A DNA stretch of 63,998 nucleotides, the filler included, from Octopus bimaculoides (lineage: Eukaryota), in assembly GCF_001194135.2 (NCBI RefSeq). It is 3 parts of 3 records of this genome, joined end to end, with 100 filler letters (N's around TTAATTAATTAA, not from the genome) between each part and the next. Parts side by side here need not be neighbours in the genome. Positions count along the whole stretch, not along the records: positions 28,973 to 59,832 come from NC_069002.1; 2 more parts are not named here. One strand, 5' to 3'. Positions within the stretch are counted from its first letter, which is position 1. Every line of letters starts with the position of its first letter. The translations under genes were made by a program, and so were the position numbers. This document shows, piece by piece, positions 1 to 63,998 of this stretch. Under the pieces are notes generated by a model. The model searched no databases. It saw nothing but the letters and a program-made list of their open reading frames with translations, and was not told the origin of the DNA.

Positions 1-47
<47 letters not shown>

Positions 48-316
48 GCAGTATTCCAGCATGGCCATAGCTTCTGTTTGAAACTGATAATATATAAACA
101 TATATACAACAGGCTTCCACACAATTTTCATTTACCTAATTTACTCACAAATCAATGGTTAGCCTGGAGCTATAATAGGAGACACTTGCCCAAGGTACTA
201 TGCAGTGGAACTGAAGCCAAAAGCATATGGCTGCAAAATGAGCTTCTAAATCACACAATCAAGTATAATATAATTTACAAGGAAAAATAATCAAGCAATA
301 AATAAATAAAACATAC

Positions 317-415
317 CTTTCACTTGAACAAACAGTTCTAGTGGATCCCCTTCAGAACACTGGATATCTTGAAGTTCTCTTATGAATATGGGTGGTTCTA
401 CCTTTGGCTTGGTTG
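317..415 (-). CDS. Exon of I-set Ig-repeat protein (titin/UNC-89/MLCK-like); N-terminal half of an Ig domain
   Basis: cacag acceptor, gtatgt donor, 99 nt, phase 1-1. Encodes (S)TKPKVEPPIFIRELQDIQCSEGDPLELFVQVK(G), the P-x-F-x-x-x-L-x-D...EG start of an I-set domain. Gene continues left of the window. Confidence 0.9.
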
Positions 416-2689
416 CTGTGAAAATACAAAATTCATTTTAAAATATTTTCTCAATGTTTGCAAAAACAAATATATATATATATATCAATAAAAGAAAATT
501 GAAAATGGAGAGACAACATTGTAAAATCCAACCAACATCTTGGAAAAACTGCACTCTCTCTTTAATGAAAGCGTTTAATTATTAGAAAAATCATGAACCA
601 AAATATCAAGATACCCAAATCATGAATATATGACAAGAGTGACAGGGATAATGAATCAATTTCTAATTCATAACAACTTCCTGAAATTCATTAATTACTT
701 AAATCTTTTTAGAAATACAATACGGACAAACCAACTGAGGAGCATTGATACAGTTACTCAATCAATTAGAAATAGCAGCCAAATCTACCATCATTTTACA
801 AAAGAAAAGAAGAAAAAAATTCTAGATAATATGCTCTGGGGTATACAAAACAAGGTGTGGTCACCATTATGATGTCTTTGATCCAAGGTTTGCTCAATGA
901 GTGTTGCCTTGGGACTAAACAAGCAACCAATACAGATTTTGTTATGATTATCACCATCATTTTAATGTCCACTTTGCCATGGTCACATGAGTCAGACAAA
1001 ATTTGTTGAGGCAGATTTTCTATGACTAGATGCTCTTCCTGTCACAGACTCTCACTTATTACCAAGTAAGGTAATATGTTCCCATAACCAAACATGTTTT
1101 CACAGAATATTCGAAATGAAGGACAACGCTTGCATGAAGGTGACACTAGTTTACAAGTATCACACAATGTCAAGGCAAGGAGCAAAAAAAACACAAACAC
1201 ACACCAAGCTTCTTTTAGTTTCCATCTACCAAATTAACTCACAAGGCTTATGTCAGCCCAGGGTTATAGTAAAAAAACGTTTGTTCAAAATTCCATACAG
1301 TGGGACTAAACCCAAAACCATGTGGTAGAGTTTCTCAATCACACAACCATGTCTTCATCTATCAAATGTAGAATTCAGAGAATTAAGATCAAGATAACAA
1401 AAACCAAAACACGAGTTACTAAGGAGTTGAAATTCTAGTATTAAATTAGAAATGCTATTATTCAACTCATAGACACAGAACTTGAAACTGTGAATTAAGC
1501 AGATGTAAAACATATGCAGTTGGAGGGATAAGATGCTCTGGCAGGCTGACAAGGAACCAAAACATCAGATGCAATACATTCAAGACAGTAATTAGCAGTA
1601 GTTAATTAATTGAATGCTAATGAATTGAATTATACGTACTGCCTGAACAATTTACTCTACGTGATTGACAGTGTCTGTTTCCAAAAGATCTAGTTACTGC
1701 TTTGGTGAATGCATAATTCCTAGCATTGTGAAGGCAGAGAAAACGCTCAAAACGCTATTGACTGTGTCAGCAATAACAGGTTTCTTTCTTCATACATAAA
1801 CCAGACTGCATGAAGTATGCAAAAATATGTGGTGTATAAGGTAGCCAGATATGGACAAGGAGTGTAAAGGATCCAAACATTCAGCTAAAGTGTTTGCAAT
1901 AAATACAGAATGGCAATAGTTAAAATCTCAACCAATTAATTCCTGTTTCTGGCTTAATTCAAGCAGAGCTGACTGGAACTGTTCAAACAAAGATATGAAT
2001 TCTCTGTAGGAGTTCATTTACAAGTTTAAAAAGTAGGATCCATCTAAAAATGCAGTTATAAGTAAATCAAAATATGAGAGGAAACTTAATGAGATGCAAA
2101 ACAAATTTTACAGAGAAGTCCTCAGCAAAATTTTTAATACTCAACAGTGTAGCTTAGTATATTCAAAATTGGAGAACTTGAAAAAAATGAAATATCTCAT
2201 TCAAAACTACGTTTTCCTGAGTAAGTTAAGTTGTCTATAAATACAATATAATTATCAAAGTTGGAATAGTGAAATGAAAATAAACATCAAAGAGTATAAA
2301 AAAATTAATTCAAGGCAGACAGACAGAGACACACACACACATACAAAATCACACATATATATATCAAAATTTTTGAAATAAGACCAAAAAAACAAACAAA
2401 ATAACTTTAAAAGAAAATACTGATAATGCTTGAGTTAATCATAAAAGAATTAATATTTCAAATAGTATATGCCTTGGTCCTAAAACCACTTTAATAGCAA
2501 ATTACGGTAAGAAAATAAGTTCTTTATCTTTGTGTTATATTGTTGCAAGATAAATGAATTAGATCAAATTAATTCAACATTTCATCAAATCTTTCCACTG
2601 CCACCAACTCACTAAAATTAAAAAAAAAAAACAATACAAACAGAAAATGTAACTCATCTATCGATAAGCATTTTCGACCACAGACTTAC

Positions 2690-2884
2690 ATTGAACAGTA
2701 AGAACACAAGATGTTTGAACTTCTTCTTTCTTTGATGATATTGCAATGCATTCATAACACCCAATAGCATTTGGCGTAACATTCTTTAATACAAGAACTG
2801 CATTAAAACCATCAAATGTAGATTTGATATCTTGACTTGGAGGCAGTTTATTCCCATCTTTGAACCAATTGACAGAACTTACAT
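2690..2884 (-). CDS. Exon of Ig-repeat protein; C-terminal part of an I-set domain
   Basis: ccccag acceptor, gtaagt donor, 195 nt, phase 1-1. Encodes VSSVNWFKDGNKLPPSQDIKSTFDGFNAVLVLKNVTPNAIGCYECIAISSKKEEVQTSCVLTVQ (WFKDG, G-x-Y-x-C). In frame with both neighbours. Confidence 0.93.
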
Positions 2885-4565
2885 CTGGGGAAAAGATAAA
2901 ATGAAGATTTTGATCATATTATCATTGAAAGAAATTATAAATAAAAGAAAAGCAATTAAATTAACATTTTGAAGTTTCAAAGTTTTAAAGCCATTTATTA
3001 ATCCATAATTTAAACTCAATATAAAAAGGCTGGAAGAAAACATTTGGTGGCAAAGTATTCATGTACTCTACTGCCCTTTATCATTGGTTCCTAAGTTTCC
3101 ACTTTTCAACAAGTAGTTACCATTAAATTTCAATACCCAGTAAGAATATCATATAGCAAGAAAGCAAACAAAAGAAAAACCTCAGTTTAATTTAATTTAT
3201 TGTTATTCTGTACAATGCAGGAGATTTCTGAGAACACGAAAGAGTTCGTTACCAATAAATTAGCATCTAAAAATTAGTCAGCTGCTTCTCTTCCTGAAAA
3301 TGCCAGTATCAGAGACAGGATGAAACATACCCAGAATGCTACATTGAACTACAAACTAACAAATCATTTCTTTTTTTTCTCCTTCCCAACAAAATAATAA
3401 TTAACTCTTTTCTAATCGATAACGACTGGTAACTTTTCTAAAGATTAATCAATTTCTCTAACTCTAAATTATCCCACCAGCAAGTTGAAATGAAGGAAGT
3501 GTAAAATACAAAGAGAAAATAGATTAGAACCAAGCTATTTTCAACAGGTATTTAAATAATGTCGGTTCCTATGGGCCGCAAGGTATTTGGAATGGTTAAA
3601 GAACAGAAAAAGAAATATTGAATAGTTGAGCAAAATACTTTAAGTTTATATTACAGAAATGTTCTTTATTAGCAAAACCAATTACATTCACTCCTGAAAC
3701 ATGTTCAGAACATTTCTTCAAAAAGGGAATATGTTTCCTATATTGGAATATATTATAATTATTTGTCATTAATTTCTGTGATATGTAGAAAAATAGATAC
3801 AGGGTGTGTTCTGAAATAACGTTGCAATCAGGACTTGTTGTAAAGTATTACAATTCTAATGATTCATCATATCTTATTATGATGGGTATTATGGCTGTCT
3901 GTCTGTCTCTTTGTCTGTTCCCTCTTCACGGCCAGTTGGCTGGACCAACCATTATGATATTTTTCGGGATTACAAAGACGGTTGTCAGGAAGGTCTTTAG
4001 CATAAAAAAAATCAGAAAGTATGCTTATTTCGTGGATAACAATTTGTGAATCGATAAACCACCTTCACATCTATTAAAAATTCACCGACCATGAATAACT
4101 CTGGATTTTCATTGTATAATTCATGGCCCCCATCGTAGATACAAAGGGGGTCGTGAGGACAGTTAATAGCAAAAATAAAATGGATACGGTCAGTTTAAAT
4201 GCTGGAGAGTTAAACCCCAAATGTGGTGTGACAAAGCTAACATATTCAATCCATCACTTCAAACTGTCAATAATTAGTTATTTCTCACATAGACACACAG
4301 AAGCATATTTACAGGAATAATTTTTAAATAAGAAATAAACTGTAACAAAATCTTCAAAAGAATAATCTGAAAGAAATTTGTTATGATGCTAATACACTGA
4401 GTTATTCATATAATACAGTTGAGTTATTAACATAAAATAGTTCTTCACACACACACACACACACACACACACGTGTGTGTGTGTGTGGATGCAACATTCA
4501 GATACATTATCAGTGTTGTATCTCTGCAAATTAGAAATTAATGTAGAAAGAAAGGTAATATTTAC

Positions 4566-4682
4566 TTGAGAATTTGCACCTCAATTCAACATTGGTAGCG
4601 CCTTCGTTTACATCAATGTCATGCAGTGGGGTATCAACTTGAGGCTTTTTGGGAGGCAGTGGAGGTGTTGGCTTATAATCCT
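4566..4682 (-). CDS. Exon of Ig-repeat protein; proline-rich linker plus Ig N-terminal half
   Basis: ttttcag acceptor, gtaaat donor, 117 nt, phase 1-1. Encodes (E)DYKPTPPLPPKKPQVDTPLHDIDVNEGATNVELRCKFS(N). Confidence 0.9.
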
Positions 4683-5686
4683 CTGAAAATAACAAAGCAA
4701 ATAAGGGTTTAAACCAAAATATCTTTAAAATATCTCTAAATATGTTGAAGTAAAGTTAAATAGCTACAAACAGTAGTTGTAGTGTTTTCAACAATGTTCT
4801 GTAACAGACCTAATAATCTATATTCTTTTGAAAAGATGAAGCTAATTAGCAAAAAACTATCCAATTATCTGAAACAAATTACCTAAACCCCATTTTTTAT
4901 GGATTCTTGACAAGTGGGAAACTGAAAGTAACCCCCACAGTGCAGCAAATATTGAAAAGGAACTGGAAATTAAATACACAAAAATATTTTATTACTTCTG
5001 ACTAGCAACAAGATTGGAACACAAGTAATTGAATCAACATCAGTATATTGCTGGTATATATATTTTCAAACTGAAAGGATAAAGGTCAAAGTTGAATACA
5101 GAACATACAATAGACACATTCACATGCCACCCCTACTCTTCTTCCTCCACAGAACCAAATCTCCACTTGCTCACTAGCTTCTCTTTTTCTTTCTTCATCT
5201 CCCATCACCTTTCCACCAGTTCTTTTTCCTGTTCTTTCCTTTCATTCCTTTTTCCTGATGAAAGACTAGATTCCAGAAACATGAAAGCTCTTTTCTTTCC
5301 TTTTAATTGTTATACTAATCTTGCCTTTGTTAAAACTTGTCCCTCTCATTTTGTCTTCATTTTCTGCTCGTTACCTATCACAAAATCTACAATTTATGGC
5401 TATATAACATCATCATTGTTCTCACGTCCACTTTTCCATGCTTGCATACATCAGACAAATTTTATTGTGGCAGATCTTTTATGGCTTGATGCCTTTACTG
5501 CAGTTAATTTTTACCTGTGTCTGAGCAAGGATATATTTCCCCATAGCTAGATATGTTTTTCTTACAGAATATTGGAAATGCTTCTATGACAGCAACACTC
5601 ATTTACAACTATCAGTATCAAGACAAGGAGACAAACATACAAACACACACACCCACACAGAGACACATTTTATATACTAGCATGTG

Positions 5687-5717
<31 letters not shown>

Positions 5718-8470
5718 ACACGCAGGCATGCGCAGACACACGACAGGCTTCTTTCAGTTTTTATTTACTGAATCTACTAACAAGGCTTTGGTCAACCCAA
5801 GACAATTGCCTGAAGTGCTACGCAGTGGGACTGAACTTGAAATTGTGTGGTTTGGAAGCAAACTTCTTAATCACACAGTCATGCCATCACCTATATTTAA
5901 CTTTTAATTAAAATAATACAGTCTACTATTAAAATATTAGTTATTTATATGAAGGTAGCTAATTGGGAAAGTTGTTAGAGCAATGAATAGGATACTTTAT
6001 GTAATGTGCTATTTGTTGCAACTCTCTCCACTCTGAGTTCAAATCTCACCATGGTCAGCTTTGACTTTCATCCTTTCAGAGTTGATAAATAAAAGCATCA
6101 GTCCAGAACAGTGAACTAGAGTTGTTAAAGCATTAGATATGATGTCTTGTGGCATTTGTTCATGTTCTGACTGCAACTTGTTATGACAACACTGGTACCA
6201 AAGCTGTACTAGCACCTGCATTCCCTGGACGACTACTGGCTTTCCTGTGTCTTGCAGTAAAGCTCTTACAAGGTACAGATTCAAAGTTGCATTAGACACA
6301 GAAGACTCCATATTTTCTTTTTTTTAAATTTTAACGTATAAAATTTCTAGCACTTTGTCAGTTATAACAAAGAGGGTTCTAGTTGATTCAATCAATCTAA
6401 CAACCTGCTCATGAAATTAACATGCAAGTGGTTAAGCATCCCCCAGGCATGCATACCCTTAATGCAGTTCCCAGGAGGATTCAGTGTGAAACACAATGTG
6501 ATATGGCTGACCCTTTGAATCACAGGTACTACTCATTTTGCCAGCTAGATAAAAAAATTACTTTCTTGAGGTGAGGAAGTTTACACTTGCTCTTGGAAAC
6601 AATTTCTGTTTCCTGAATTCTTTTATTCTTTTACTTGTTTCAGTCACTGGATTGTGACCATGTAGAGGGTCTTGGAATACTTAGTTACACAAATTGACCC
6701 CAGCCCCTTAAAGTTTCATACTTATTCTTTTAGTCATTTTTTACTGAACTTCTAAGGTATGGAGGCATAAACCAATACCTTATAAGCAAATGTAGTTGGT
6801 GGAAATTAGTAACTAGAAGTGTGTCATATATATATATATATATATATANNNNNNNNNNNNNNNNNNNNNNNNNNNNNNNNNNNNNNNNNNNNNNNNNNNN
6901 NNNNNNNNNNNNNNNNNNNNNNNNNNNNNNNNNNNNNNNNNNNNNNNNCTACATTTGCTTACAAGGTATTGGTTAGCCTATAGCTATGATAAAGGATAGT
7001 TGCCAAAGGTACTGCACATTGAGATTCAACCTGAAACCATGCAGTTACAACAAACTTCTTTACCACATAACCATGTCTGCACCTAAATAGCAATCTTATA
7101 TGTTTGACTTACTATATTTGATGTTGTAAAAGATGCATGAGCATATTAGACACAGCCCAACTTCAGCAGAGCATTTCCAAGAAAAAAATGTTTTTATTGA
7201 ATTAAAACATGTAATATTTAAAGCAATCCAAATATAGCAAGCTGGCAGAATTGTTATGTCAGGCAAAATGTTTAGCAGCATTTTGTTCATCTTTATGTTC
7301 TGAGTTCAAATTCCACCAAGATTGATTTTGCTTTACATCCTTTCGGGATTGATATAATAAGTATCAGTTGAACAGCATGGTCGATGTAATCAGCTTAGCC
7401 CCCTCCCCCGAACCTGCCAGCCTTGTTCCAAATTTTGAAACAAATATTTACAGCAATCTAGCAATACATTACAAAAGTACTTTGATTATAGGGAAAAAAA
7501 AAAAAAAAAAAAAAATGAAACTAAATAGAAGAGGTCATTTGTATTAAAAATAACCTATAATAGTGTCAGAGTCAACATGAGCTTTTGGGCAGCTCAGCTT
7601 CATAAACAGAAGATGGGCAAATTGTTTTGAGACTTATATTTTAAAAGTGTCTTAGATGCCATCAAATACAGTACTCTAAAATATTAAATAGTTGAAGAAA
7701 GAAACACACATTTTATATTAAACAAGCACAATTAGGGTTTGAAGTATAGTGAGCAAGACACAAAGCCCTAGAGAATCTAACCTAAAATTAAATGAAAGGA
7801 AACAATTCACAAATATTAATGCCAGAAAGTGTGACACAAAGAAATTCAAAGACTTAACTAATAACAAAACAGCACTACTAATAACAAGAACAAACAGAAA
7901 TATACAATGTATATGAAATTTTACCCAATAAGTTATTTTTTTGTGCATTAAAAATCTATTTCCAAGAACTTCTATAATAGAAAGGAATACAGAACACCTA
8001 TAAAATTCTTAACTTTAAAAAATGTATACAATTCATCCAGTTTATGTCATAAAAACAAAGAAATAGAAAAATATACATAACAGAAAGCATTTTTGCATTG
8101 TCAGTTTTCATTTTTAAACAGGTTTATGTCATTTCTGTATTCTGCATTCCAATCCCATGGTTCATAATTATTATCAGCAAAATCTATCGCATACCTTGCT
8201 TTAGATCAACATCAAGATGGAAAAAAAAACTGTACTCTAATATGTACATACATATACTTCCACAAAAAGCTTTAAGTAAAGACTCATTGAAAAAAATAGG
8301 GTGATATACTCACACAGATATAGCCAGTTATATTCATAAAATTACTTACACATATGTTAATGAGGGTTTTTTTTAATGTAGAATCATATATAAAAACAAT
8401 CAAACATTAAGTCAATATCAAATACATTTCAGTAGAGTATAAATTTATAATCACTCAACTTTGGCTCTAG

Positions 8471-8513
<43 letters not shown>

Positions 8514-9084
8514 CACATACACACACACATTCTGATATAAAAGCAGAAAACACTGCAAAACTTTTTGATTTCCTCCCCCCATATATATATATATATATAT
8601 ATNNNNNNNNNNNNNNNNNNNNNNNNNNNNNNNNNNNNNNNNNNNNNNNNNNNNNNNNNNNNNNNNNNNNNNNNNNNNNNNNNNNNNNNNNNNNNNTTTT
8701 TTTTTTTTTTGTTCTTTCAGTTTGAGGTTTCTAAAGATTTATGTGCAAACCACTTTTCACTAACTTTTGTAGTCAATTTTTATCCATTTTATGTAATTTG
8801 ATTGGGATTTTAGGCATCATAGCTTCTATGAAAAGGAAGCAAACATTTGTCACATTCTAAAAAGGAAAAAAATGTATTCAATCTGAAAGCGTTGTAGAAT
8901 TAGTGCCGGAATGCCCAAGTAATCAATAAATGTTTGCAGATTGATAAATCTTTGCATTAGCAGGAGAGATTTCAGTTACTAACTTTAACATTAATGGTGT
9001 GTATCAGAGTCTAAAATAATTTGAAAAATCTGAAAACCAATTTTTAGGTCTATTAAAGAAAATCTAAAATAACTTAAAGCTATA

Positions 9085-9330
9085 ATCGAAGCATCCCAGA
9101 AAGCAATCACAAAAAGACAAAATATTATATAATAGATGTAACAGGTCTTGATTACTGGGATCAGCTTGAGAAGCTCAAAATATGCTCCTTCCAATGAGTG
9201 CTATATTGTGTGATATGGAAAATATTCCATCAACATTGCCCAAATGATGATGTCAGTATCAACTTCAAAATTCACTGAAGGCTTGGTCCCTACTGTCATC
9301 TGTCCTTCACAAAAATTGTGCATGTTTCAC
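9085..9330 (+). mobile_element. CR1/L2-like LINE 3' relic
   Basis: IEASQKAITK...GLDYWDQLEKLKICSFQ*...WKIFHQHCPND..FKIH*RLG resembles the post-RT LxYxxRLxxLxLxSL motif. Confidence 0.6.
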
Positions 9331-10779
9331 ATCACAACATTAAGACAGGACTATTACTCTTTTCTACTCTAGGCACAAGGCCTGAAATATTTTGAGGGGA
9401 GGGGGGCCAGTGAATTAGATCCCCCCCCCCCAGTATGCAACTGGTACTTAATTTATCGACCCAGAAAGGATGAAAGGCAAAGTTAATCTCAGCAGAATTT
9501 GAACTCAGAATGTAAAGACAGAAAAAATACCGCTAAGCATTTCACCCAGTTTGCTAATGTTTCTGCCAATTCACCACCAAGACAACTATTATTTCAGTTC
9601 AATTGGCCCTGCTCTCTCCAACATTATGCTAAGAGATGTAAAAGAAGGAAAAGATCTTGTAACATTCAAAGAGGTTCTTGGATTAATTCCCCCAACAAAT
9701 TCCAGATAAACCACTTACACCTGGATATACTTCTGCACACAATAACTCTTTTCTCAAATGAGTTATAGTACCCAAAGTATGAAGCATAATTAAATGTCTT
9801 CTCGGGTGGTGCTATTAAATTACTTAAGGTCTGAGCTAATTTGATCTCAGTATGTCACAAATGAGTATGATTTGGTACCATGCTTTTGTTAAATTGTTTT
9901 CAGTGCCTATGTATCTGAGAGATAATATAAACACTCTCTGAGCCCTCCCACCCTACAAAAGACCTAGCAGAACAAACAGGACATGACAGGAGAGAGGGCT
10001 GCACCAGTACTCAGCAGTAATTTCAGCAGAGTAGACTAATGTGAAATTAAGAGTTTTGCTCAAGAACAATGCACTACCTAATCCATGTTTTTGAAGCTGC
10101 ATTTAATAACTGTAAGCGTGACACTGTGGCCATTGGGCCATGTAATACTGAGGCACTGCTTTCAAAGACCTAAGTCGATCACATTGAGTGTAGTTCTTTT
10201 TTCAGTCTGGTACTTATTTCTTGAATGGTTAAATTATCATTTGACATTAAGGGAGGCAAACACAGTACACCAATTTACACCAGAATACATACAAACAACA
10301 TTCAAATACACAGTACATTTTTATGATTTGAAGACACCTTAGCTGTATGACTAAAGATACCTGTATGCACACACATGATAGGCTACTGAAATTTCTGGTA
10401 ACCAACTTCCACTTACAAGAAATTGATCAACAAAAGACTACAGTGAAAAGACAAATATGTGTCTAAGGATACTGTATAGTGGAATTGAATCTAGAACCAT
10501 GTGGTTGCAAAGGCTTCTCAACCACACAGCTGACCTCATGCCAATTAATATTTTTTTATTACTTTCATGTAAGCACTGATGCTTTAGAACAGAGTAAAAA
10601 ATTAAATATGATGCACATATTATATTTTCAAAGGCACAAACAATCCAAATAAAAAGACTGCAACCAAAAATTCAAAACTGAGTCTAAGTCAGTTCAAAGA
10701 TGACTTCTTGTTCAACAGTACTTAAGTACTCACCATATTTTGATGGAATTAACATTTACACCAATAATCTTGTATTTGC

Positions 10780-11220
10780 AGTAAAAATACAGTCATATTT
10801 TCTTTATCCCTTTCATCAATATTCTCATTGTATGGCCACTGTACATGTATATCTTTGGTCAAGTCAGGGATTTCATCACATGCTGATGACACCTGCTACT
10901 GATATCAGGTGAAAAAGTACTACTTGTTCCATGGTCAGGTGAGCAGCTCCCAAACCAGCTCCTCCACTTGAGTAGCTTGCTCCTTTTATGAGGAGGATGT
11001 CTGGACACCCAGCAGGACTAAATGCAAGATCTGCTGAAGGGCAGATGAACTCCTTGTGGGCCAACAGCCAGCCAGAATGGGAAAGCAATGGCAAACCACT
11101 CTAATATTTCTACCAAAGAAGCACTAAAAGTAAGAACAATATGGAAGAACTTGCACTTAGTCAAGAAGACTTTCATTGTAGTGTCATCAATGCACTGGAG
11201 GTGTACAACACATGGTAACG
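10780..11220 (+). mobile_element. Highly degenerate LINE relic, possibly RTE 3' end
   Basis: GC-richer island with stop-riddled frames loosely resembling RTE C-terminal motifs (GFHH..., GKPL*YF, MEELAL). Weak. Confidence 0.35.
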
Positions 11221-11835
11221 ACATGTATATCACTCACTAGTATTAATAACAATGTTCCTATTATACTGATTTATGTTTGTTAGACTCTGCACACAATGTT
11301 TTGATAGGTGGTAAAGTCTACTGATGAATATTTTAATTATGAACAGATAAATGAAAGACAAAATCAAATCTAGTAGGGCTTGAACTCAAAGCTATGAAAT
11401 AGAAAACAAAATACTGTGAAGCAGCACTTGCTTCATTCTAGTATCTCTTCATATATCTCTACAAGAATATTAAATAAAGACAACTGAACAAAATAATTAT
11501 GTAATACAAGACATTTTCACATGCCAAAATAAATCTTTTGAATATGAAGTATTAATCTTGTATTTTAATAACAGGGAAAATACTTTAACAAGGAACAAAT
11601 GACTAATAATTTAAAACAAAAATAAAATGACAGGAAAACATAAAAATTAGAATCATGACATTACATTGAAAACACATAAATGTTGGACTAACAAAACTAA
11701 AAGCAACACACCAGACACAATAATCAATACAATGATCACAAATACCTACAGTTGTAAATGAATAACAGTTATAATAATTAGTATAATTATCTGCACTATT
11801 ATTTATTGTTTGTGTGTGTATATGTAAATATAATT

Positions 11836-11877
<42 letters not shown>

Positions 11878-14402
11878 GTTCAGACATACAGAAAGAGAGA
11901 GAATTAGAAACTAAGGTAAAAATTAAAATGTGTGAGATGTCCATGAGAGTTCTGACTTGGTCTGTCATAACCCATCCTCCCATGCCAGCATGGAAAGTGG
12001 ATTCTCCATTTACATATCTCTAACTGCATGCATGTCCATTATCAACAACATTTTATGGTTGTTTCTCTATGTTGGCATGGCTTGAAATAGTTTACTTCAA
12101 CACAATGCTTATTTCCTTTATGAGGTTTGAAACTGGGTTCAAACCTCACCAGTTCTCCCCATGACCTTCTTAATCTCTTTACTAGATGGCAAACAGCTGA
12201 GTTGAAAGAACACTCTGCAACCAGCTGAGAGACTGACAGTTTGTATCCAGTCAGCAGCACTGCATTAAGACCATCATCCAAGATCACCTAATCTATAAGA
12301 AACAAAACCACAAGTAAAAATATAAACAAACTATCATGGGACTTATTCTGCAGTGCTGAGTTCTCTACAACCTATAGATCCAGGTGAATCACACTCAAAC
12401 TTGAGTTGTTCAACCATCTCAGACTGCCTCTATTCTTTGATTCTGCCTCCTGTGGATCAAACTACAATTAGTACATTATTATGGTTTTTGTGCAACATCT
12501 GATTCTACATTAACCCTTAAATGATAGGTATCATCAATTGATATTTCATTAGAGAACAGTGGACGACATGAACTGATGTTTCAAAAATTTTAGACGGATA
12601 CAACAATTATCAATTGACACCCAAGTATCTCTTTTGTCGAATGCACCTAAACATAAATGGCCCATATCGAGGGGAAAAATCAAATTGCAAATGAATATTT
12701 ATGCAGCAATACAAGAAATTTTTTTTGACTTCATCATCATCATCAGATGAAGAATATGATAAAGATTATACACTAGATAGCACAAAGCAGAAGAAAGTGA
12801 TGCTTCAATTAGCTCTGGATTGAAAAAGTGCATCAATTTTACTCAATTTTTACATTCATTTGATAACAATAATGGGAGAGTCTCAAATGAATTTATACTC
12901 AAATGATTTTATTGCCCTTTTGTCTTTATTTTTGTAATCTAAGAGAGTTAAAATATTTTCATAGTTTTTGTACTTATATAAAGTAAAAAGAAGTATAAAA
13001 ATTACCATTAAGAAAAACAAGGTATTTTTTACTTTTTGCTTGTTCAGCTCAAGCATTCATGCAAACCTTTTCCCTCTATTGAAGGATTATGTTCATAATG
13101 ACACCCACTACATGTCCTTAGCTATGATGAATAGCCATTGTGTGTGTGTGTGTGTGATTTCAATTTTAAGTAAACAAAATTGTTTACATATTATAAAACT
13201 ATTTTATTCTAAATCTAAAAGTATTAGCTCATTAGTATGCAAAAACAAAAGGATTATTAGAAAAATTCTAAGAGATATTAAGTTGTTTCTTTTGGGAGGT
13301 ATGCAATGTCCTTTAATTGAATTAAAAGAAGGGACAGGGATGAACATCAAGACAATTACAACAAAAAGATCACAACCAGCACTTACTTCTAAGAATATTA
13401 TGCTAATATTGTTCCACGGTAACTGTTCAACTATTTGTTCTGAAACATTATACATAATATTTGAAAATTGGATCCATATATCCACATTTTAGGTACAGTT
13501 CACTCACTCACATAATCCATGAATGGAAGATGGGTGGATATTTTTGAATATTGTTTTTAGATTAAAAAATTTAAAAAAACATGTGAATTAATCTCAGTAT
13601 AGAATAATGTTTTCCTAGTTTTATAGATGAGAGGTCAATCATTAAATTAAAAACCATTTAATTACAAGTCATATGCCATTTTGGCACATTACCACAAAAT
13701 CAATTCTCCTGCAAACTCTGATTGAAACCAAGAAATAAAAAAGAAAACTAGTACAGACCGTTAGTGATTAAATATGAATTCTACAGACAAAACAGTCAAC
13801 ATATAACAACTTAATTATTGCAACTCCAATGATATTCAGATTTTATTTTTTTTGCTCTTTTTCTTTTATATGATAAATATTTTAAGAGATTATATGATAG
13901 GGGTCTATTAAAAATATGAAAAGCACAAGACAATCAGATTATGCATAGCTATAAAATAAACATTATCATGCTAACTACTCAAAACTTACGATTCAAATTA
14001 CGTAGTGAAGTAGGAAAATACTTATCATGTGAATCAATATATAATAGACAATACATTGAAACAACAGTAAAACAAATATATTACGTAATATGAGGTATAT
14101 TTGTTTTAGGAAGTAATATGAGTCAGCTACAATTGATATTGAGTTTCTATAAATGTACTAGATCTACGGTAAGAAATGTTAGAGAGGTCATCCAACATCG
14201 TTTTAATGTCCACTTTTCTATACTTGCAGGGTTTGGACAGAATTCATTGGGGAAGATTTTCTACAGCTGGATGCCCTTCCTGTCACCAATCCTAAGTCGT
14301 TTCCAAGCAAGGTAATATTTCCCCATGACCAGATGTTTTCATGGAACACTGAAAATAAAGGGCAATGCTTGCATAACAACAGTGACACTCATTTACAATT
14401 AT

Positions 14403-15060
14403 TGTGTGGTTGGCGTTAGGAAGGGCATCCAGCTGTAGAAACTCTGCCAAATCAGATTGGAGCCTGGTGTAGCCATCTGGTTCACCAGTCCTGTCAAATC
14501 GTCCAACCCATGCTAGCATGGAAAGCGGATGTTAAACGACGACGTGTCCTATCAAGAAAAGGAGACAGTAACACATGCATGCACACACACACACTTGTGT
14601 GCATATTGTTCGAGTGAGATTGTTACCAGTGCCGCTGGACTGGCTCCTATGCAGGACATGAAACGCAGCTTGTGAAGACCTGTTGGGGCAAACGAAATCG
14701 TGATGACACCTGTGCCCAGCGTCACCTTCCTGGCACTTGTGCCGGTGGCATGTGTAAAGACATTTGAGCGAGAATGTGCCAGTGCCACTGGACTGGCTCC
14801 TGTGCAGGTGGCATGTAAAATACACCATTTTGAGCGTGGCCGTTGCCAGTACCACCTGACTGGCCTTCGTGCCGGTGGCACATAAAAGCATCCACTACAC
14901 TCTCGGAGTGGTTGGCGTTAGGAAAGGCATCCTGCTGTAGAAACTCTGCCAAATCAGATTGGAGCCTGGTGCAGCCATCCGGTTCACCAGTCCTCAGTCA
15001 AATCGTCCAACCCATGCTAGCATGGAAAGCGGACGTTAAATAATGATGATGATGATGATG
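14403..15060 (+). mobile_element. RTE-tail repeat family, two partial copies in tandem
   Basis: Ends CCCATGCTAGCATGGAAAGCGGACGTTAAA(TGA)n. The ~130-bp 3' end occurs at both 14403-14545 and 14910-15060. Confidence 0.8.
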
Positions 15061-15773
15061 AGTTTCTTTCAGTTTCCCTCTAGCAAATCCACTCACAGAG
15101 TTAGTTAAAAACACTTACCCCAGTGAGACAGAACCAGAAACCATGCAGCTGGGACGCAAATTTCTTACAACATAGCCAGGCTGACAGCTTAGTGGTGTTT
15201 ACACAAATCAAATTTTGCAACACAAATGAGTCAATGAAGGAAGTATTAAGACAGTTATTCAAGTCTCCTCAAATCACTGACCACCAGTAAACATTTTACA
15301 ATGTAGTTCTGGAATGAATGTGCCTCCAAATAAAAATAGGATAGTCAGTGCAGGAATGTCTTTGTTCGGCTGACTGAAGGCTAAACACCAAACAACAAAC
15401 AAAGTAAAATGCATACAATGGGAAACAAAGTGAATCGTGAAATATACTCACTGAAAGCAAACCTCTAACTCTATGACATCTACCCAGCTATACTAAAAGT
15501 CAAGTGATGACTTAATACAATGTGAACTCATCACTTGAGTGTGTTTTTGTACCAATATGCAAAGCCAGTATAAAAGAAATTGATAAGAAGTGCCTACATT
15601 TTCTTTGTTGATGGCTTAGTTAGTCCACATTCCTCTCTAAGGATGATAGGGCCAGTTTCCCAGTTTCTCTGGGGTATATATTCCTTCCTGGACAGGATAC
15701 CAGCCCATCACAGGATTACTCACTTAACAATCTGAATGGACGGGAGCAATGTTTTGCTCAAGAAGACAACACA

Positions 15774-16004
15774 AAGGCGACGAGCTGGCAGAAACGCTAG
15801 CACGCCGGGTGAAATGATCAGCAGTATTTCGTTTGCCGTTACGTTCTGAGTTCAAATTCCGCCGAGGTCAACTTTGCCTTTCATCCTTTCGGGGCCGATA
15901 AATTAAGTACCAGTTACGGACTGGGTCGATGTAATCGACTTAATCCCTTTGTCTGTCTTTGTTTGTCCCCTCTATGTTTAGCTCCTTGTGGGCAATAAAG
16001 AAAT
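15774..16004 (+). mobile_element. tRNA-derived SINE with GCCTTTCATCCTTTCGGGG-type central domain (possibly MetaSINE-type), young copy
   Basis: GTTCTGAGTTCAAATTCC B-box-like motif and 11-bp TSD AAGACAACACA at 15763-73 and 16005-15. Many older copies occur, e.g. near 7280, 9370, 20730, 21710, 21900, 27380, 37140, 55450, 57840, 60410, 60690. Confidence 0.85.
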
Positions 16005-19000
16005 AAGACAACACATTGCCCAGTCCAGGAATCAAAACCACAATCTTATCAAGAGTTCAACAACCTAACCATTAAGTCATGCACCTCCACTATTTACTTG
16101 TTGATGGCTTGGTGTAATTTATGTTTCATTCATTTTTTTACATCAGTTTTTCCATACTAGCAAGGGTTATATGAATATAACGTATTATTTAAGCAATATT
16201 TTACAACTGGGTGCCCTTTCTCTCATTAACCATTTCCTGTTTTTCAAGTAAGAGGTCTCTTATACCATACATATTCGAAAGTGTAGAGCCAGCAGATGAT
16301 TTATAAACAGGGACATGGCAACAAACTTTACCACACAATGAATTTTATTTTCATGTGAAGGGCACGGGATATAAATACTTGCATGCACACACACACACAC
16401 ATAACAGGCTTCATACAGTCTCCATCTATCAAATTTATGCAAAAGGCATTGACTGGCCTTAAGCTACAAGAGAAACACTTGCCCAAGGTGCTGTGCAGTG
16501 GGACTGAACCCAAAACAAGGTGAATGAGAAGCAAATTTCTTAACTACATTTTTAAAAGATGCATAAAACCAACACAGGAGATATTAAGACAGAAAAATCA
16601 AAATATTACTCAGAACAAAAGTAAACTTTGACGTGTACTTGTATTTGTTAAACATTTTTTATAGGTTAGTCATGAGAAGAAGCTCTGTGCCTATGATTCT
16701 TTTCAGAAACAGGTGGGAAGGTGTTCTCTTTCAGGCCTAAGTTCTAAACCAAATGCTTTGCAATGGGGTGTAATCAATTAAAAGTATCCATATGTATGAA
16801 GAGAGATAAAGTGACATAAAAATATTGTTTCATGTTTTACATAGCCCTGAGGTTAAAAAGTTCACTTCACAACCACATACATCTACAATCGCCTTGGGTT
16901 TACCAATACCATCTTGAGTTGAAGTTCATAGATAGAAAATGCAGAAAACCAGCGCGCACGCACACACACACACACACACACGTTACTGGGTATATCCCAT
17001 CTTTAGAATAGATACACAGCATCTCTGAATGTTATAAGAGGCAACTAAGAGAGTTGGTCACAGGAAGGACATCTGGTTACTAAACACTACCTCAAAAAAA
17101 AAAAGCCCCAAAAAATTGTCCAACCCATGCCAGCATGGAAAAGTCATGTAAAAATTCTGATGGTGATGATGTATGTCTATATAAAATTTGATGTGTCTGA
17201 AAAGTGTAACTGATGTTGTGTCAAGAGCATAACTTAGCAATTTGACAAATACAGATCAAAAAACTAAATACCAGACTAAGACTGGGGTCCATACCAGGAT
17301 AATTACCCCACTAGGACAATTCCCCCCACCCACGACAACTACCCCCTAGGACAATTATCACTTCACCCCCAGTTAATTACCCTCCTCTCCAATATATTAA
17401 GTTTTAAATCATTTGTTGTCCTCAAGGGTAAATGTCCTAGACTCACAGAGGTCAATGTGATCAACGTAACTCTTGAAAGGAAGTCCATTGACTGAAAAGG
17501 AGGATATGGAATGCATGTCTTTTCATTTATTATGTCAAGTTACATTAGTCACTGATAAACAATTTCTAGATCAAAACATACTGGAAGTAAAGCTGGCAAA
17601 AACGAAATTCCTATGAGCTACTAGTAAGGTTCGAATATACAGATATATTTAGAGAGGCATGTCAAAGATCTATGAAAGTGAAGTTAGAACAGAGCTAACT
17701 ATATTTAGGGAAGTATGTCAAAGAAACATGGTGTAACATTACAATGGGAGATATATTTAGTAAAGAGTGACAACATAAGTAAGACTTTATTAGACTTTTA
17801 TTTTTCATACAACTGTGTTGGAAAGGAACACAGCAAACAGAAATATTTAAGGAACGTGATAATGAAATTGGGTAAGAAAATCACATGAGAATATTACATG
17901 GCTGATGATGCAAATGAAATAATCAGTGCTTAGTATAACTAGATTACAGAGAAAGGGAAACTTCTAAAACAAAACTATAAAGATATTCTATCCGGAGTCC
18001 ACCTGTTTAAAAGATTTATATATAGAATAGAGATGTGGGAATAAAGCAAAAATTTACAGAATATACTGAGACAGCTGTTTGACTGTCAGTGATTGTTGTG
18101 GAAAGTATTTATTAAAGAATAGTAGTGTTCAAATCAGACTAACCATGGGAACTTGAAGCAAAATAACTGTTAAATATTAATGATAATATTAGCAAGAGAA
18201 ATAATGAGGAGAGTGATCATAGTAGTGGTGGTGGTGATGGTACTAATGTTGATAATGATGTTGATTAAGTAGGAGGCATTTGTGGTGGCAACAGAGAAAG
18301 GAGAGCTACATTAATACTTTCTTAACATTGACAAAAGGTTATTTTGGGAAAAAGTACAATGACAATTGAATCAAACACATTACTTATATTTTATGAACAG
18401 CAAAAGAAAAGAAAAAGTGAAGATGACAGCAGAAGGTTATTTGACTGCAGAATGATACAGAACTATACTAAACACCATAAATATATATATATTGTCAATG
18501 AATTAAATTCATTTTACTATAATGAATTTGTTTTTGGCTGTAGACAACAGATTACAAACTACAAGTCTAACAAGCAGATTTGGTACATGAACAGAAAAGG
18601 AAATGAGTGGCTTTGAAATTATAAATGATAATAGAAAAGAAAAGAAAAGAATTGATGCTTATATAAAAAAATAAAACTATATAGTCTCACTATATGCTCC
18701 ATCAATAAAGAACCTACTGTTTTATTTTTCTTTCCTATTAAATTTGTTTAAACTATAAACTACAACTAGTCTTATGTCTTTCAGCATGCCAAAACAGCAA
18801 CTTATGTCTGTGGAAATCTTTTTAACTTTTATCTCATACTTGTTACAGTCATTAGACCGTGGCCTTGCTGCAGCACTGACTTGAAAAATTTTAATCAAAT
18901 GAATCAACCCCAGTACTTGGTTGTTTTTTTCTTTTGGGTGGGGGGGTTAAGCTTGGTACTACTTTATCAGTCTCTTTTGCCAAACTACTAAATTAGAGAT

Positions 19001-20958
19001 GTAAACACACAAACACAGTTGTCAAGTAATGGTGGGGACAAACAATCACACACACACACAATGGACTTCTTCAGTTTCCATCTACCAAATTCAATCACGA
19101 GTCCAGCTGGCCTGGGGCTGTAGCAGAAGATACTTTCCAGGTTACCATGCAATAGAACTGATCCCTAAACCATGTGGTTGAGAAGGAAGCAAACTTCTAA
19201 CCACACAGCCATGCTTGCTATGACAAAAAAAAAACAAAAAAAAACAGCAAAATATCTAAAAGCAGACGTTTTTTTACAGACATTACCTTGGGACCATACT
19301 AAGAATTTCTTGGCCCAACCACATCCTAACTGAAGGGGTTTTGAAAAGGGCCAGGCCGAATAACTTGGCATCAAAGAGAAGATGGCAGAAGATTTTTGGC
19401 TATGTACTACACATGCCCATGAACAGGCCACTGAAGGTTTCTACTGAGTGGAAACCAGAAAGTGAGAGAACATATGATGTGAGGCAGATCTGTTGTGACT
19501 TAGTTGAGGAACAAGGAAGAAGACCTAGCAGATATGGGCCCAGCCTAAGAGCAGACTCTTAATAGAACTTATGATCATGCTGAGTGGAGATTCTCTTGTT
19601 GCTCGATGCCCCATGAAAAGGAGGAGGAACTAAGACCAAGAGCAACAAGATAAAATTACATCTGTGATGTTGCATGGAAACATAAGTGACAGACAAAATA
19701 ACATTGTGATCTCTTCAGCTTGTTGGTCATATATGTTGTCTAATCTTTGTTTTACAACTCAATGTTTCTGTCCACTACTGAATGCATGCATAAAACATCT
19801 GTCCTGTGTCGTTCCATTTATATAGCAGCATATGTTCTACTGTCATCTCTTGCTTTATCTATATTGTGCACACCCTTCATTCCAATTGCTTTATAAGTCT
19901 TTCCTTCTCTTTCTTCCTCTCATTTTTTCACCATTTCTGCACAGGCATGCACAATCATGTAACAGAATTTATCTGAAACTGATATGAAAATGTGTTAGCA
20001 ATTATATACTAAAGCCATATCATTATTAAATAAGAGAGATAACCAACCACTCTTATTTGATACAACTTATCCATGTAGTTGTTGAAGAGGTTCAAAGTGT
20101 TTGCAAAAGTAATGATTGCCAATTATTTTCCTTAATTAGAAATGAAATTAAGAATAGAGGGACAGTTAGAAAGTTTTTTAAAAATAAAAAAGAATATTTT
20201 GAAACGTAAACTATTTAAAAGAGAGTGGAGAGACTAAAGTATGTGAAATAGAGATAGAGCAAATGTGAAGAACATTAAACAGAGACAAAACTGAAAATAT
20301 CAATGTAACATGTTATTTAATTAAAGATAACAGTGGATGTAACACCACAACTCTTATTTATTTTCATATCATTAATCATATTCTATTAGTTTTGTAAACC
20401 ATACACAACTGCTTTTTTTTTATATATATATTTACACTAATTAAATCTAATTTTCTATTAAAGAAAAAAACCAGAAACATTTAGAAATAAACATACAAAC
20501 TAAAATCCAAATCAACATTGTTATTTTAAATTCATAAAACTATTTCTCTAGTTAATTTCTAAATAGAGAACAGGCTTCTTAATTAAAGATTCCATCCTCT
20601 CAACACATCATGTTATGTCATGTGCCAGCAAATACAACTGAAAATATCATTTTAGACAAAGAATGGCTTGTATGTACTCTTGAATAAGCTAGCTGAACAC
20701 CAATGGAACAACAACAACAATCCTTTCTTCCATAGGCACAAGGTTGAGAATCTTGCAGGGAGCAGATAGTCAATTACACTGATGCCAATGTTGAACTTGT
20801 ACTTATTTTTATCAACCCCAAAAGGATGAAAAGCATGGTGGCATTTGAACTCTCGGAATGTAAAAACAAACAAAATGTTGTTATATATTTTGCCTGTCAT
20901 GCTAACGGTTCTACCAGCTCACTGCATTAATAATAATAATCCTTTCTACTATAGCAGT

Positions 20959-21342
20959 AGGAGGCGCAATGGCCCAGTGGTTAGGTCAGCGGACTCGCGA
21001 TCATAGGATTGCAGTTTCGATTCCGAGACCGGGCGTTGTGAGTGTTTATTGACCAAAAACACCTAAAGCTCCACGAGGCTCCGGCAGGGGATGGTGGCGA
21101 ACCCTGCTGTACTCTTTCACCACCACTTTCTCTCACTCTTACTTCCTGTTTCTGTTGTGCCTGTAATTCAAAGGGTCAGCCTTGTCACATTGTGTCACGC
21201 TGAATATCCCCAAGAACTACGTTAAGGGTACACGTGTCTGTGGAGTGCTCAGCCACTTGCACGTTAATTTCACGAGCAGGCTGTTCCGTTGATCAGATCA
21301 ACTGGAACCCTCGTCGTCGTAAGCGACGGAGTGCCAACAACA
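20959..21342 (+). mobile_element. tRNA-derived SINE (Arg-like head), young copy
   Basis: A box TGGCCCAGTGG, TCG anticodon-like loop, B box GTTTCGATTCC, (CAA)n tail, 11-bp TSD ACTATAGCAGT at 20948-58 and 21343-53. Older relatives lie near 35870-36200 and 61000-61290. Confidence 0.85.
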
Positions 21343-21349
21343 ACTATAG

Positions 21350-21702
21350 CAGTGGTTCTCAACCAGGGTCCATATGGCCCTTGAGAGTCCACATAAGATT
21401 TTTGGGGGTTCATGCAACATAATAGTAAATTGAGGATCCAGAATAGTATGTCATGAGTCCCTGAAAAAGTTTTGCTTTAGATATTTGTATTGGTATGTAT
21501 TGCAAGAAACCGCGAGGTTTCATTCTCCGACATTTTACATAGTTCAACCTACACAAAATTTGTGTGTGTGAAACAAAATAGGAATTTTGAAAGAAGTTTC
21601 TATAAAACTAGTTTTTAAACATGGAATGACCATGGGGTTCCACCAGGAAAGAATAGTAATCAAAGGGGTCCAAAGATAAAAAAAAATGGTTGAGAATCCC
21701 TG
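21350..21702. mobile_element. hAT-type MITE
   Basis: TIR CAGTGGTTCTCAACC / GGTTGAGAATCCCTG (13 of 15 match); 8-bp TSD TACTATAG (20947-54) / TACTATAA (21703-10). Confidence 0.8.
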
Positions 21703-22120
21703 TACTATAAGGCACAAGGCCTGAAATTTAGGGGAAGAGGACTAGTTAATTACATCAACCTGCGTTTCACTGATACTTAATTAATCAATCCAGAAAGGAT
21801 GAAAGACAAAGTCAACCTCAAAATATATCAACAGATGAAATACCGCTAAGCATTTTGCCCGGCATGCTAACAACTCTACCAGCTCGCCACCTTCATAATA
21901 AAAATAATCCTTTCTGCTATGGGCACAAGGCCTGACATTTTGGGGGAGGCGACTAGTCAATTACATCAACCCCAATGTTTCACTGGTACTTAATTTATTG
22001 ACCCTGAAAGGATGAAAGGCAAAGTCGACCTCAGCGGAATTTGAACTCAGAACATAGCAACTGGCGAAATACCGCTAAGCATTTCACCTGACGTACTAAC
22101 AATTCTATCAGCACGCTACC

Positions 22121-22162
<42 letters not shown>

Positions 22163-23171
22163 GTAATAATAATCAGTTTGAGCTTTCTAAACCTAAGAAT
22201 TAAAAATTATATACTTTAAAGTAGTTGAACTGGAATTTTACTATGACAAGCTTTTTCCAACAACTTTCTTTTTCTTCTCATAAACAGAAACACCTTTTGA
22301 TGTTCTGTGTATGAAAAATCATAGGAATGTATTAAATTTTTACACAAATATTTCTTTGAACTCTTAAATGAATGACTTCAAATAAATTACTATTCTTGAG
22401 TAGTAAATGAGATGTAAGAGAAAGATGAAAAATTACATCTCAATGGATGAAATTATGAATGTAGGTAGAAACAAAGCTAAAAGGGACAGAGTTTGTCATA
22501 TTCGTTGATTAATTCCTTATAGTGCCTTTTATAAATAATATCTGCCCTCTAATAACTTCAGTGAAATTAATGAAAGATTGATCTAATGAAAGACTGATAT
22601 ATATCATTCTTTCATATCATGGATGAAAAATTTGCTGTTAAAGAGCACCACTACTATTGCGATGTGTACTGTCAGGACCATACCCTCCAAACCATATACC
22701 TCTTAAATTTGGGTTCTGTAATTTTTCTCACTCTTCTTTCTGAAACATCTGCTCTCCTCTCTCATAAAACACACACACACACACCTATACAGATAATTCC
22801 AATCTTTTTAACGTTTCATAAGTAGAAGTCACTGGTATGCAACTTAAATGCTACGTTCTAGATATGCACTAGCTCCTTTAACAATGATCTTGAAAATATT
22901 TCTAAATGGGAGATATGACAACCTTATCTCTTTCAACAGTACAAGGATACAATATATCAAGGAAACAGACTGTACACTTCACGCTCTTGAGACATGAACA
23001 ATACACAACTAAAACTTTCAAAGTTATAATGAATACTAATTGTCATAATCATTGATGATTTTTCATAGCAGTCCACATAATCAACATCACTAATACCATA
23101 CTACAAAGACTCGTGCTCTTCAGGGACAAGTCATATTACAGTCTTAATCATTTACTGAACCTTTATAGAAC

Positions 23172-23390
23172 TTAACCCTTTAGCATTTAAAGTGGCCCAT
23201 TAACCAACCCAAATATTCTACCTGTTTTATATTCAAACCAGGCAAGTCTCGCCTCTCACACTTATTCAACAATGTCATTTTATAAATAAACAATCATATC
23301 ATTGAACTGTTGAGGCTACAAGACAATGCCTAATAATGTGAATAAATAAGCATTCTATTTGACAGAGTAATTTAAATGCTAAATAGTTAA
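23172..23390. mobile_element. piggyBac-type MITE
   Basis: TTAACCCTTTAGCATTTA...TAAATGCTAAATAGTTAA, TTAA ends with TIR. Confidence 0.7.
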
Positions 23391-23740
23391 ATAAGATCCA
23401 CAAAGGAGTGTAGCTCCTATCTATGGATTGTTGTTCTTGTACACATACAAACATTTGACTGATTTATAATGGTATATGCTGCAATCACTGGCTCACAGAT
23501 GCACTGTTTCTTGTCTTTGCGTCTTCTGTCACAACTGGAGAGGTTATCACCCTACTGAAATAACTAGCTTAGAGGTAGCTACTTTATCCAAACCTAATTA
23601 ACTTTCCTTAACATCTTTCTTTCTCGCCACATCTTCATTGTGCCTGCCAGACCATAAACTAAATTTTTCACTCCATCCTTCCTTTTTAGACAACTGTCTG
23701 AAATTCCCTTCATGCCAACTCTTATCCAGCAAGTAGTCAA

Positions 23741-24118
23741 CATCATCGTTTAACGTCCGCTTTCCATGCTAGCATGGGTTGGACGATTTGACTGAGGACT
23801 GGTGAACCAGATGGCTACACCAGGCTCCAATCTGATTTGGCAGAGTTTCTACAGCTGGATGCCCTTCCTAACACCAACCACATCGAGAGTGTAGTGGGTG
23901 CTTATACATGCCACAGGCTCGAAGGCCAGTCAGGCAGTATTGGCAACGGCCACGCTCAAAATGATGTGTTTTACGTGTCACCTGCACAGGAGCCAGTCCA
24001 GCCACACTGGCAACGATCTCGCTCAAATGCCTTTACATGTGACACCGGCACAAGTGCCAGGAAGGCGACACTGGGCACAGGTGCCATCACGATTTCGCTT
24101 TCGCTTGCCCCAACAGGT
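23741..24118 (-). mobile_element. RTE-tail repeat family copy
   Basis: Begins CATCATCGTTTAACGTCCGCTTTCCATGCTAGCATGGG; highly similar to other copies. Confidence 0.85.
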
Positions 24119-24403
24119 ATCTGCAAAAGTTAAAGCTAACTATCAACTCTATCAATATAACAAGTCTAGGAAGGCCTGTGAAGGCCATAGGCACTACTAT
24201 CCTGTTATGAGTAAATTATAAAGAAAAAAAACATTTGAACCAGCTATTAGTTTATTATAAATTATGATGATGATGATGATGTTTAAGGTTGAATTTTAAA
24301 ATGATTACTGAATATTTCATTAAGATTACTTTTAATATTATATTCCACACTGTTTTAAATAGAGGAAAATATATACAAAAACACAATGAAAGAAAATACT
24401 TAC

Positions 24404-24533
24404 CAAAAACCTCAAGAACTGCACTTGCTGTATCACATCCCTGATCATTTTCAACAATACATATGTAAATTCCAGCATCTGAGAGCTCAACTATGTTAAT
24501 TTCCAAATAGTTAAAGTCCAATGATTGGTAAAG
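24404..24533 (-). CDS. Exon of Ig-repeat protein; E-F-G strands of an I-set domain
   Basis: Long polypyrimidine tract plus cacag acceptor, gtaagt donor, 130 nt, phase 0-1. Encodes LYQSLDFNYLEINIVELSDAGIYICIVENDQGCDTASAVLEVF. Joins 4682 in frame across a ~19.7-kb intron. Confidence 0.85.
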
Positions 24534-25470
24534 CTGTGAGTGTTAAAAAAAAATACACAGTTCAAATGAAAAAAAACTAACACAATTGGCAAGAAAAAAA
24601 AAAGAAAAAACAAATGGATTAGTAATTCAATTAGTTTTAGACTTACTTTCTTTTTGGTTCAAGCTTAGCTAAGGTTGAACAGTAAATATGGGTTTGTGTT
24701 TTTTTTTTTATATATTTTCCCTTCTGAATAAAAATTAAATAAAAAATAATAGCCAAGAGGAAATTGAACTTGTACCTTCTTTATTGACACCTTTGTGTAT
24801 ATATATGACTATGCTATAAATCTTATGAATAATATTCACTTGTTTTTTACTATTTTATTTTCTAAGTCTTTGTTCAAAGCATGTGATTTTTATGTGAAAA
24901 ACTACATGTTTCAGCCTTGAGATTTGAAATTAAACTAAATTCTTTATCACCAAATATAAAAAAAAATCTAGATTGCCAATGAGAAAATTAATATTTTAAA
25001 CGATGGAATATGCTCTACTTAACTCTATGGCCCAAAGTAACTACAAAGAGATATTTCATAGAAACAGATGTTTTCAATTTATTCTCTTTTTAATTACTAG
25101 ATCTTATAATTGTATGTAATATATAATATTGAAATTGATCATTAAAAACAGAAAATATGAATATCTGATGCATTAAATTTAAAATATCACATTCCTGAAA
25201 GTAAGTAGATACCTGAAAAATCCTTCTTTTAAGTTTACTGTCATTCAAGTTATAAAGTTGTCAAAACTTAATTCTATTAATAATACAGAGTTAACAACTT
25301 TATTTTCAAGCACAAGACACTCTACAATAAACAGACAAACATGGATCCTTAGAACTTGATTCCATTATGTTACTAACAATGGAATCAATGCCAATACCAG
25401 AATTCAAGAATGCACTAATCCTCAGCACTAACAATAATTTCTCCTTATTGTTTCTTATTCTGATACTATA

Positions 25471-25853
25471 CTCTTTACTCTTTTACTTGTTTCAGTCATT
25501 TGACTGCGGCCATGCTGGAGCACCACCTTCAGTTGACAAAATCGACCCCAGGACTTATTCTTTGTAAGCTTAGTACTTATTCTATTGGTCTCTCTTTGCC
25601 GAACCGCTAAGTTGCGGGGATGCAAACACACCAGCATCGGTTGTCAGGCGATGGTGGGGGGACAAACACAGACACACAAACATATATACGACGGGCTTCT
25701 TTCAGGTTCCGTCTACCAAATCCACTCACAAGGCTTTGATCGGCCCGAGGCTATAGGAGAAGACATTTGCCCAAGGTGCCACGCAGTGGGACTGAACCTG
25801 GAACCATGTGGTTGGTAAGCAAGCTACTTACCACACAGCCATTCCTGCACCTA
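25471..25853 (-). mobile_element. tRNA-derived SINE with CORE-like block (CACCTTGGGCAAGTGTCTT), representative copy
   Basis: Head GGAATGGCTGTGTGGTAAG..GGTTCAGTCCC, internal microsatellite, AAAAGAGTAAAGAG tail. Further copies near 100, 5740, 28500, 31400, 35110, 37500, 52770, 57000, 59610, 62810, 63800. Confidence 0.8.
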
Positions 25854-26734
25854 TAGTGACTTCTGCTCTTATGAATTAACTGCATACCTTCATTATTCAA
25901 TCCCAATTGACCCAACCATCTCTCCTTCTCCCAACATCACTGTGTCTTACCTGCCAGGCTAAATTCTTTGCTCAGCCCCCTATAATTCACACTAAGGCCT
26001 TAGTATTAATTTATTCTCCCAGATGAACATATGCAATGTTAGTCGCAAAGTTCACCTTTCTGATAAACAATACTGCACACTGTCCTAACACAATACAATG
26101 GAAAAAAACTTATATGTTTGAATACGAGTTGCTGGTATCTCAGCCGATATATTTCTTAAATGTGTCTAAACTTCTAATTTCAAAGATAACATACTCAGTG
26201 CACAGATTACATGAATAGTTTGTAGATTTAACTTAAAAAGCCATGCAACTGTGAAATATGAAAATACTGACTTCGAAGCTTACAAGACTCAACATGAGGG
26301 ACAGAATAAGTTATTGGATTACAAATACATGTATCAGGACTTCAAATCTATCACAGACATCTTGTTTAGTCTCTGGGTAGAGCAGTTTATTCTATATGAC
26401 TATTCACCTGTCAGAAACAGGTACCAACAGTTCTGGTGAAAATTATTGGTAATAGACTAGTTTCTTAGGCATTAAGTCTCACTTAACACCATAGAAACTA
26501 GAGATAAGTTCCATCCTATGAACAGTTGAGGTTCGTGAAGAGATTTAATTCACAAGGCCAACTTAGTGTCAATCCTGAAATGGTTAACAATTTTTGCCCC
26601 TACAAATTATTGACACTTAATACACTTTTCAACAGTATACAGATAATCGAATGTTCAATCAATCTATGGGTAACTTGATCAGTTAGCAGTTGGATATAAT
26701 TAAGTCCAACAGATGTTGATTTAGAAATACATAA

Positions 26735-26768
<34 letters not shown>

Positions 26769-26910
26769 ATGCTGACTTTCTATATATATCAGTCACCATC
26801 TGTCGAACTAAATTATATCCTGCAATCCTGCATGTGTGTGTGTGTGTGTTTGTTTGTTCCTCAGTCAACATCTGTTGGAGTAAATTAGATCTTGCAAGTG
26901 GGTGTGTGTG

Positions 26911-26946
<36 letters not shown>

Positions 26947-28841
26947 AAGAGAAAGAAAATTAGAAGATTCCTAACATCTAGTTGATTTTGTGCAACACTG
27001 TAGAAGTTATATTCCAGTTAAATAATTGTTGTTGTTGTTTGGCCCCAAACCAACCCTGAACAAGTAAATCTATTAAAAGGTGTTCCAGCTATGTTCACCC
27101 TATCATTTTTCAGTTACTGTGTTTCAAGGACTTTGTCAGTCAATATACTAAGTTTATCTTTTATCCTTCACTTGTTTCAGTCACTGGACTGCAGCCATAC
27201 TGGGATTAGTCAAACAAGCTGACCCCAATATTTATTTTTTTAAGTCTGGAATAAATCTATCGGTCTCTTTTGCCAAACTGCTGAGTTATAGGGACGTAAA
27301 CAAACTAACACTGGTTGTTAAGAGTGGTTGGGAACCAAACACAAACACACATATATGATATCCTTTCTATTATAGACACAGGGTGTGAAATTTCGAGAGA
27401 GGGGGCTAGTCGATTACATCTGCCCCAGTATTCAACTGGTACTTATTTAATCAACCACAGAAAGAGAAGAGGTAAAGTCGACCTCAGCAGAATTCAAACT
27501 CCCAGACAAAATACCATTAAACATCTTGTTTGGTGTGCTAACGATTCTGCCAGTTCATTGCCTTGCACACACACATCATCATCATCATTGTTTAACGTCC
27601 GCTTTCCATGCTAGCATGGGTTGGACGATTTGACTGAGGACTGGTGAAACCAGATGGCTACACCAGGCTCCAATCTGATATATATATATATATCNNNNNN
27701 NNNNNNNNNNNNNNNNNNNNNNNNNNNNNNNNNNNNNNNNNNNNNNNNNNNNNNNNNNNNNNNNNNNNNNNNNNNNNNNNNNNNNNNNNNNNNNNNNNNN
27801 NNNNNNNNNNNNNNNNNNNNNNNNNNNNNNNNNNNNNNNNNNNNNNNNNNNNNNNNNNNNNNNNNNNNNNNNNNNNNNNNNNNNNNNNNNNNNNNNNNNN
27901 NNNNNNNNNNNNNNNNNNNNGCACACACACATCATCATCATCATTGTTTAACGTCCGCTTTCCATGCTAGCATGGGTTGGACGATTTGACTGAGGACTGG
28001 TGAAACCAGATGGCTACACCAGGCTCCAATCTGATATATATATATATATCAGCTTCCTGACATATACTTTTCCATACTTGCAGATGAAGTTTATTAAAGC
28101 AGATTTTCAATGGCTGGATGCCCTCCCTGTCACTAACTCTCACCTATATCCAAGTAAGGTGGAAACAAATTACTGCTTGTACGATAATGATACTAATTTA
28201 CAACTATCATAATGTCAAGGCAAGGGGTTATAAACTAAAACACATAAACCAACATCATATAAATATATATATATAAAAGTGGAACAAAAACGCAATAGAG
28301 GGCATTAAAACGTTCGGACGATAGATGACACAAAGGAGGACAAGAGAAACAACAATTAGAAGGACAGGCAAAAAAGAAAAGGTCATTTTTGGTTTTCTTT
28401 CTTCAGTTAAGTACAAGAAGTCACGACCATTTCAGAAAGTTACACTTGAGTTGGTTCGATCTGGTTGTTCCCAAAAACGTCTAAGCTAAGAGCATTAGAC
28501 CCCATGCAGGAGTGGCTGCATGGTAAGAAGCTTGCTTACCAACCACATGGCACCTTGAGCAAGTGTCTTCTACTATAGCCTCAGGCTGACCAAAGCTTTG
28601 TGAGTGGATATGGGAGATGGAAACTGAAGAAGGCCATCATATATATATATATATTTTTTCATGTGTCTGTGTTTGTCCCCACCACCACCACTTGACAACC
28701 AATGTTGGTGTCCTTGTAACTTAGTGGTTCGGCAAAAGTGACTGATAGAATAACTACTAGGCTTACAAAGAATATGTCCTGGAGTCGATTTGTTTGACTA
28801 AAAGGGGTGCTCCAGCATGACTGCAGTCAAATGATTGAAAC

Positions 28842-28872
<31 letters not shown>

Positions 28873-28972
28873 NNNNNNNNNNNNNNNNNNNNNNNNNNNN
28901 NNNNNNNNNNNNNNNNTTAATTAATTAANNNNNNNNNNNNNNNNNNNNNNNNNNNNNNNNNNNNNNNNNNNN
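28873..28972. other. Artificial scaffold spacer N44-TTAATTAATTAA-N44
   Basis: Exactly 100 bp with a palindromic all-frame-stop 12-mer in the centre; identical to 59833-59932. Confidence 0.9.
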
Positions 28973-29224
28973 CAAAAGATGATGGGGGACAAATACAGAC
29001 ACACAAATATATATATACATACATATGTATATGGGAGAATTTACGAAAAAAACAACAGACGAGGACAGGTGGTGTAAACAACAAAAGGATGTATTAGTTT
29101 AACGCTCGGGAATAGAGAAAATCTTAAACGTTTCGAGCTACGCTCTTCAACAGAAAGAATAAAGAGAAAACAAGGAGAAAAACACAGAGAAAAAAAATTG
29201 AATGTTGTGGTCAGTGAACTATCA

Positions 29225-29720
29225 GAGTGAAAGGTAGACTGTATGATGTCTGTGTGCAAACTGCCATGCTACACTGCAGTGAAACATGGGCTGTGACTGC
29301 TGAGGACATGTGTAGGCTTGAAAGAAATGATGCTAGTATGCTCCACTGGATGTGCAATGTCTGTGTGCATGTATGACAGAGTGTAAGCATCCTGAGAGAA
29401 AAGTTGGACATAAGAAGCATCAGATGTGGTGTGCAAGGGAGATAACTGATATGGCCATGTGATGTGTATGGATGAGGACAGCTATGTGAAGAAGTAGAAG
29501 AGTCACACCCTAACAGTGCAGGGAATGTGTGGAAGAGGTAGACCCAGGAAGACTTAGGATGAGGTGGTGAAGCATGACCTTCAAACGTTGGGCCACACAG
29601 AGGCAATGACAATCGACCAAGACTTTTGGAGATATGCCGTGCTTGAAAAGACCTGGCAAGCCAAGTGAGATGATAGTCATTGCCAATGCCAGTGTCACCT
29701 GACTGGCACTCGTGCCGGTG
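29225..29720 (+). mobile_element. RTE-clade LINE 3' fragment, degenerate
   Basis: KGRLYDVCVQTAMLHCSETWAVTAEDMCRLERNDASMLHWMCNV; similar to 45581-45900. Confidence 0.8.
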
Positions 29721-29814
29721 GTACGTAAAATGCACCATTCGAGAAGATACTTGCCTAAGGTGTCATGCAGTGGAACTGAAATTGGAACCATGTGGTTAGG
29801 AAGAAAGCTTCTTA

Positions 29815-30042
29815 TTTCTTTATTGCCCACAAGGAGCTAAACATAGAGGAGACAAACAAAGACAGACAAAGGGATTAAGTCGATTAGAACGACCCCAGTG
29901 CGTAACTGGTACTTAATTTATCGACCCCGAAAGGATGAAAGGCAAAGTCGACCTTGGCGGAATTTGAACTCAGAACGTAGTGGCAGACGAAATACTGCTA
30001 AGCATTTCGCCCGCCGTGCTAACGTTTCTGCCAGCTCACCGC
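29815..30042 (-). mobile_element. Same SINE family, inserted into a CORE-like SINE
   Basis: Near-identical to 15774-16004 in reverse; 7-bp TSD CTTCTTA at 29808-14 and 30043-49. Confidence 0.85.
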
Positions 30043-30062
30043 CTTCTTACCACACAGCCACG

Positions 30063-30125
<63 letters not shown>

Positions 30126-30311
30126 TTCAGAATGACCTGTTAAAAATCACTAGATTTTATAGGTTTGTATTTGAATACATTAAATGTACATTTAATAAAG
30201 GACTCGATAATGGCTGTAGAGTCAAATATTTATTAAATATCCAGATAACAGATGATGAATGAACAAGATGTATTCTATGTATAGTTTAGAAGAGGTAGTT
30301 GAATAACTTAC

Positions 30312-30380
30312 TCTGTATGCTGTTAAAATATCCAGAAATATTGCCAGATGTTCCACAACCATTTCCTCCTCATCAGCAGC
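30312..30380 (-). CDS. SNX8: SNX8 exon (BAR region); last SNX8 exon found
   Basis: ttttag acceptor, gtaagt donor, 69 nt, phase 0-0. AADEEEMVVEHLAIFLDILTAYR resembles vertebrate SNX8 ...EENDVVEKLNLFLDLLQSYK as I recall it. Confidence 0.9.
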
Positions 30381-30475
30381 CTAAAATGCAAAGACAATAT
30401 ACACAGTTTATACATACAGACACACACACACACACACACTCATAATACACTTTTGTGTATTATGGTTGTCTAGCC

Positions 30476-30752
30476 CAGGGGTTTTCAAACTTTTTGACTT
30501 GCGGACCCCTTTATATTTCAGGCTTTACCTTAGATACTCCCTTATAAACGCTTATGAAATTTATACATAAATATTTGCTTAAAATAACATATATTTTTAC
30601 ATTTATTTATTTAACAGTATTTAACAAATAGGTTTATAGTCAATTAAAAAATTTTGATTAAAAAACATATAAAATCAAATTGCCCATAAAAAGTATTTGC
30701 GGTCCACAGACTCCCTGTCTTGTCCTTGCGGACCACAGTTTGAAAACCCCTG
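30476..30752. mobile_element. hAT-type (Charlie-like) MITE, young
   Basis: Perfect 16-bp TIR CAGGGGTTTTCAAACT and perfect 8-bp TSD GTCTAGCC at 30468-75 and 30753-60. Confidence 0.92.
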
Positions 30753-32203
30753 GTCTAGCCCACCCCACATGTCAACTTTATGTAAATCTATGATCCTGTG
30801 ATCGAAGACATGTGTGACCATTCTGTCTATATTTTTTAGACAATGTATCTAAGACTACATTATTGAATGTGTTTTTTATTTAAGAAGATAAAGTGATATG
30901 AGATTTGACAGCTATTTCTAGCAGGTTAAGTAACCACATAGATGCATCCTTATTGATTTGTTATTGCTGCTGTTTAGCCCCCCCCACCCAAACGTCAGTT
31001 ATCATTCTATCTTTTATCGATTAAGGCTACAAGTGCTAACAGTGTGCCAAAGGGGTGTCTAGGATTTAAAAAAATGTAACTGAAAGATTTTGAAAATCTA
31101 TGCAAATGTTGAAGTGTCTTGAACAATTTGTTAGCCACAATTTTGTTATACGAAAGTTTTGTTAATAAAGTGAGAAGCAATTGTTTTCTATATTTTCTCT
31201 AAATCTTTAACTTTAAACAATGTTTCGTTTTTAACTTCCCATGTGAAGTACACCAGTAATGATAGCAATCCACCTGGGACTGTCCTTCAGTTCTGATACA
31301 AGCTTCCTGTTTTAAAATGATCCAGATTAAAACCTTTCATCGAGATTTCATGTTGTTTAAAACACCAGATTAATTAATTACAAAGTTATTTTATACTCTT
31401 TTACTTGTTTCAGTCATGTGACAGCGGCCATGCTGGAGCACTGTCTTCAGTCGAGAAAATCAACCCCAGGACTTATTCTTTGGATGCCTAGTACTTATTC
31501 TATCAGTCTCTTTTGCCGAACCACTAAGTTACGGGGACGTACACACACCACCATCGGTTGCCAAGCGATGTTGGGAGGACAAACACAGACACACAAACAT
31601 ATACACACACACATATATATATATATATATGTATATATNNNNNNNNNNNNNNNNNNNNNNNNNNNNNNNNNNNNNNNNNNNNNNNNNNNNNNNNNNNNNN
31701 NNNNNNNNNNNNNNNNNNNNNNNNNNNNNNNNNNNNNNNNNNNNNNNNNNNNNNNNNNNNNNNNNNNNNNNNNNNNNNNNNNNNNNNNNNNNNNNNNNNN
31801 NNNATATATACGACAGGCTTCTTTCAGTTTCTGTCTACCAAATCCACTCACAAAGCTTTGGTCGGCCCGAGGCTATAGTGGAAGACACTTGCCCAAGATG
31901 CCACGCAGTGGGAATGAACCCGCAACCATGTGGTTGGTAAGCAAGCTACTTACCACACAGTCACTCCTGCGCCTATGTTAATTATTTTCAAAATTAACTG
32001 AAACAAAAGCAGTGTATTTCAACAGAAATGAGGAAAGGTTTAGTCTTCAGTTTGCTGCAAAGTCAGAAGGACTGGAATCACTGTAGCACAATGTGATTTG
32101 AAGGTGATGTAGGTGCTATTTTAGCAGGTTAAGCAACTACATAAATGCTCCCCTCATTAACTAATCATAGCTATAGGTGTCATTGATGTTGGTTGGTGCT
32201 TAC

Positions 32204-32336
32204 CTCTTGAGTACTTTTGTCAGCAACAGCAGCAAATTCAAGGGAAAGATTCTTAAAGACACATTTCAGTTTTGGCCATGATGAACTTGTACCTGTGGTC
32301 CATGTTGTTAGACAGGTTGTGTCTGTACCAATTGTC
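32204..32336 (-). CDS. SNX8: SNX8 exon (BAR region)
   Basis: ttccag acceptor, gtaagc donor, 133 nt, phase 2-0. Encodes (R)TIGTDTTCLTTWTTGTSSSWPKLKCVFKNLSLEFAAVADKSTQE. Confidence 0.92.
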
Positions 32337-32479
32337 CTGGAATGGAAATGATCATAAAATAGACGAATAAGAAACATTTGTGGAGTAGGAAGATACAAGA
32401 GAAAGCAGTGTTCATATATGGAAGATGTTCAGGAGCCATAAAAACTAGACACTTGGATAATGTCCCAGGGTTCATTAGA

Positions 32480-33050
32480 TACAGTGAATAATTTCTGCTA
32501 CCCAGGGGACTAAATTAGTAGTGAGGGAGGATGCACAGAGAGTATAATAGCTAGAATAAGAATAGGATGGAGGGAATTCAGAGAGCTTTTACCTCTGTTG
32601 GCAACCAAAGGTTTCTCTCTCCCAGTGAAAGGAAGGTTGTATGATGCATATATACAAACTGCAATTCTACATGGTAGTGAGATGTGGGCTCTGAATGTAG
32701 AGGACACATGAAGGCTGTAGAGGAATGAGGCTAGTATGCTCTGTTGGATGTGTAATGTAAGTGTACATGTTTGACAGAGTATTAGTGTATTGAGAGAGAA
32801 GTTAGGCATAAAAGGAATTAGATGCAGCATGTAAGAGAGAACACTGTGCTGGTTTGGTCATGTGATGTGGATGGATGCTGACAGCTCTATAAAGAAGTAC
32901 CAGTCACTCAAAGTAGATGAAGCACATGGAAGAGAGACATGGGATGAAGTACAGAAGGACACCTGAGTATGCTGTACCTTTCAGATGAGAAGACAAAGAC
33001 CTGTACTCTGCAGTAGAAGTGTTAAAGCTGGTTCATATAAGATCAAGAGA
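32480..33050 (+). mobile_element. RTE-clade LINE 3' fragment, degenerate
   Basis: Nucleotide similarity to 29225-29720 (GAAAGGAAGGTTGTATGATGCA...GCTAGTATGCTC..GGATGTGTAATG). Lies in the short intron between two SNX8 exons. Confidence 0.7.
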
Positions 33051-33113
33051 TGGTCCCAGTTAAGTTGACAATGAAAGGAAAAAAGGGTTAGTTTTCATTA
33101 AGATGTTACTCAC

Positions 33114-33274
33114 CTTAATTCTTTCCCAAACTGGAGCATATCACTAGCGTAAGCTGTAGACTGGCTAACGAGTCGTTCAGAAATATCTTTTAACTTTGTT
33201 ACACTGTTATATAAAGCTTTTATGTGTTCTTTACTGTTTGCTAACTGACTTTGGGTGTCCCTGGGAACCAGATC
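33114..33274 (-). CDS. SNX8: SNX8 exon (start of BAR region)
   Basis: ttttcag acceptor, gtgagt donor, 161 nt, phase 0-2. Encodes DLVPRDTQSQLANSKEHIKALYNSVTKLKDISERLVSQSTAYASDMLQFGKEL. Confidence 0.93.
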
Positions 33275-33349
33275 CTGAAAAGAGAAGCATTTCATTGTTA
33301 TAAGTTATGACAAGAAAATTTGAAATTTATCAAAATCAAGTTAAATTCG

Positions 33350-33808
33350 ACGTCTGGCATCCATGCCAACGTCGTCTCCCTCATTGGACACAAAACTCAG
33401 CTTGCGAAGACTTATTGGGGCAAGCGATAGCAAAATTGTGATGGCACCTGTGCCCAGCGTCGCCTTTCTGGCACTTGTACCTGCAGCATATGTAAGGACT
33501 TTCAAGTGAGATCGTTGCCAGTGCCCCTGGACTGGCTCTTGTGCGGGTGGCACATAAAATACACCATTTTGAGCGTGGCTGTTGCCAGTACCGCCTGACT
33601 GGCCTTCGTGCCGGTGGCATGTAAAAAGCACCCACTACACTCTTTGAGTGGTTGGCGTTAGGAAGGGCATCCATCTGTAGAAACTCTGCCAAATCAGATT
33701 GGAGCCTGGCGTAGCCATCTGGTTTCCCTAGTCCTCAGTCAAATCGTCCAACCCATGCTAGCATGGAAAGCGGACGTTAAACGACGATGATGATGATGAT
33801 GATGATGA
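33350..33808 (+). mobile_element. RTE-tail repeat family copy
   Basis: Same sequence family, with (GAT)n tail at 33786-33808. Confidence 0.85.
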
Positions 33809-34337
33809 AACACACACGAAGAACAATATCTTCTTTTCTTTCTATTGGCTTGATCTGAAGGAAGTAGTTGTGTGCTTTCTGTCACTGCTGACATTGATGC
33901 AGTTAATAAACTGCACATGGATAAAATACTTGCACTTGCTAGAAATTCCAAGCTTCACAATTTCTGAGAGTAACTTCTTAATGGCAACCATACATCTACA
34001 CAATGGCCTAGACTGCATCCTAAAGACTAAGCTGTTTATTTAAGATCTACACTGGATATAAATGAGTCCTACATTAAACTACTGCTCATCTATCTGAAGT
34101 GCTGCTATTACTTCAACTACCTACATATTCTAGATGATATCTAAAATAAGGTCAACTGACTAATTGGTTAAGACTCCCTCACACCCCACTACAACAGCAT
34201 TCTCTGTCACTCCTACTGTGTCCCCTGCAACTTTTTGTTTCAAGGCCCTGTCCCTTCAATCAAAATTCATAATCTATGCACCTTTTATTCACAGCTATAT
34301 TTTGTTTTAATCTATCTGAAGTTCAATATTTCACGTT

Positions 34338-34690
34338 ATCATCATCATCGTTCATCATCATCGTTTAACGTCCGCCTTCCATGCTAGCATGGGTTGGACG
34401 ATTTGACTGAGGACTGGTGAAACCGGATGGCAACACCAGGCTCCAATCTAATTTGGCAGAGTTTCTACAGCTGGATGCTCTTCCTAATGCCAACCACTCA
34501 GAGAGTGTAGTGGGTGCTTTTACGTGTCACCCACACGAAAACGGCCACGCTCGAAATGGTGTCTTTTATGTGCCACCCGCACAAGAGCCAGTCCAGGGGC
34601 ACTGGCAACGATCTCGCTCGAAGGATTTCGTGTGTTGACCGCACATGAGCCAGTCCAGGGGCACCGGCAACGATCCTGCTCGAAAAACCT
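34338..34690 (-). mobile_element. RTE-tail repeat family copy
   Basis: Reverse-complement copy with CATCAT tail at its left end. Confidence 0.85.
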
Positions 34691-37600
34691 CCTAAAGAAC
34701 ATCTTTAAAAGTACAAGTTAAATTTATTTAGGACTGGAACTATCGTATTATTTCATGTTTAGGAAGGCCAACATTTAATAGGGTTGAATATTTATTCGAT
34801 GGACTCACAAATATCAGAAGACAAGCATTTCAAAATAACAACTGTGAACTCCATTCTGTTCAGAAATAGCAGGTGGGTCACATAAAAAATGTGAACATCT
34901 GTAAATTGTGTGATGGTGCCATGAGAAATGCTTCTATATTGTGGCAGTTGCATAATATAGAAAGAAGTGTAAAACTGATAACTATATAATCCAACCAAAA
35001 TATTTCAGTTATGCAAATGTAAACAGAATTACTATTTAGCCTCAAAATACATTGTACATATTCAAAGAACCTTCTTGGTTTAACGGTATGGAACATTCTT
35101 CCAGTATTCTTTTACTTGATTTAGTCATTTTATGGTGACCATGCTGGAGCACTGACCTTTAGTCAAAGAAATCGCCCCCTGGACTTATTCCCTGTAAGCT
35201 GGGTGCTTATTTTATCAGTCTCTTCTGCTGAACAGCTAAGTTATGGGGACGCAAACACACACACATAAATATATACATATGACGGGCTTCTTTCAGTTTC
35301 CGTCTACCAAATTCACTCATGAGGCTTTGGTCAGCCCGCGGGTATAGTAGAAGACACTCTTTAAAGTATAGAGTTGAATTTCGTGTAGCCACCTGTTGAC
35401 AACTTTTCTCCCCCACTCATTTTGTAGGAGGTATTACCCATTTTTCTGGGCTCTTTTCACAGCTATGCCCCATTTGAAATTTGCATTAGTTTTTGTATGA
35501 AAGAATAAAAAAAGGGAGTAAGGCTTGTTTGTTGTTTGCAGAGAAAACATCAAACGTGCCTGAGAAAAAAACATGGTCTTTCCTTGCAATTAAAAGACAT
35601 GATGAACTATGAAAGAAAGTGATTAAGTACCAGGGGTTGGGAAAGAAGAGAGAACTAACACTCGATTGTTCTAGAACTCCCAGAATGAAAACGAAAACAC
35701 CTGAAAGACTTAGCCTCTATTCATTACTGTCTTTCTCTCTTCTTCATTATTAAAAGAAACTAGAAAAGTCGATCGTATCTCAGTCTAATTGTCATTGTAA
35801 ATGACTGATGCTTTCCTTTCTCTGTCTCTATTGCTTCACTCCTTTTCTCTACGGTTAAGAGAGTGAAGGTGCATGGCTCAGTGGTTAGGGGTATTTGGCT
35901 CACAATCATAAAGTCATGAGTACGATTCCTGGCAGTGCGCTGTGTTCTTGAGCAAGGTACTCTACTTCACTTTGCTGCAGTCCACTCAGCTGGCAAAAAT
36001 GAGTTGTAGCTATAATTCAAAGAGGCCAGCCTTGTCACATTCTGCGTGAGAGTGAATCTCCCTGAGAACTATGTTATGATATGCATGTCTGTGGAGTATT
36101 CAGCCACTTGCACGTTAATTTTACGAGCAGACTGTTCCGTTGATCAGAAAACAGAAACCTCATTGTCGTAAGCGACAGAGTACCATTTTTTAAAAAAGAG
36201 TGAAAGAAGAGGAAATGTTTCATATCATAAGGCAAAAATGTCATGTGTTTAGTATAAGCAGTGAAAGCTAAGATGAAATAATTGCTATTCTGTTATGCAT
36301 TCACTCTCAACTCATGCTCAGTTTGATAACAACAACCTGCACATCAGTGTTTATCTGGTGGGGTTGGCCTCCAGATCTGTGAGACCCACAAATGCTGCTG
36401 TTAGGACCAGATTAATACCCATAGTGACCCTAACGACTGAAAAGATTTTCCTGCCCCTATATAGGATCTTTTTTCATTTTCTTCCAACAACTTGAAAATT
36501 TATCTTCCTTCAGTCCATTCAGCTGGCCAAAATGAGTTGTAGCTGTAATTGAAAGGGGCCATCCTTGTCATATACTATGTGAGGCTGAATCTCCTTGAGA
36601 ACTATGCTAATAGTATGCATATCTGTGGAGTACTCAGCCACTTGTGAGTTAATTTTACCCACGTGTGGTAATGAAAAATGAAAGTGACATCCAATATTTG
36701 CTGTAGCTATTTGTCTTTAACAATGCGTCAATGTAACTATGTATCAATTTTTCTTTCGATCTATGTATCTACTGTCTCTCTCACTTTCTCTTTCTCTGGG
36801 TCCTTCCTCTCTCTCACTTGTAATTTAACAATGTGTGGATGTATCTAGGTATCAACTTTTCTTTCGATCCATCTATCTACTATTCTTGTGATGTGATAAA
36901 CATTTAAAAACAAAACGAACACCGTCACCACTCACTGTCTCACTCTCTCTCTCTCTCTGTCCTCTTCTCTCTCTCACTTCACCACTCACTTCTTCCTTTG
37001 AAGGAAGTGTGACACACACCACAGGTACGTACAAAAAGAAAACTAGCTGGACCCGTGAAAAATTCACAGAAAGTATAAAAAATGTAAGCATCTGTAAATT
37101 GTGTACTGGTGCAATGAGAAATGTTTCTATATTGTGATAGTTAAAGGCAGCGTGAGATGCTTAGCGGTATTTCGTCTGTCTTACATTCTGAGTTCAAATT
37201 CTGCCGAGGTTGACTTTGCCTTTCATCCTTTTGGGGTCGATAAATTAAGTACCAGTTGCATATTGGGTTCGATCTAATCGACTGACCCTGCTTCCCTAAA
37301 AAATTTCAGAAATTGTGCCTATAGTAGAAAAGTATATTGCAACAGAATATAGAAAGAAGTGTAAAACCGATAACTATATAATCCAACCAAAATATCTCAG
37401 TTCCACAAACATGAACAGAATTACTATTTAGCATTAAAATACATCGTACATATTCAGAGAACCCTCTTGGTTTAGTGGTACGGAATGTTTTTCTTGGATT
37501 CTTTTACTCTTTTACTTGTTTCAGTCATTTGATGGTGGCCATGCTGGAGTCCCACCCTTTAGTCGAAGAAATTGACCCCTGGACTTATTCCCTGTAAACC

Positions 37601-39239
37601 TGGTCCTTATCCTATAAGTCTCCCCTGCTGAACAGCTAAGTTACAGGGACACAAACACACCAGCATCGGTTGTCAAGCAATGGTGGTGGTGGTGGGGGGG
37701 ACAAACACAGACACACACACACACACACACACACANNNNNNNNNNNNNNNNNNNNNNNNNNNNNNNNNNNNNNNNNNNNNNNNNNNNNNNNNNNNNNNNN
37801 NNNNNNNNNNNNNNNNNNNNNNNNNNNNNNNNNNNNNNNNNNNNNNNNNNNNNNNNNNNNNNNNNNNNNNNNNNNNNNNNNNNNNNNNNNNNNNNNNNNN
37901 NNNNNNNNNNNNNNNNNNNNNNNNNNNNNNNNNNNNNNNNNNNNNNNNNNNNNNNNNNNNNNNNNNNNNNNNNNNNNNNNNNNNNNNNNNNNNNNNNNNN
38001 NNNNNNNNNNNNNNNNNNNNNNNNNNNNNNNNNNNNNNNNNNNNNNNNNNNNNNNNNNNNNNNNNNNNNNNNNNNNNNNNNNNNNNNNNNNNNNNNNNNN
38101 NNNNNNNNNNNNNNNNNNNNNNNNNNNNNNNNNNNNNNNNNNNNNNNNNNNNNNNNNNNNNNNNNNNNNNNNNNNNNNNNNNNNNNNNNNNNNNNNNNNN
38201 NNNNNNNNNNNNNNNNNNNNNNNNNNNNNNNNNNNNNNNNNNNNNNNNNNNNNNNNNNNNNNNNNNNNNNNNNNNNNNNNNNNNNNNNNNNNNNNNNNNN
38301 NNNNNNNNNNNNNNNNNNNNNNNNNNNNNNNNNNNNNNNNNNNNNNNNNNNNNNNNNNNNNNNNNNNNNNNNNNNNNNNNNNNNNNNNNNNNNNNNNNNN
38401 NNNNNNNNNNNNNNNNNNNNNNNNNNNNNNNNNNNNNNNNNNNNNNNNNNNNNNNNNNNNNNNNNNNNNNNNNNNNNNNNNNNNNNNNNNNNTTATACAC
38501 ATCAATAAATGAGCCAATTGAACAACTCTGTGTGGTTGTTCAATTTGCTAGAAATAACAGCCAAATCTCTCTCATACTATGCCATTGTTAGTATTAAGGA
38601 AAGGGAAAAAATAGAATTAATATTTTTGATTTCCTTTGGCTCTATGTATTTAATTTTTCTTTTAAATGTTTTCGTCCATTACTTGATACAAGAAAAAAGA
38701 AATTGGAAAAATCCTGACCAAAACAGAGAAATTGTGACATAACAAAAAATACAGAAAGAGAAAGAAACGGTTGAATTTGAAAGCCAAAAGATGTCTTTTT
38801 AGCTGAGGTGTAATATTATAATTAAAACAAATTCAAAATTTAAATTTCAGAACATAAGCCTTACCATGTTATCTGGTGTATGACCGAATTCAAACGGGTA
38901 GAAGACCTAAAACAAATGCATGTGTGTGTGCGTTTGTAGTTGGGCCTTTAATAGCCAGGGGTCAATTTCAGTCTAATTGTAGAAAGGAAATCAAATACCT
39001 ATCAGCCACTCCCTCTCTCCTTTACCTAACACACATCAAATTTAAGTATCTTAATTTTCTCATTAAAATCATTGCTGCTTTGGTGGCCCAGTAGGCATGG
39101 GTGTTGAGAAGTAGTAATACAACACATAGGTAGTGGTTTCAAATCTCTTCCAGAAATTATAAGTGATCTAGTTAAGAATTTTTATTTAAGCAACAAAATT
39201 TTTTTTCATTAAGCATGACACATGCGTCAAGTACATACA

Positions 39240-41070
39240 AAAAACAAACTGGCATATTAATATTATTGAGAACTGTCTTAACAAATGCAGAAATCTCAGT
39301 TCTGGATGGATTGATTATAAAAAGGTCTTGAAATTGCTGGATATCTTCAAAATTTCTCCTGTAGTAATTTCAAACTTCCTGAAGTACAACATGTCAATGT
39401 GGGAGACAAATCTCCAATTATACTATTCTAATGGAGTACTGACCACAAAAAATACTAATATCAACTGCAGCATTTTCCAAGGTGACTCATTTTCACCTTT
39501 AATTTTCTGCATAGCCCTAATACCCCTTACAAGTGAACTTAACAAAACAGGGTATGGATATAAAATTGGTGATAAGAAAATAAGTCATCTATTTTATATG
39601 GATGACTTAAAACTCTATGGTAAAGACGATAATGAGCTTGAAGGATTACTATGTTCTGTGAAAGCATTCAGTGATGACATTGGGATGGAATCTAGTCTTG
39701 ATAAATGCGCCAAGGCCACTTTCCAGAAAGGGAAACTGAAGATCTCACATTCAGTCATAAAAGAACTTGAGGAGGAACAAACTTACAAGTACCTCAGAAT
39801 AAATGAGGGCTCTGGCATTCAGCATGCAAGCATGAAAGGGAAGATCAGGAAGGAGTATTACAGGGGAGTTCGAGCAGTCCTAAAATTCAAGTTAAATGCA
39901 CGTAACAAGGTGTTAGCTATGAATTCCTTAGCAGTTCCACTTGTTATTTACAGTTTCCATGTGTTGAAGTGGAATATGAGCAAAATAAGGAAGACTGATA
40001 GGAAAACCTGTAAGCTGCTGACTTGCAATAAGATGCACCACCCAAAGGCAGACGCAGATCGTCTCTACCTTCCCAGAGCTCAAAGAGGTCGAGGCTTGAT
40101 CCAATATAAAATCTTTTACAAAGCCACCAGAACTGGACTGACAAAATATCTTGAAACATCTAACCACTGGATGCTAAAGCTCCATTCTGTTATGAAGGAG
40201 AACAAAAAATTTTCAAGTGAGTTGATGCATAATACTCAGGTTGAACAGCATGAGGTAAGTATAGCAAATGTTGTTGGAAAAGAAGGTGAAATCAATAGCA
40301 AAGTAAAATGCGCTCGAACAATTGGATGATAGGTGGGAACAAAAACCTCTGCATGGCAAATATGTGGCCCGTAGCAAACAAGTTGATGTAGACCAGAAGC
40401 ACACCCATCAGTGGCTACAGAGCTCAGGGGTAAAGGCAGAGAGTCAAGGCTTTATCTTGGCTACCCCAGATCAGAGGTTACTGACCTAATGTGATGAAAA
40501 TGGTGTAGACCCAAAGTGCCAATACTGCAACTATAGGATAGAAACAGTTGACCACCTAATCTCTGGGTGTAAGGTTTTAGCACCTGTAGAGTACAAATCA
40601 AGACATGACGGCGTTGGCCAATGTCTACATTGGATAATGTGTCGGCATTATAAAATCAAAACTTCTGACAAATGGTACAAGCACCCCACTGAGGCTGTAA
40701 CTGAGGGAGAAAATGTAACTATTCTTTGGGACTTCCCAGTATGTACAGACCAGACCAGACCATAAAGGCAGATAAACCAGATATTGTTGTGAAAGACAAA
40801 AGCAATTAAGTCTATTTATTGACATGAGCATACCCTGTGACCATAATATCTCAGCAAAAGAATTTGATAAGCTCAGAAAATATAAGATTTGCTAATTGAA
40901 ATCGAAAAGATGTGGTATCGCAAGACCAATGATTGAAGGAGCACTTGGAAATGATCAAAAAAGGAATTGAAAATTATTTAAGAATGATCCCTAGCTTATC
41001 ATCCATGCAGGAAGTGCAAAATATCATCTTAACTCATACCTCACACGTATTGAGAAGAACATTGTTAGTG
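39240..41070 (+). mobile_element. 5'-truncated R4/Dong-like non-LTR retrotransposon (RT, CCHC knuckle, restriction-like endonuclease), disrupted
   Basis: ORF 39328-40329 has IFQGDSFSPL and SHLFYMDDLKLY. Downstream frames give CQYCNYRIETVDHLISGC and KPDIVVKDK, with stops and frameshifts. Confidence 0.85.
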
Positions 41071-41389
41071 AATTTTCTTTCCTCCCCACTTTATTTTATT
41101 TGTTTACTTCTCAATTTTTTTTTTCTCTCCGTCTTCCCCCTTTTCTCTATCACATGACTCTGTAAATGGTCATTTTATTAACCTTGGAAGGATGAAAGGT
41201 AAAGTTGACAATGGCAGAATTTGAACTCAGAAAGTAAAACTGGAAGAAATTCTACTGAATAGTTTGTCAGTGTACTCATGATTCAGCCAGCTAGCAACAA
41301 TAACAATTACAACCTTTCACAAAACAGGTAATTAAATAAGGGTCCCTGAACAAAACATTAAAGCATGATGTTTTACACTAGATACCTAC

Positions 41390-41470
41390 CTTGGCTCTGT
41401 CAGCCAAATTACTGGTCATGAATTCATCAGGAATCCCACGAAACTGTTCCCGGAGTTTTGTCTGAACATC
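41390..41470 (-). CDS. SNX8: SNX8 exon (PX-BAR linker)
   Basis: ttacag acceptor, gtaggt donor, 81 nt, phase 0-0. Encodes DVQTKLREQFRGIPDEFMTSNLADRAK. Confidence 0.92.
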
Positions 41471-42590
41471 CTGTAAGAGGGAAAAACTGAAATTAATTTT
41501 ATCCTTTCATATATTTTAAAATTTAAAGAGAACACATGGAGAGAAAAATGGGACATGTGAAATCATGCATCTGTAACTTTGGTCTTCATGTATTCTTTTC
41601 TTTACTCATTTCAGATGGAGGCACTGCTTCCAAGGGCTGTAGCTGATCATAGAACTGACCCCAGTGCTTCTTTCAGAGGCTTGTACTTATATTATCAAAC
41701 ACTATTTATTGGCTAACTACATTACAGGACACTCACACAGCAATGCCTAACTTAAGTAACAATGAAATGGTTTGTGTAAAATTAAATAGTAGCAAGAAAT
41801 TAACAATGTAGATTCTTGTTGTTTAATAGCAAGTCAGCTCTCACTGAGATGATTTACAATCAAAGGCACTTCAACCATGAGCATCCTTTAGGTGTACTCA
41901 CATTATTGTACATCTACATAATGATTCTCTCATAACAACTTTGACAAGTACAGTGAAGTGTATGCCTTGCTAATGTGGTCTAATAAGGTCAAAGCCTGAG
42001 CACAGTTGTTACGTCTACTTGCTAAAATGATTAAAATAATATTAGTCTGTGTTAAATTAGTAGACTCCTGTTGTGATTGGGAAACACAATAAAGCAATGG
42101 TGTTAATTATGATGTTAATGGTGACAATGGCAACAACAATGATGATCAATTTTAATCTATAAACTGCTGAGACATGGGAACCTATATTCTTGCACTTGTC
42201 TCAGTCATCGGACTGGAGTAAGCGACAACAACTTTGAGACTAAAGTTGCTAACAAGAACCCAAACTCTGACTGGTATAATGAAAGGCAAAGTAGACCTGG
42301 GTAGGATTTGGAATTGGAAAGTAGCCAAATACCAAGTATTTTGTTACACATTTCACCAACTCTGTCATCCATCGAAATTGGAAATAATCATCATCTACAA
42401 GAAATGACAGAGCTACCAGATGAATCAAGGATATTGATTCTTTCCAAATGATACAGAACAAAGTAAAAATATCTACTTTTTAGATCACAAGGTGATATAA
42501 TAGGGAAAAAGCAGAAAAAGTCATTCATCTAGAATAAATGTTCTCAATATAAATTTGATTCACCAAGTTACCAGTTATTGTTTTACAACA

Positions 42591-42637
<47 letters not shown>

Positions 42638-42792
42638 TATGTATTTCTTCTATCTTAATGAATAAAAATTCTTCGGATAGAATAAATGGGTTAATAGAAA
42701 CCAATGTAGCAAAGAACACAAAATAACTGTGGTGTAGTTCCTGTTTTTANNNNNNNNNNNNNNNNNNNNNNNNNNNNNNNNNNNNNNNNNNN

Positions 42793-42960
42793 CATATGTT
42801 TCAAAGGATTACAACCTGTGTGATCCATAGGGATCTGTGATATTAAAATTGTAACCTTCTCTTCAGGGATGATTCCCGTGAATTCCCTGAAGAGAAGGTT
42901 ACAATTTTAATATCACAGATCCCTATGGATCACACAGGTTGTAATCCTTTGAAACATATG
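42793..42960. repeat. Perfect 77-bp inverted repeat with 14-bp spacer, abutting a gap
   Basis: 42793-42869 is the exact reverse complement of 42884-42960. Confidence 0.92.
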
Positions 42961-42967
42961 TAGGAAT
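42882..42967 (+). ncRNA. Type I hammerhead motif with long stem II (second family)
   Basis: ATTCC CTGAAGA GAAGGTTACAA...TTGTAATCCTTT GAAA CATATG TA GGAAT. Stem I 5 bp, stem II 11 bp with one bulge, short palindromic stem III, GUA triplet. Confidence 0.75.
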
Positions 42968-43021
42968 AAAGTATGCAATTATAACATCCGTTTTCTCCAT
43001 TCCTTACATTTTTAAACATAT

Positions 43022-43054
<33 letters not shown>

Positions 43055-43350
43055 ATATGGACTGGTAGGAAACAGAGTAAATGATTGTTTCTAAGATAGG
43101 CACAAGGCCTAAAATTTGGGAATAAGCAGTTAGTTGATGCCATCATCCCTAGTACTTGACTGGTATTTTATTTTATCAACCTTGAAAGGATGAAAGGCAA
43201 AGCTGGCCGCAACAGAATGTAGAACACAGAATGTAAAGAACTAGAACAAAGGTGACAAAGCATTTTGTTCTGATGCTCTGTGGTTCTGCCGATTCATTAC
43301 TTTAAGTGAAGCAAATAATGACTACCACAACACAGAATTATTATTATTAT

Positions 43351-43650
43351 TGCGAGCGAGATCGTTGCCAGTGCCCCTGGACTGGCTCTTGTGTGGGTGG
43401 CACATAAAATGCACCATTTTGAGTGTGGCCGTTGCCAGTACCGCCTGACTGGCCTTTGTGCGGTTGACACGTAAAAGCACCCACTACACTCTCGAAGTGG
43501 TTGACATTAGGAAGGGCATCCAGCTGTAGAAACTCTGCCAAATCAGATTGGAGCCTGGTGTAGCCATCCGGTTTCACCAGTCCTCAGTCAAATCGTCCAA
43601 CCCATGCTAGCATGGAAAGCGGACGTTAAACGATGATGATGATGATGATG
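43351..43650 (+). mobile_element. RTE-tail repeat family copy
   Basis: Same family; tail ends ~110 nt from the SNX8 exon donor at 43762. Confidence 0.85.
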
Positions 43651-43762
43651 AGTAACTAGAGCAAAGAAAATTGTTTAAATGGATACAAGGGTGAAAGGGG
43701 GAGAAAAGAGGGAGGAAGAAAGGAGGAGAGAAAGAAGAGAAAAATTACAGATTTTGACTTAC

Positions 43763-43884
43763 CGAACCAACAAATGTAAGAAAACATTCAAATAACTTAT
43801 CGTTATGCATACGAGGATGTCGACCAATAATGTTAAGGTAGCGACGTAAAGATTTCCTGCGCTGCTCAATGAATTCACGATTGG
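43763..43884 (-). CDS. SNX8: SNX8 exon (PX C-terminal half)
   Basis: ttccag acceptor, gtaagt donor, 122 nt, phase 1-0. Encodes (A)NREFIEQRRKSLRRYLNIIGRHPRMHNDKLFECFLTFVGS. Confidence 0.95.
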
Positions 43885-44381
43885 CTGGAATGAAATGGAA
43901 AATTGTTTACGATTCAAAGTTTAAAAATTTTATACAATTAGAAACTATTTTTTGAAAGCCTACAAAGCTGCAAGATTTATTTTATGTATATACATATATA
44001 TAATTTATTCCAACTCAAAAAACTTTGAAGTCCTTCACAATGTTTAAGTTGACATATTCAGTTGGAATCAACATAAGAGACAAAATTCAAATTAATAAAT
44101 TCACAGGCGAAGTGAACCAGAAATATCAACAAATACCATGATGTATTTTTTATTGATACTGGTCTATCTATTCTATCTCCTGCCTCCCACCCACAACTGA
44201 CTCTCTCTCTCTGTTTATATATATGAAAATATAATTGTCACTAAATGTGACTAAGGATGCCAAGACACCTACATTGCTAGAAATAGAAGCTAAAATGCTA
44301 TAATGCTGTAGGAAAAGCACATAATTGCATACATATATGCTCACAAGAGCTGTAATCGCCCAAAAACACTGACTTGAGAAT

Positions 44382-44434
44382 TCCCTATACCGAATGTTCA
44401 GTTTCGGCTATTTCTGTAGCCTCTTCAGTAAGGA
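44382..44434 (-). ncRNA. Type I hammerhead ribozyme motif, structurally complete
   Basis: Minus strand: TCCTTA CTGAAGA GGCTA CAGAAA TAGCC GAAA CTGA ACAT TCGG TA TAGGGA. Stem I 6 bp, stem II 5 bp, stem III 5 bp, core CUGANGA/GAAA, GUA cleavage triplet. Confidence 0.85.
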
Positions 44435-44566
44435 CTGCTCATTAGGCTGTTTCTACGCTTACTCCACCATCAGCACATATGCATTTACCATAAAAATTTA
44501 TGGATGATTAAGTGAATTGCTAATGTGTATACAAAAATTAGTATAAACAGCCATGCGCAATGTGTT

Positions 44567-44729
44567 CATCATCATCATCGTCGTTTAACGTCCGCTTTCC
44601 ATGCTAGCATGGGTTGGACGATTTGACTGAGGACTGGTGAAACCGGATGGCAACACCAGGCTCCAATCTAATTTGGCAGAGTTTCTACAGCTGGATGCCC
44701 TTCCTAACGCCAACCACTCAGAGAGTGTT
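44567..44729 (-). mobile_element. Short RTE-tail copy inserted into the HHR tandem repeat
   Basis: Same family; possible GTGTT duplication at 44562-66 and 44725-29. Confidence 0.8.
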
Positions 44730-44866
44730 AGCATAAAAGAAAATATAGTTTTCACTAAATGTGACTAAGGGTGTCAAGATATCTACATTGCTAGAAGTAT
44801 CTTATTTCAAGCAATGGAAATTTTGACACCTACAATGCTCTGATGCTATAGGAAAAGCATATATTA

Positions 44867-45002
<136 letters not shown>

Positions 45003-45159
45003 TGTACAGATTTTATATATTAAGAAAAAAGAGATAAACAGAATTTTGGATAATTATTTATTCAGCACTTTCATCTTACTTTGGGGAATCATCAGAAATT
45101 ATTCTTTTACAGAAAATTTATACCTTTTATGCCATCATCATTATGTGTGTGTGTGTGTA

Positions 45160-47198
45160 TTAGGTTGTCTCACATGAAATGTTGCACTTGAAAAAGGAAA
45201 CATTAAAATTGTTTTTAAGTTTTAGAAGATTTATTTATTTAATAAAAAAAATGTGATCCTTGATCATTTATGATCTTCATCCAACGTTCCTCTAAGGCAT
45301 CTTCAAAGAACTTGTCATCTGATAAACTGTTTGAAAGCTTCAATTACCTCTTCCTTATTTAAGAATGTTTTATTGCGGATAGCAAACTCGAAGTGTTTAA
45401 ATATGTGATAATCAGTAGGAGAGATATCAGGAGAATAAGGAGGATGTGCCAAAATTTCCTAATTCAGGCTTTGCAACTTGTGGACGTAGCTTGAGAGGTG
45501 TGAGGCCGTGCATTATCATGAAGCAAAATTGAGCCATCTCTAGTCACTAATCTGGGTTGCTTCTTTGTTAATTTTTTGACCCGCTGGATGTGTAATGTCA
45601 ATATGCATACACAACAGAGTGTAAGTGCCCTGAGAGAAAAGTTGGGCATAAGAAGCATCAAATGTGGTGTGCAAGAGAGATGATTGCACTGGTATGGTCA
45701 TGTGTTACGTATGGATGAGGACAGCTGCGTGAGGAAGTGTCACTCCCTAACTGTGGAAGGAACTTGTGGAAGAGGTAGACCCAGGAAGACATGGGATGAG
45801 GTGGTGAAGCATGACCTTCGAATATTGGGCCTCACAGAGTCAATGACAGCAGACCGAGACCTTTGGGGATACACTGTGATTGAGAAGACCCAGTAACTAA
45901 AGTAAGATGGTAGCCACGCATGTCTGGCCCAAACAAGAGTACCCCTGTGGTTTCGTGCAATATGATATGCTTGAGAAGACCTGTTGAGTCAAGTAAAACC
46001 AATATCGTAGCTGTGGCCAATACCCACTGACTGGCTCCCATGCCGGTGGTACGCAAGAAGCACCATCCGAATGTGACCAATGCCAGTACTCCCGACTGGC
46101 TCTCATGCTGGTGGCTCGTAAAAAACACCAACCGAATGTGGCCGATGCCAGTACTCCCTGACTGGCCCTTGTGCCAGTGGCACATAAAAAACACTATCCA
46201 AATGTGATTGGTTCCAGGCCCGCCTGACTGGCTCCTGTGCCAGTGGCACGTAAAAAGCACCCAGTACACTCTCAGAGTGGTTCGTGTTAGGAAGGGCATC
46301 CAGCTGTAGAAACATTGCCAAATCAGATTGGAGCCTCCAAACCTCAGTCAAACCGTCCAACACATGCCAGCATGGAAAATAGACGTTAAATGATGATGAT
46401 GATGCATACAATCAACTACCTGGCAACAGGATGTTGTTGTTATAGTTTTTCTTTGTTGCAAAAATGAATAATGAATAACCCCCTTTGTTGACCACCATAC
46501 AGTGACCATCAATTTTTTAGGATGCAATGGTGGCTTTGGGTAGTGTTTTGGTGACTCTCCTGTGTCTAATTATTGTCTTGTCCTCCTGCTGTTATCAAAG
46601 AGTATCCATTTCTCAAAGCACATAATGAGTCAGTACAAAAATGGTTCTCTTTCCAACCGAGAAATCAACATGAAACGTACTGTAAGGTGTCTGTTTCTTC
46701 GAATCTCATATTTTTTGACTTTTCCAAGTTTCTTCAAGTGTCAAGAAGCAGTTGTGGGAGATGTCTGGAGCTCTGATCCGATTTTTCGTACCATTGTTCG
46801 CGGAATTCGTTTAACCAAGGCATTCAATTCCTCATGCCAGATAACTGATTTTGGTCTCCCTCTTGGTTCATTTTTAAGGCTTTCATTTCCTGAACGAAAT
46901 CTATGGAACCATCTCTGAACAGTTCTAATATCAACAGAATCATTACCAAAACCCCACTTGATGGTCCATAGAGCTTTGGTGGCAGAGTGACCCAACTTGT
47001 ATTCGTACAAGAAAATCACTTGGTATTGTTCAGTTGTCATAAGAGCTGTGTGTAGCAATTTTGAATAATAGTATTGTCTAGAAAAAGAAGACTTGAGAGT
47101 AAACACAAGCATATACACAGAAACTCATTAAAATCCATTTCTAGATGACTCATAAAAAACCCATTTATAATAGGACATTTCATGTGAGACAACCTAAT
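45160..47198 (-). mobile_element. Near full-length mariner transposon (DD34D), inactivated, split by an RTE insertion
   Basis: ~24-bp TIRs TTAGGTTGTCTCACATGAAA(A)TGT with TA duplications at 45158-59 and 47199-200. Transposase remnants FLYEYKLGHSA..TVQRWFHRFRSGNESL, LLHDNARPH, HPPYSPDISPTDYH. Confidence 0.92.
45581..46404 (+). mobile_element. RTE-clade LINE 3' fragment with 3' UTR and (GAT)n tail
   Basis: Encodes LHWYGHVLRMDEDSCVRKC..GRGRPRKTWDEVVKHDL, then a repetitive UTR and a GACGTTAAATGATGATG tail. Confidence 0.85.
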
Positions 47199-47797
47199 AT
47201 ATATGTATGTATGTGTGTGCGTGTGTGGGTGTTAGTTGAAAAAATCTAGAGTTGAATGGGTAAGAAAATGTTCTTTTGTTATCAATATGTGATGCATATA
47301 TGTGTGTGCATGTGTGTATGTGTATGTGTGTGTAAGTATATGTGTGGTAAATTTATGGACGCTTGGTTGGGGGGGGGGGGAGAGACAAAAGAAAGAAAGA
47401 AGTCTTTTTTCTGGGGTGGTTGAAGCTGTATTCTTATGGTCAGTTGCTACACAGCTGCTGAAGTCAATTTTGCTTTAGTTATTGTTTTGAAAGCATCTCT
47501 CTCTCTCTTTCTCTCTGTGTGCATGCATGTGTAAGGGTGTGTGTGGTACATTTTGGAGGTTTGGTTAGAGGGGGGGAAAAGTATCTTATTATTTGGCTGG
47601 TTGAAATTGTATCATATTCTTAAGGTCAGTTGCTACAGAGCTGTTAAAGTTAGTGATAATTCAAGATGTTAAATTTGTTTTAGTCACTGCTTTGAAAGTA
47701 TATTTCTCTCTTTCTCTCTATCACATTATATACATATTAACATGCGTGTAAATATACACATACATATACTCATATATATACAATGAGATATATATAC

Positions 47798-47830
<33 letters not shown>

Positions 47831-47936
47831 TATCCATCCACCCATCCATGTACAGGGTGCAGTGAATAAATTGTCATCTAAATTACCCAAAAATGAAAAT
47901 AACACTGTCATCTCATTTTAACATATATTTTCCAAA

Positions 47937-48326
47937 ATTTTTTCTGTAAAAACCTATTTTCACATTAAATGAGTCAACTTCCAGTACGAATGTTTACGTT
48001 TTGTATGTCTTTTTTTAACAAAAAAAGTTTCTAAATAATTCTGGAAACAATCTACTCATACAATTTACACACCCAGGTAGATTCAATGTGACAAGGCTTC
48101 ATCTTTGAAAGTGTTTGCTCATAGACATACTGTAAAAACCCATGTAATTTACGCACTTTTTTTCGCAAAAATAAAAATAAACTTTAGTGGGTGTGTAAAT
48201 TGTATGAGTAGATTGTTTCCAGAATTATTTAGAAACTTTTTTTGTTAAAAAAAGACATACAAAACGTAAACATTCGTACTGGAAGTTGACTCATTTAATG
48301 TGAAAATAGGTTTTTACAGAAAAAAT
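47937..48326. repeat. Perfect 139-bp inverted repeat with 112-bp spacer
   Basis: 47937-48075 is the exact reverse complement of 48188-48326, including homopolymer lengths. Confidence 0.9.
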
Positions 48327-51300
48327 AAGGGCTTAGATATAACGAAGTTGCTGTAATTCAAGTTGTGTGCATGCATGCACACACACACACACACAGATAT
48401 AAATGTCTGCATAGAGAAAGACCGAATGAACTAAACAGAACAGGAGGAGACACATGTAATTCAATCATGAAGAGGAATGTTTTATCTTTATTTTGATATA
48501 AAATCGATGGGGATAGGTCAGATAATTATTAGAAAATAGAAAGGTGAAAATTTTATAGTCAAAATGGAGAAAAATCCCACTTATATGGGTGTCCTGATCC
48601 GAAATTCTACCGTTTATAGCTATTTTAAATAGTCTATCAAAATATTACTGAAATGGTGTCATGTCCCAAAACCTCAAGATTTATTTAGTTCTATACCTAC
48701 AAGAAATGTGCCAAAACTCAAGTCCCTGTGGTTTGTACTTTTGAAATTAACTAGGTCTGAAAACAGCAAAATTGAAAAAATACATCCATTTTAGCAAACT
48801 CACTTTCTAACTGCAACTCACAACTCACTTTACAAATTTTCTGCATGAAACTATTTCCCTCCTTCACTCAACTGATATTCTCTGCATCCAATTCATTCCG
48901 TACCTCTAATAATATTCTCACTCTAGCACACTGACCTACATATCTACCTTTTCCTCAATCCTAGTTTGTCTCTGATATTCACCATGTACCTTGTCTTTTC
49001 AGCAAGACACCTACTCCTGTCCCTCTATTTTAGTTTCTTATCCCTCAATTCTATAACCCCATTCAGTTGTGAGGTCTTGTCTTGCAGGTACTTGGTGACC
49101 CCACCCATGCTGGTGTCATGTAAAAAAGCACCCAGTAACACTCTGTGAAGTGGTCAGCATTAGGAAGGACATCCATGCCAAAGAAGACATTAGAACTTAG
49201 TGCAGCCGATGACAGTACCGAATGGAACAATAAACCCCCCCACTACCACACTACGCAACATGATGACTAAAGACAGAAGTGGGAGAGATACAAACTGTAT
49301 AGTACATAAACCCGTATACACACAAAAGACACACATACGAATACTTAAGATGAAATGAAAAAAGAGATAAAGTAAATAAACACGAGAAAAAAACTATATA
49401 AAGGACATGGATACAAATGATATAGTAAGCAAACACAGACATGTGTACACGCATGCACACACACAGATTTAAATGCATGCACAGAGAAAGACCGAATGAA
49501 CTAAACAGAACAGGAGGAGACACATGGGATGGAAGAGCTACTGAAGAGGTTACAGGTGTGTGATAAAAGTTTTCTAGACAATGGACATAGATAAAATAAG
49601 AACAATAATAAACGAGTGAAGAATGAATATATAGTGTGTGTGTTTATTTGACAAGAAAAAAAAAACCCCTGAAACAATTCTTGTTTAGAATGGTGGAATT
49701 CAAAAGTTGATAAAAAGCTCCTATGATGTCAGCAACAATTAATTCTCCCTCATAGAAATAAAGTTTCTAAAATGAATAGAGAAATTTGAAGAATTACTTT
49801 GGTCCAGCAGTAGAACACCTGCCATATCTACAAGAGATGTGGGTTCATGTTCCACAGGTAGCCTTCAGATTTTTCTCTCAATGATGTTACAAGACAACAG
49901 TCTGGTATGCAAATATTTGAAAAAGAACAAAAATTCTTGTTACTAGAGCCAATACTTTTGATTGCTACTGACTTGGTCTAGACTTTAAAGCATAAAAATT
50001 GATGATAGAATTGTAACCAAAATTAGAACTTGACTGACAATAGATTAATACCACAAGCAGAATGGATTGAGAGATTGTGTTCTCTGGGCATCTGCATGGA
50101 GCAATATTATCAGAGCAGAGGCCTAGCCCAAACTGTAACAAAATCTGAGTGTTATTGAGATCAGTAGTTTTTGTCTTTTAAAAATTAATTCTGAAGGATA
50201 AAATCTAGTTCGAGATACAAATGAGTGGAATCAGAACTTGTTAAGAGCAAATATCAATTATTGCTCTTTTGGCCTCTATCAACAAACCTACAATTCATCT
50301 GAGTTCAATATGTAGAATAAATTTGTAGAAAATGTTAAGTACTGGTGATAGTGCAATGTAAAAAGTAGTAAAAAGCACTGGTGATGATGCCATGTAAAAA
50401 ACACCCAGTATGCTCTGTGAAGTGGTTGGCATTAGGAAGGGTATCCAGCTGTAGAAGCGAAGCCAAAACAGACAAAGGGACCTGGTGTGGTCCTTAGCTT
50501 TGCTAGCTCCTGTCAAGATGTCCAACCCCTGCCAGCACGGAAAATGGACATTAAATGACAATGTGAAAAAAACTTTTACTTTTTACTTCTATTTTAAAAA
50601 GCTAATCAAGGGTTGAAGTGGATTAGTGTCCCTGATCTTTGCAAGCTCTCTCAGGAATATTTACTCACACAATTGTTTGCAAGAAAGCAAGAAATTAATT
50701 AGCTACAACAATGTAATTACGTATTTAAAAAAAATATAACTGCAATATATCTAAACAATCTGATAATATGATATAATACTTTATGTAGCACATCAACCAG
50801 TACCAGTGTGTACAGGTCAGAAATTAAGAACAATAGTAAACTTAGGATATCTTAGCAGTTAATTCATAAAAATAACTACAGGCATGGTTGTATCATTAAG
50901 AAATTCACTTCCCAACCATGTGGTTTCAGGTTCAGTCTCACTGTATGGTACCTTGGGCAAGTGCCTTCTATTATATTCTGGGATCACTCAGATTTTGCTG
51001 ATTAGATTTGGGACACAGTAACTGGCAGAAGCTCATTGTGTGTGCGTGTGTGTGTGCGTGTGTGTTTGTGCTTGTGTCTCCTTGTCTAGACATCACTTGC
51101 TAACTGTAAACAAGCATCACCATCATATACCATGGGGCAATAAAAATTCTGGGTTCCACAAGAAATAAAAAGTGAATTAGTTTTTGTGTTTTTAGGACAG
51201 CTAAAATGGCTTTCCAACAATGTAGTTACATTTTAACAAACATAATGTAAACTTAGTTGTTCCTAAAAAGACAGCATGGTCTCAGCTGTTCTAGTTGAGT

Positions 51301-51573
51301 TTGATCTTAGGTCTGCCTGCTCAAGGCTAAATTGGGGCTAAACAACAACAGCTTAGTAATAGTGAGATCTAACATTGGTACAAGGTCAACCTGACTTTTC
51401 TGTACACAATTAGCACCGATATCATTAACCATGAGATAAAAAAATAACAATATTCAAATTAAGAATGCTGAAGACTGACAGAAAAACTGGTGCACTAACA
51501 TCTCTATCATTCAGCCATGATTTCAAAGGAATAAAAAACAACAACAAAAAATAAAACAAACCAAGACACTTAC

Positions 51574-51691
51574 CGCCCATCATTTTCTTTGGAGGTAACC
51601 TGGGGATCATTCGGTAAGGAAACCGCATCATTAACATTTCGTTGATTACTAAGAAATCATTGTATCGACGTAGAACTGTACTATGAAATTT
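51574..51691 (-). CDS. SNX8: SNX8 exon (PX core)
   Basis: tttcag acceptor, gtaagt donor, 118 nt, phase 0-1. Encodes KFHSTVLRRYNDFLVINEMLMMRFPYRMIPRLPPKKMMG (RRYNDF and LPPK PX motifs). Confidence 0.96.
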
Positions 51692-52052
51692 CTGAAATTA
51701 AAACAATATAAAAGTCAAAACTATATATATTATTGATATTTGATTAAGGCATAAGGCCACAAATTTTGAGGTAAAGTGTAAAGGATTTAAATTTGCCTAA
51801 TGTTGTTACTGGTACTTATTCTATTGATACCAGCAGAAAGACCGACACATTTAATGAAAACGAATCAGTATTTTGTGTTTTTAGGATAGCTAAAATGGCT
51901 TTCCAACAATGTAATTGCCTTTTAACAAACATTAGATAATTTGTGTAAATTTTTCGACTATGATTTTCCTTTGTATCCTTTGTCTAATAGTACACACTCA
52001 CTCAGTAAATATTTCTTTCATTATTTTATTGTAGTGCTAATCTCTCTTTCAT

Positions 52053-52267
52053 TTAAGCCTTTAGCATTCAGATTACTCTGTCAAATGTTTATTAATATTG
52101 TTTTGAATTATTCATACATTATCTTATAGCTTAAAAATTTTGATGATGTGGTTGTATACTTTTGGAATGACATTGTATATTATAAGAGGCCAGATCTGGC
52201 CAGTTTAAACATAAGACAGGCAGAATATTTTGGCCGGATAAGGCCAGTCTAAAAGTTAATGGGTTAC
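52053..52267. mobile_element. piggyBac-type MITE, same family as 23172-23390, opposite orientation
   Basis: TTAAGCCTTTAGCATTCAGATTACTCTGTCAAAT... matches the reverse complement of the 23.3-kb copy. Another copy spans the gap at ~63330-63575. Confidence 0.65.
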
Positions 52268-52963
52268 ATAAAATAATCTTCAACAGGGTTGCTTATTATG
52301 ATAGAAACAACAGGGATCATGAGGTATTTTCTGAGGCATATAACATACTAAACAACCATACCAGATACATTTTTTTTTTTTTTTTTCAAATTATACTAGT
52401 GTAGCAATTTCAGATTATTTCAATCACATTCAGTTGACCTCTTAGTAACTTGAAATTATATTCATATTAAGAGGGAGAGGCAAGGATGAAATATATTTCA
52501 AATTACCCTCAGAGGTAATTTGAAATTGATTTCATCCTATCCCTATGGTTTTAGATTACTCCCTCAGGCTCTTCTCCCAAATGTTCATCACCTTGGTGGC
52601 AAAAAAAGTGTGTTTCCAATGTGTGTGTGCATGTGTTGGATATATGTGTGTAAATCACAAAGAGTTTTAAGCATCCACTTTGTTAGTTAAAGTTGATAGA
52701 AGTCGTATTTTAAGTGTATAAATATATTTCTTGTATAATAATTGTGTATGAATATATTTTGTTTTATTCTTTTACTTGTTTCAGTCATTTGACTATGGCC
52801 ATGCTGGAGCACCGCCTTAAAGGGTTTTAGTCAAGGAAATCAGCTCCAGTATTTATTCTTTGTACTTATTCTACCGGTTTCTTTTACTGAACCACTAAGT
52901 TATGGGGACATAAACACACCAGCATCAGTTGTCAAGCGATGACGGGGGTACAAACACAAGCAT

Positions 52964-53006
<43 letters not shown>

Positions 53007-53169
53007 TACATGATGGTTTCTTTCAGTTTCCATCAACCAAATCCACTCACAATGCTTTGGTCAGCCTGAGGCTATATAGTAGAAGACACTTCCCCAAGGT
53101 GCCACGCAGTGGGAGTGGGAAGCAAGCTTCTTATCACACTGCCACACCTGTGCTTATATGTTTTGTATA

Positions 53170-54540
53170 TAGATATAGGCAATTAAGGCAATCCTGTTCC
53201 CTCAGCCTCCCATGTAGACTATAAATTTTTTTAACCAGTACCCTTGAACTAAATCTGGTCCTGGGCCCATCCAATTCAGCATTTCTCCTAACACTTTACT
53301 CATTAATGCACTAGTTAGTCTTAGATCTGGCTACTTCTCACTCACTACTTCTTCATTCACTTTCTTTAACCATACTGTATCTCCATTATGACTGACTGGC
53401 TTATCTCAATACTACTCCAGAACTTTCTAGCTTCTTCTGCATTAGGTTTCTCATCTTCAGTACTTTCTTCACTATTTATTTAATTATAAAATCTCTTCTG
53501 GTCTGTCTCAGAAAAATCTATTCTGTTGATACTGATCTATTCTTTTCTTATATCCAGAAAGCTTACCTGCTACTGCTATGATACGCTGTTTCAACTCTTC
53601 TATGATTGCCCCAAATCCTTTTTCTTTGACTAAGTATGTTTTCTCAAGAGAAGATTTCAGTTTCCAGGCTTCTATTCTACTCAGATCTTGTCTTAAAGTC
53701 TTCACTTTATTTTGTAGTCTCCTTTTCCACATTTGCTCTTTTCTAATCTTTCCTGATGGAATATTTAATCTTCTAGTAACTACTATCTCTCCTGCATAGA
53801 TCAATAAGTTAGTGTCACCTATATTGTTAGTATCTATCCTACTGATAACAGAATCTACTTTCCTAAAGGTGGTGAGCTAGCAGAAACGTTAGCATGCTGG
53901 GTGAAATGCAAAGGGGCATTTCGTCTGTCTTTACGTTCTGAGTTCAAATTCCACCAAGGCCGACTTTGCTTTTCAGGATCGATAAATTAAGTACCAGTTG
54001 CATACTGAGGTCAATCTAACCGACCCCCTCCCCCACAAAAAAAATTCAGGCCTTGTGCCTAGAGTAGAAAAGAATCTACTTTCCTAGTCATTTCTAGAAG
54101 TTTCCTTCTGTTGGTACCTTTTAATGTTGGCAATCTTTTTCTTACTTCTTTACTCATCTAAGATCTTCTGATCTTCCTCACTTAAATTGCTGGTGCCAGT
54201 TGTCCCTTCGTTATTGATAGTGGTTATTATTATTATCATTATTATTATTTGTGAAGAGAGAACAAGAAACAGACAAGCAGAGACACAGTGTTGCTTATAT
54301 ACACCACTTGAAGTATCTTTCCTCCATGCTGCCTGGATTTGCAATGTTTGCAATACTGTTGTACAACTATCCTGGTCCCACATAATCACTTTTTGCATTA
54401 TATTAGGGGATGTATTATTTGAGAAGTAGTAATATAACTTTCATACAATTTTCTGAGGAGAAAGTGACACAACTCATGATCTCTGTAAGTCCTCCTATTG
54501 AAACTGATTCATCTGATCTTCAGTTTGAATGTCTGTTGTA
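53170..54540 (-). mobile_element. Pre-RT region of an R4/Dong-like LINE, degenerate, interrupted by a SINE
   Basis: ORF 53508-53804 (WKRRLQNKVKTLRQDLSRIE...EELKQRIIAVAGKLSGYKKRIDQYQQNRFF) resembles the pre-RT region of this clade as I recall it. Boundaries approximate. Confidence 0.65.
53866..54070 (+). mobile_element. Same SINE family, inserted into the R4/Dong-like relic
   Basis: 16-bp TSD AGAATCTACTTTCCTA at 53850-65 and 54071-86. Confidence 0.88.
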
Positions 54541-54909
54541 AGTCAATGTTTGCAGAAGAGAAAAACAAACCATGAATAAAAAGATTATTGAAAATGTTGG
54601 TGAAGCTAGTGGGGGAAATCTTTGGTGAAGCTGAAATCAGGAGATGCCCGGTTTTAAATGACAAAAAGTAAATATCTGTCCATTTTTAAGCATAAGATTA
54701 AAGCAGGTAGGGTGAAGGTATGATATGGAAAATTTCTTTCATACATATACACAGGCACAAGCGTTGCTGTGTAAGAAGTTTGCTTTCCAACTACATAGTT
54801 TTAGGTTCAACCCCACAGCATGGCACCTTAGGCAAATGCCTATTACCACAGCTCCAGCCTGACTAAAGAGCCTGCTGAGTGGATCTGGAAAATGGAAACT
54901 GAAAGAAGC

Positions 54910-54976
<67 letters not shown>

Positions 54977-55211
54977 CATGTTTCCTTGTCTTCACATTAT
55001 AAAATAGTTGTACATGAATATCACCATTTTACAAACAGTGTCATTCATTCCCAATCTTCTGTAAAAATATGTCCAGCTATAGGAAAATACCACCTCATTT
55101 GGCAACAGGTGAGGGTTGGCAACAGAAAAGGCATCCAACTTTAGAAAAGGGAAAAGTGGATGTTGTGATATTGATGATGCTGATTAAAAAAAGGAGAAAT
55201 AAAATAATTAC

Positions 55212-55405
55212 CTGGCTTGTGATTTCATATTCAACATGTTTTAATATTAAACCTTTCTTTTCAGGCACCAGTTCAACTTTAATGTTTTCGAGGTCATACA
55301 ACTCAGAGTATGTATAATTAAGAATTGTTGGAGACATGTCTCGTCTTAAATGAATGCAGAAAGCTTTCAAATCAGCTAAATCACCGAGTGTGGGTTTGGG
55401 TAGTT
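55212..55405 (-). CDS. SNX8: SNX8 exon (pre-PX segment and PX start); first SNX8 exon found
   Basis: tttcag acceptor, gtaatt donor, 194 nt, phase 1-0. Encodes LPKPTLGDLADLKAFCIHLRRDMSPTILNYTYSELYDLENIKVELVPEKKGLILKHVEYEITSQ; VELxPEKKGLxLKHVEY is characteristic of SNX8. Confidence 0.95.
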
Positions 55406-56666
55406 CTGAAATTGAAAATTGAAAAGATAATAATAATAATCATCTCTATTATAGACACAAGGGCTGAAATTTGGGGGAGGGGAATATATCGACCCCAGTG
55501 TTCAACTGGTACTTAATTTATCGACCCTGAAAGGATGAAAGGCAAAGTTGACCACATCGTAATTTGAACTCAGACCATCAAGATGGACAAAATGCTGGGA
55601 GAGAGGATTAGTCGATTACATCAAACCAGTGCATAACTGGTACTTATTTAATTAATCCTGAATTTGAACTCAGAATGTAGCAACGGCCAAAATACTGCTA
55701 AGCATTTCATCCAACATGCTTACGATTCTGCCAGCTCACTGCAACAAGCTGCATTAAACTGCATCCAGTGATGAGGCTTATGTTTGGGAGTTCTGGATTT
55801 GTGGGGAGGATGAAGTTATCCCTTAATTACCATTACACCCAGGTGTGTTCTGACCTGGAACAGTAGTACCTGTCAGGGTCTGATCATACGTTAACCTTTC
55901 AACATCTTTCATAAAGCAACCACTCTTATTCTCCCCCCTCAGCCAAGGAGTTTATTTAGTTTAGTAAGTTACAAGGCAAATTCACTAGTATTGGTGTCAT
56001 GAAAACATGCACCAAGTACACATGTAAAGCAGTTGGTGTTAGGAAAGACATCAGTTGTAGAAAACATACCAAAATCGACACAGTGGAGCAAGACAGTTCT
56101 CCAGCTTGTTTCCATGCTGGAATGGTTAACCCATGCCAGCATGGAAAGCAGACATAAAAATTATGAAAAATACAATCAGCTCTGGTAGAATTCGAATTCA
56201 GAATACAGAACACTGAAAAGATTTGATTTGCTACTCCATGTTTACTGCAGCTTTACTCATACAATTAATTGATGATTCACCATCTTTCAATGGTAAACTA
56301 ATTGTACCTACGTTGGCCTTATAAAAGCCAACGAGAGACTACTCAGAGAATGTCTAAGTAGTCAAAATTGATTACAGGCCTGTTCAATCAGACTCAGCCT
56401 GAATTAACAGGTCTAACATGTTCTTTTTTAACATGATAAGGTGTGATTTGAAGGAATCTACCTGCTATTTCTAGCAGGTGAAATAACCAGATAGAGGCTC
56501 TCTCATTGGTTCAAGCAGTCTAAGTAATCATAAGTGGATTACAGGACACCACAGACATCTAAAACTGATAAACCATCTGAGAAGATATAATTTTGATGGG
56601 GTCATTTCATGATATTTTGAGGTTTAATGTTGGATAAAGGGTACTAAACCCTTACTGAGATGAATA

Positions 56667-56968
56667 TCATCATCATCATCGTTTAACGTCCGCTTTCCAT
56701 GCTAGCATGGGTTGTACAATTTGACTGAGGACTGGTGAACCAGATGGCTACACCAGGCTCCAATCTGATTTGGCAGAATTTCTACAGCTGGATGCCCTTC
56801 CTAATGTCAACCACTTCGAGAGTGTAGTGGGTGCTTTTACGTGCCATCGGCACGAGGGCCAGTCACACGGCACTGGCAATGGCCATGCTCAAAATGGTGT
56901 ATTTTATGTGCCACCTGCACAGGAGCCAGTCCAGTGGCACTGGCAACGATCTCGCTCGAATGTCTTTA
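56667..56968 (-). mobile_element. RTE-tail repeat family copy
   Basis: Same family in reverse complement. Confidence 0.85.
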
Positions 56969-57453
56969 CACAACATAAATACCAGAAATCCTGATCACAG
57001 TCTTGTATCTTTTACTTGTTTCATTCATTGAATTGCAACCATGCTGGAGCACTACCTTGAAGGGTTATAGTTGAATGAATTGACCCCAATACTTATTTTT
57101 TTTAAGGCTTGTAGTGTTTTCTATCATTCTCTTGTGCTGAACTGTTAAGTTATGGGGATGTAAATAAACCAACAGCAGTTGTCAAGCAATTGTAAAGAAC
57201 AAAGACACACACAACAGGCTTCTTTCAGTTCCCATCTACAAATTCCACTGACAAGACTTTGGGCAGCCCAAAACTACAGAAGACACTTGTCCAAGTAGTT
57301 ATGCAGGGACTGAACCTGGAATGGTTTGGCTGGGAAGCAAGCTTCTTACCAAACTGCCATGCACTGAAAATTTTATATAGGTCTTGGAGGAAGTTAGATA
57401 CAAAAAAAAAAGTTTTGAATGATTAATCTCTATTTTTTTATCAACTGTATCTG

Positions 57454-57486
<33 letters not shown>

Positions 57487-59166
57487 TGTATGCAAAGGTA
57501 TGGTTGCATTGCTAGAAAGTTTGCTTCCCAACCATGTGGTTTCAGGTTCAGTTGCAGTGCATACCTCAGGCAAGTGTCTCCTACAATAGCTCAAACCCAA
57601 CCAAAGCTTTGTGAGTACAATTTGGTAGACATACATACATTCACATATATAGGCGCAGGCATGGCTGTGTGGTAAGAAGTTTGCTTTCCAACCACATGAT
57701 TCCAGGTTGTCTTATTGCATGGCAACTTGGGCAAGTGTCTTCTAATATAGCCTTTGGGCTGACCAAAGGAAAGGTGGATAGGTAGGGAAATGTGCTAGAC
57801 TGAAAAGTATGTGATAGATAATGATATCAATAATTCTACTTTTGGCACAAGGCCAGCAATTTTAGGGGATTACATCACTCTCTAGACTGGTGCTTTATTT
57901 TAACAACCCCAACAGGTTGAAAGACAAAGTTGACCTCAGTGGAATTTGAACTCAGAACACAAAGGGCTGAAATGCTAAGCATTTTGTCTGATGTGTTATC
58001 AATGCTGTCACCTCACCAACTTAATAATAAGCATGTCTACAGTTGCAGCTACCTTATGTGTCCCAAGCTACAACTTCTCTATGCCTGAACAGCTATAGCA
58101 AGCTAGTGACTCTATCATGCAATTATTTTTCACTGATAGAGTTGGCCACACAGATAATTACAACAACCTTTAACTGACCTTGTTAAAGAAAGCCTAATAA
58201 CAAAAAGACAAAATAACTTATACACAACTGCTAAGGAAATCCCTCTGGTATTGCACTGACATATTAAACTTTGAAGCATAAAAGTTCAAAAGATAAGAAA
58301 TGATCACTAAAAGTCAAGAGTTATGAACAAGGAAAAATCAATTTATAAATGGTTTTATTGTTTTCAGTTACATATTTTATTCTATTATCACATCATTAGT
58401 TTTACGACAGTTTTACAATAGGCTTTAAAGATTATTAACAATACAGAGAATATCATTATTACAATAGTGACAGTGTAGAAACTACCTTTGTGGCATTCAG
58501 TTAAAGCTTTGTTTGTTCTGAGTTCAAATCCTATGGAGATCAGTTTTGCTTTTCACCCTTTGGAGGTTAATAAAATAAAGTACCAGTTAAATACACATCA
58601 TGATTTAATTAAGTAACCCTACTTCTTTGAATGTTGCCTTGTGCCTATGAAAGAAATTATAACATAAATTATCACATAATAGATGCAACATAGCTGTGTG
58701 ATTAAGAAGTTTGCTTCCAAACCATGTGGTTTTGGATTCAGTCTTACAGCATGACACCCTGGACAAGTGTCCTACTAAAGCTCTAGGATTACCAAAACCA
58801 TCTGAGGGAATTTGGTAGCTGGAAACTAAAAGAAACTTATCATATATGATACATTTATATATAAATATGTATGTTTACATTTGCATTCTGCAGAAGCTGC
58901 TCATTTCCAATGACACTGCTATTGCTGTTGCTTCATCCGTCAAATCATTTAGTTGTTTTGTGCCTCCAAAATGTGATCTTTTATTTGAAATACAGGTAAG
59001 GTTTACCAAAAAGGAAAACCATAGCTGTCACTAAATATGATTAGGGTGTTAGAAGCACCTACATTGCTAGAAATAAGAGATAAAATGCTCTAATGTTGTA
59101 ATCAAAACAATTGTATACATATATACTGGTAGGGACTATAATCGCCCGAAAACACTGATCAAGAAT

Positions 59167-59216
59167 TCTTTATATTGACGTCAGTTTCAGCAATTTCCAT
59201 TGCCTCGTCATAAGAA
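59167..59216 (-). ncRNA. Degenerate hammerhead motif, same family
   Basis: Minus strand: TTCTTA TGACGA GGCAA TGGAAA TTGCT GAAA CTGA CG TCAA TA TAAAGA. C3 is lost and stem III has a mismatch. Confidence 0.7.
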
Positions 59217-59394
59217 TTTATGGATGATTTAGCAAATCACGAATGTGTATACATAAAATTAATATAGACAGTAGTATGCAATGTTTACCAAAAAGGAAAA
59301 TCGTAATTATGTACACATTAGTGATTTGCTAAATCATCCATAAATTCTTATAGTGATAGAGAATTCAGTCCGGAATCTGCTGAAGTCGAGCCAG

Positions 59395-59445
59395 TCTTTA
59401 CTGATGAGGCAATGAAAATTGCCAAAACTGACATCAGTATAAGGA
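59395..59445 (+). ncRNA. Type I hammerhead motif, same family as 44382-44434, with G12-to-A core substitution
   Basis: TCTTTA CTGATGA GGCAA TGAAAA TTGCC AAAA CTGA CA TCAG TA TAAGGA. All three stems pair; position 59424 is A where G12 is required. Confidence 0.8.
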
Positions 59446-59800
59446 ATTCTCAACTGATGCTTTCGGGCGATTATAGTTCCTACCAGTGTATATATATATA
59501 TATATATATGTACACAATTATGTGCTTTGACTACAGCGTTAGCGTATTTTAGCTCTTATTTCTAGAAATGTAGGTGTTTCTAACATCCTAGTCATATTTA
59601 TATTCTTTAGCTTGTTTCAGTCATTTGACTGTGGCCATGCTGGAGCACCGCCTTTAGTTGATCAAATTTACCCCAGGACTTATTCTTTGTAAACCTAGTA
59701 CTTATTCTATCGATCTCTTAGGCCGAACGACTAAGTTACAGGGATGTAAACACACCAACATCAGTTTTCAAGCAGTGAAGGGGGGACAAACACACACACA

Positions 59801-59832
<32 letters not shown>

Positions 59833-59932
59833 NNNNNNNNNNNNNNNNNNNNNNNNNNNNNNNNNNNNNNNNNNNNTTAATTAATTAANNNNNNNNNNNN
59901 NNNNNNNNNNNNNNNNNNNNNNNNNNNNNNNN
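59833..59932. other. Artificial scaffold spacer N44-TTAATTAATTAA-N44
   Basis: Identical layout to 28873-28972. Confidence 0.9.
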
Positions 59933-61408
59933 GTTGGAATTCAGGTAGAGTAGCCCATCCTACTCAAAAGGTCCCTGAATAAGGTTTGTTTTAAGGATGA
60001 TGAACAAAACACTCATGTTTCCAGAGGTGAATTATTCAAACCCCCAAAGAATTCCTCTCAACACATGGCTATGATGCTCCCCAACTACTTCTGCTCATGA
60101 TCAGAGATGCGCATATCGTCAGCCACCAAGGGACATGCTCAACTGGTTAAGGTCAAGCAACTGACAAGCAAATCTGTGGTATTGAGCAGAATATTTGCTG
60201 TGGCCCATCTTTTTATACCAAGACAAAACAATGTACATGATAATAACACTTGCAATCAATTAAGATCAGAAGCCATGAGAGCCACTGCCTGGGACTGCAT
60301 CAGGGCTATTATTATTAAATAAGTACCAGTTACGCATTGGGGAGGGTCAATGTAATCGACTTAATCCCTTTGTCCTTGTTTGTCCCTTCTATGTTTAGCC
60401 CCCGTGTGGGCAATAAAGACATTGTTATTAAGCGAAGGTGGTGAGCTGGCAGAATCGTTAGCACACTGGACAAAATGCTTCCCAGCATTTTCACTGTCTT
60501 CACATTGTGAGTTCAAATTCCACCAAGGTCAACTCAGCCTCTCTCATTCTTTCAGGATTCATGAAATAAGTTTCAATTGAGCACTGGAATCAATGTGATA
60601 GACTGGCACCGACCCTTACCAATTTCTGGCTTTGTGCCTATAGTAGAAAGGATTTTTATTATTATTATTATTATCATTAATAGACAGCAAGCTGGCAAAA
60701 TGCTGAGCAGCATTCCATCTGTCTGCATGTTCTGAGTTCAAATTCCACTGAGGTTGACTTTGCCTTTCATCCTTTCAGGGGTCAATAAAATAAGGACCAG
60801 TTGCATGACCGGTCGACCATCAAAGTTAAAGCCTTGCTGTATTTCTATGTTTTATTACGTTCTGAGTTTAAATGCTGCCAAGGTGAACTTAGGTTTTCTG
60901 CAGTTGATCTAACAAAGTACCTGCCATCAAGCCATAACATTAATTACCATATTTGACAGCAGAGAAGGTGCAGGGCTGCATTAGGTGCACTCCAACTGCA
61001 GTAAAGGTGTGTGTGGTCGGAGTATTAGGCTCGGGATCATAAAGTCGTTGGTTCAATACCAGGTGGTGCTTTATGTCCTTGAGCAAGACACTTTATTTCA
61101 CATCGCTCCAGTCCACTCAGCAGGCAAAAATGTGTTGTACCTGTAATTACAAAGGGACCGGCTTTGTCACATTTTGCACCACGCTAAATCTCCCCAAGAA
61201 CTACATTGAGTGTCTGTGGAGTGCTCAGCCACTTGCATGTTGATCGGATCAACTGGAACCCTCGTCGTCATAACCGATGGAGTGCTAGGTATTTTACATT
61301 GCTCCGGTTCACTCAGCCGGCAATGGGTAGTACCTGTAATTTCAAAGGGACCAGCCTTGTCACATTCTGCGTCATGCTGAATCTCCCTGAGAACTACGAA
61401 ACAATGTT

Positions 61409-61836
61409 AAAAGGTTCCTGGATCTAATGCTGGGCTGGGAGGCCCAACCATCCAAGTTCTTTCACAGGGCTTAGAAAACCTAAAGGACCACTGCAATAAG
61501 TACATGAATCTGAGAAGGGAATATGTTGAATAAAATCCTAATTAACTGATCCTCCTCTATTTTCTTTTAACCAAAGAACTTTCCAGCACCACCTCATTAT
61601 ATATAAAATATATATATATATATATAGAGGAGTGCTGAAAAGTTCTTGGTTTTAAGAGTTTCACAAAAGGCCTGGTTGGAGGCCCAACCATCCAAGTTCT
61701 TTTACAGGGCTTAGAGAAACTGAAGGACCATTGCAATGAGTGTGAATCTGAGGGGATTTTATGGAATAAAATCATAATTAACTGATCCTCCTGTATTTTC
61801 TTTTACTCAAAGCCTGGAACTTTTGAGAAAATCCTC
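61409..61836 (+). mobile_element. Two tandem internally deleted mariner-type derivatives
   Basis: ~150-bp direct repeat (61437-61593 and 61676-61836). The second copy is bounded by GAGGAGTGCTGAAAAGTTC / GAACTTTTGAGAAAATCCTC next to (TA)n. Confidence 0.55.
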
Positions 61837-61915
<79 letters not shown>

Positions 61916-63998
61916 AGGATTTTCTCATATATATATATTATGGTTTCTTTTCTTTTTTCCATTTACTTTTATCCGTATTTTCCATCCACAATGTCATCAA
62001 ATCATCCAGTCGAGTGAAAGTGATCGGAGATTGTGTTACGAGAGCATCTCATCCATTGAGTTGTTTCCTCTGGATCAGTTCAGATTTTTGTGGATTAACT
62101 TGTTCAATCAGTTCTCCTTGAACTGAAGAAGTCGGCCGGAACGTGGAGAGTTTATCAATGTTCCAAAATATCAGTTTCAAAATCAAAATTATTTTCGTAA
62201 AATCTTCATTATTTTCAAAATTAATCAAAATAAACGCAGCGTATTTCAACAGAAACCAGGTAAGAAAATGATTAACGAGCTTCCTAGAAAATTTGAATTT
62301 GTCATCATTATCATCAATTAGTGTCCACGTCTCCATGGTTGCATAGGTGGGACAGAATTTGTCGGAGCAGGTTTTCTACAGCTGGATGCCCTGCCTGTCA
62401 CCAACTTTCACCCGTTTCCAAAGCAAGGCAGTATTTCCTCATTGGCCAGACATGATTTTGTAGAATTGTGGACATGAATGATACTATACACACATTTACA
62501 ACAGGCTTCTTTCAATTTCCATCTACCAAATCCACTCACAAAGCTTTTATTAGCCTGAAGCTACAGTAGTAAAAAATCATTATATATATAAAACAAATGA
62601 TAAATGAGTATATGCATATATACGTACATGTATGTGCATACCTACATCTACCTATATATATAGGTGCATATCTGGGTACAGGACATTGCAAACAAAACGT
62701 AGACAAAAAAATAATAATAACCAGAGTAAAGAACACACACAGGCCACTTACAGATCATTTTCCTTCATCAGCTGCCACCATTCTAAGACAGGCGTTTCGA
62801 TACACACACACACAACTGGCTTCTTTCAGTTTCTGTCTATTAAATCCACTTACATGGCTTTGATCGGCCCGAGGCTCTAGTAGAAGACACTTATTCAAGT
62901 GTGCTATGCAGTGGGACTGAACCCAGAACCATGTAGTTGGGAAGCAAGCTTTTTTACCACACAATCACACCTATACCTACCATCTCTTATAGAAGTTGAA
63001 GAGCAATTTTAACAGTGTTACAAAACCTCGCATAAAGGCTGTGGAGTGACAGGTTGGCAGAATTATTAGAACACTGGTCAAAGAAATGCTTGGCAGAATT
63101 TCTTCCAATGTTATGTCCCTAAGTTCAGATGCCACCAGAGTCGACTCTGCTTTTCATCCGCTCAGGGTCAGCTAGCAGTGGCCATTGGGTGGGCTGCTAC
63201 ACTGACCAGACTATTGACTAACATTAGTAGGTACTCTTTTGGTGTGTGATCTACTCTGTACATACTTAAGCATTGTACTGAGCGTATTGTAGGATAATAA
63301 TGGGAGACTTATCTGATAGCTTCGAGGTTTCAATGATGTGATTGTTTCTTTTGAGAATGACATTGTAGAGTAGGTGTGAGAGGCGTGATCTAGTCAGTTT
63401 CAACCCACCCACCCNNNNNNNNNNNNNNNNNNNNNNNNNNNNNNNNNNNNNNNNNNNNNNNNNNNNNNNNNNNNNNNNNNNNNNNNNNNNNNNNNNNNNN
63501 NNNNNNNNNNNNNNAAAAAAACTGATAGAATATTTGGGCCAGATATGGTCAGTTTGAATGCCGTAGAGTTAAACACTAGGAAATATTCTCGGAACTATTT
63601 GTAAAGGGTGGCTTTGAAGATCATCAGCCATGAACTCATGATTTCATTGAATGGTACAATCAGAGCATGCAGTGTGGAAACTTTCTAATAACATCTCATG
63701 TGAAGTTGACATGAGGGATTGTGAGATCTGACATCTGTAATGAAGTTAGTCGTGTGTTTGATGAGGATGATGATCGTCGTTTGCAAGGAACGTATAGACA
63801 CAAGCATGGCTGTGTGGTAAGGAGTTTGCTTCCCAACCACATGGCTTGAGTTCAATCCCACTGCATGGCACCTCAAACTTTTTAAAAATTTTTATTACAA
63901 ACCGTTGGCTGTCCAAAGCCTTCGGCATGGACTTAGCAGACGGAAACTGAAAGAAGCCAGTCGCATAGATATAGATGTGTGCGTTTGTATTTGTCCCC

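What the first reader, a model, noticed from the sequence alone, without database searches (positions are those of the whole stretch)
44375..44441. Structurally complete hammerhead ribozyme on the SNX8 pre-mRNA strand, ~500 nt upstream of a PX-domain exon
Seen: the minus strand reads UGAG-CAG-UCCUUA CUGAAGA GGCUA CAGAAA UAGCC GAAA CUGA ACAU UCGG UA UAGGGA-AUU-CUCA. Every catalytic core position is canonical. Stems I, II and III pair (6, 5, 5 bp), and stem I extends past a 3x3 internal loop (UGAG/CUCA). Known: natural type I HHRs use a stem I loop-loop II contact for activity at low Mg2+, and intronic HHRs are described in amniotes. Inference: the SNX8 intron could self-cleave after GUA (between 44388 and 44387), affecting splicing or releasing a small RNA.
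Basis: partly seen in the sequence, partly recalled or inferred. Interest (0 to 1): 0.9.

Follow-up and report, generated by a model that had tools for sequence, protein, structure and literature searches.

The report
Hammerhead ribozyme carried by a repeat element
The hammerhead self-cleaving RNA motif is really there and complete. It belongs to a roughly 300-350 base mobile repeat that has three other, broken or partial copies nearby, so it is most likely transposon cargo sitting in an intron rather than a device evolved to regulate the host gene.

Summary
The minus strand 44441..44375 is a complete type I hammerhead: CUGAAGA, GAAA, a GUA site, helices of 6, 5 and 5 bp, and cleavage between 44388 and 44387. 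A descriptor scan finds only this hit in the piece; 300 shuffles gave one relaxed hit and no strict hit.

The interpretation needs revising. The motif lies inside a 284-353 nt, 32-35% GC repeat family with four copies in this 30 kb:
- A (44213-44565, minus strand) has the intact ribozyme.
- A2 (44725-44883) is a 5'-truncated unit in tandem upstream of A, with a SINE-like repeat inserted at the junction.
- B (59001-59284) has lost the helix I 5' strand and C3.
- C (59307-59600, inverted) carries G12 changed to A.

Stem changes between copies keep the pairing, including one U-A/A-U swap in helix II. The closest known kind is the metazoan non-LTR retrozyme, a type I hammerhead in short AT-rich tandem repeats probably mobilised by Penelope-like elements.

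Three caveats apply:
- No Rfam hammerhead model reaches its threshold.
- An alternative helix that sequesters the core is predicted to be 1.7 kcal/mol more stable.
- The SNX8 name and the source organism could not be verified; only a PX domain is shown.

Verdict: a new member of a known kind. It is probably still able to cleave, and only incidental to the host gene.

The parts
44375..44441 (-). Intact type I hammerhead ribozyme, including the distal part of helix I. The core motif with 6/5/5-bp helices is 44382-44434.
44387..44388 (-). Predicted scissile bond: 3' of A17 (44388) and 5' of U1.1 (44387), after GUA (44390-44388).
   Evidence: Read directly.
44213..44565 (-). Repeat unit A, 353 nt, 35% GC. 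It begins ACACATTGC and ends TAAAC, and it carries the intact ribozyme.
   Evidence: Self-BLAST, alignment, nhmmer 344 bits, junctions and GC.
44566..44728 (.). A SINE-like repeat inserted at the A2/A unit junction. The same repeat is also at 43486-43648, 33637-33799, 34352-34508 and 56666-56825.
   Evidence: (92-97% identity between copies).
44725..44883 (-). Repeat unit A2: only the 3' third of a unit, in tandem upstream of A in the ribozyme sense. It has no ribozyme.
   Evidence: (101.8 bits, model positions 210-341).
44867..45000 (.). (TG)n(TA)n microsatellite that replaces the 5' part of unit A2, at the TA-rich spot of the unit.
59001..59284 (-). Repeat unit B, 284 nt. The ribozyme remnant at 59160-59212 has lost about 50 nt, including the helix I 5' strand and C3.
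59285..59306 (-). A 'tail' of about 22 nt that repeats the 3' end of a unit (TTTTCCTTTTTGGTAAAC), directly upstream of unit B.
   Evidence: junction sequences.
59307..59600 (+). Repeat unit C, inverted and 5'-truncated. Its ribozyme at 59387-59452 is complete except G12 to A (59424; AAAA in place of GAAA).
43765..43885 (-). Host-gene exon encoding the C-terminal part of a PX domain. It fixes the gene strand and the intronic position of unit A.

Best explanation
The motif is a genuine hammerhead ribozyme. It is the built-in self-cleaving module of a short (about 285-355 nt), AT-rich, non-coding repeat of the metazoan non-LTR retrozyme kind.

In such elements, head-to-tail units are transcribed. 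Each hammerhead cuts its own unit, the released monomer (5'-OH and 2',3'-cyclic phosphate ends) is ligated into a small circular RNA, and a retroelement machinery, probably that of Penelope-like elements, copies it back into DNA.

At this locus one unit (A) landed in, or was carried into, an intron of a PX-domain sorting-nexin gene in the sense orientation. Its ribozyme is still intact. The upstream tandem partner (A2) has lost its ribozyme, so no monomer can be excised here. At most the intron RNA is cut once, between 44388 and 44387, probably during transcription in the short time before a competing helix forms.

Shown here: the motif, the repeat family, the decayed paralogues, the tandem and inverted junctions, and the strand relative to the exons.
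Inferred: catalytic activity, circular RNA biology, mobilisation by Penelope-like elements, and that any effect on the host mRNA is incidental.
For: - Motif: complete core and helices, far above chance for the window.
- Family: nhmmer with the family profile finds exactly four copies in 30 kb, at 344, 307, 269 and 102 bits.
- The ribozyme is ancestral to the family. Copy C keeps every feature except G12A, and copy B keeps helix II, GAAA and the helix III region.
- Structure is kept across copies. 91% of pair cells are standard pairs, against at most 45% when partners are slid. Helix II shows a U-A/A-U swap, and the changes in helices I and III are G-U-type.
- Retrozyme-like traits: units of 284-353 nt with GC 0.30-0.35. 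There is no meaningful coding capacity: ORFs are at most 58 aa, and their translations find no protein relative.
- Head-to-tail junctions: the A2 3' end (..GCTAAC) is followed by the SINE-like repeat and then the A 5' start (ACACATTGC). A unit 3' end 'tail' is joined directly to the B 5' start (..GGTAAAC|ATTGC).
- The inverted 5'-truncated copy C next to a short tail, and the microsatellite association, match the insertion architecture described for Penelope-like elements (PMC8557442, read).
- Defining traits of non-LTR retrozymes are taken from PMC7229834. The link to Penelope-like elements is taken from bioRxiv 10.64898/2026.07.22.740005.
- Gene strand: three conserved exons lie on the minus strand.
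- Kinetic window: in prefix folding, the helix III hairpin is the minimum free energy structure until the 3' strand of helix I emerges.
Against: - No Rfam hammerhead model reaches its gathering score.
- No window locus shows two complete units each with a ribozyme, so the tandem criterion is met only through partial junctions.
- Genome-wide copy number is unknown. No further copy could be retrieved from any collection.
- The organism is unidentified.
- Nearest-neighbour thermodynamics favour an inactive fold. It scores -18.8 against -17.1 kcal/mol, with P(helix III) about 0.03.
- Loop-loop tertiary contacts cannot be assessed with these tools.
- Zero core mutations among about 9 changes in unit A is compatible with luck (P about 0.17, my estimate). 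It therefore shows neither selection nor activity.
Confidence: 0.75

Rival explanations
1. Same origin (repeat-borne hammerhead), but this copy is catalytically silent in vivo. The competing helix between the 5' core strand and the 3' strand of helix III, or missing loop-loop contacts, keeps it from cleaving. It would then be an inert relic with an intact sequence.
For: - The alternative helix is the predicted minimum free energy structure in the 67-mer and in contexts of +20, +50 and +100 nt and the whole unit.
- P(C3-G16.2) is 0.95 against P(helix III) of 0.03-0.04.
- Intactness of the core is not statistically remarkable given the divergence seen.
Against: - Energy models ignore the tertiary contacts that stabilise natural hammerheads.
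- Many natural hammerheads in viroid-like RNAs have more stable inactive folds and still cleave during transcription (established knowledge on Avsunviroidae; review PMC6155905).
- The helix III hairpin forms first in prefix folding.
Confidence: 0.3
2. One reading: a domesticated intronic ribozyme, like amniote HH9/HH10, that regulates splicing or abundance of the SNX8-like mRNA or releases a small RNA.
For: - It lies in the sense orientation in an intron, 502 nt upstream of an exon.
- The core is intact while the neighbouring paralogues are dead.
- The 5-bp helix III allows single-copy activity.
Against: - It is embedded in a recognisable repeat unit with its flanks.
- The ribozyme is barely more conserved than the flanks (75% against 68%).
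- There is no cross-species evidence. The only relative found aligns in exons only.
- In Xenopus such elements are common in introns (about 43%) yet depleted relative to intergenic DNA (bioRxiv 10.64898/2026.07.22.740005). That suggests genic copies are tolerated or deleterious rather than useful.
Confidence: 0.07
3. This locus is an active retrozyme source that releases a circular RNA monomer of about 350 nt.
For: Head-to-tail A2/A arrangement and an intact ribozyme in unit A.
Against: Excision needs two cleavage sites.
- A2 has no ribozyme, and nothing ribozyme-like lies beyond the microsatellite.
- A 163-nt SINE-like repeat interrupts the junction.
- B and C are both mutated and are in inverted orientation.
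Confidence: 0.03
4. A chance match to the hammerhead consensus with no biological meaning.
For: About 1 equally good chance motif is expected per 2.5 Gb genome, and the finding came from a large scan.
Against: Two paralogous copies carry the same motif one mutation or one deletion away from intact, with pairing-preserving changes. The expectation for this window is 1.4e-5.
Confidence: 0.01

Closest known systems
Metazoan non-LTR retrozymes (type I hammerheads in short tandem repeats; Cervera and de la Pena 2020, PMC7229834)
   Same: - Canonical type I hammerhead.
- Unit size inside the 150-450 bp range.
- Low GC (32-35%).
- No coding capacity.
- Head-to-tail junctions.
- Multiple copies.
- The family is reported in molluscs and many other invertebrates.
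   Different: - Only partial tandems are seen here.
- Helix III is 5 bp, longer than the 1-2 bp described for amphibian motifs.
- Copies are about 70-80% identical and mostly dead.
- Circular RNA and copy number are untested.
Penelope-like element pseudo-LTR hammerheads and their insertion architecture (PMC8557442; Cervera and de la Pena 2014, as cited in PMC7229834)
   Same: - Partial tandems.
- A short 3' end 'tail' at one side.
- An adjacent inverted 5'-truncated copy.
- Association with (TA)n microsatellites.
   Different: - Hammerheads of Penelope-like elements are minimal, with almost no helix III and no loop contacts. This one is full-sized.
- No Penelope-like reverse transcriptase or GIY-YIG reading frame is adjacent. 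The only reverse transcriptase fragment in the piece (39328-40329) is about 4 kb away, and its type was not determined.
Amniote intronic hammerheads HH9/HH10 (RECK, CTCL, DTNB; reviewed in PMC6155905)
   Same: Type I topology, intronic position and sense strand. The review describes them as derived from retroelement hammerheads.
   Different: - Those are isolated, single-copy and ultraconserved at orthologous positions. This one sits in a repeat with decayed paralogues.
- The Rfam HH9 and HH10 models do not match it.
- The genome does not look amniote: it is AT-rich and rich in SINE-like repeats, and the nearest protein matches are unnamed assemblies.
Schistosoma Sm-alpha and newt satellite 2 hammerheads (classical type I hammerheads in repetitive DNA)
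   Same: A type I hammerhead carried by a non-autonomous repeat of a few hundred bp, with an internal loop in helix I and a hairpin loop on helix II.
   Different: No tRNA-like head was detected (ARAGORN found nothing). There is no sequence similarity strong enough for the Rfam Hammerhead_1 model.

Membership tests
Hammerhead ribozyme, type I | Conserved core: C3 U4 G5 A6 N7 G8 A9, G12 A13 A14, A15.1-U16.1, H17 not G | tested here: met
   CUGAAGA, GAAA, U16.1, A17.
Hammerhead ribozyme, type I | Three helices around the core with helix I open (5' and 3' ends in helix I), and a G10.1-C11.1 pair | tested here: met
   helices of 6, 5 and 5 bp. Helices II and III are hairpins and helix I is open.
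Hammerhead ribozyme, type I | Loop 1 / loop 2 tertiary contacts | not testable with these tools
   The architecture is compatible: a 3x3 internal loop lies 6 bp from the core, and loop 2 is 6 nt in all copies (CAGAAA, UGAAAA, UGGAAA). The specific non-canonical pairs cannot be checked.
Hammerhead ribozyme, type I | Score at or above the gathering threshold of an Rfam hammerhead model (Hammerhead_1, HH9, HH10, II, 3) | tested here: not met
   - no hit at gathering score.
- none at E<=10 on 311 nt.
-, on 77 nt: Hammerhead_3 scores 21.9 bits (threshold 48.5) and RAGATH-1-hammerhead 14.9 bits (threshold 56.3).
Hammerhead ribozyme, type I | Site-specific self-cleavage giving 2',3'-cyclic phosphate and 5'-OH ends | not testable with these tools
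   Needs in vitro transcription or end mapping.
Metazoan non-LTR retrozyme | Repeat unit of about 150-450 bp carrying a canonical type I hammerhead | tested here: met
   Units are 353, 284 and 294 nt.
Metazoan non-LTR retrozyme | Head-to-tail tandem arrangement (dimers to multimers) | tested here: inconclusive
   Two head-to-tail junctions exist: A2 to A, interrupted by a SINE-like repeat, and tail to B. No locus has two full units with two ribozymes.
Metazoan non-LTR retrozyme | Low GC (<45-50%) and no coding capacity | tested here: met
   GC is 0.30-0.35. ORFs are at most 58 aa and have no protein relatives. LTR, PBS and PPT motifs were not formally searched; no long terminal repeats appear in the self-BLAST.
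Metazoan non-LTR retrozyme | High genomic copy number and expression as small circular RNAs | not testable with these tools
   There are four copies in 30 kb. The source genome and its transcriptome are not available. External scans were empty.
Amniote intronic hammerheads (HH9/HH10 type) | Isolated single-copy motif, not part of a repeat | tested here: not met
   the motif and about 280 nt of flanks recur at 59001-59600.
Amniote intronic hammerheads (HH9/HH10 type) | Conservation at the orthologous intron across species | not testable with these tools
   The only relative retrieved (Logan contigs L002 and L003) aligns in exons only, and it does not cover this intron.
Penelope-like element hammerhead | Minimal hammerhead (helix III of about 1 bp) within the pseudo-LTR of an element encoding reverse transcriptase and GIY-YIG | tested here: not met
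   Helix III is 5 bp. A scan for minimal hammerheads finds none in the piece. There is no adjacent reading frame of a Penelope-like element. Only the insertion architecture resembles these elements.
Sm-alpha-like SINE with hammerhead | tRNA-derived head with pol III boxes | tested here: not met
   ARAGORN finds no tRNA-like sequence in 43400-45100. Rfam finds nothing.

The most novel reading that the evidence does not exclude
Two readings remain open.

(a) The solo, sense-oriented, intact ribozyme has been co-opted to tune processing of the sorting-nexin pre-mRNA. That would be an invertebrate counterpart of the amniote intronic hammerheads.

(b) The family carries a selected conformational switch. 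A 7-bp helix pairs the 5' core strand (A2.1 to G8) with loop III and the 3' strand of helix III. It is kept in all three copies by covariation at N7, the only free core position: A-U, U-A and C-G. The ribozyme would cut once during transcription and then lock into an inactive form that protects, or helps ligate, the circular RNA.

The probability given is for (a), the more novel reading. I would put (b) at about 0.2.
Probability: 0.06. Interest if true: 0.7.

Novelty: new member of a known kind. Interest (0 to 1): 0.3.

Why it matters
If active, this copy cuts a host intron. It would be a natural example of transposon-borne ribozymes interfering with pre-mRNA, and it shows the raw material from which the conserved amniote intronic hammerheads are thought to have been domesticated.

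The family also falls below every Rfam hammerhead threshold. Genome annotations based on Rfam would therefore miss it and undercount ribozyme-bearing repeats in this lineage.

The partial tandem, tail and inverted-copy architecture gives independent invertebrate support to the recent proposal that animal retrozymes ride on Penelope-like machinery.

None of this changes current understanding. It extends a known class.

Tried and rejected
- **Rfam scans**. There was no hit at threshold. The weak Hammerhead_3 alignment is circularly permuted and recognises only the core. A miR-430-like hit at 44454-44519 (18 bits, E 0.76) is noise.
- **More family copies.**
  - A concatenate of the element's short ORF translations searched against 5.8 billion proteins found nothing.
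  - Exact-pattern scans of metagenome contigs with two patterns, viral contigs and prokaryotic genomes found nothing.
- **Organism and orthologous intron.**
  - The exon peptides found only three short unnamed proteins, at most 85% identical.
  - Their contigs are 0.9-2.4 kb, align only in exons, and do not cover this intron.
  - The run accessions and 20-mers from the SINE-like repeat are in no held paper.
  - The reverse-transcriptase ORF has no relative above 59% identity and none with a useful name.
  - From memory, the abundant SINE-like repeat and the composition look cephalopod (octopus-like). This is untested and should be treated as a lead only.
- **SNX8 identity.** Pfam sees only PX. 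The Protein Data Bank search ties SNX7 with Mvp1.
- **Penelope-type minimal hammerheads.** None are present in the piece.
- **Remainder of unit A2.** A search beyond the microsatellite found none; a mariner-like remnant follows instead.
- **Selection on the ribozyme at this locus.** Rejected as evidence. Zero core changes among about 9 is expected about 17% of the time.

Full report
**1.

The minus strand from 44441 to 44375 reads UGAG-CAG-UCCUUA-CUGAAGA-GGCUA-CAGAAA-UAGCC-GAAA-CUGA-ACAU-UCGG-UA-UAGGGA-AUU-CUCA.
- All invariant hammerhead positions are present: C3 U4 G5 A6 N7 G8 A9, G12 A13 A14, A15.1-U16.1, G10.1-C11.1 and H17 = A.
- Helices I, II and III have 6, 5 and 5 bp, with one G.U each in helices I and III.
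- Helix I continues as UGAG/CUCA beyond a 3x3 internal loop.
- GUA occupies 44390-44388, so the scissile bond lies between 44388 and 44387.

A descriptor scan of both strands of 28973-59832 returns only this site. In 300 shuffles, the relaxed descriptor (4/3/3 bp) hit 0.0033 times per shuffle and the strict one (6/5/5 bp) never hit. An analytic estimate gives 1.4e-5 per window, but about one such motif per 2.5 Gb. In a genome-scale scan the motif alone would therefore be only suggestive.

**2. Rfam does not recognise it**

No family reaches its gathering score anywhere in the piece, and nothing hammerhead-like appears at E<=10 on 311 nt. On 77 nt the highest-scoring hammerhead-clan model is Hammerhead_3 at 21.9 bits (threshold 48.5). 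Its alignment is permuted and sees only the core and helix II. RAGATH-1-hammerhead scores 14.9 bits with the correct type I topology. I attribute that to the long helix III and the family-specific loops, not to a defect in the core.

**3. The motif belongs to a repeat family**

Self-BLAST shows that 44236-44437 resembles 59026-59214 in the same orientation and 59392-59600 in the inverted orientation, at about 74%. It also shows that 44219-44285 recurs at 44733-44799. An alignment and an nhmmer profile search define four copies:
- A: 44213-44565, minus strand, 353 nt, intact ribozyme.
- A2: 44725-44883, minus strand, only the 3' third of a unit.
- B: 59001-59284, minus strand, 284 nt.
- C: 59307-59600, plus strand, 5'-truncated.

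Units begin ACATTGC and end TAAAC, and their GC content is 0.30-0.35.

The ribozyme in the other copies:
- Copy C has every hammerhead feature except G12 to A (AAAA for GAAA, at 59424).
- Copy B has lost about 50 nt, including the 5' strand of helix I and C3.

Pairing is kept across the three ribozyme copies. 91% of cells form standard pairs, against 31-45% when partners are slid. Helix II shows a U-A/A-U exchange, and helices I and III show one-sided G-U-type changes. With three sequences the shuffle control is not significant.

The ribozyme is thus an ancestral, structured part of the element, which removes the chance explanation. It is not clearly more conserved than its flanks (A versus C: 49/65 against 168/247), so nothing points to selection at this particular locus.

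**4. Arrangement of the copies**

Read in the ribozyme sense, the 3' end of A2 (..TTTTCTTTTATGCTAAC) is followed by a 163-nt SINE-like repeat (44566-44728) and then by the 5' start of A (ACACATTGCGC). This is a head-to-tail junction later split by the repeat's insertion.

A2 itself is cut off at the unit's TA-rich spot by a (TG)n(TA)n microsatellite (44867-45000). Beyond that lies unrelated sequence, including a mariner-like remnant, with no ribozyme.

At the other locus, a roughly 22-nt copy of the unit's 3' end (TTTTCCTTTTTGGTAAAC) is joined directly to the 5' start of B. The inverted, 5'-truncated copy C abuts that tail.

Partial tandems, a short tail at one side, an adjacent inverted 5'-truncated copy and a microsatellite association are the features described for insertions made by Penelope-like elements (PMC8557442).

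**5. Comparison with known elements**

Cervera and de la Pena (PMC7229834) define metazoan non-LTR retrozymes by these traits:
- canonical type I hammerheads within short tandem repeats (150-450 bp, dimers to multimers);
- low GC;
- no LTR, PBS or PPT motifs;
- expression as highly self-paired circular RNAs of 170-400 nt in cnidarians, molluscs, amphibians and many other invertebrates;
- Penelope-like elements as the likely mobilisers.

A 2026 preprint reaches the same link to Penelope-like elements in vertebrates. It reports that about 43% of Xenopus copies are intronic yet depleted relative to intergenic DNA. The giant squid genome paper lists 235 Rfam Hammerhead_1 hits (PMC6962438).

The present element meets the size, GC, non-coding and type I criteria. 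It meets the tandem criterion only through partial junctions. Copy number and circular RNA could not be tested.

It does not fit the other candidate families:
- Amniote intronic hammerheads (PMC6155905) are isolated and ultraconserved; this one is neither.
- Hammerheads of Penelope-like elements are minimal; none is found in the piece.
- Sm-alpha-like SINEs have a tRNA-like head; none is found here.

**6. Will it cleave?**

The 5-bp helix III with a tetraloop should allow single-copy cleavage. The amphibian motifs have a much shorter helix III (a single base pair in the classical type) and work as dimers.

However, the 5' core strand (UACUGAAG) is complementary to the 3' strand of helix III plus part of loop III (UUCGGUA).
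- The fold using this helix is the minimum free energy structure of the 67-mer: -18.8 kcal/mol against -17.1 for the hammerhead fold.
- It is also the minimum free energy structure of every longer context tested, including the whole unit.
- P(helix III) is about 0.03-0.04, and P(C3-G16.2) is 0.95.
- In prefix folding, the helix III hairpin is the minimum free energy structure until the 3' strand of helix I is made. This leaves a co-transcriptional window for the active fold.

The energy model ignores tertiary contacts. Hammerheads of viroid-like RNAs are known to have more stable inactive folds and still cleave during transcription (established knowledge). I therefore put catalytic competence at roughly 0.55-0.6.

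One unexplained point is that the competing helix is also present in C (-20.0 against -12.9 kcal/mol) and in B. N7, the one free core position, is A, U and C in copies A, C and B, and its partner is U, A and G. This suggests the inactive fold is itself maintained, possibly as a switch. Three sequences cannot prove it.

**7. Host gene**

Exons on the minus strand:
- 43885-43765: AG acceptor, GTAAGT donor, Pfam PX 31.9 bits.
- About 33290-33119.
- About 30387-30305. This exon and the previous one are conserved at about 76-79% DNA identity in a Logan contig of an unnamed relative.

The ribozyme is therefore intronic and in the sense orientation, 502 nt upstream of the PX exon.

The name SNX8 is not established. 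Pfam finds only PX, and the best solved-structure matches are SNX7 and yeast Mvp1, at about 22 bits each.

The organism could not be identified. The genome is AT-rich, rich in SINE-like repeats and microsatellites, and not obviously amniote. My recollection that the SINE-like repeat looks octopus-like is untested.

**8. Verdict**

This is a real, complete hammerhead ribozyme and a new member of the known class of retrozyme-type repeats. It sits by accident in an intron. No monomer can be excised at this locus, because the upstream partner lacks a ribozyme. At most the intron is cut once.

Decisive tests are listed separately: genome-wide copy census, orthologous intron comparison, in vitro cleavage with core mutants, and end mapping or circular RNA detection.

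Noticed in passing
window 44388-44428 (-), 59400-59438 (+), 59170-59212 (-): An alternative 7-bp helix pairs the 5' core strand (A2.1 to G8) with loop III and the 3' strand of helix III. It is present in all three ribozyme copies. N7 and its partner covary as A-U, U-A and C-G, and the helix is predicted to be more stable than the catalytic fold. It may be a cleavage/ligation switch.
   Followed up: partly
window 44566-44728, 43486-43648, 33637-33799, 34352-34508, 56666-56825 (weaker: 46266-46404, 50413-50563): An abundant SINE-like repeat of about 160 nt with a (CAT)n/(ATG)n end, 92-97% identical between copies. Its spurious ORFs read '..LAEFLQLDALPN..'. One copy is inserted exactly at the A2/A unit junction. 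No tRNA-like head or Rfam match was found.
   Followed up: partly
window 39328-40329 (+): A 333-aa ORF with a reverse transcriptase domain (Pfam RVT_1, 40 bits). The best database relatives are only 59% identical and unnamed. It looks like a retroelement fragment; its type was not determined.
   Followed up: partly
window 46741-47118 (-) and about 45240-45661 (-): Mariner/Mos1-like transposase remnants: HTH_48 at 51 bits, and a DDE-like tail '..LLHDNARPHTS..' with stop codons. Other repeats interrupt them.
   Followed up: partly
window 44454-44519 (-): A weak miR-430-like hairpin hit (18.2 bits against a threshold of 47.3, E 0.76) just upstream of the ribozyme inside unit A. I judge it noise.
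   Followed up: no
window 31639-31803, 37736-38492, 42750-42792: Assembly gaps (runs of N) flanked by (CA)n/(TA)n microsatellites. Sequence, including possible further repeat copies, may be missing there.
   Followed up: no
L001 (ENA metagenome scaffold ERZ23486243, 860 nt): A marine metagenome contig carries a PX exon 71% identical to the window's, so animal DNA is present in that 'metagenome' assembly.
   Followed up: no

Follow-up and report, generated by a model that had tools for sequence, protein, structure and literature searches.

Is the hammerhead motif at positions 44382–44434 of this stretch of the Octopus bimaculoides genome part of a living retrozyme, the relic of an element that once carried such a ribozyme, or a chance likeness in an unrelated repeat? 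A preliminary description of the window, a stretch of 63,998 nucleotides (filler included), had placed the motif in a tandem monomer of about 350 nt and had proposed a retrozyme-type family. We analyzed the piece at positions 28973–59832 (30.9 kb), in which the copies of the unit that we examined amount to 3.4. The evidence set out below leads us to conclude that the repeat is probably a fossil, non-coding, and non-autonomous retroelement of ~350 nt that is retrozyme-like, was mobilized by Penelope-like elements (PLEs), and descends from a founder with one type I hammerhead per unit.

Repeat Units at Two Loci

The sequence at 44225 had been described as recurring at 44739, and self-BLAST agrees: positions 44219–44285 match 44733–44799 with 86.6% identity over 67 nt (E = 1e-17) at an offset of 514 nt, and a second match between the same pair of units joins 44290–44323 to 44830–44863 (85%). 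The claimed period of about 350 nt also stands, and it comes to 351 nt once a 163-nt retroposon tail (44566–44728) is taken out. The repeat is missing from the Tandem Repeats Finder results, the longest period there being 500. The full unit at this locus (locus A), which we call A1, is 349 nt long and lies on the minus strand at 44213–44561 (nhmmer E = 3.4e-106). Read on the ribozyme strand it starts with ATTGC and ends with TAAAC, and these ends were set by comparison with a copy at the second locus (copy B) and by two unit-to-unit junctions. Upstream of A1 is a partial copy, A2 (44729–44865, minus), which was recovered by BLAST, nhmmer (E = 5.6e-29), and alignment and which comprises the 3' ~135 nt of the unit. 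A2 has a 26-nt internal insertion, its final 4 nt are found at 44562–44565, and it is 5'-truncated and without the ribozyme region.

Homologous monomers at 59.0–59.6 kb were likewise part of the preliminary description, and nhmmer recovers them (E = 3e-89 and 2.5e-85). Unit B (59001–59282, minus) shares both of its ends, 5' and 3', with A1 and has lost about 50 nt. Directly upstream of B is a stub that consists of the final 20 nt of a unit (59283–59302, minus), with the junction AAAC/ATTGC between the two. Unit C (59303–59600) is on the plus strand; its 5' truncation falls near unit position 30, and on the 3' side it is cut by a SINE (59601–59802). B and C are thus inverted head to head, with their 5' ends abutting near 59302, and are not in tandem. 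Using nhmmer with a family profile, we identified four family members in the 30.9-kb piece (A1, the partial A2, B, and C) and no further diverged copies. Exact-pattern scans of metagenome contigs and prokaryotic genome contigs, sets that do not include the source species, returned no further copies, and a profile search of a 5.8-billion protein set, again without the source species, gave no match to the conceptual translations of the unit.

The GC content of the unit is 35%. As had been claimed, no ORF is present in or around the copies, in which the longest stop-free stretch is 79 codons, and neither a poly(A) tail nor a terminal inverted repeat was seen in the copies. The picture of a tandem monomer bearing a hammerhead holds, with some caveats: there is a ~350-nt unit and A1 contains a complete hammerhead, but the tandem at locus A amounts to only ~1.4 units, its partial member A2 has no ribozyme, and the 59-kb copies are inverted.

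The sequence that splits locus A (44566–44728, minus) is, by alignment, the 5'-truncated 3' tail of a retroposon with a (TGA)n end and is placed 4 nt before the A2/A1 junction. It is 95–97% identical to 34352–34508, 43486–43648, 33637–33799, and 56666–56825, and in a multiple alignment it stops at AGAGTGT where the other copies run on. Both this tail and the SINE at 59601 arrived after the unit insertions. The same retroposon family contains a 66-nt internal tandem repeat, present in 3.7 copies at 46016–46261 and also found at 33535–33632, 34540–34684, and 56811–56960. The SINE family, which contains the sequence TTGTTTCAGTCATTTGACTGTGGCCATGCTGGAGCACCG, has copies at 31390–31595, 37502–37707, 52761–52966, 57008–57190, and 59601–59802, each followed by a (CA)n/(TA)n microsatellite; the last of these copies is the one that truncates unit C.

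A Type I Hammerhead in Unit A1

Both strands of the piece were scanned with a descriptor of the type I hammerhead, consisting of CUGANGA, helix II, GAAA, helix III, U-H, and helix I, with minimum lengths of 4, 3, and 5 bp for helices II, III, and I, respectively. The sole match is a complete type I hammerhead in A1, at 44382–44434 on the minus strand (read from 44434 to 44382), and when one core mismatch is permitted the only added match is the homologous site in C. In A1, helix I is UCCUUA/UAGGGA (6 bp), the core is CUGAAGA with C3 at 44428, helix II is GGCUA/UAGCC (5 bp) and is followed by GAAA, and helix III is ACUGA/UCGGU (5 bp) with the loop ACAU. Helix I is open and helices II and III are closed by loops, which is the layout of type I. 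The type I core requires C3-U4-G5-A6-N7-G8-A9, G12-A13-A14, an A15.1:U16.1 pair, and an H17 that is not G; all of these are present in A1 (CUGAAGA ... GAAA ... GUA/U) and not in B or C. Cleavage is predicted after A17 (44388), between GUA and the U at position 1.1, and this predicted site corresponds to unit position 174, with CGGUA upstream and UAGGGAAUUC downstream. Because helix III has 4–5 bp and a tetraloop, a monomeric ribozyme is expected. Helix I of A1 is a plain 6-bp stem, and its extension past a G.A mismatch is not kept between A1 and C. Folded as a circle, the unit is only modestly stable (MFE −84.5 kcal/mol, z = −2.05 versus shuffles, 56% of bases paired).

Could the hammerhead be a chance look-alike within an unrelated interspersed or satellite repeat? 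Some results are compatible with this: no Rfam hammerhead model reached its gathering score in a search of the whole piece, and the ribozyme fold of A1 (−13.2 kcal/mol) competes with an alternative fold (−17.2 kcal/mol) that is 4 kcal/mol more stable and in which CUGA of the core is paired instead to the helix III 3' strand. However, the complete descriptor appeared only once among 300 dinucleotide shuffles of the whole piece (0.003 per shuffle), and small-range searches with the Rfam Hammerhead_3 model gave sub-threshold matches at 44396–44440 (minus, 21.9 bits) and 59389–59433 (plus, 31.5 bits, E = 8.9e-5 in a 671-nt search) relative to a cut-off of 48.5 bits, the latter E value also speaking against chance. 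The RAGATH-1 hammerhead model aligns weakly to A1 in the type I register, with 14.9 bits versus a cut-off of 56.3.

Other registers were considered and rejected. In the type III register of the Hammerhead_3 alignments, a GUC lies 4 nt upstream of CUGA and helix I is reduced to a 4-nt linker (CUUA/UUUA); this register is without helix I and is therefore not a ribozyme. A type I register that uses the GUC in AAGUC/AGUG exists in copy A only and has no helix I partner, and another, with helix III ACUGA/UCAGU, puts a forbidden G at position 17 and again has no helix I partner. The register that we retained combines GUA/U with ACUG(A)/(U)CRGU as helix III and has three helices in both A1 and C.

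Decay of the Ribozyme among the Copies

The ribozyme of C (59395–59445) differs from the required core by a single change, G12 to A, by which AAAAC stands in place of GAAAC, and its helices have 6, 6, and 4 bp. A remnant is found in B (59167–59216), where C3 is lost, pair 15.2:16.2 is a C:A mismatch, and the ~50-nt deletion sits just upstream of the motif. Judged by these core mutations, the ribozymes of B and C are dead, and the one intact ribozyme among the three copies is that of A1. In the majority consensus of the three copies the core is intact and all three helices are present, and the ribozyme therefore belonged to the founder. Conservation of the hammerhead, to which the preliminary description had attached weight, is accordingly seen in the consensus core and helices but not in the individual copies, two of three being mutated in the catalytic core.

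Standard pairs occupy 91.7% of the pair cells across the three copies, compared with 29–44% when the partners are slid. A single double change, U:A/A:U, is found in helix II, and A1 gains one more pair, A:U, in helix III; covariation is not significant (147 of 500 shuffles) in a comparison of only three related sequences. The motif is no better conserved than its surroundings, with 73–84% versus 71–82% in the rest of the unit, and A1 and C are 76.5% identical in the motif and 73.7% identical across the unit. Both the more stable alternative fold and the absence of extra conservation in the motif fit neutral decay after insertion. The same lack of extra conservation, along with the covariation result, would also suit a chance look-alike, but a three-helix arrangement with 0–1 core changes has been inherited by a copy that is ~26% diverged (A1 versus C), and the host unit resembles known hammerhead repeats in size, composition, and insertion style. 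We consider it very unlikely that the motif arose by chance.

Boundaries of the Unit and Layout of the Insertions

On the ribozyme strand, A1 ends in TATAAAC and is followed by (AG)6 at 44201–44212, and B ends in GGTAAAC and is followed by unrelated sequence. The first base of A1 (ATTGCGCAT) is preceded by the end of A2 and that of B (ATTGCATAC) by the 20-nt unit end, with AAAC/ATTGC at both unit junctions. Since the same 5' start and the same 3' end occur in two independent insertions, the repeat is a discrete ~350-nt element rather than an arbitrary slice of a satellite. The unit ends are ~175 nt from the predicted cleavage site; the inserted copies were therefore not primed at a ribozyme-made 3' end, and their ends were not set by ribozyme processing.

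The order at locus A is a 5'-truncated copy and then a full copy. At locus B/C the full copy has the 20-nt stub upstream, and a copy that is inverted and 5'-truncated adjoins this upstream end. The partial tandems are A2 plus A1 and stub plus B. Microsatellites are found at the borders of copies, including a (TG)n(TA)n(TAGA)n tract (44866–45003) at the 5' truncation point of A2. Layouts described for PLEs include partial tandems that form pseudo-LTRs and an inverted 5'-truncated copy beside the upstream pseudo-LTR (PMC8557442 Fig. 2), and PLEs favor microsatellites (PMC8557442). By comparison with that figure, the insertion architecture of both loci is of the Penelope type. Copies within a locus are more alike (A1/A2 81–85%, B/C 82%) than copies from different loci (66–78%), which fits one insertion event per locus. 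The copies are 15–34% diverged, and the divergence of 15–19% within loci indicates that the insertion events are old.

The ~600-nt palindrome formed by B and C, with arms that are 82% alike, would also be expected of a foldback or MITE-type DNA transposon in which B and C are the long inverted arms. Such an element is extremely improbable here: the unit at locus A is in direct, partially tandem order, a direct unit junction precedes B, C has lost 5' sequence that B retains, and neither a target-site duplication nor a short terminal inverted repeat was seen.

Other inverted repeats occur elsewhere in the piece. One with 100% identical arms of 139 nt and a 112-nt spacer (47937–48075 / 48188–48326) is an assembly artifact or else a foldback or MITE-like structure of very recent origin. 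Another, perfect over 77 nt and with a spacer of 14 nt (42793–42869 / 42884–42960), directly abuts a run of N at 42750–42792 and has the look of a palindromic misassembly at the edge of a gap.

Surroundings of the Copies

Attachment of the repeat to a Penelope ORF, a point raised in the preliminary description, was looked for, and none was found within or next to the copies. No reverse transcriptase (RT) or GIY-YIG ORF lies within, between, or beside the copies, and the 31-kb piece contains no Penelope-like ORF. The sole RT in the piece is represented by its C-terminal half, in a 333-aa ORF at 39328–40329 (plus) that is ~4 kb away (Pfam RVT_1, E = 3.7e-10, motif FYMDD) and whose closest homologs in the 5.8-billion protein set are only 59% identical.

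These observations bear on a reading in which the copies form no separate family and are plain fragments, solo or with internal deletions, of the pseudo-LTRs of an autonomous PLE. The pseudo-LTRs of PLEs are the normal site of the hammerhead, PLE insertions yield tandem and inverted layouts such as those at our two loci, and Xenopus retrozymes are related in sequence to PLE pseudo-LTRs, all of which would be in its favor. Yet two independent insertions contain the whole unit, from the ATTGC start to the TAAAC end, and then unrelated flank, the space between A2 and A1 holds only a 163-nt unrelated retroposon tail, and coding sequence for RT or GIY-YIG is absent nearby. We find it distinctly unlikely that the copies are such fragments and favor a separate, non-autonomous element of PLE type.

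A conserved exon at 55212–55405 (minus), with a tttcag acceptor and a CAG/gtaatt donor, encodes 64 aa that are sorting nexin-8-like (best database identity 72%). This sorting nexin-8-like (SNX8-like) gene probably has the copies in its introns or close to them, and the hammerhead of A1, which is on the same strand as the exon, could be sense within the pre-mRNA if the intron reaches there. An exon-like stretch at 58883–58996 (plus), with a ctgcag acceptor, a CAG/gtaagg donor, and 34 open codons, stops 5 nt short of the 3' end of unit B and is on the strand opposite to the SNX8-like exon. To the right of locus A is the remnant of a mariner-type DNA transposon (45168–47118, minus), with the terminal sequence TTAGGTTGTCTCAC at 45168; it contains transposase fragments and a Mos1 HTH_48 domain at 46741–47118, and it is interrupted by a copy of the (TGA)n-tailed retroposon whose tail splits locus A.

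Comparison with Known Hammerhead Repeats

Metazoan retrozymes are described as derivatives of the pseudo-LTRs of PLEs (bioRxiv 10.64898/2026.07.22.740005). Units of non-LTR retrozymes are ~150–450 bp long, have a GC content below 45–50%, are non-coding, and are without LTR, PBS, and PPT; the units described here are 349–351 nt long, have a GC content of 35%, and contain no ORF. The non-LTR retrozymes of mussels are repeats of 350–390 bp, and elements of the same kind occur in many other invertebrates (PMC7229834). In Mytilus galloprovincialis they range from dimers to large multimers with about 5000 ribozyme copies, their self-cleavage has been shown, and their circular RNA is abundant (PMC7229834). 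The octopus unit shares with the M. galloprovincialis retrozymes a non-coding sequence of ~350 nt, a low GC content, and one type I hammerhead per unit, and its plain helix I in A1 resembles the Mytilus motifs, which are without the archetypal loop 1–loop 2 contacts (PMC7229834). Unlike in Mytilus, we find 1.4 units and an inverted pair with one intact ribozyme, and the comparison between the two is one of anatomy. On the best reading, the octopus element is of the same kind as the metazoan "non-LTR retrozymes" of mussels and hence of a kind already known in molluscs. We found no description of octopus or cephalopod hammerheads or retrozymes in the literature, and it is plausible that the octopus family is undescribed.

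The octopus unit is also like Sm-alpha of Schistosoma and satellite 2 of the newt in being a short repeat that encodes a type I hammerhead. The hammerheads of these two repeats, the first studied by Ferbeyre and coworkers in 1998 and the second by Epstein and Gall in 1987, are reportedly active in experiments. Both repeats are ~330 nt long and are dispersed as well as tandem, and the newt satellite 2 motif, which has a helix III of 1–2 bp, works as a dimer. The octopus motif, a predicted ribozyme, differs from that of newt satellite 2 in its helix III of 4–5 bp with a tetraloop.

The arrangement of the copies is close to that of PLE pseudo-LTRs and non-autonomous PLE derivatives, in which a full copy is preceded by a 5'-truncated one and an inverted copy, itself 5'-truncated, abuts the upstream end (PMC8557442; bioRxiv 10.64898/2026.07.22.740005). 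As in hammerhead-bearing PLEs, there are microsatellites at the borders and the hammerhead is inside the repeated part (PMC8557442; bioRxiv 10.64898/2026.07.22.740005). In contrast to PLEs, the element is ~350 nt in all and has no RT or GIY-YIG ORF, and in contrast to PLE pseudo-LTRs, the segment duplicated at locus A (the 3' 135 nt) excludes the ribozyme. PLEs occur in octopus genomes, where they underwent an expansion at a Jukes-Cantor distance of about 0.2 (PMC13282606, PMC8967140).

A Proposed Cycle and Its Present State

In the cycle that we propose, a transcript with at least two units on the ribozyme strand would self-cleave after GUA in each unit. Cleavage would free RNAs one unit in length, bearing a 5'-OH and a 2',3'-cyclic phosphate, that a tRNA ligase could circularize, and a Penelope-type reverse transcriptase and endonuclease would copy the unit RNA into the genome. 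The outcome of this copying step would be a full copy preceded by a 5'-truncated one, or a 5'-truncated copy in inverted orientation. Given that locus A has a single ribozyme and locus B/C has two apparently dead ribozymes on opposite strands, the cycle cannot run here, and because no two consecutive units have complete ribozymes, no monomer or circle would be released at these loci.

The retrozyme-type family of the preliminary description therefore survives in its anatomy, that is, in a non-coding unit with 35% GC, an ancestral hammerhead per unit, and Penelope-type layouts, but not in the consecutive complete ribozymes of a working array. Active retrozymes are recognized by two or more successive units with a complete hammerhead in each (Li et al. 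2026, bioRxiv 10.64898/2026.07.22.740005), whereas locus A has 1.4 units with one ribozyme and the units of locus B/C are inverted and both mutated. A living retrozyme would have longer arrays elsewhere that are transcribed and processed to ~350-nt circular RNAs. The ancestral unit with its complete type I hammerhead argues for this, as do A1, which still has every known core feature, and the unit size, GC content, and partial tandem structure, which agree with retrozymes; in addition, the presence of two loci within 31 kb suggests that copies may be numerous. All copies seen are nevertheless old, at 15–34% divergence, the ribozymes of two of the three appear dead, and a tandem ribozyme pair as defined by Li et al. 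is found at no locus. We regard a living retrozyme as rather unlikely, and prefer the reading of a fossil element.

That the family is alive elsewhere in the genome seems unlikely to us, and we are equally doubtful of an undescribed cephalopod retrozyme family with multi-unit arrays elsewhere, ~350-nt hammerhead-processed circular RNAs, and the fixed ends ATTGC...TAAAC. If such a cephalopod family did exist, reverse transcription would start at a specific internal site of the circle or multimer and not at the ribozyme-made end.

For annotation, the repeat in this piece is to be treated as a decayed, hammerhead-bearing, non-autonomous element of PLE type and not as a functional ribozyme gene. 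Its unit ends and Penelope-type layouts can be set directly against the cleavage site of the ribozyme. If the family should be abundant and active, it would bring cephalopods into the range of hammerhead retrozymes and their circular RNAs and would provide a clean case for the proposed origin of animal retrozymes as non-autonomous derivatives of Penelope-like elements.
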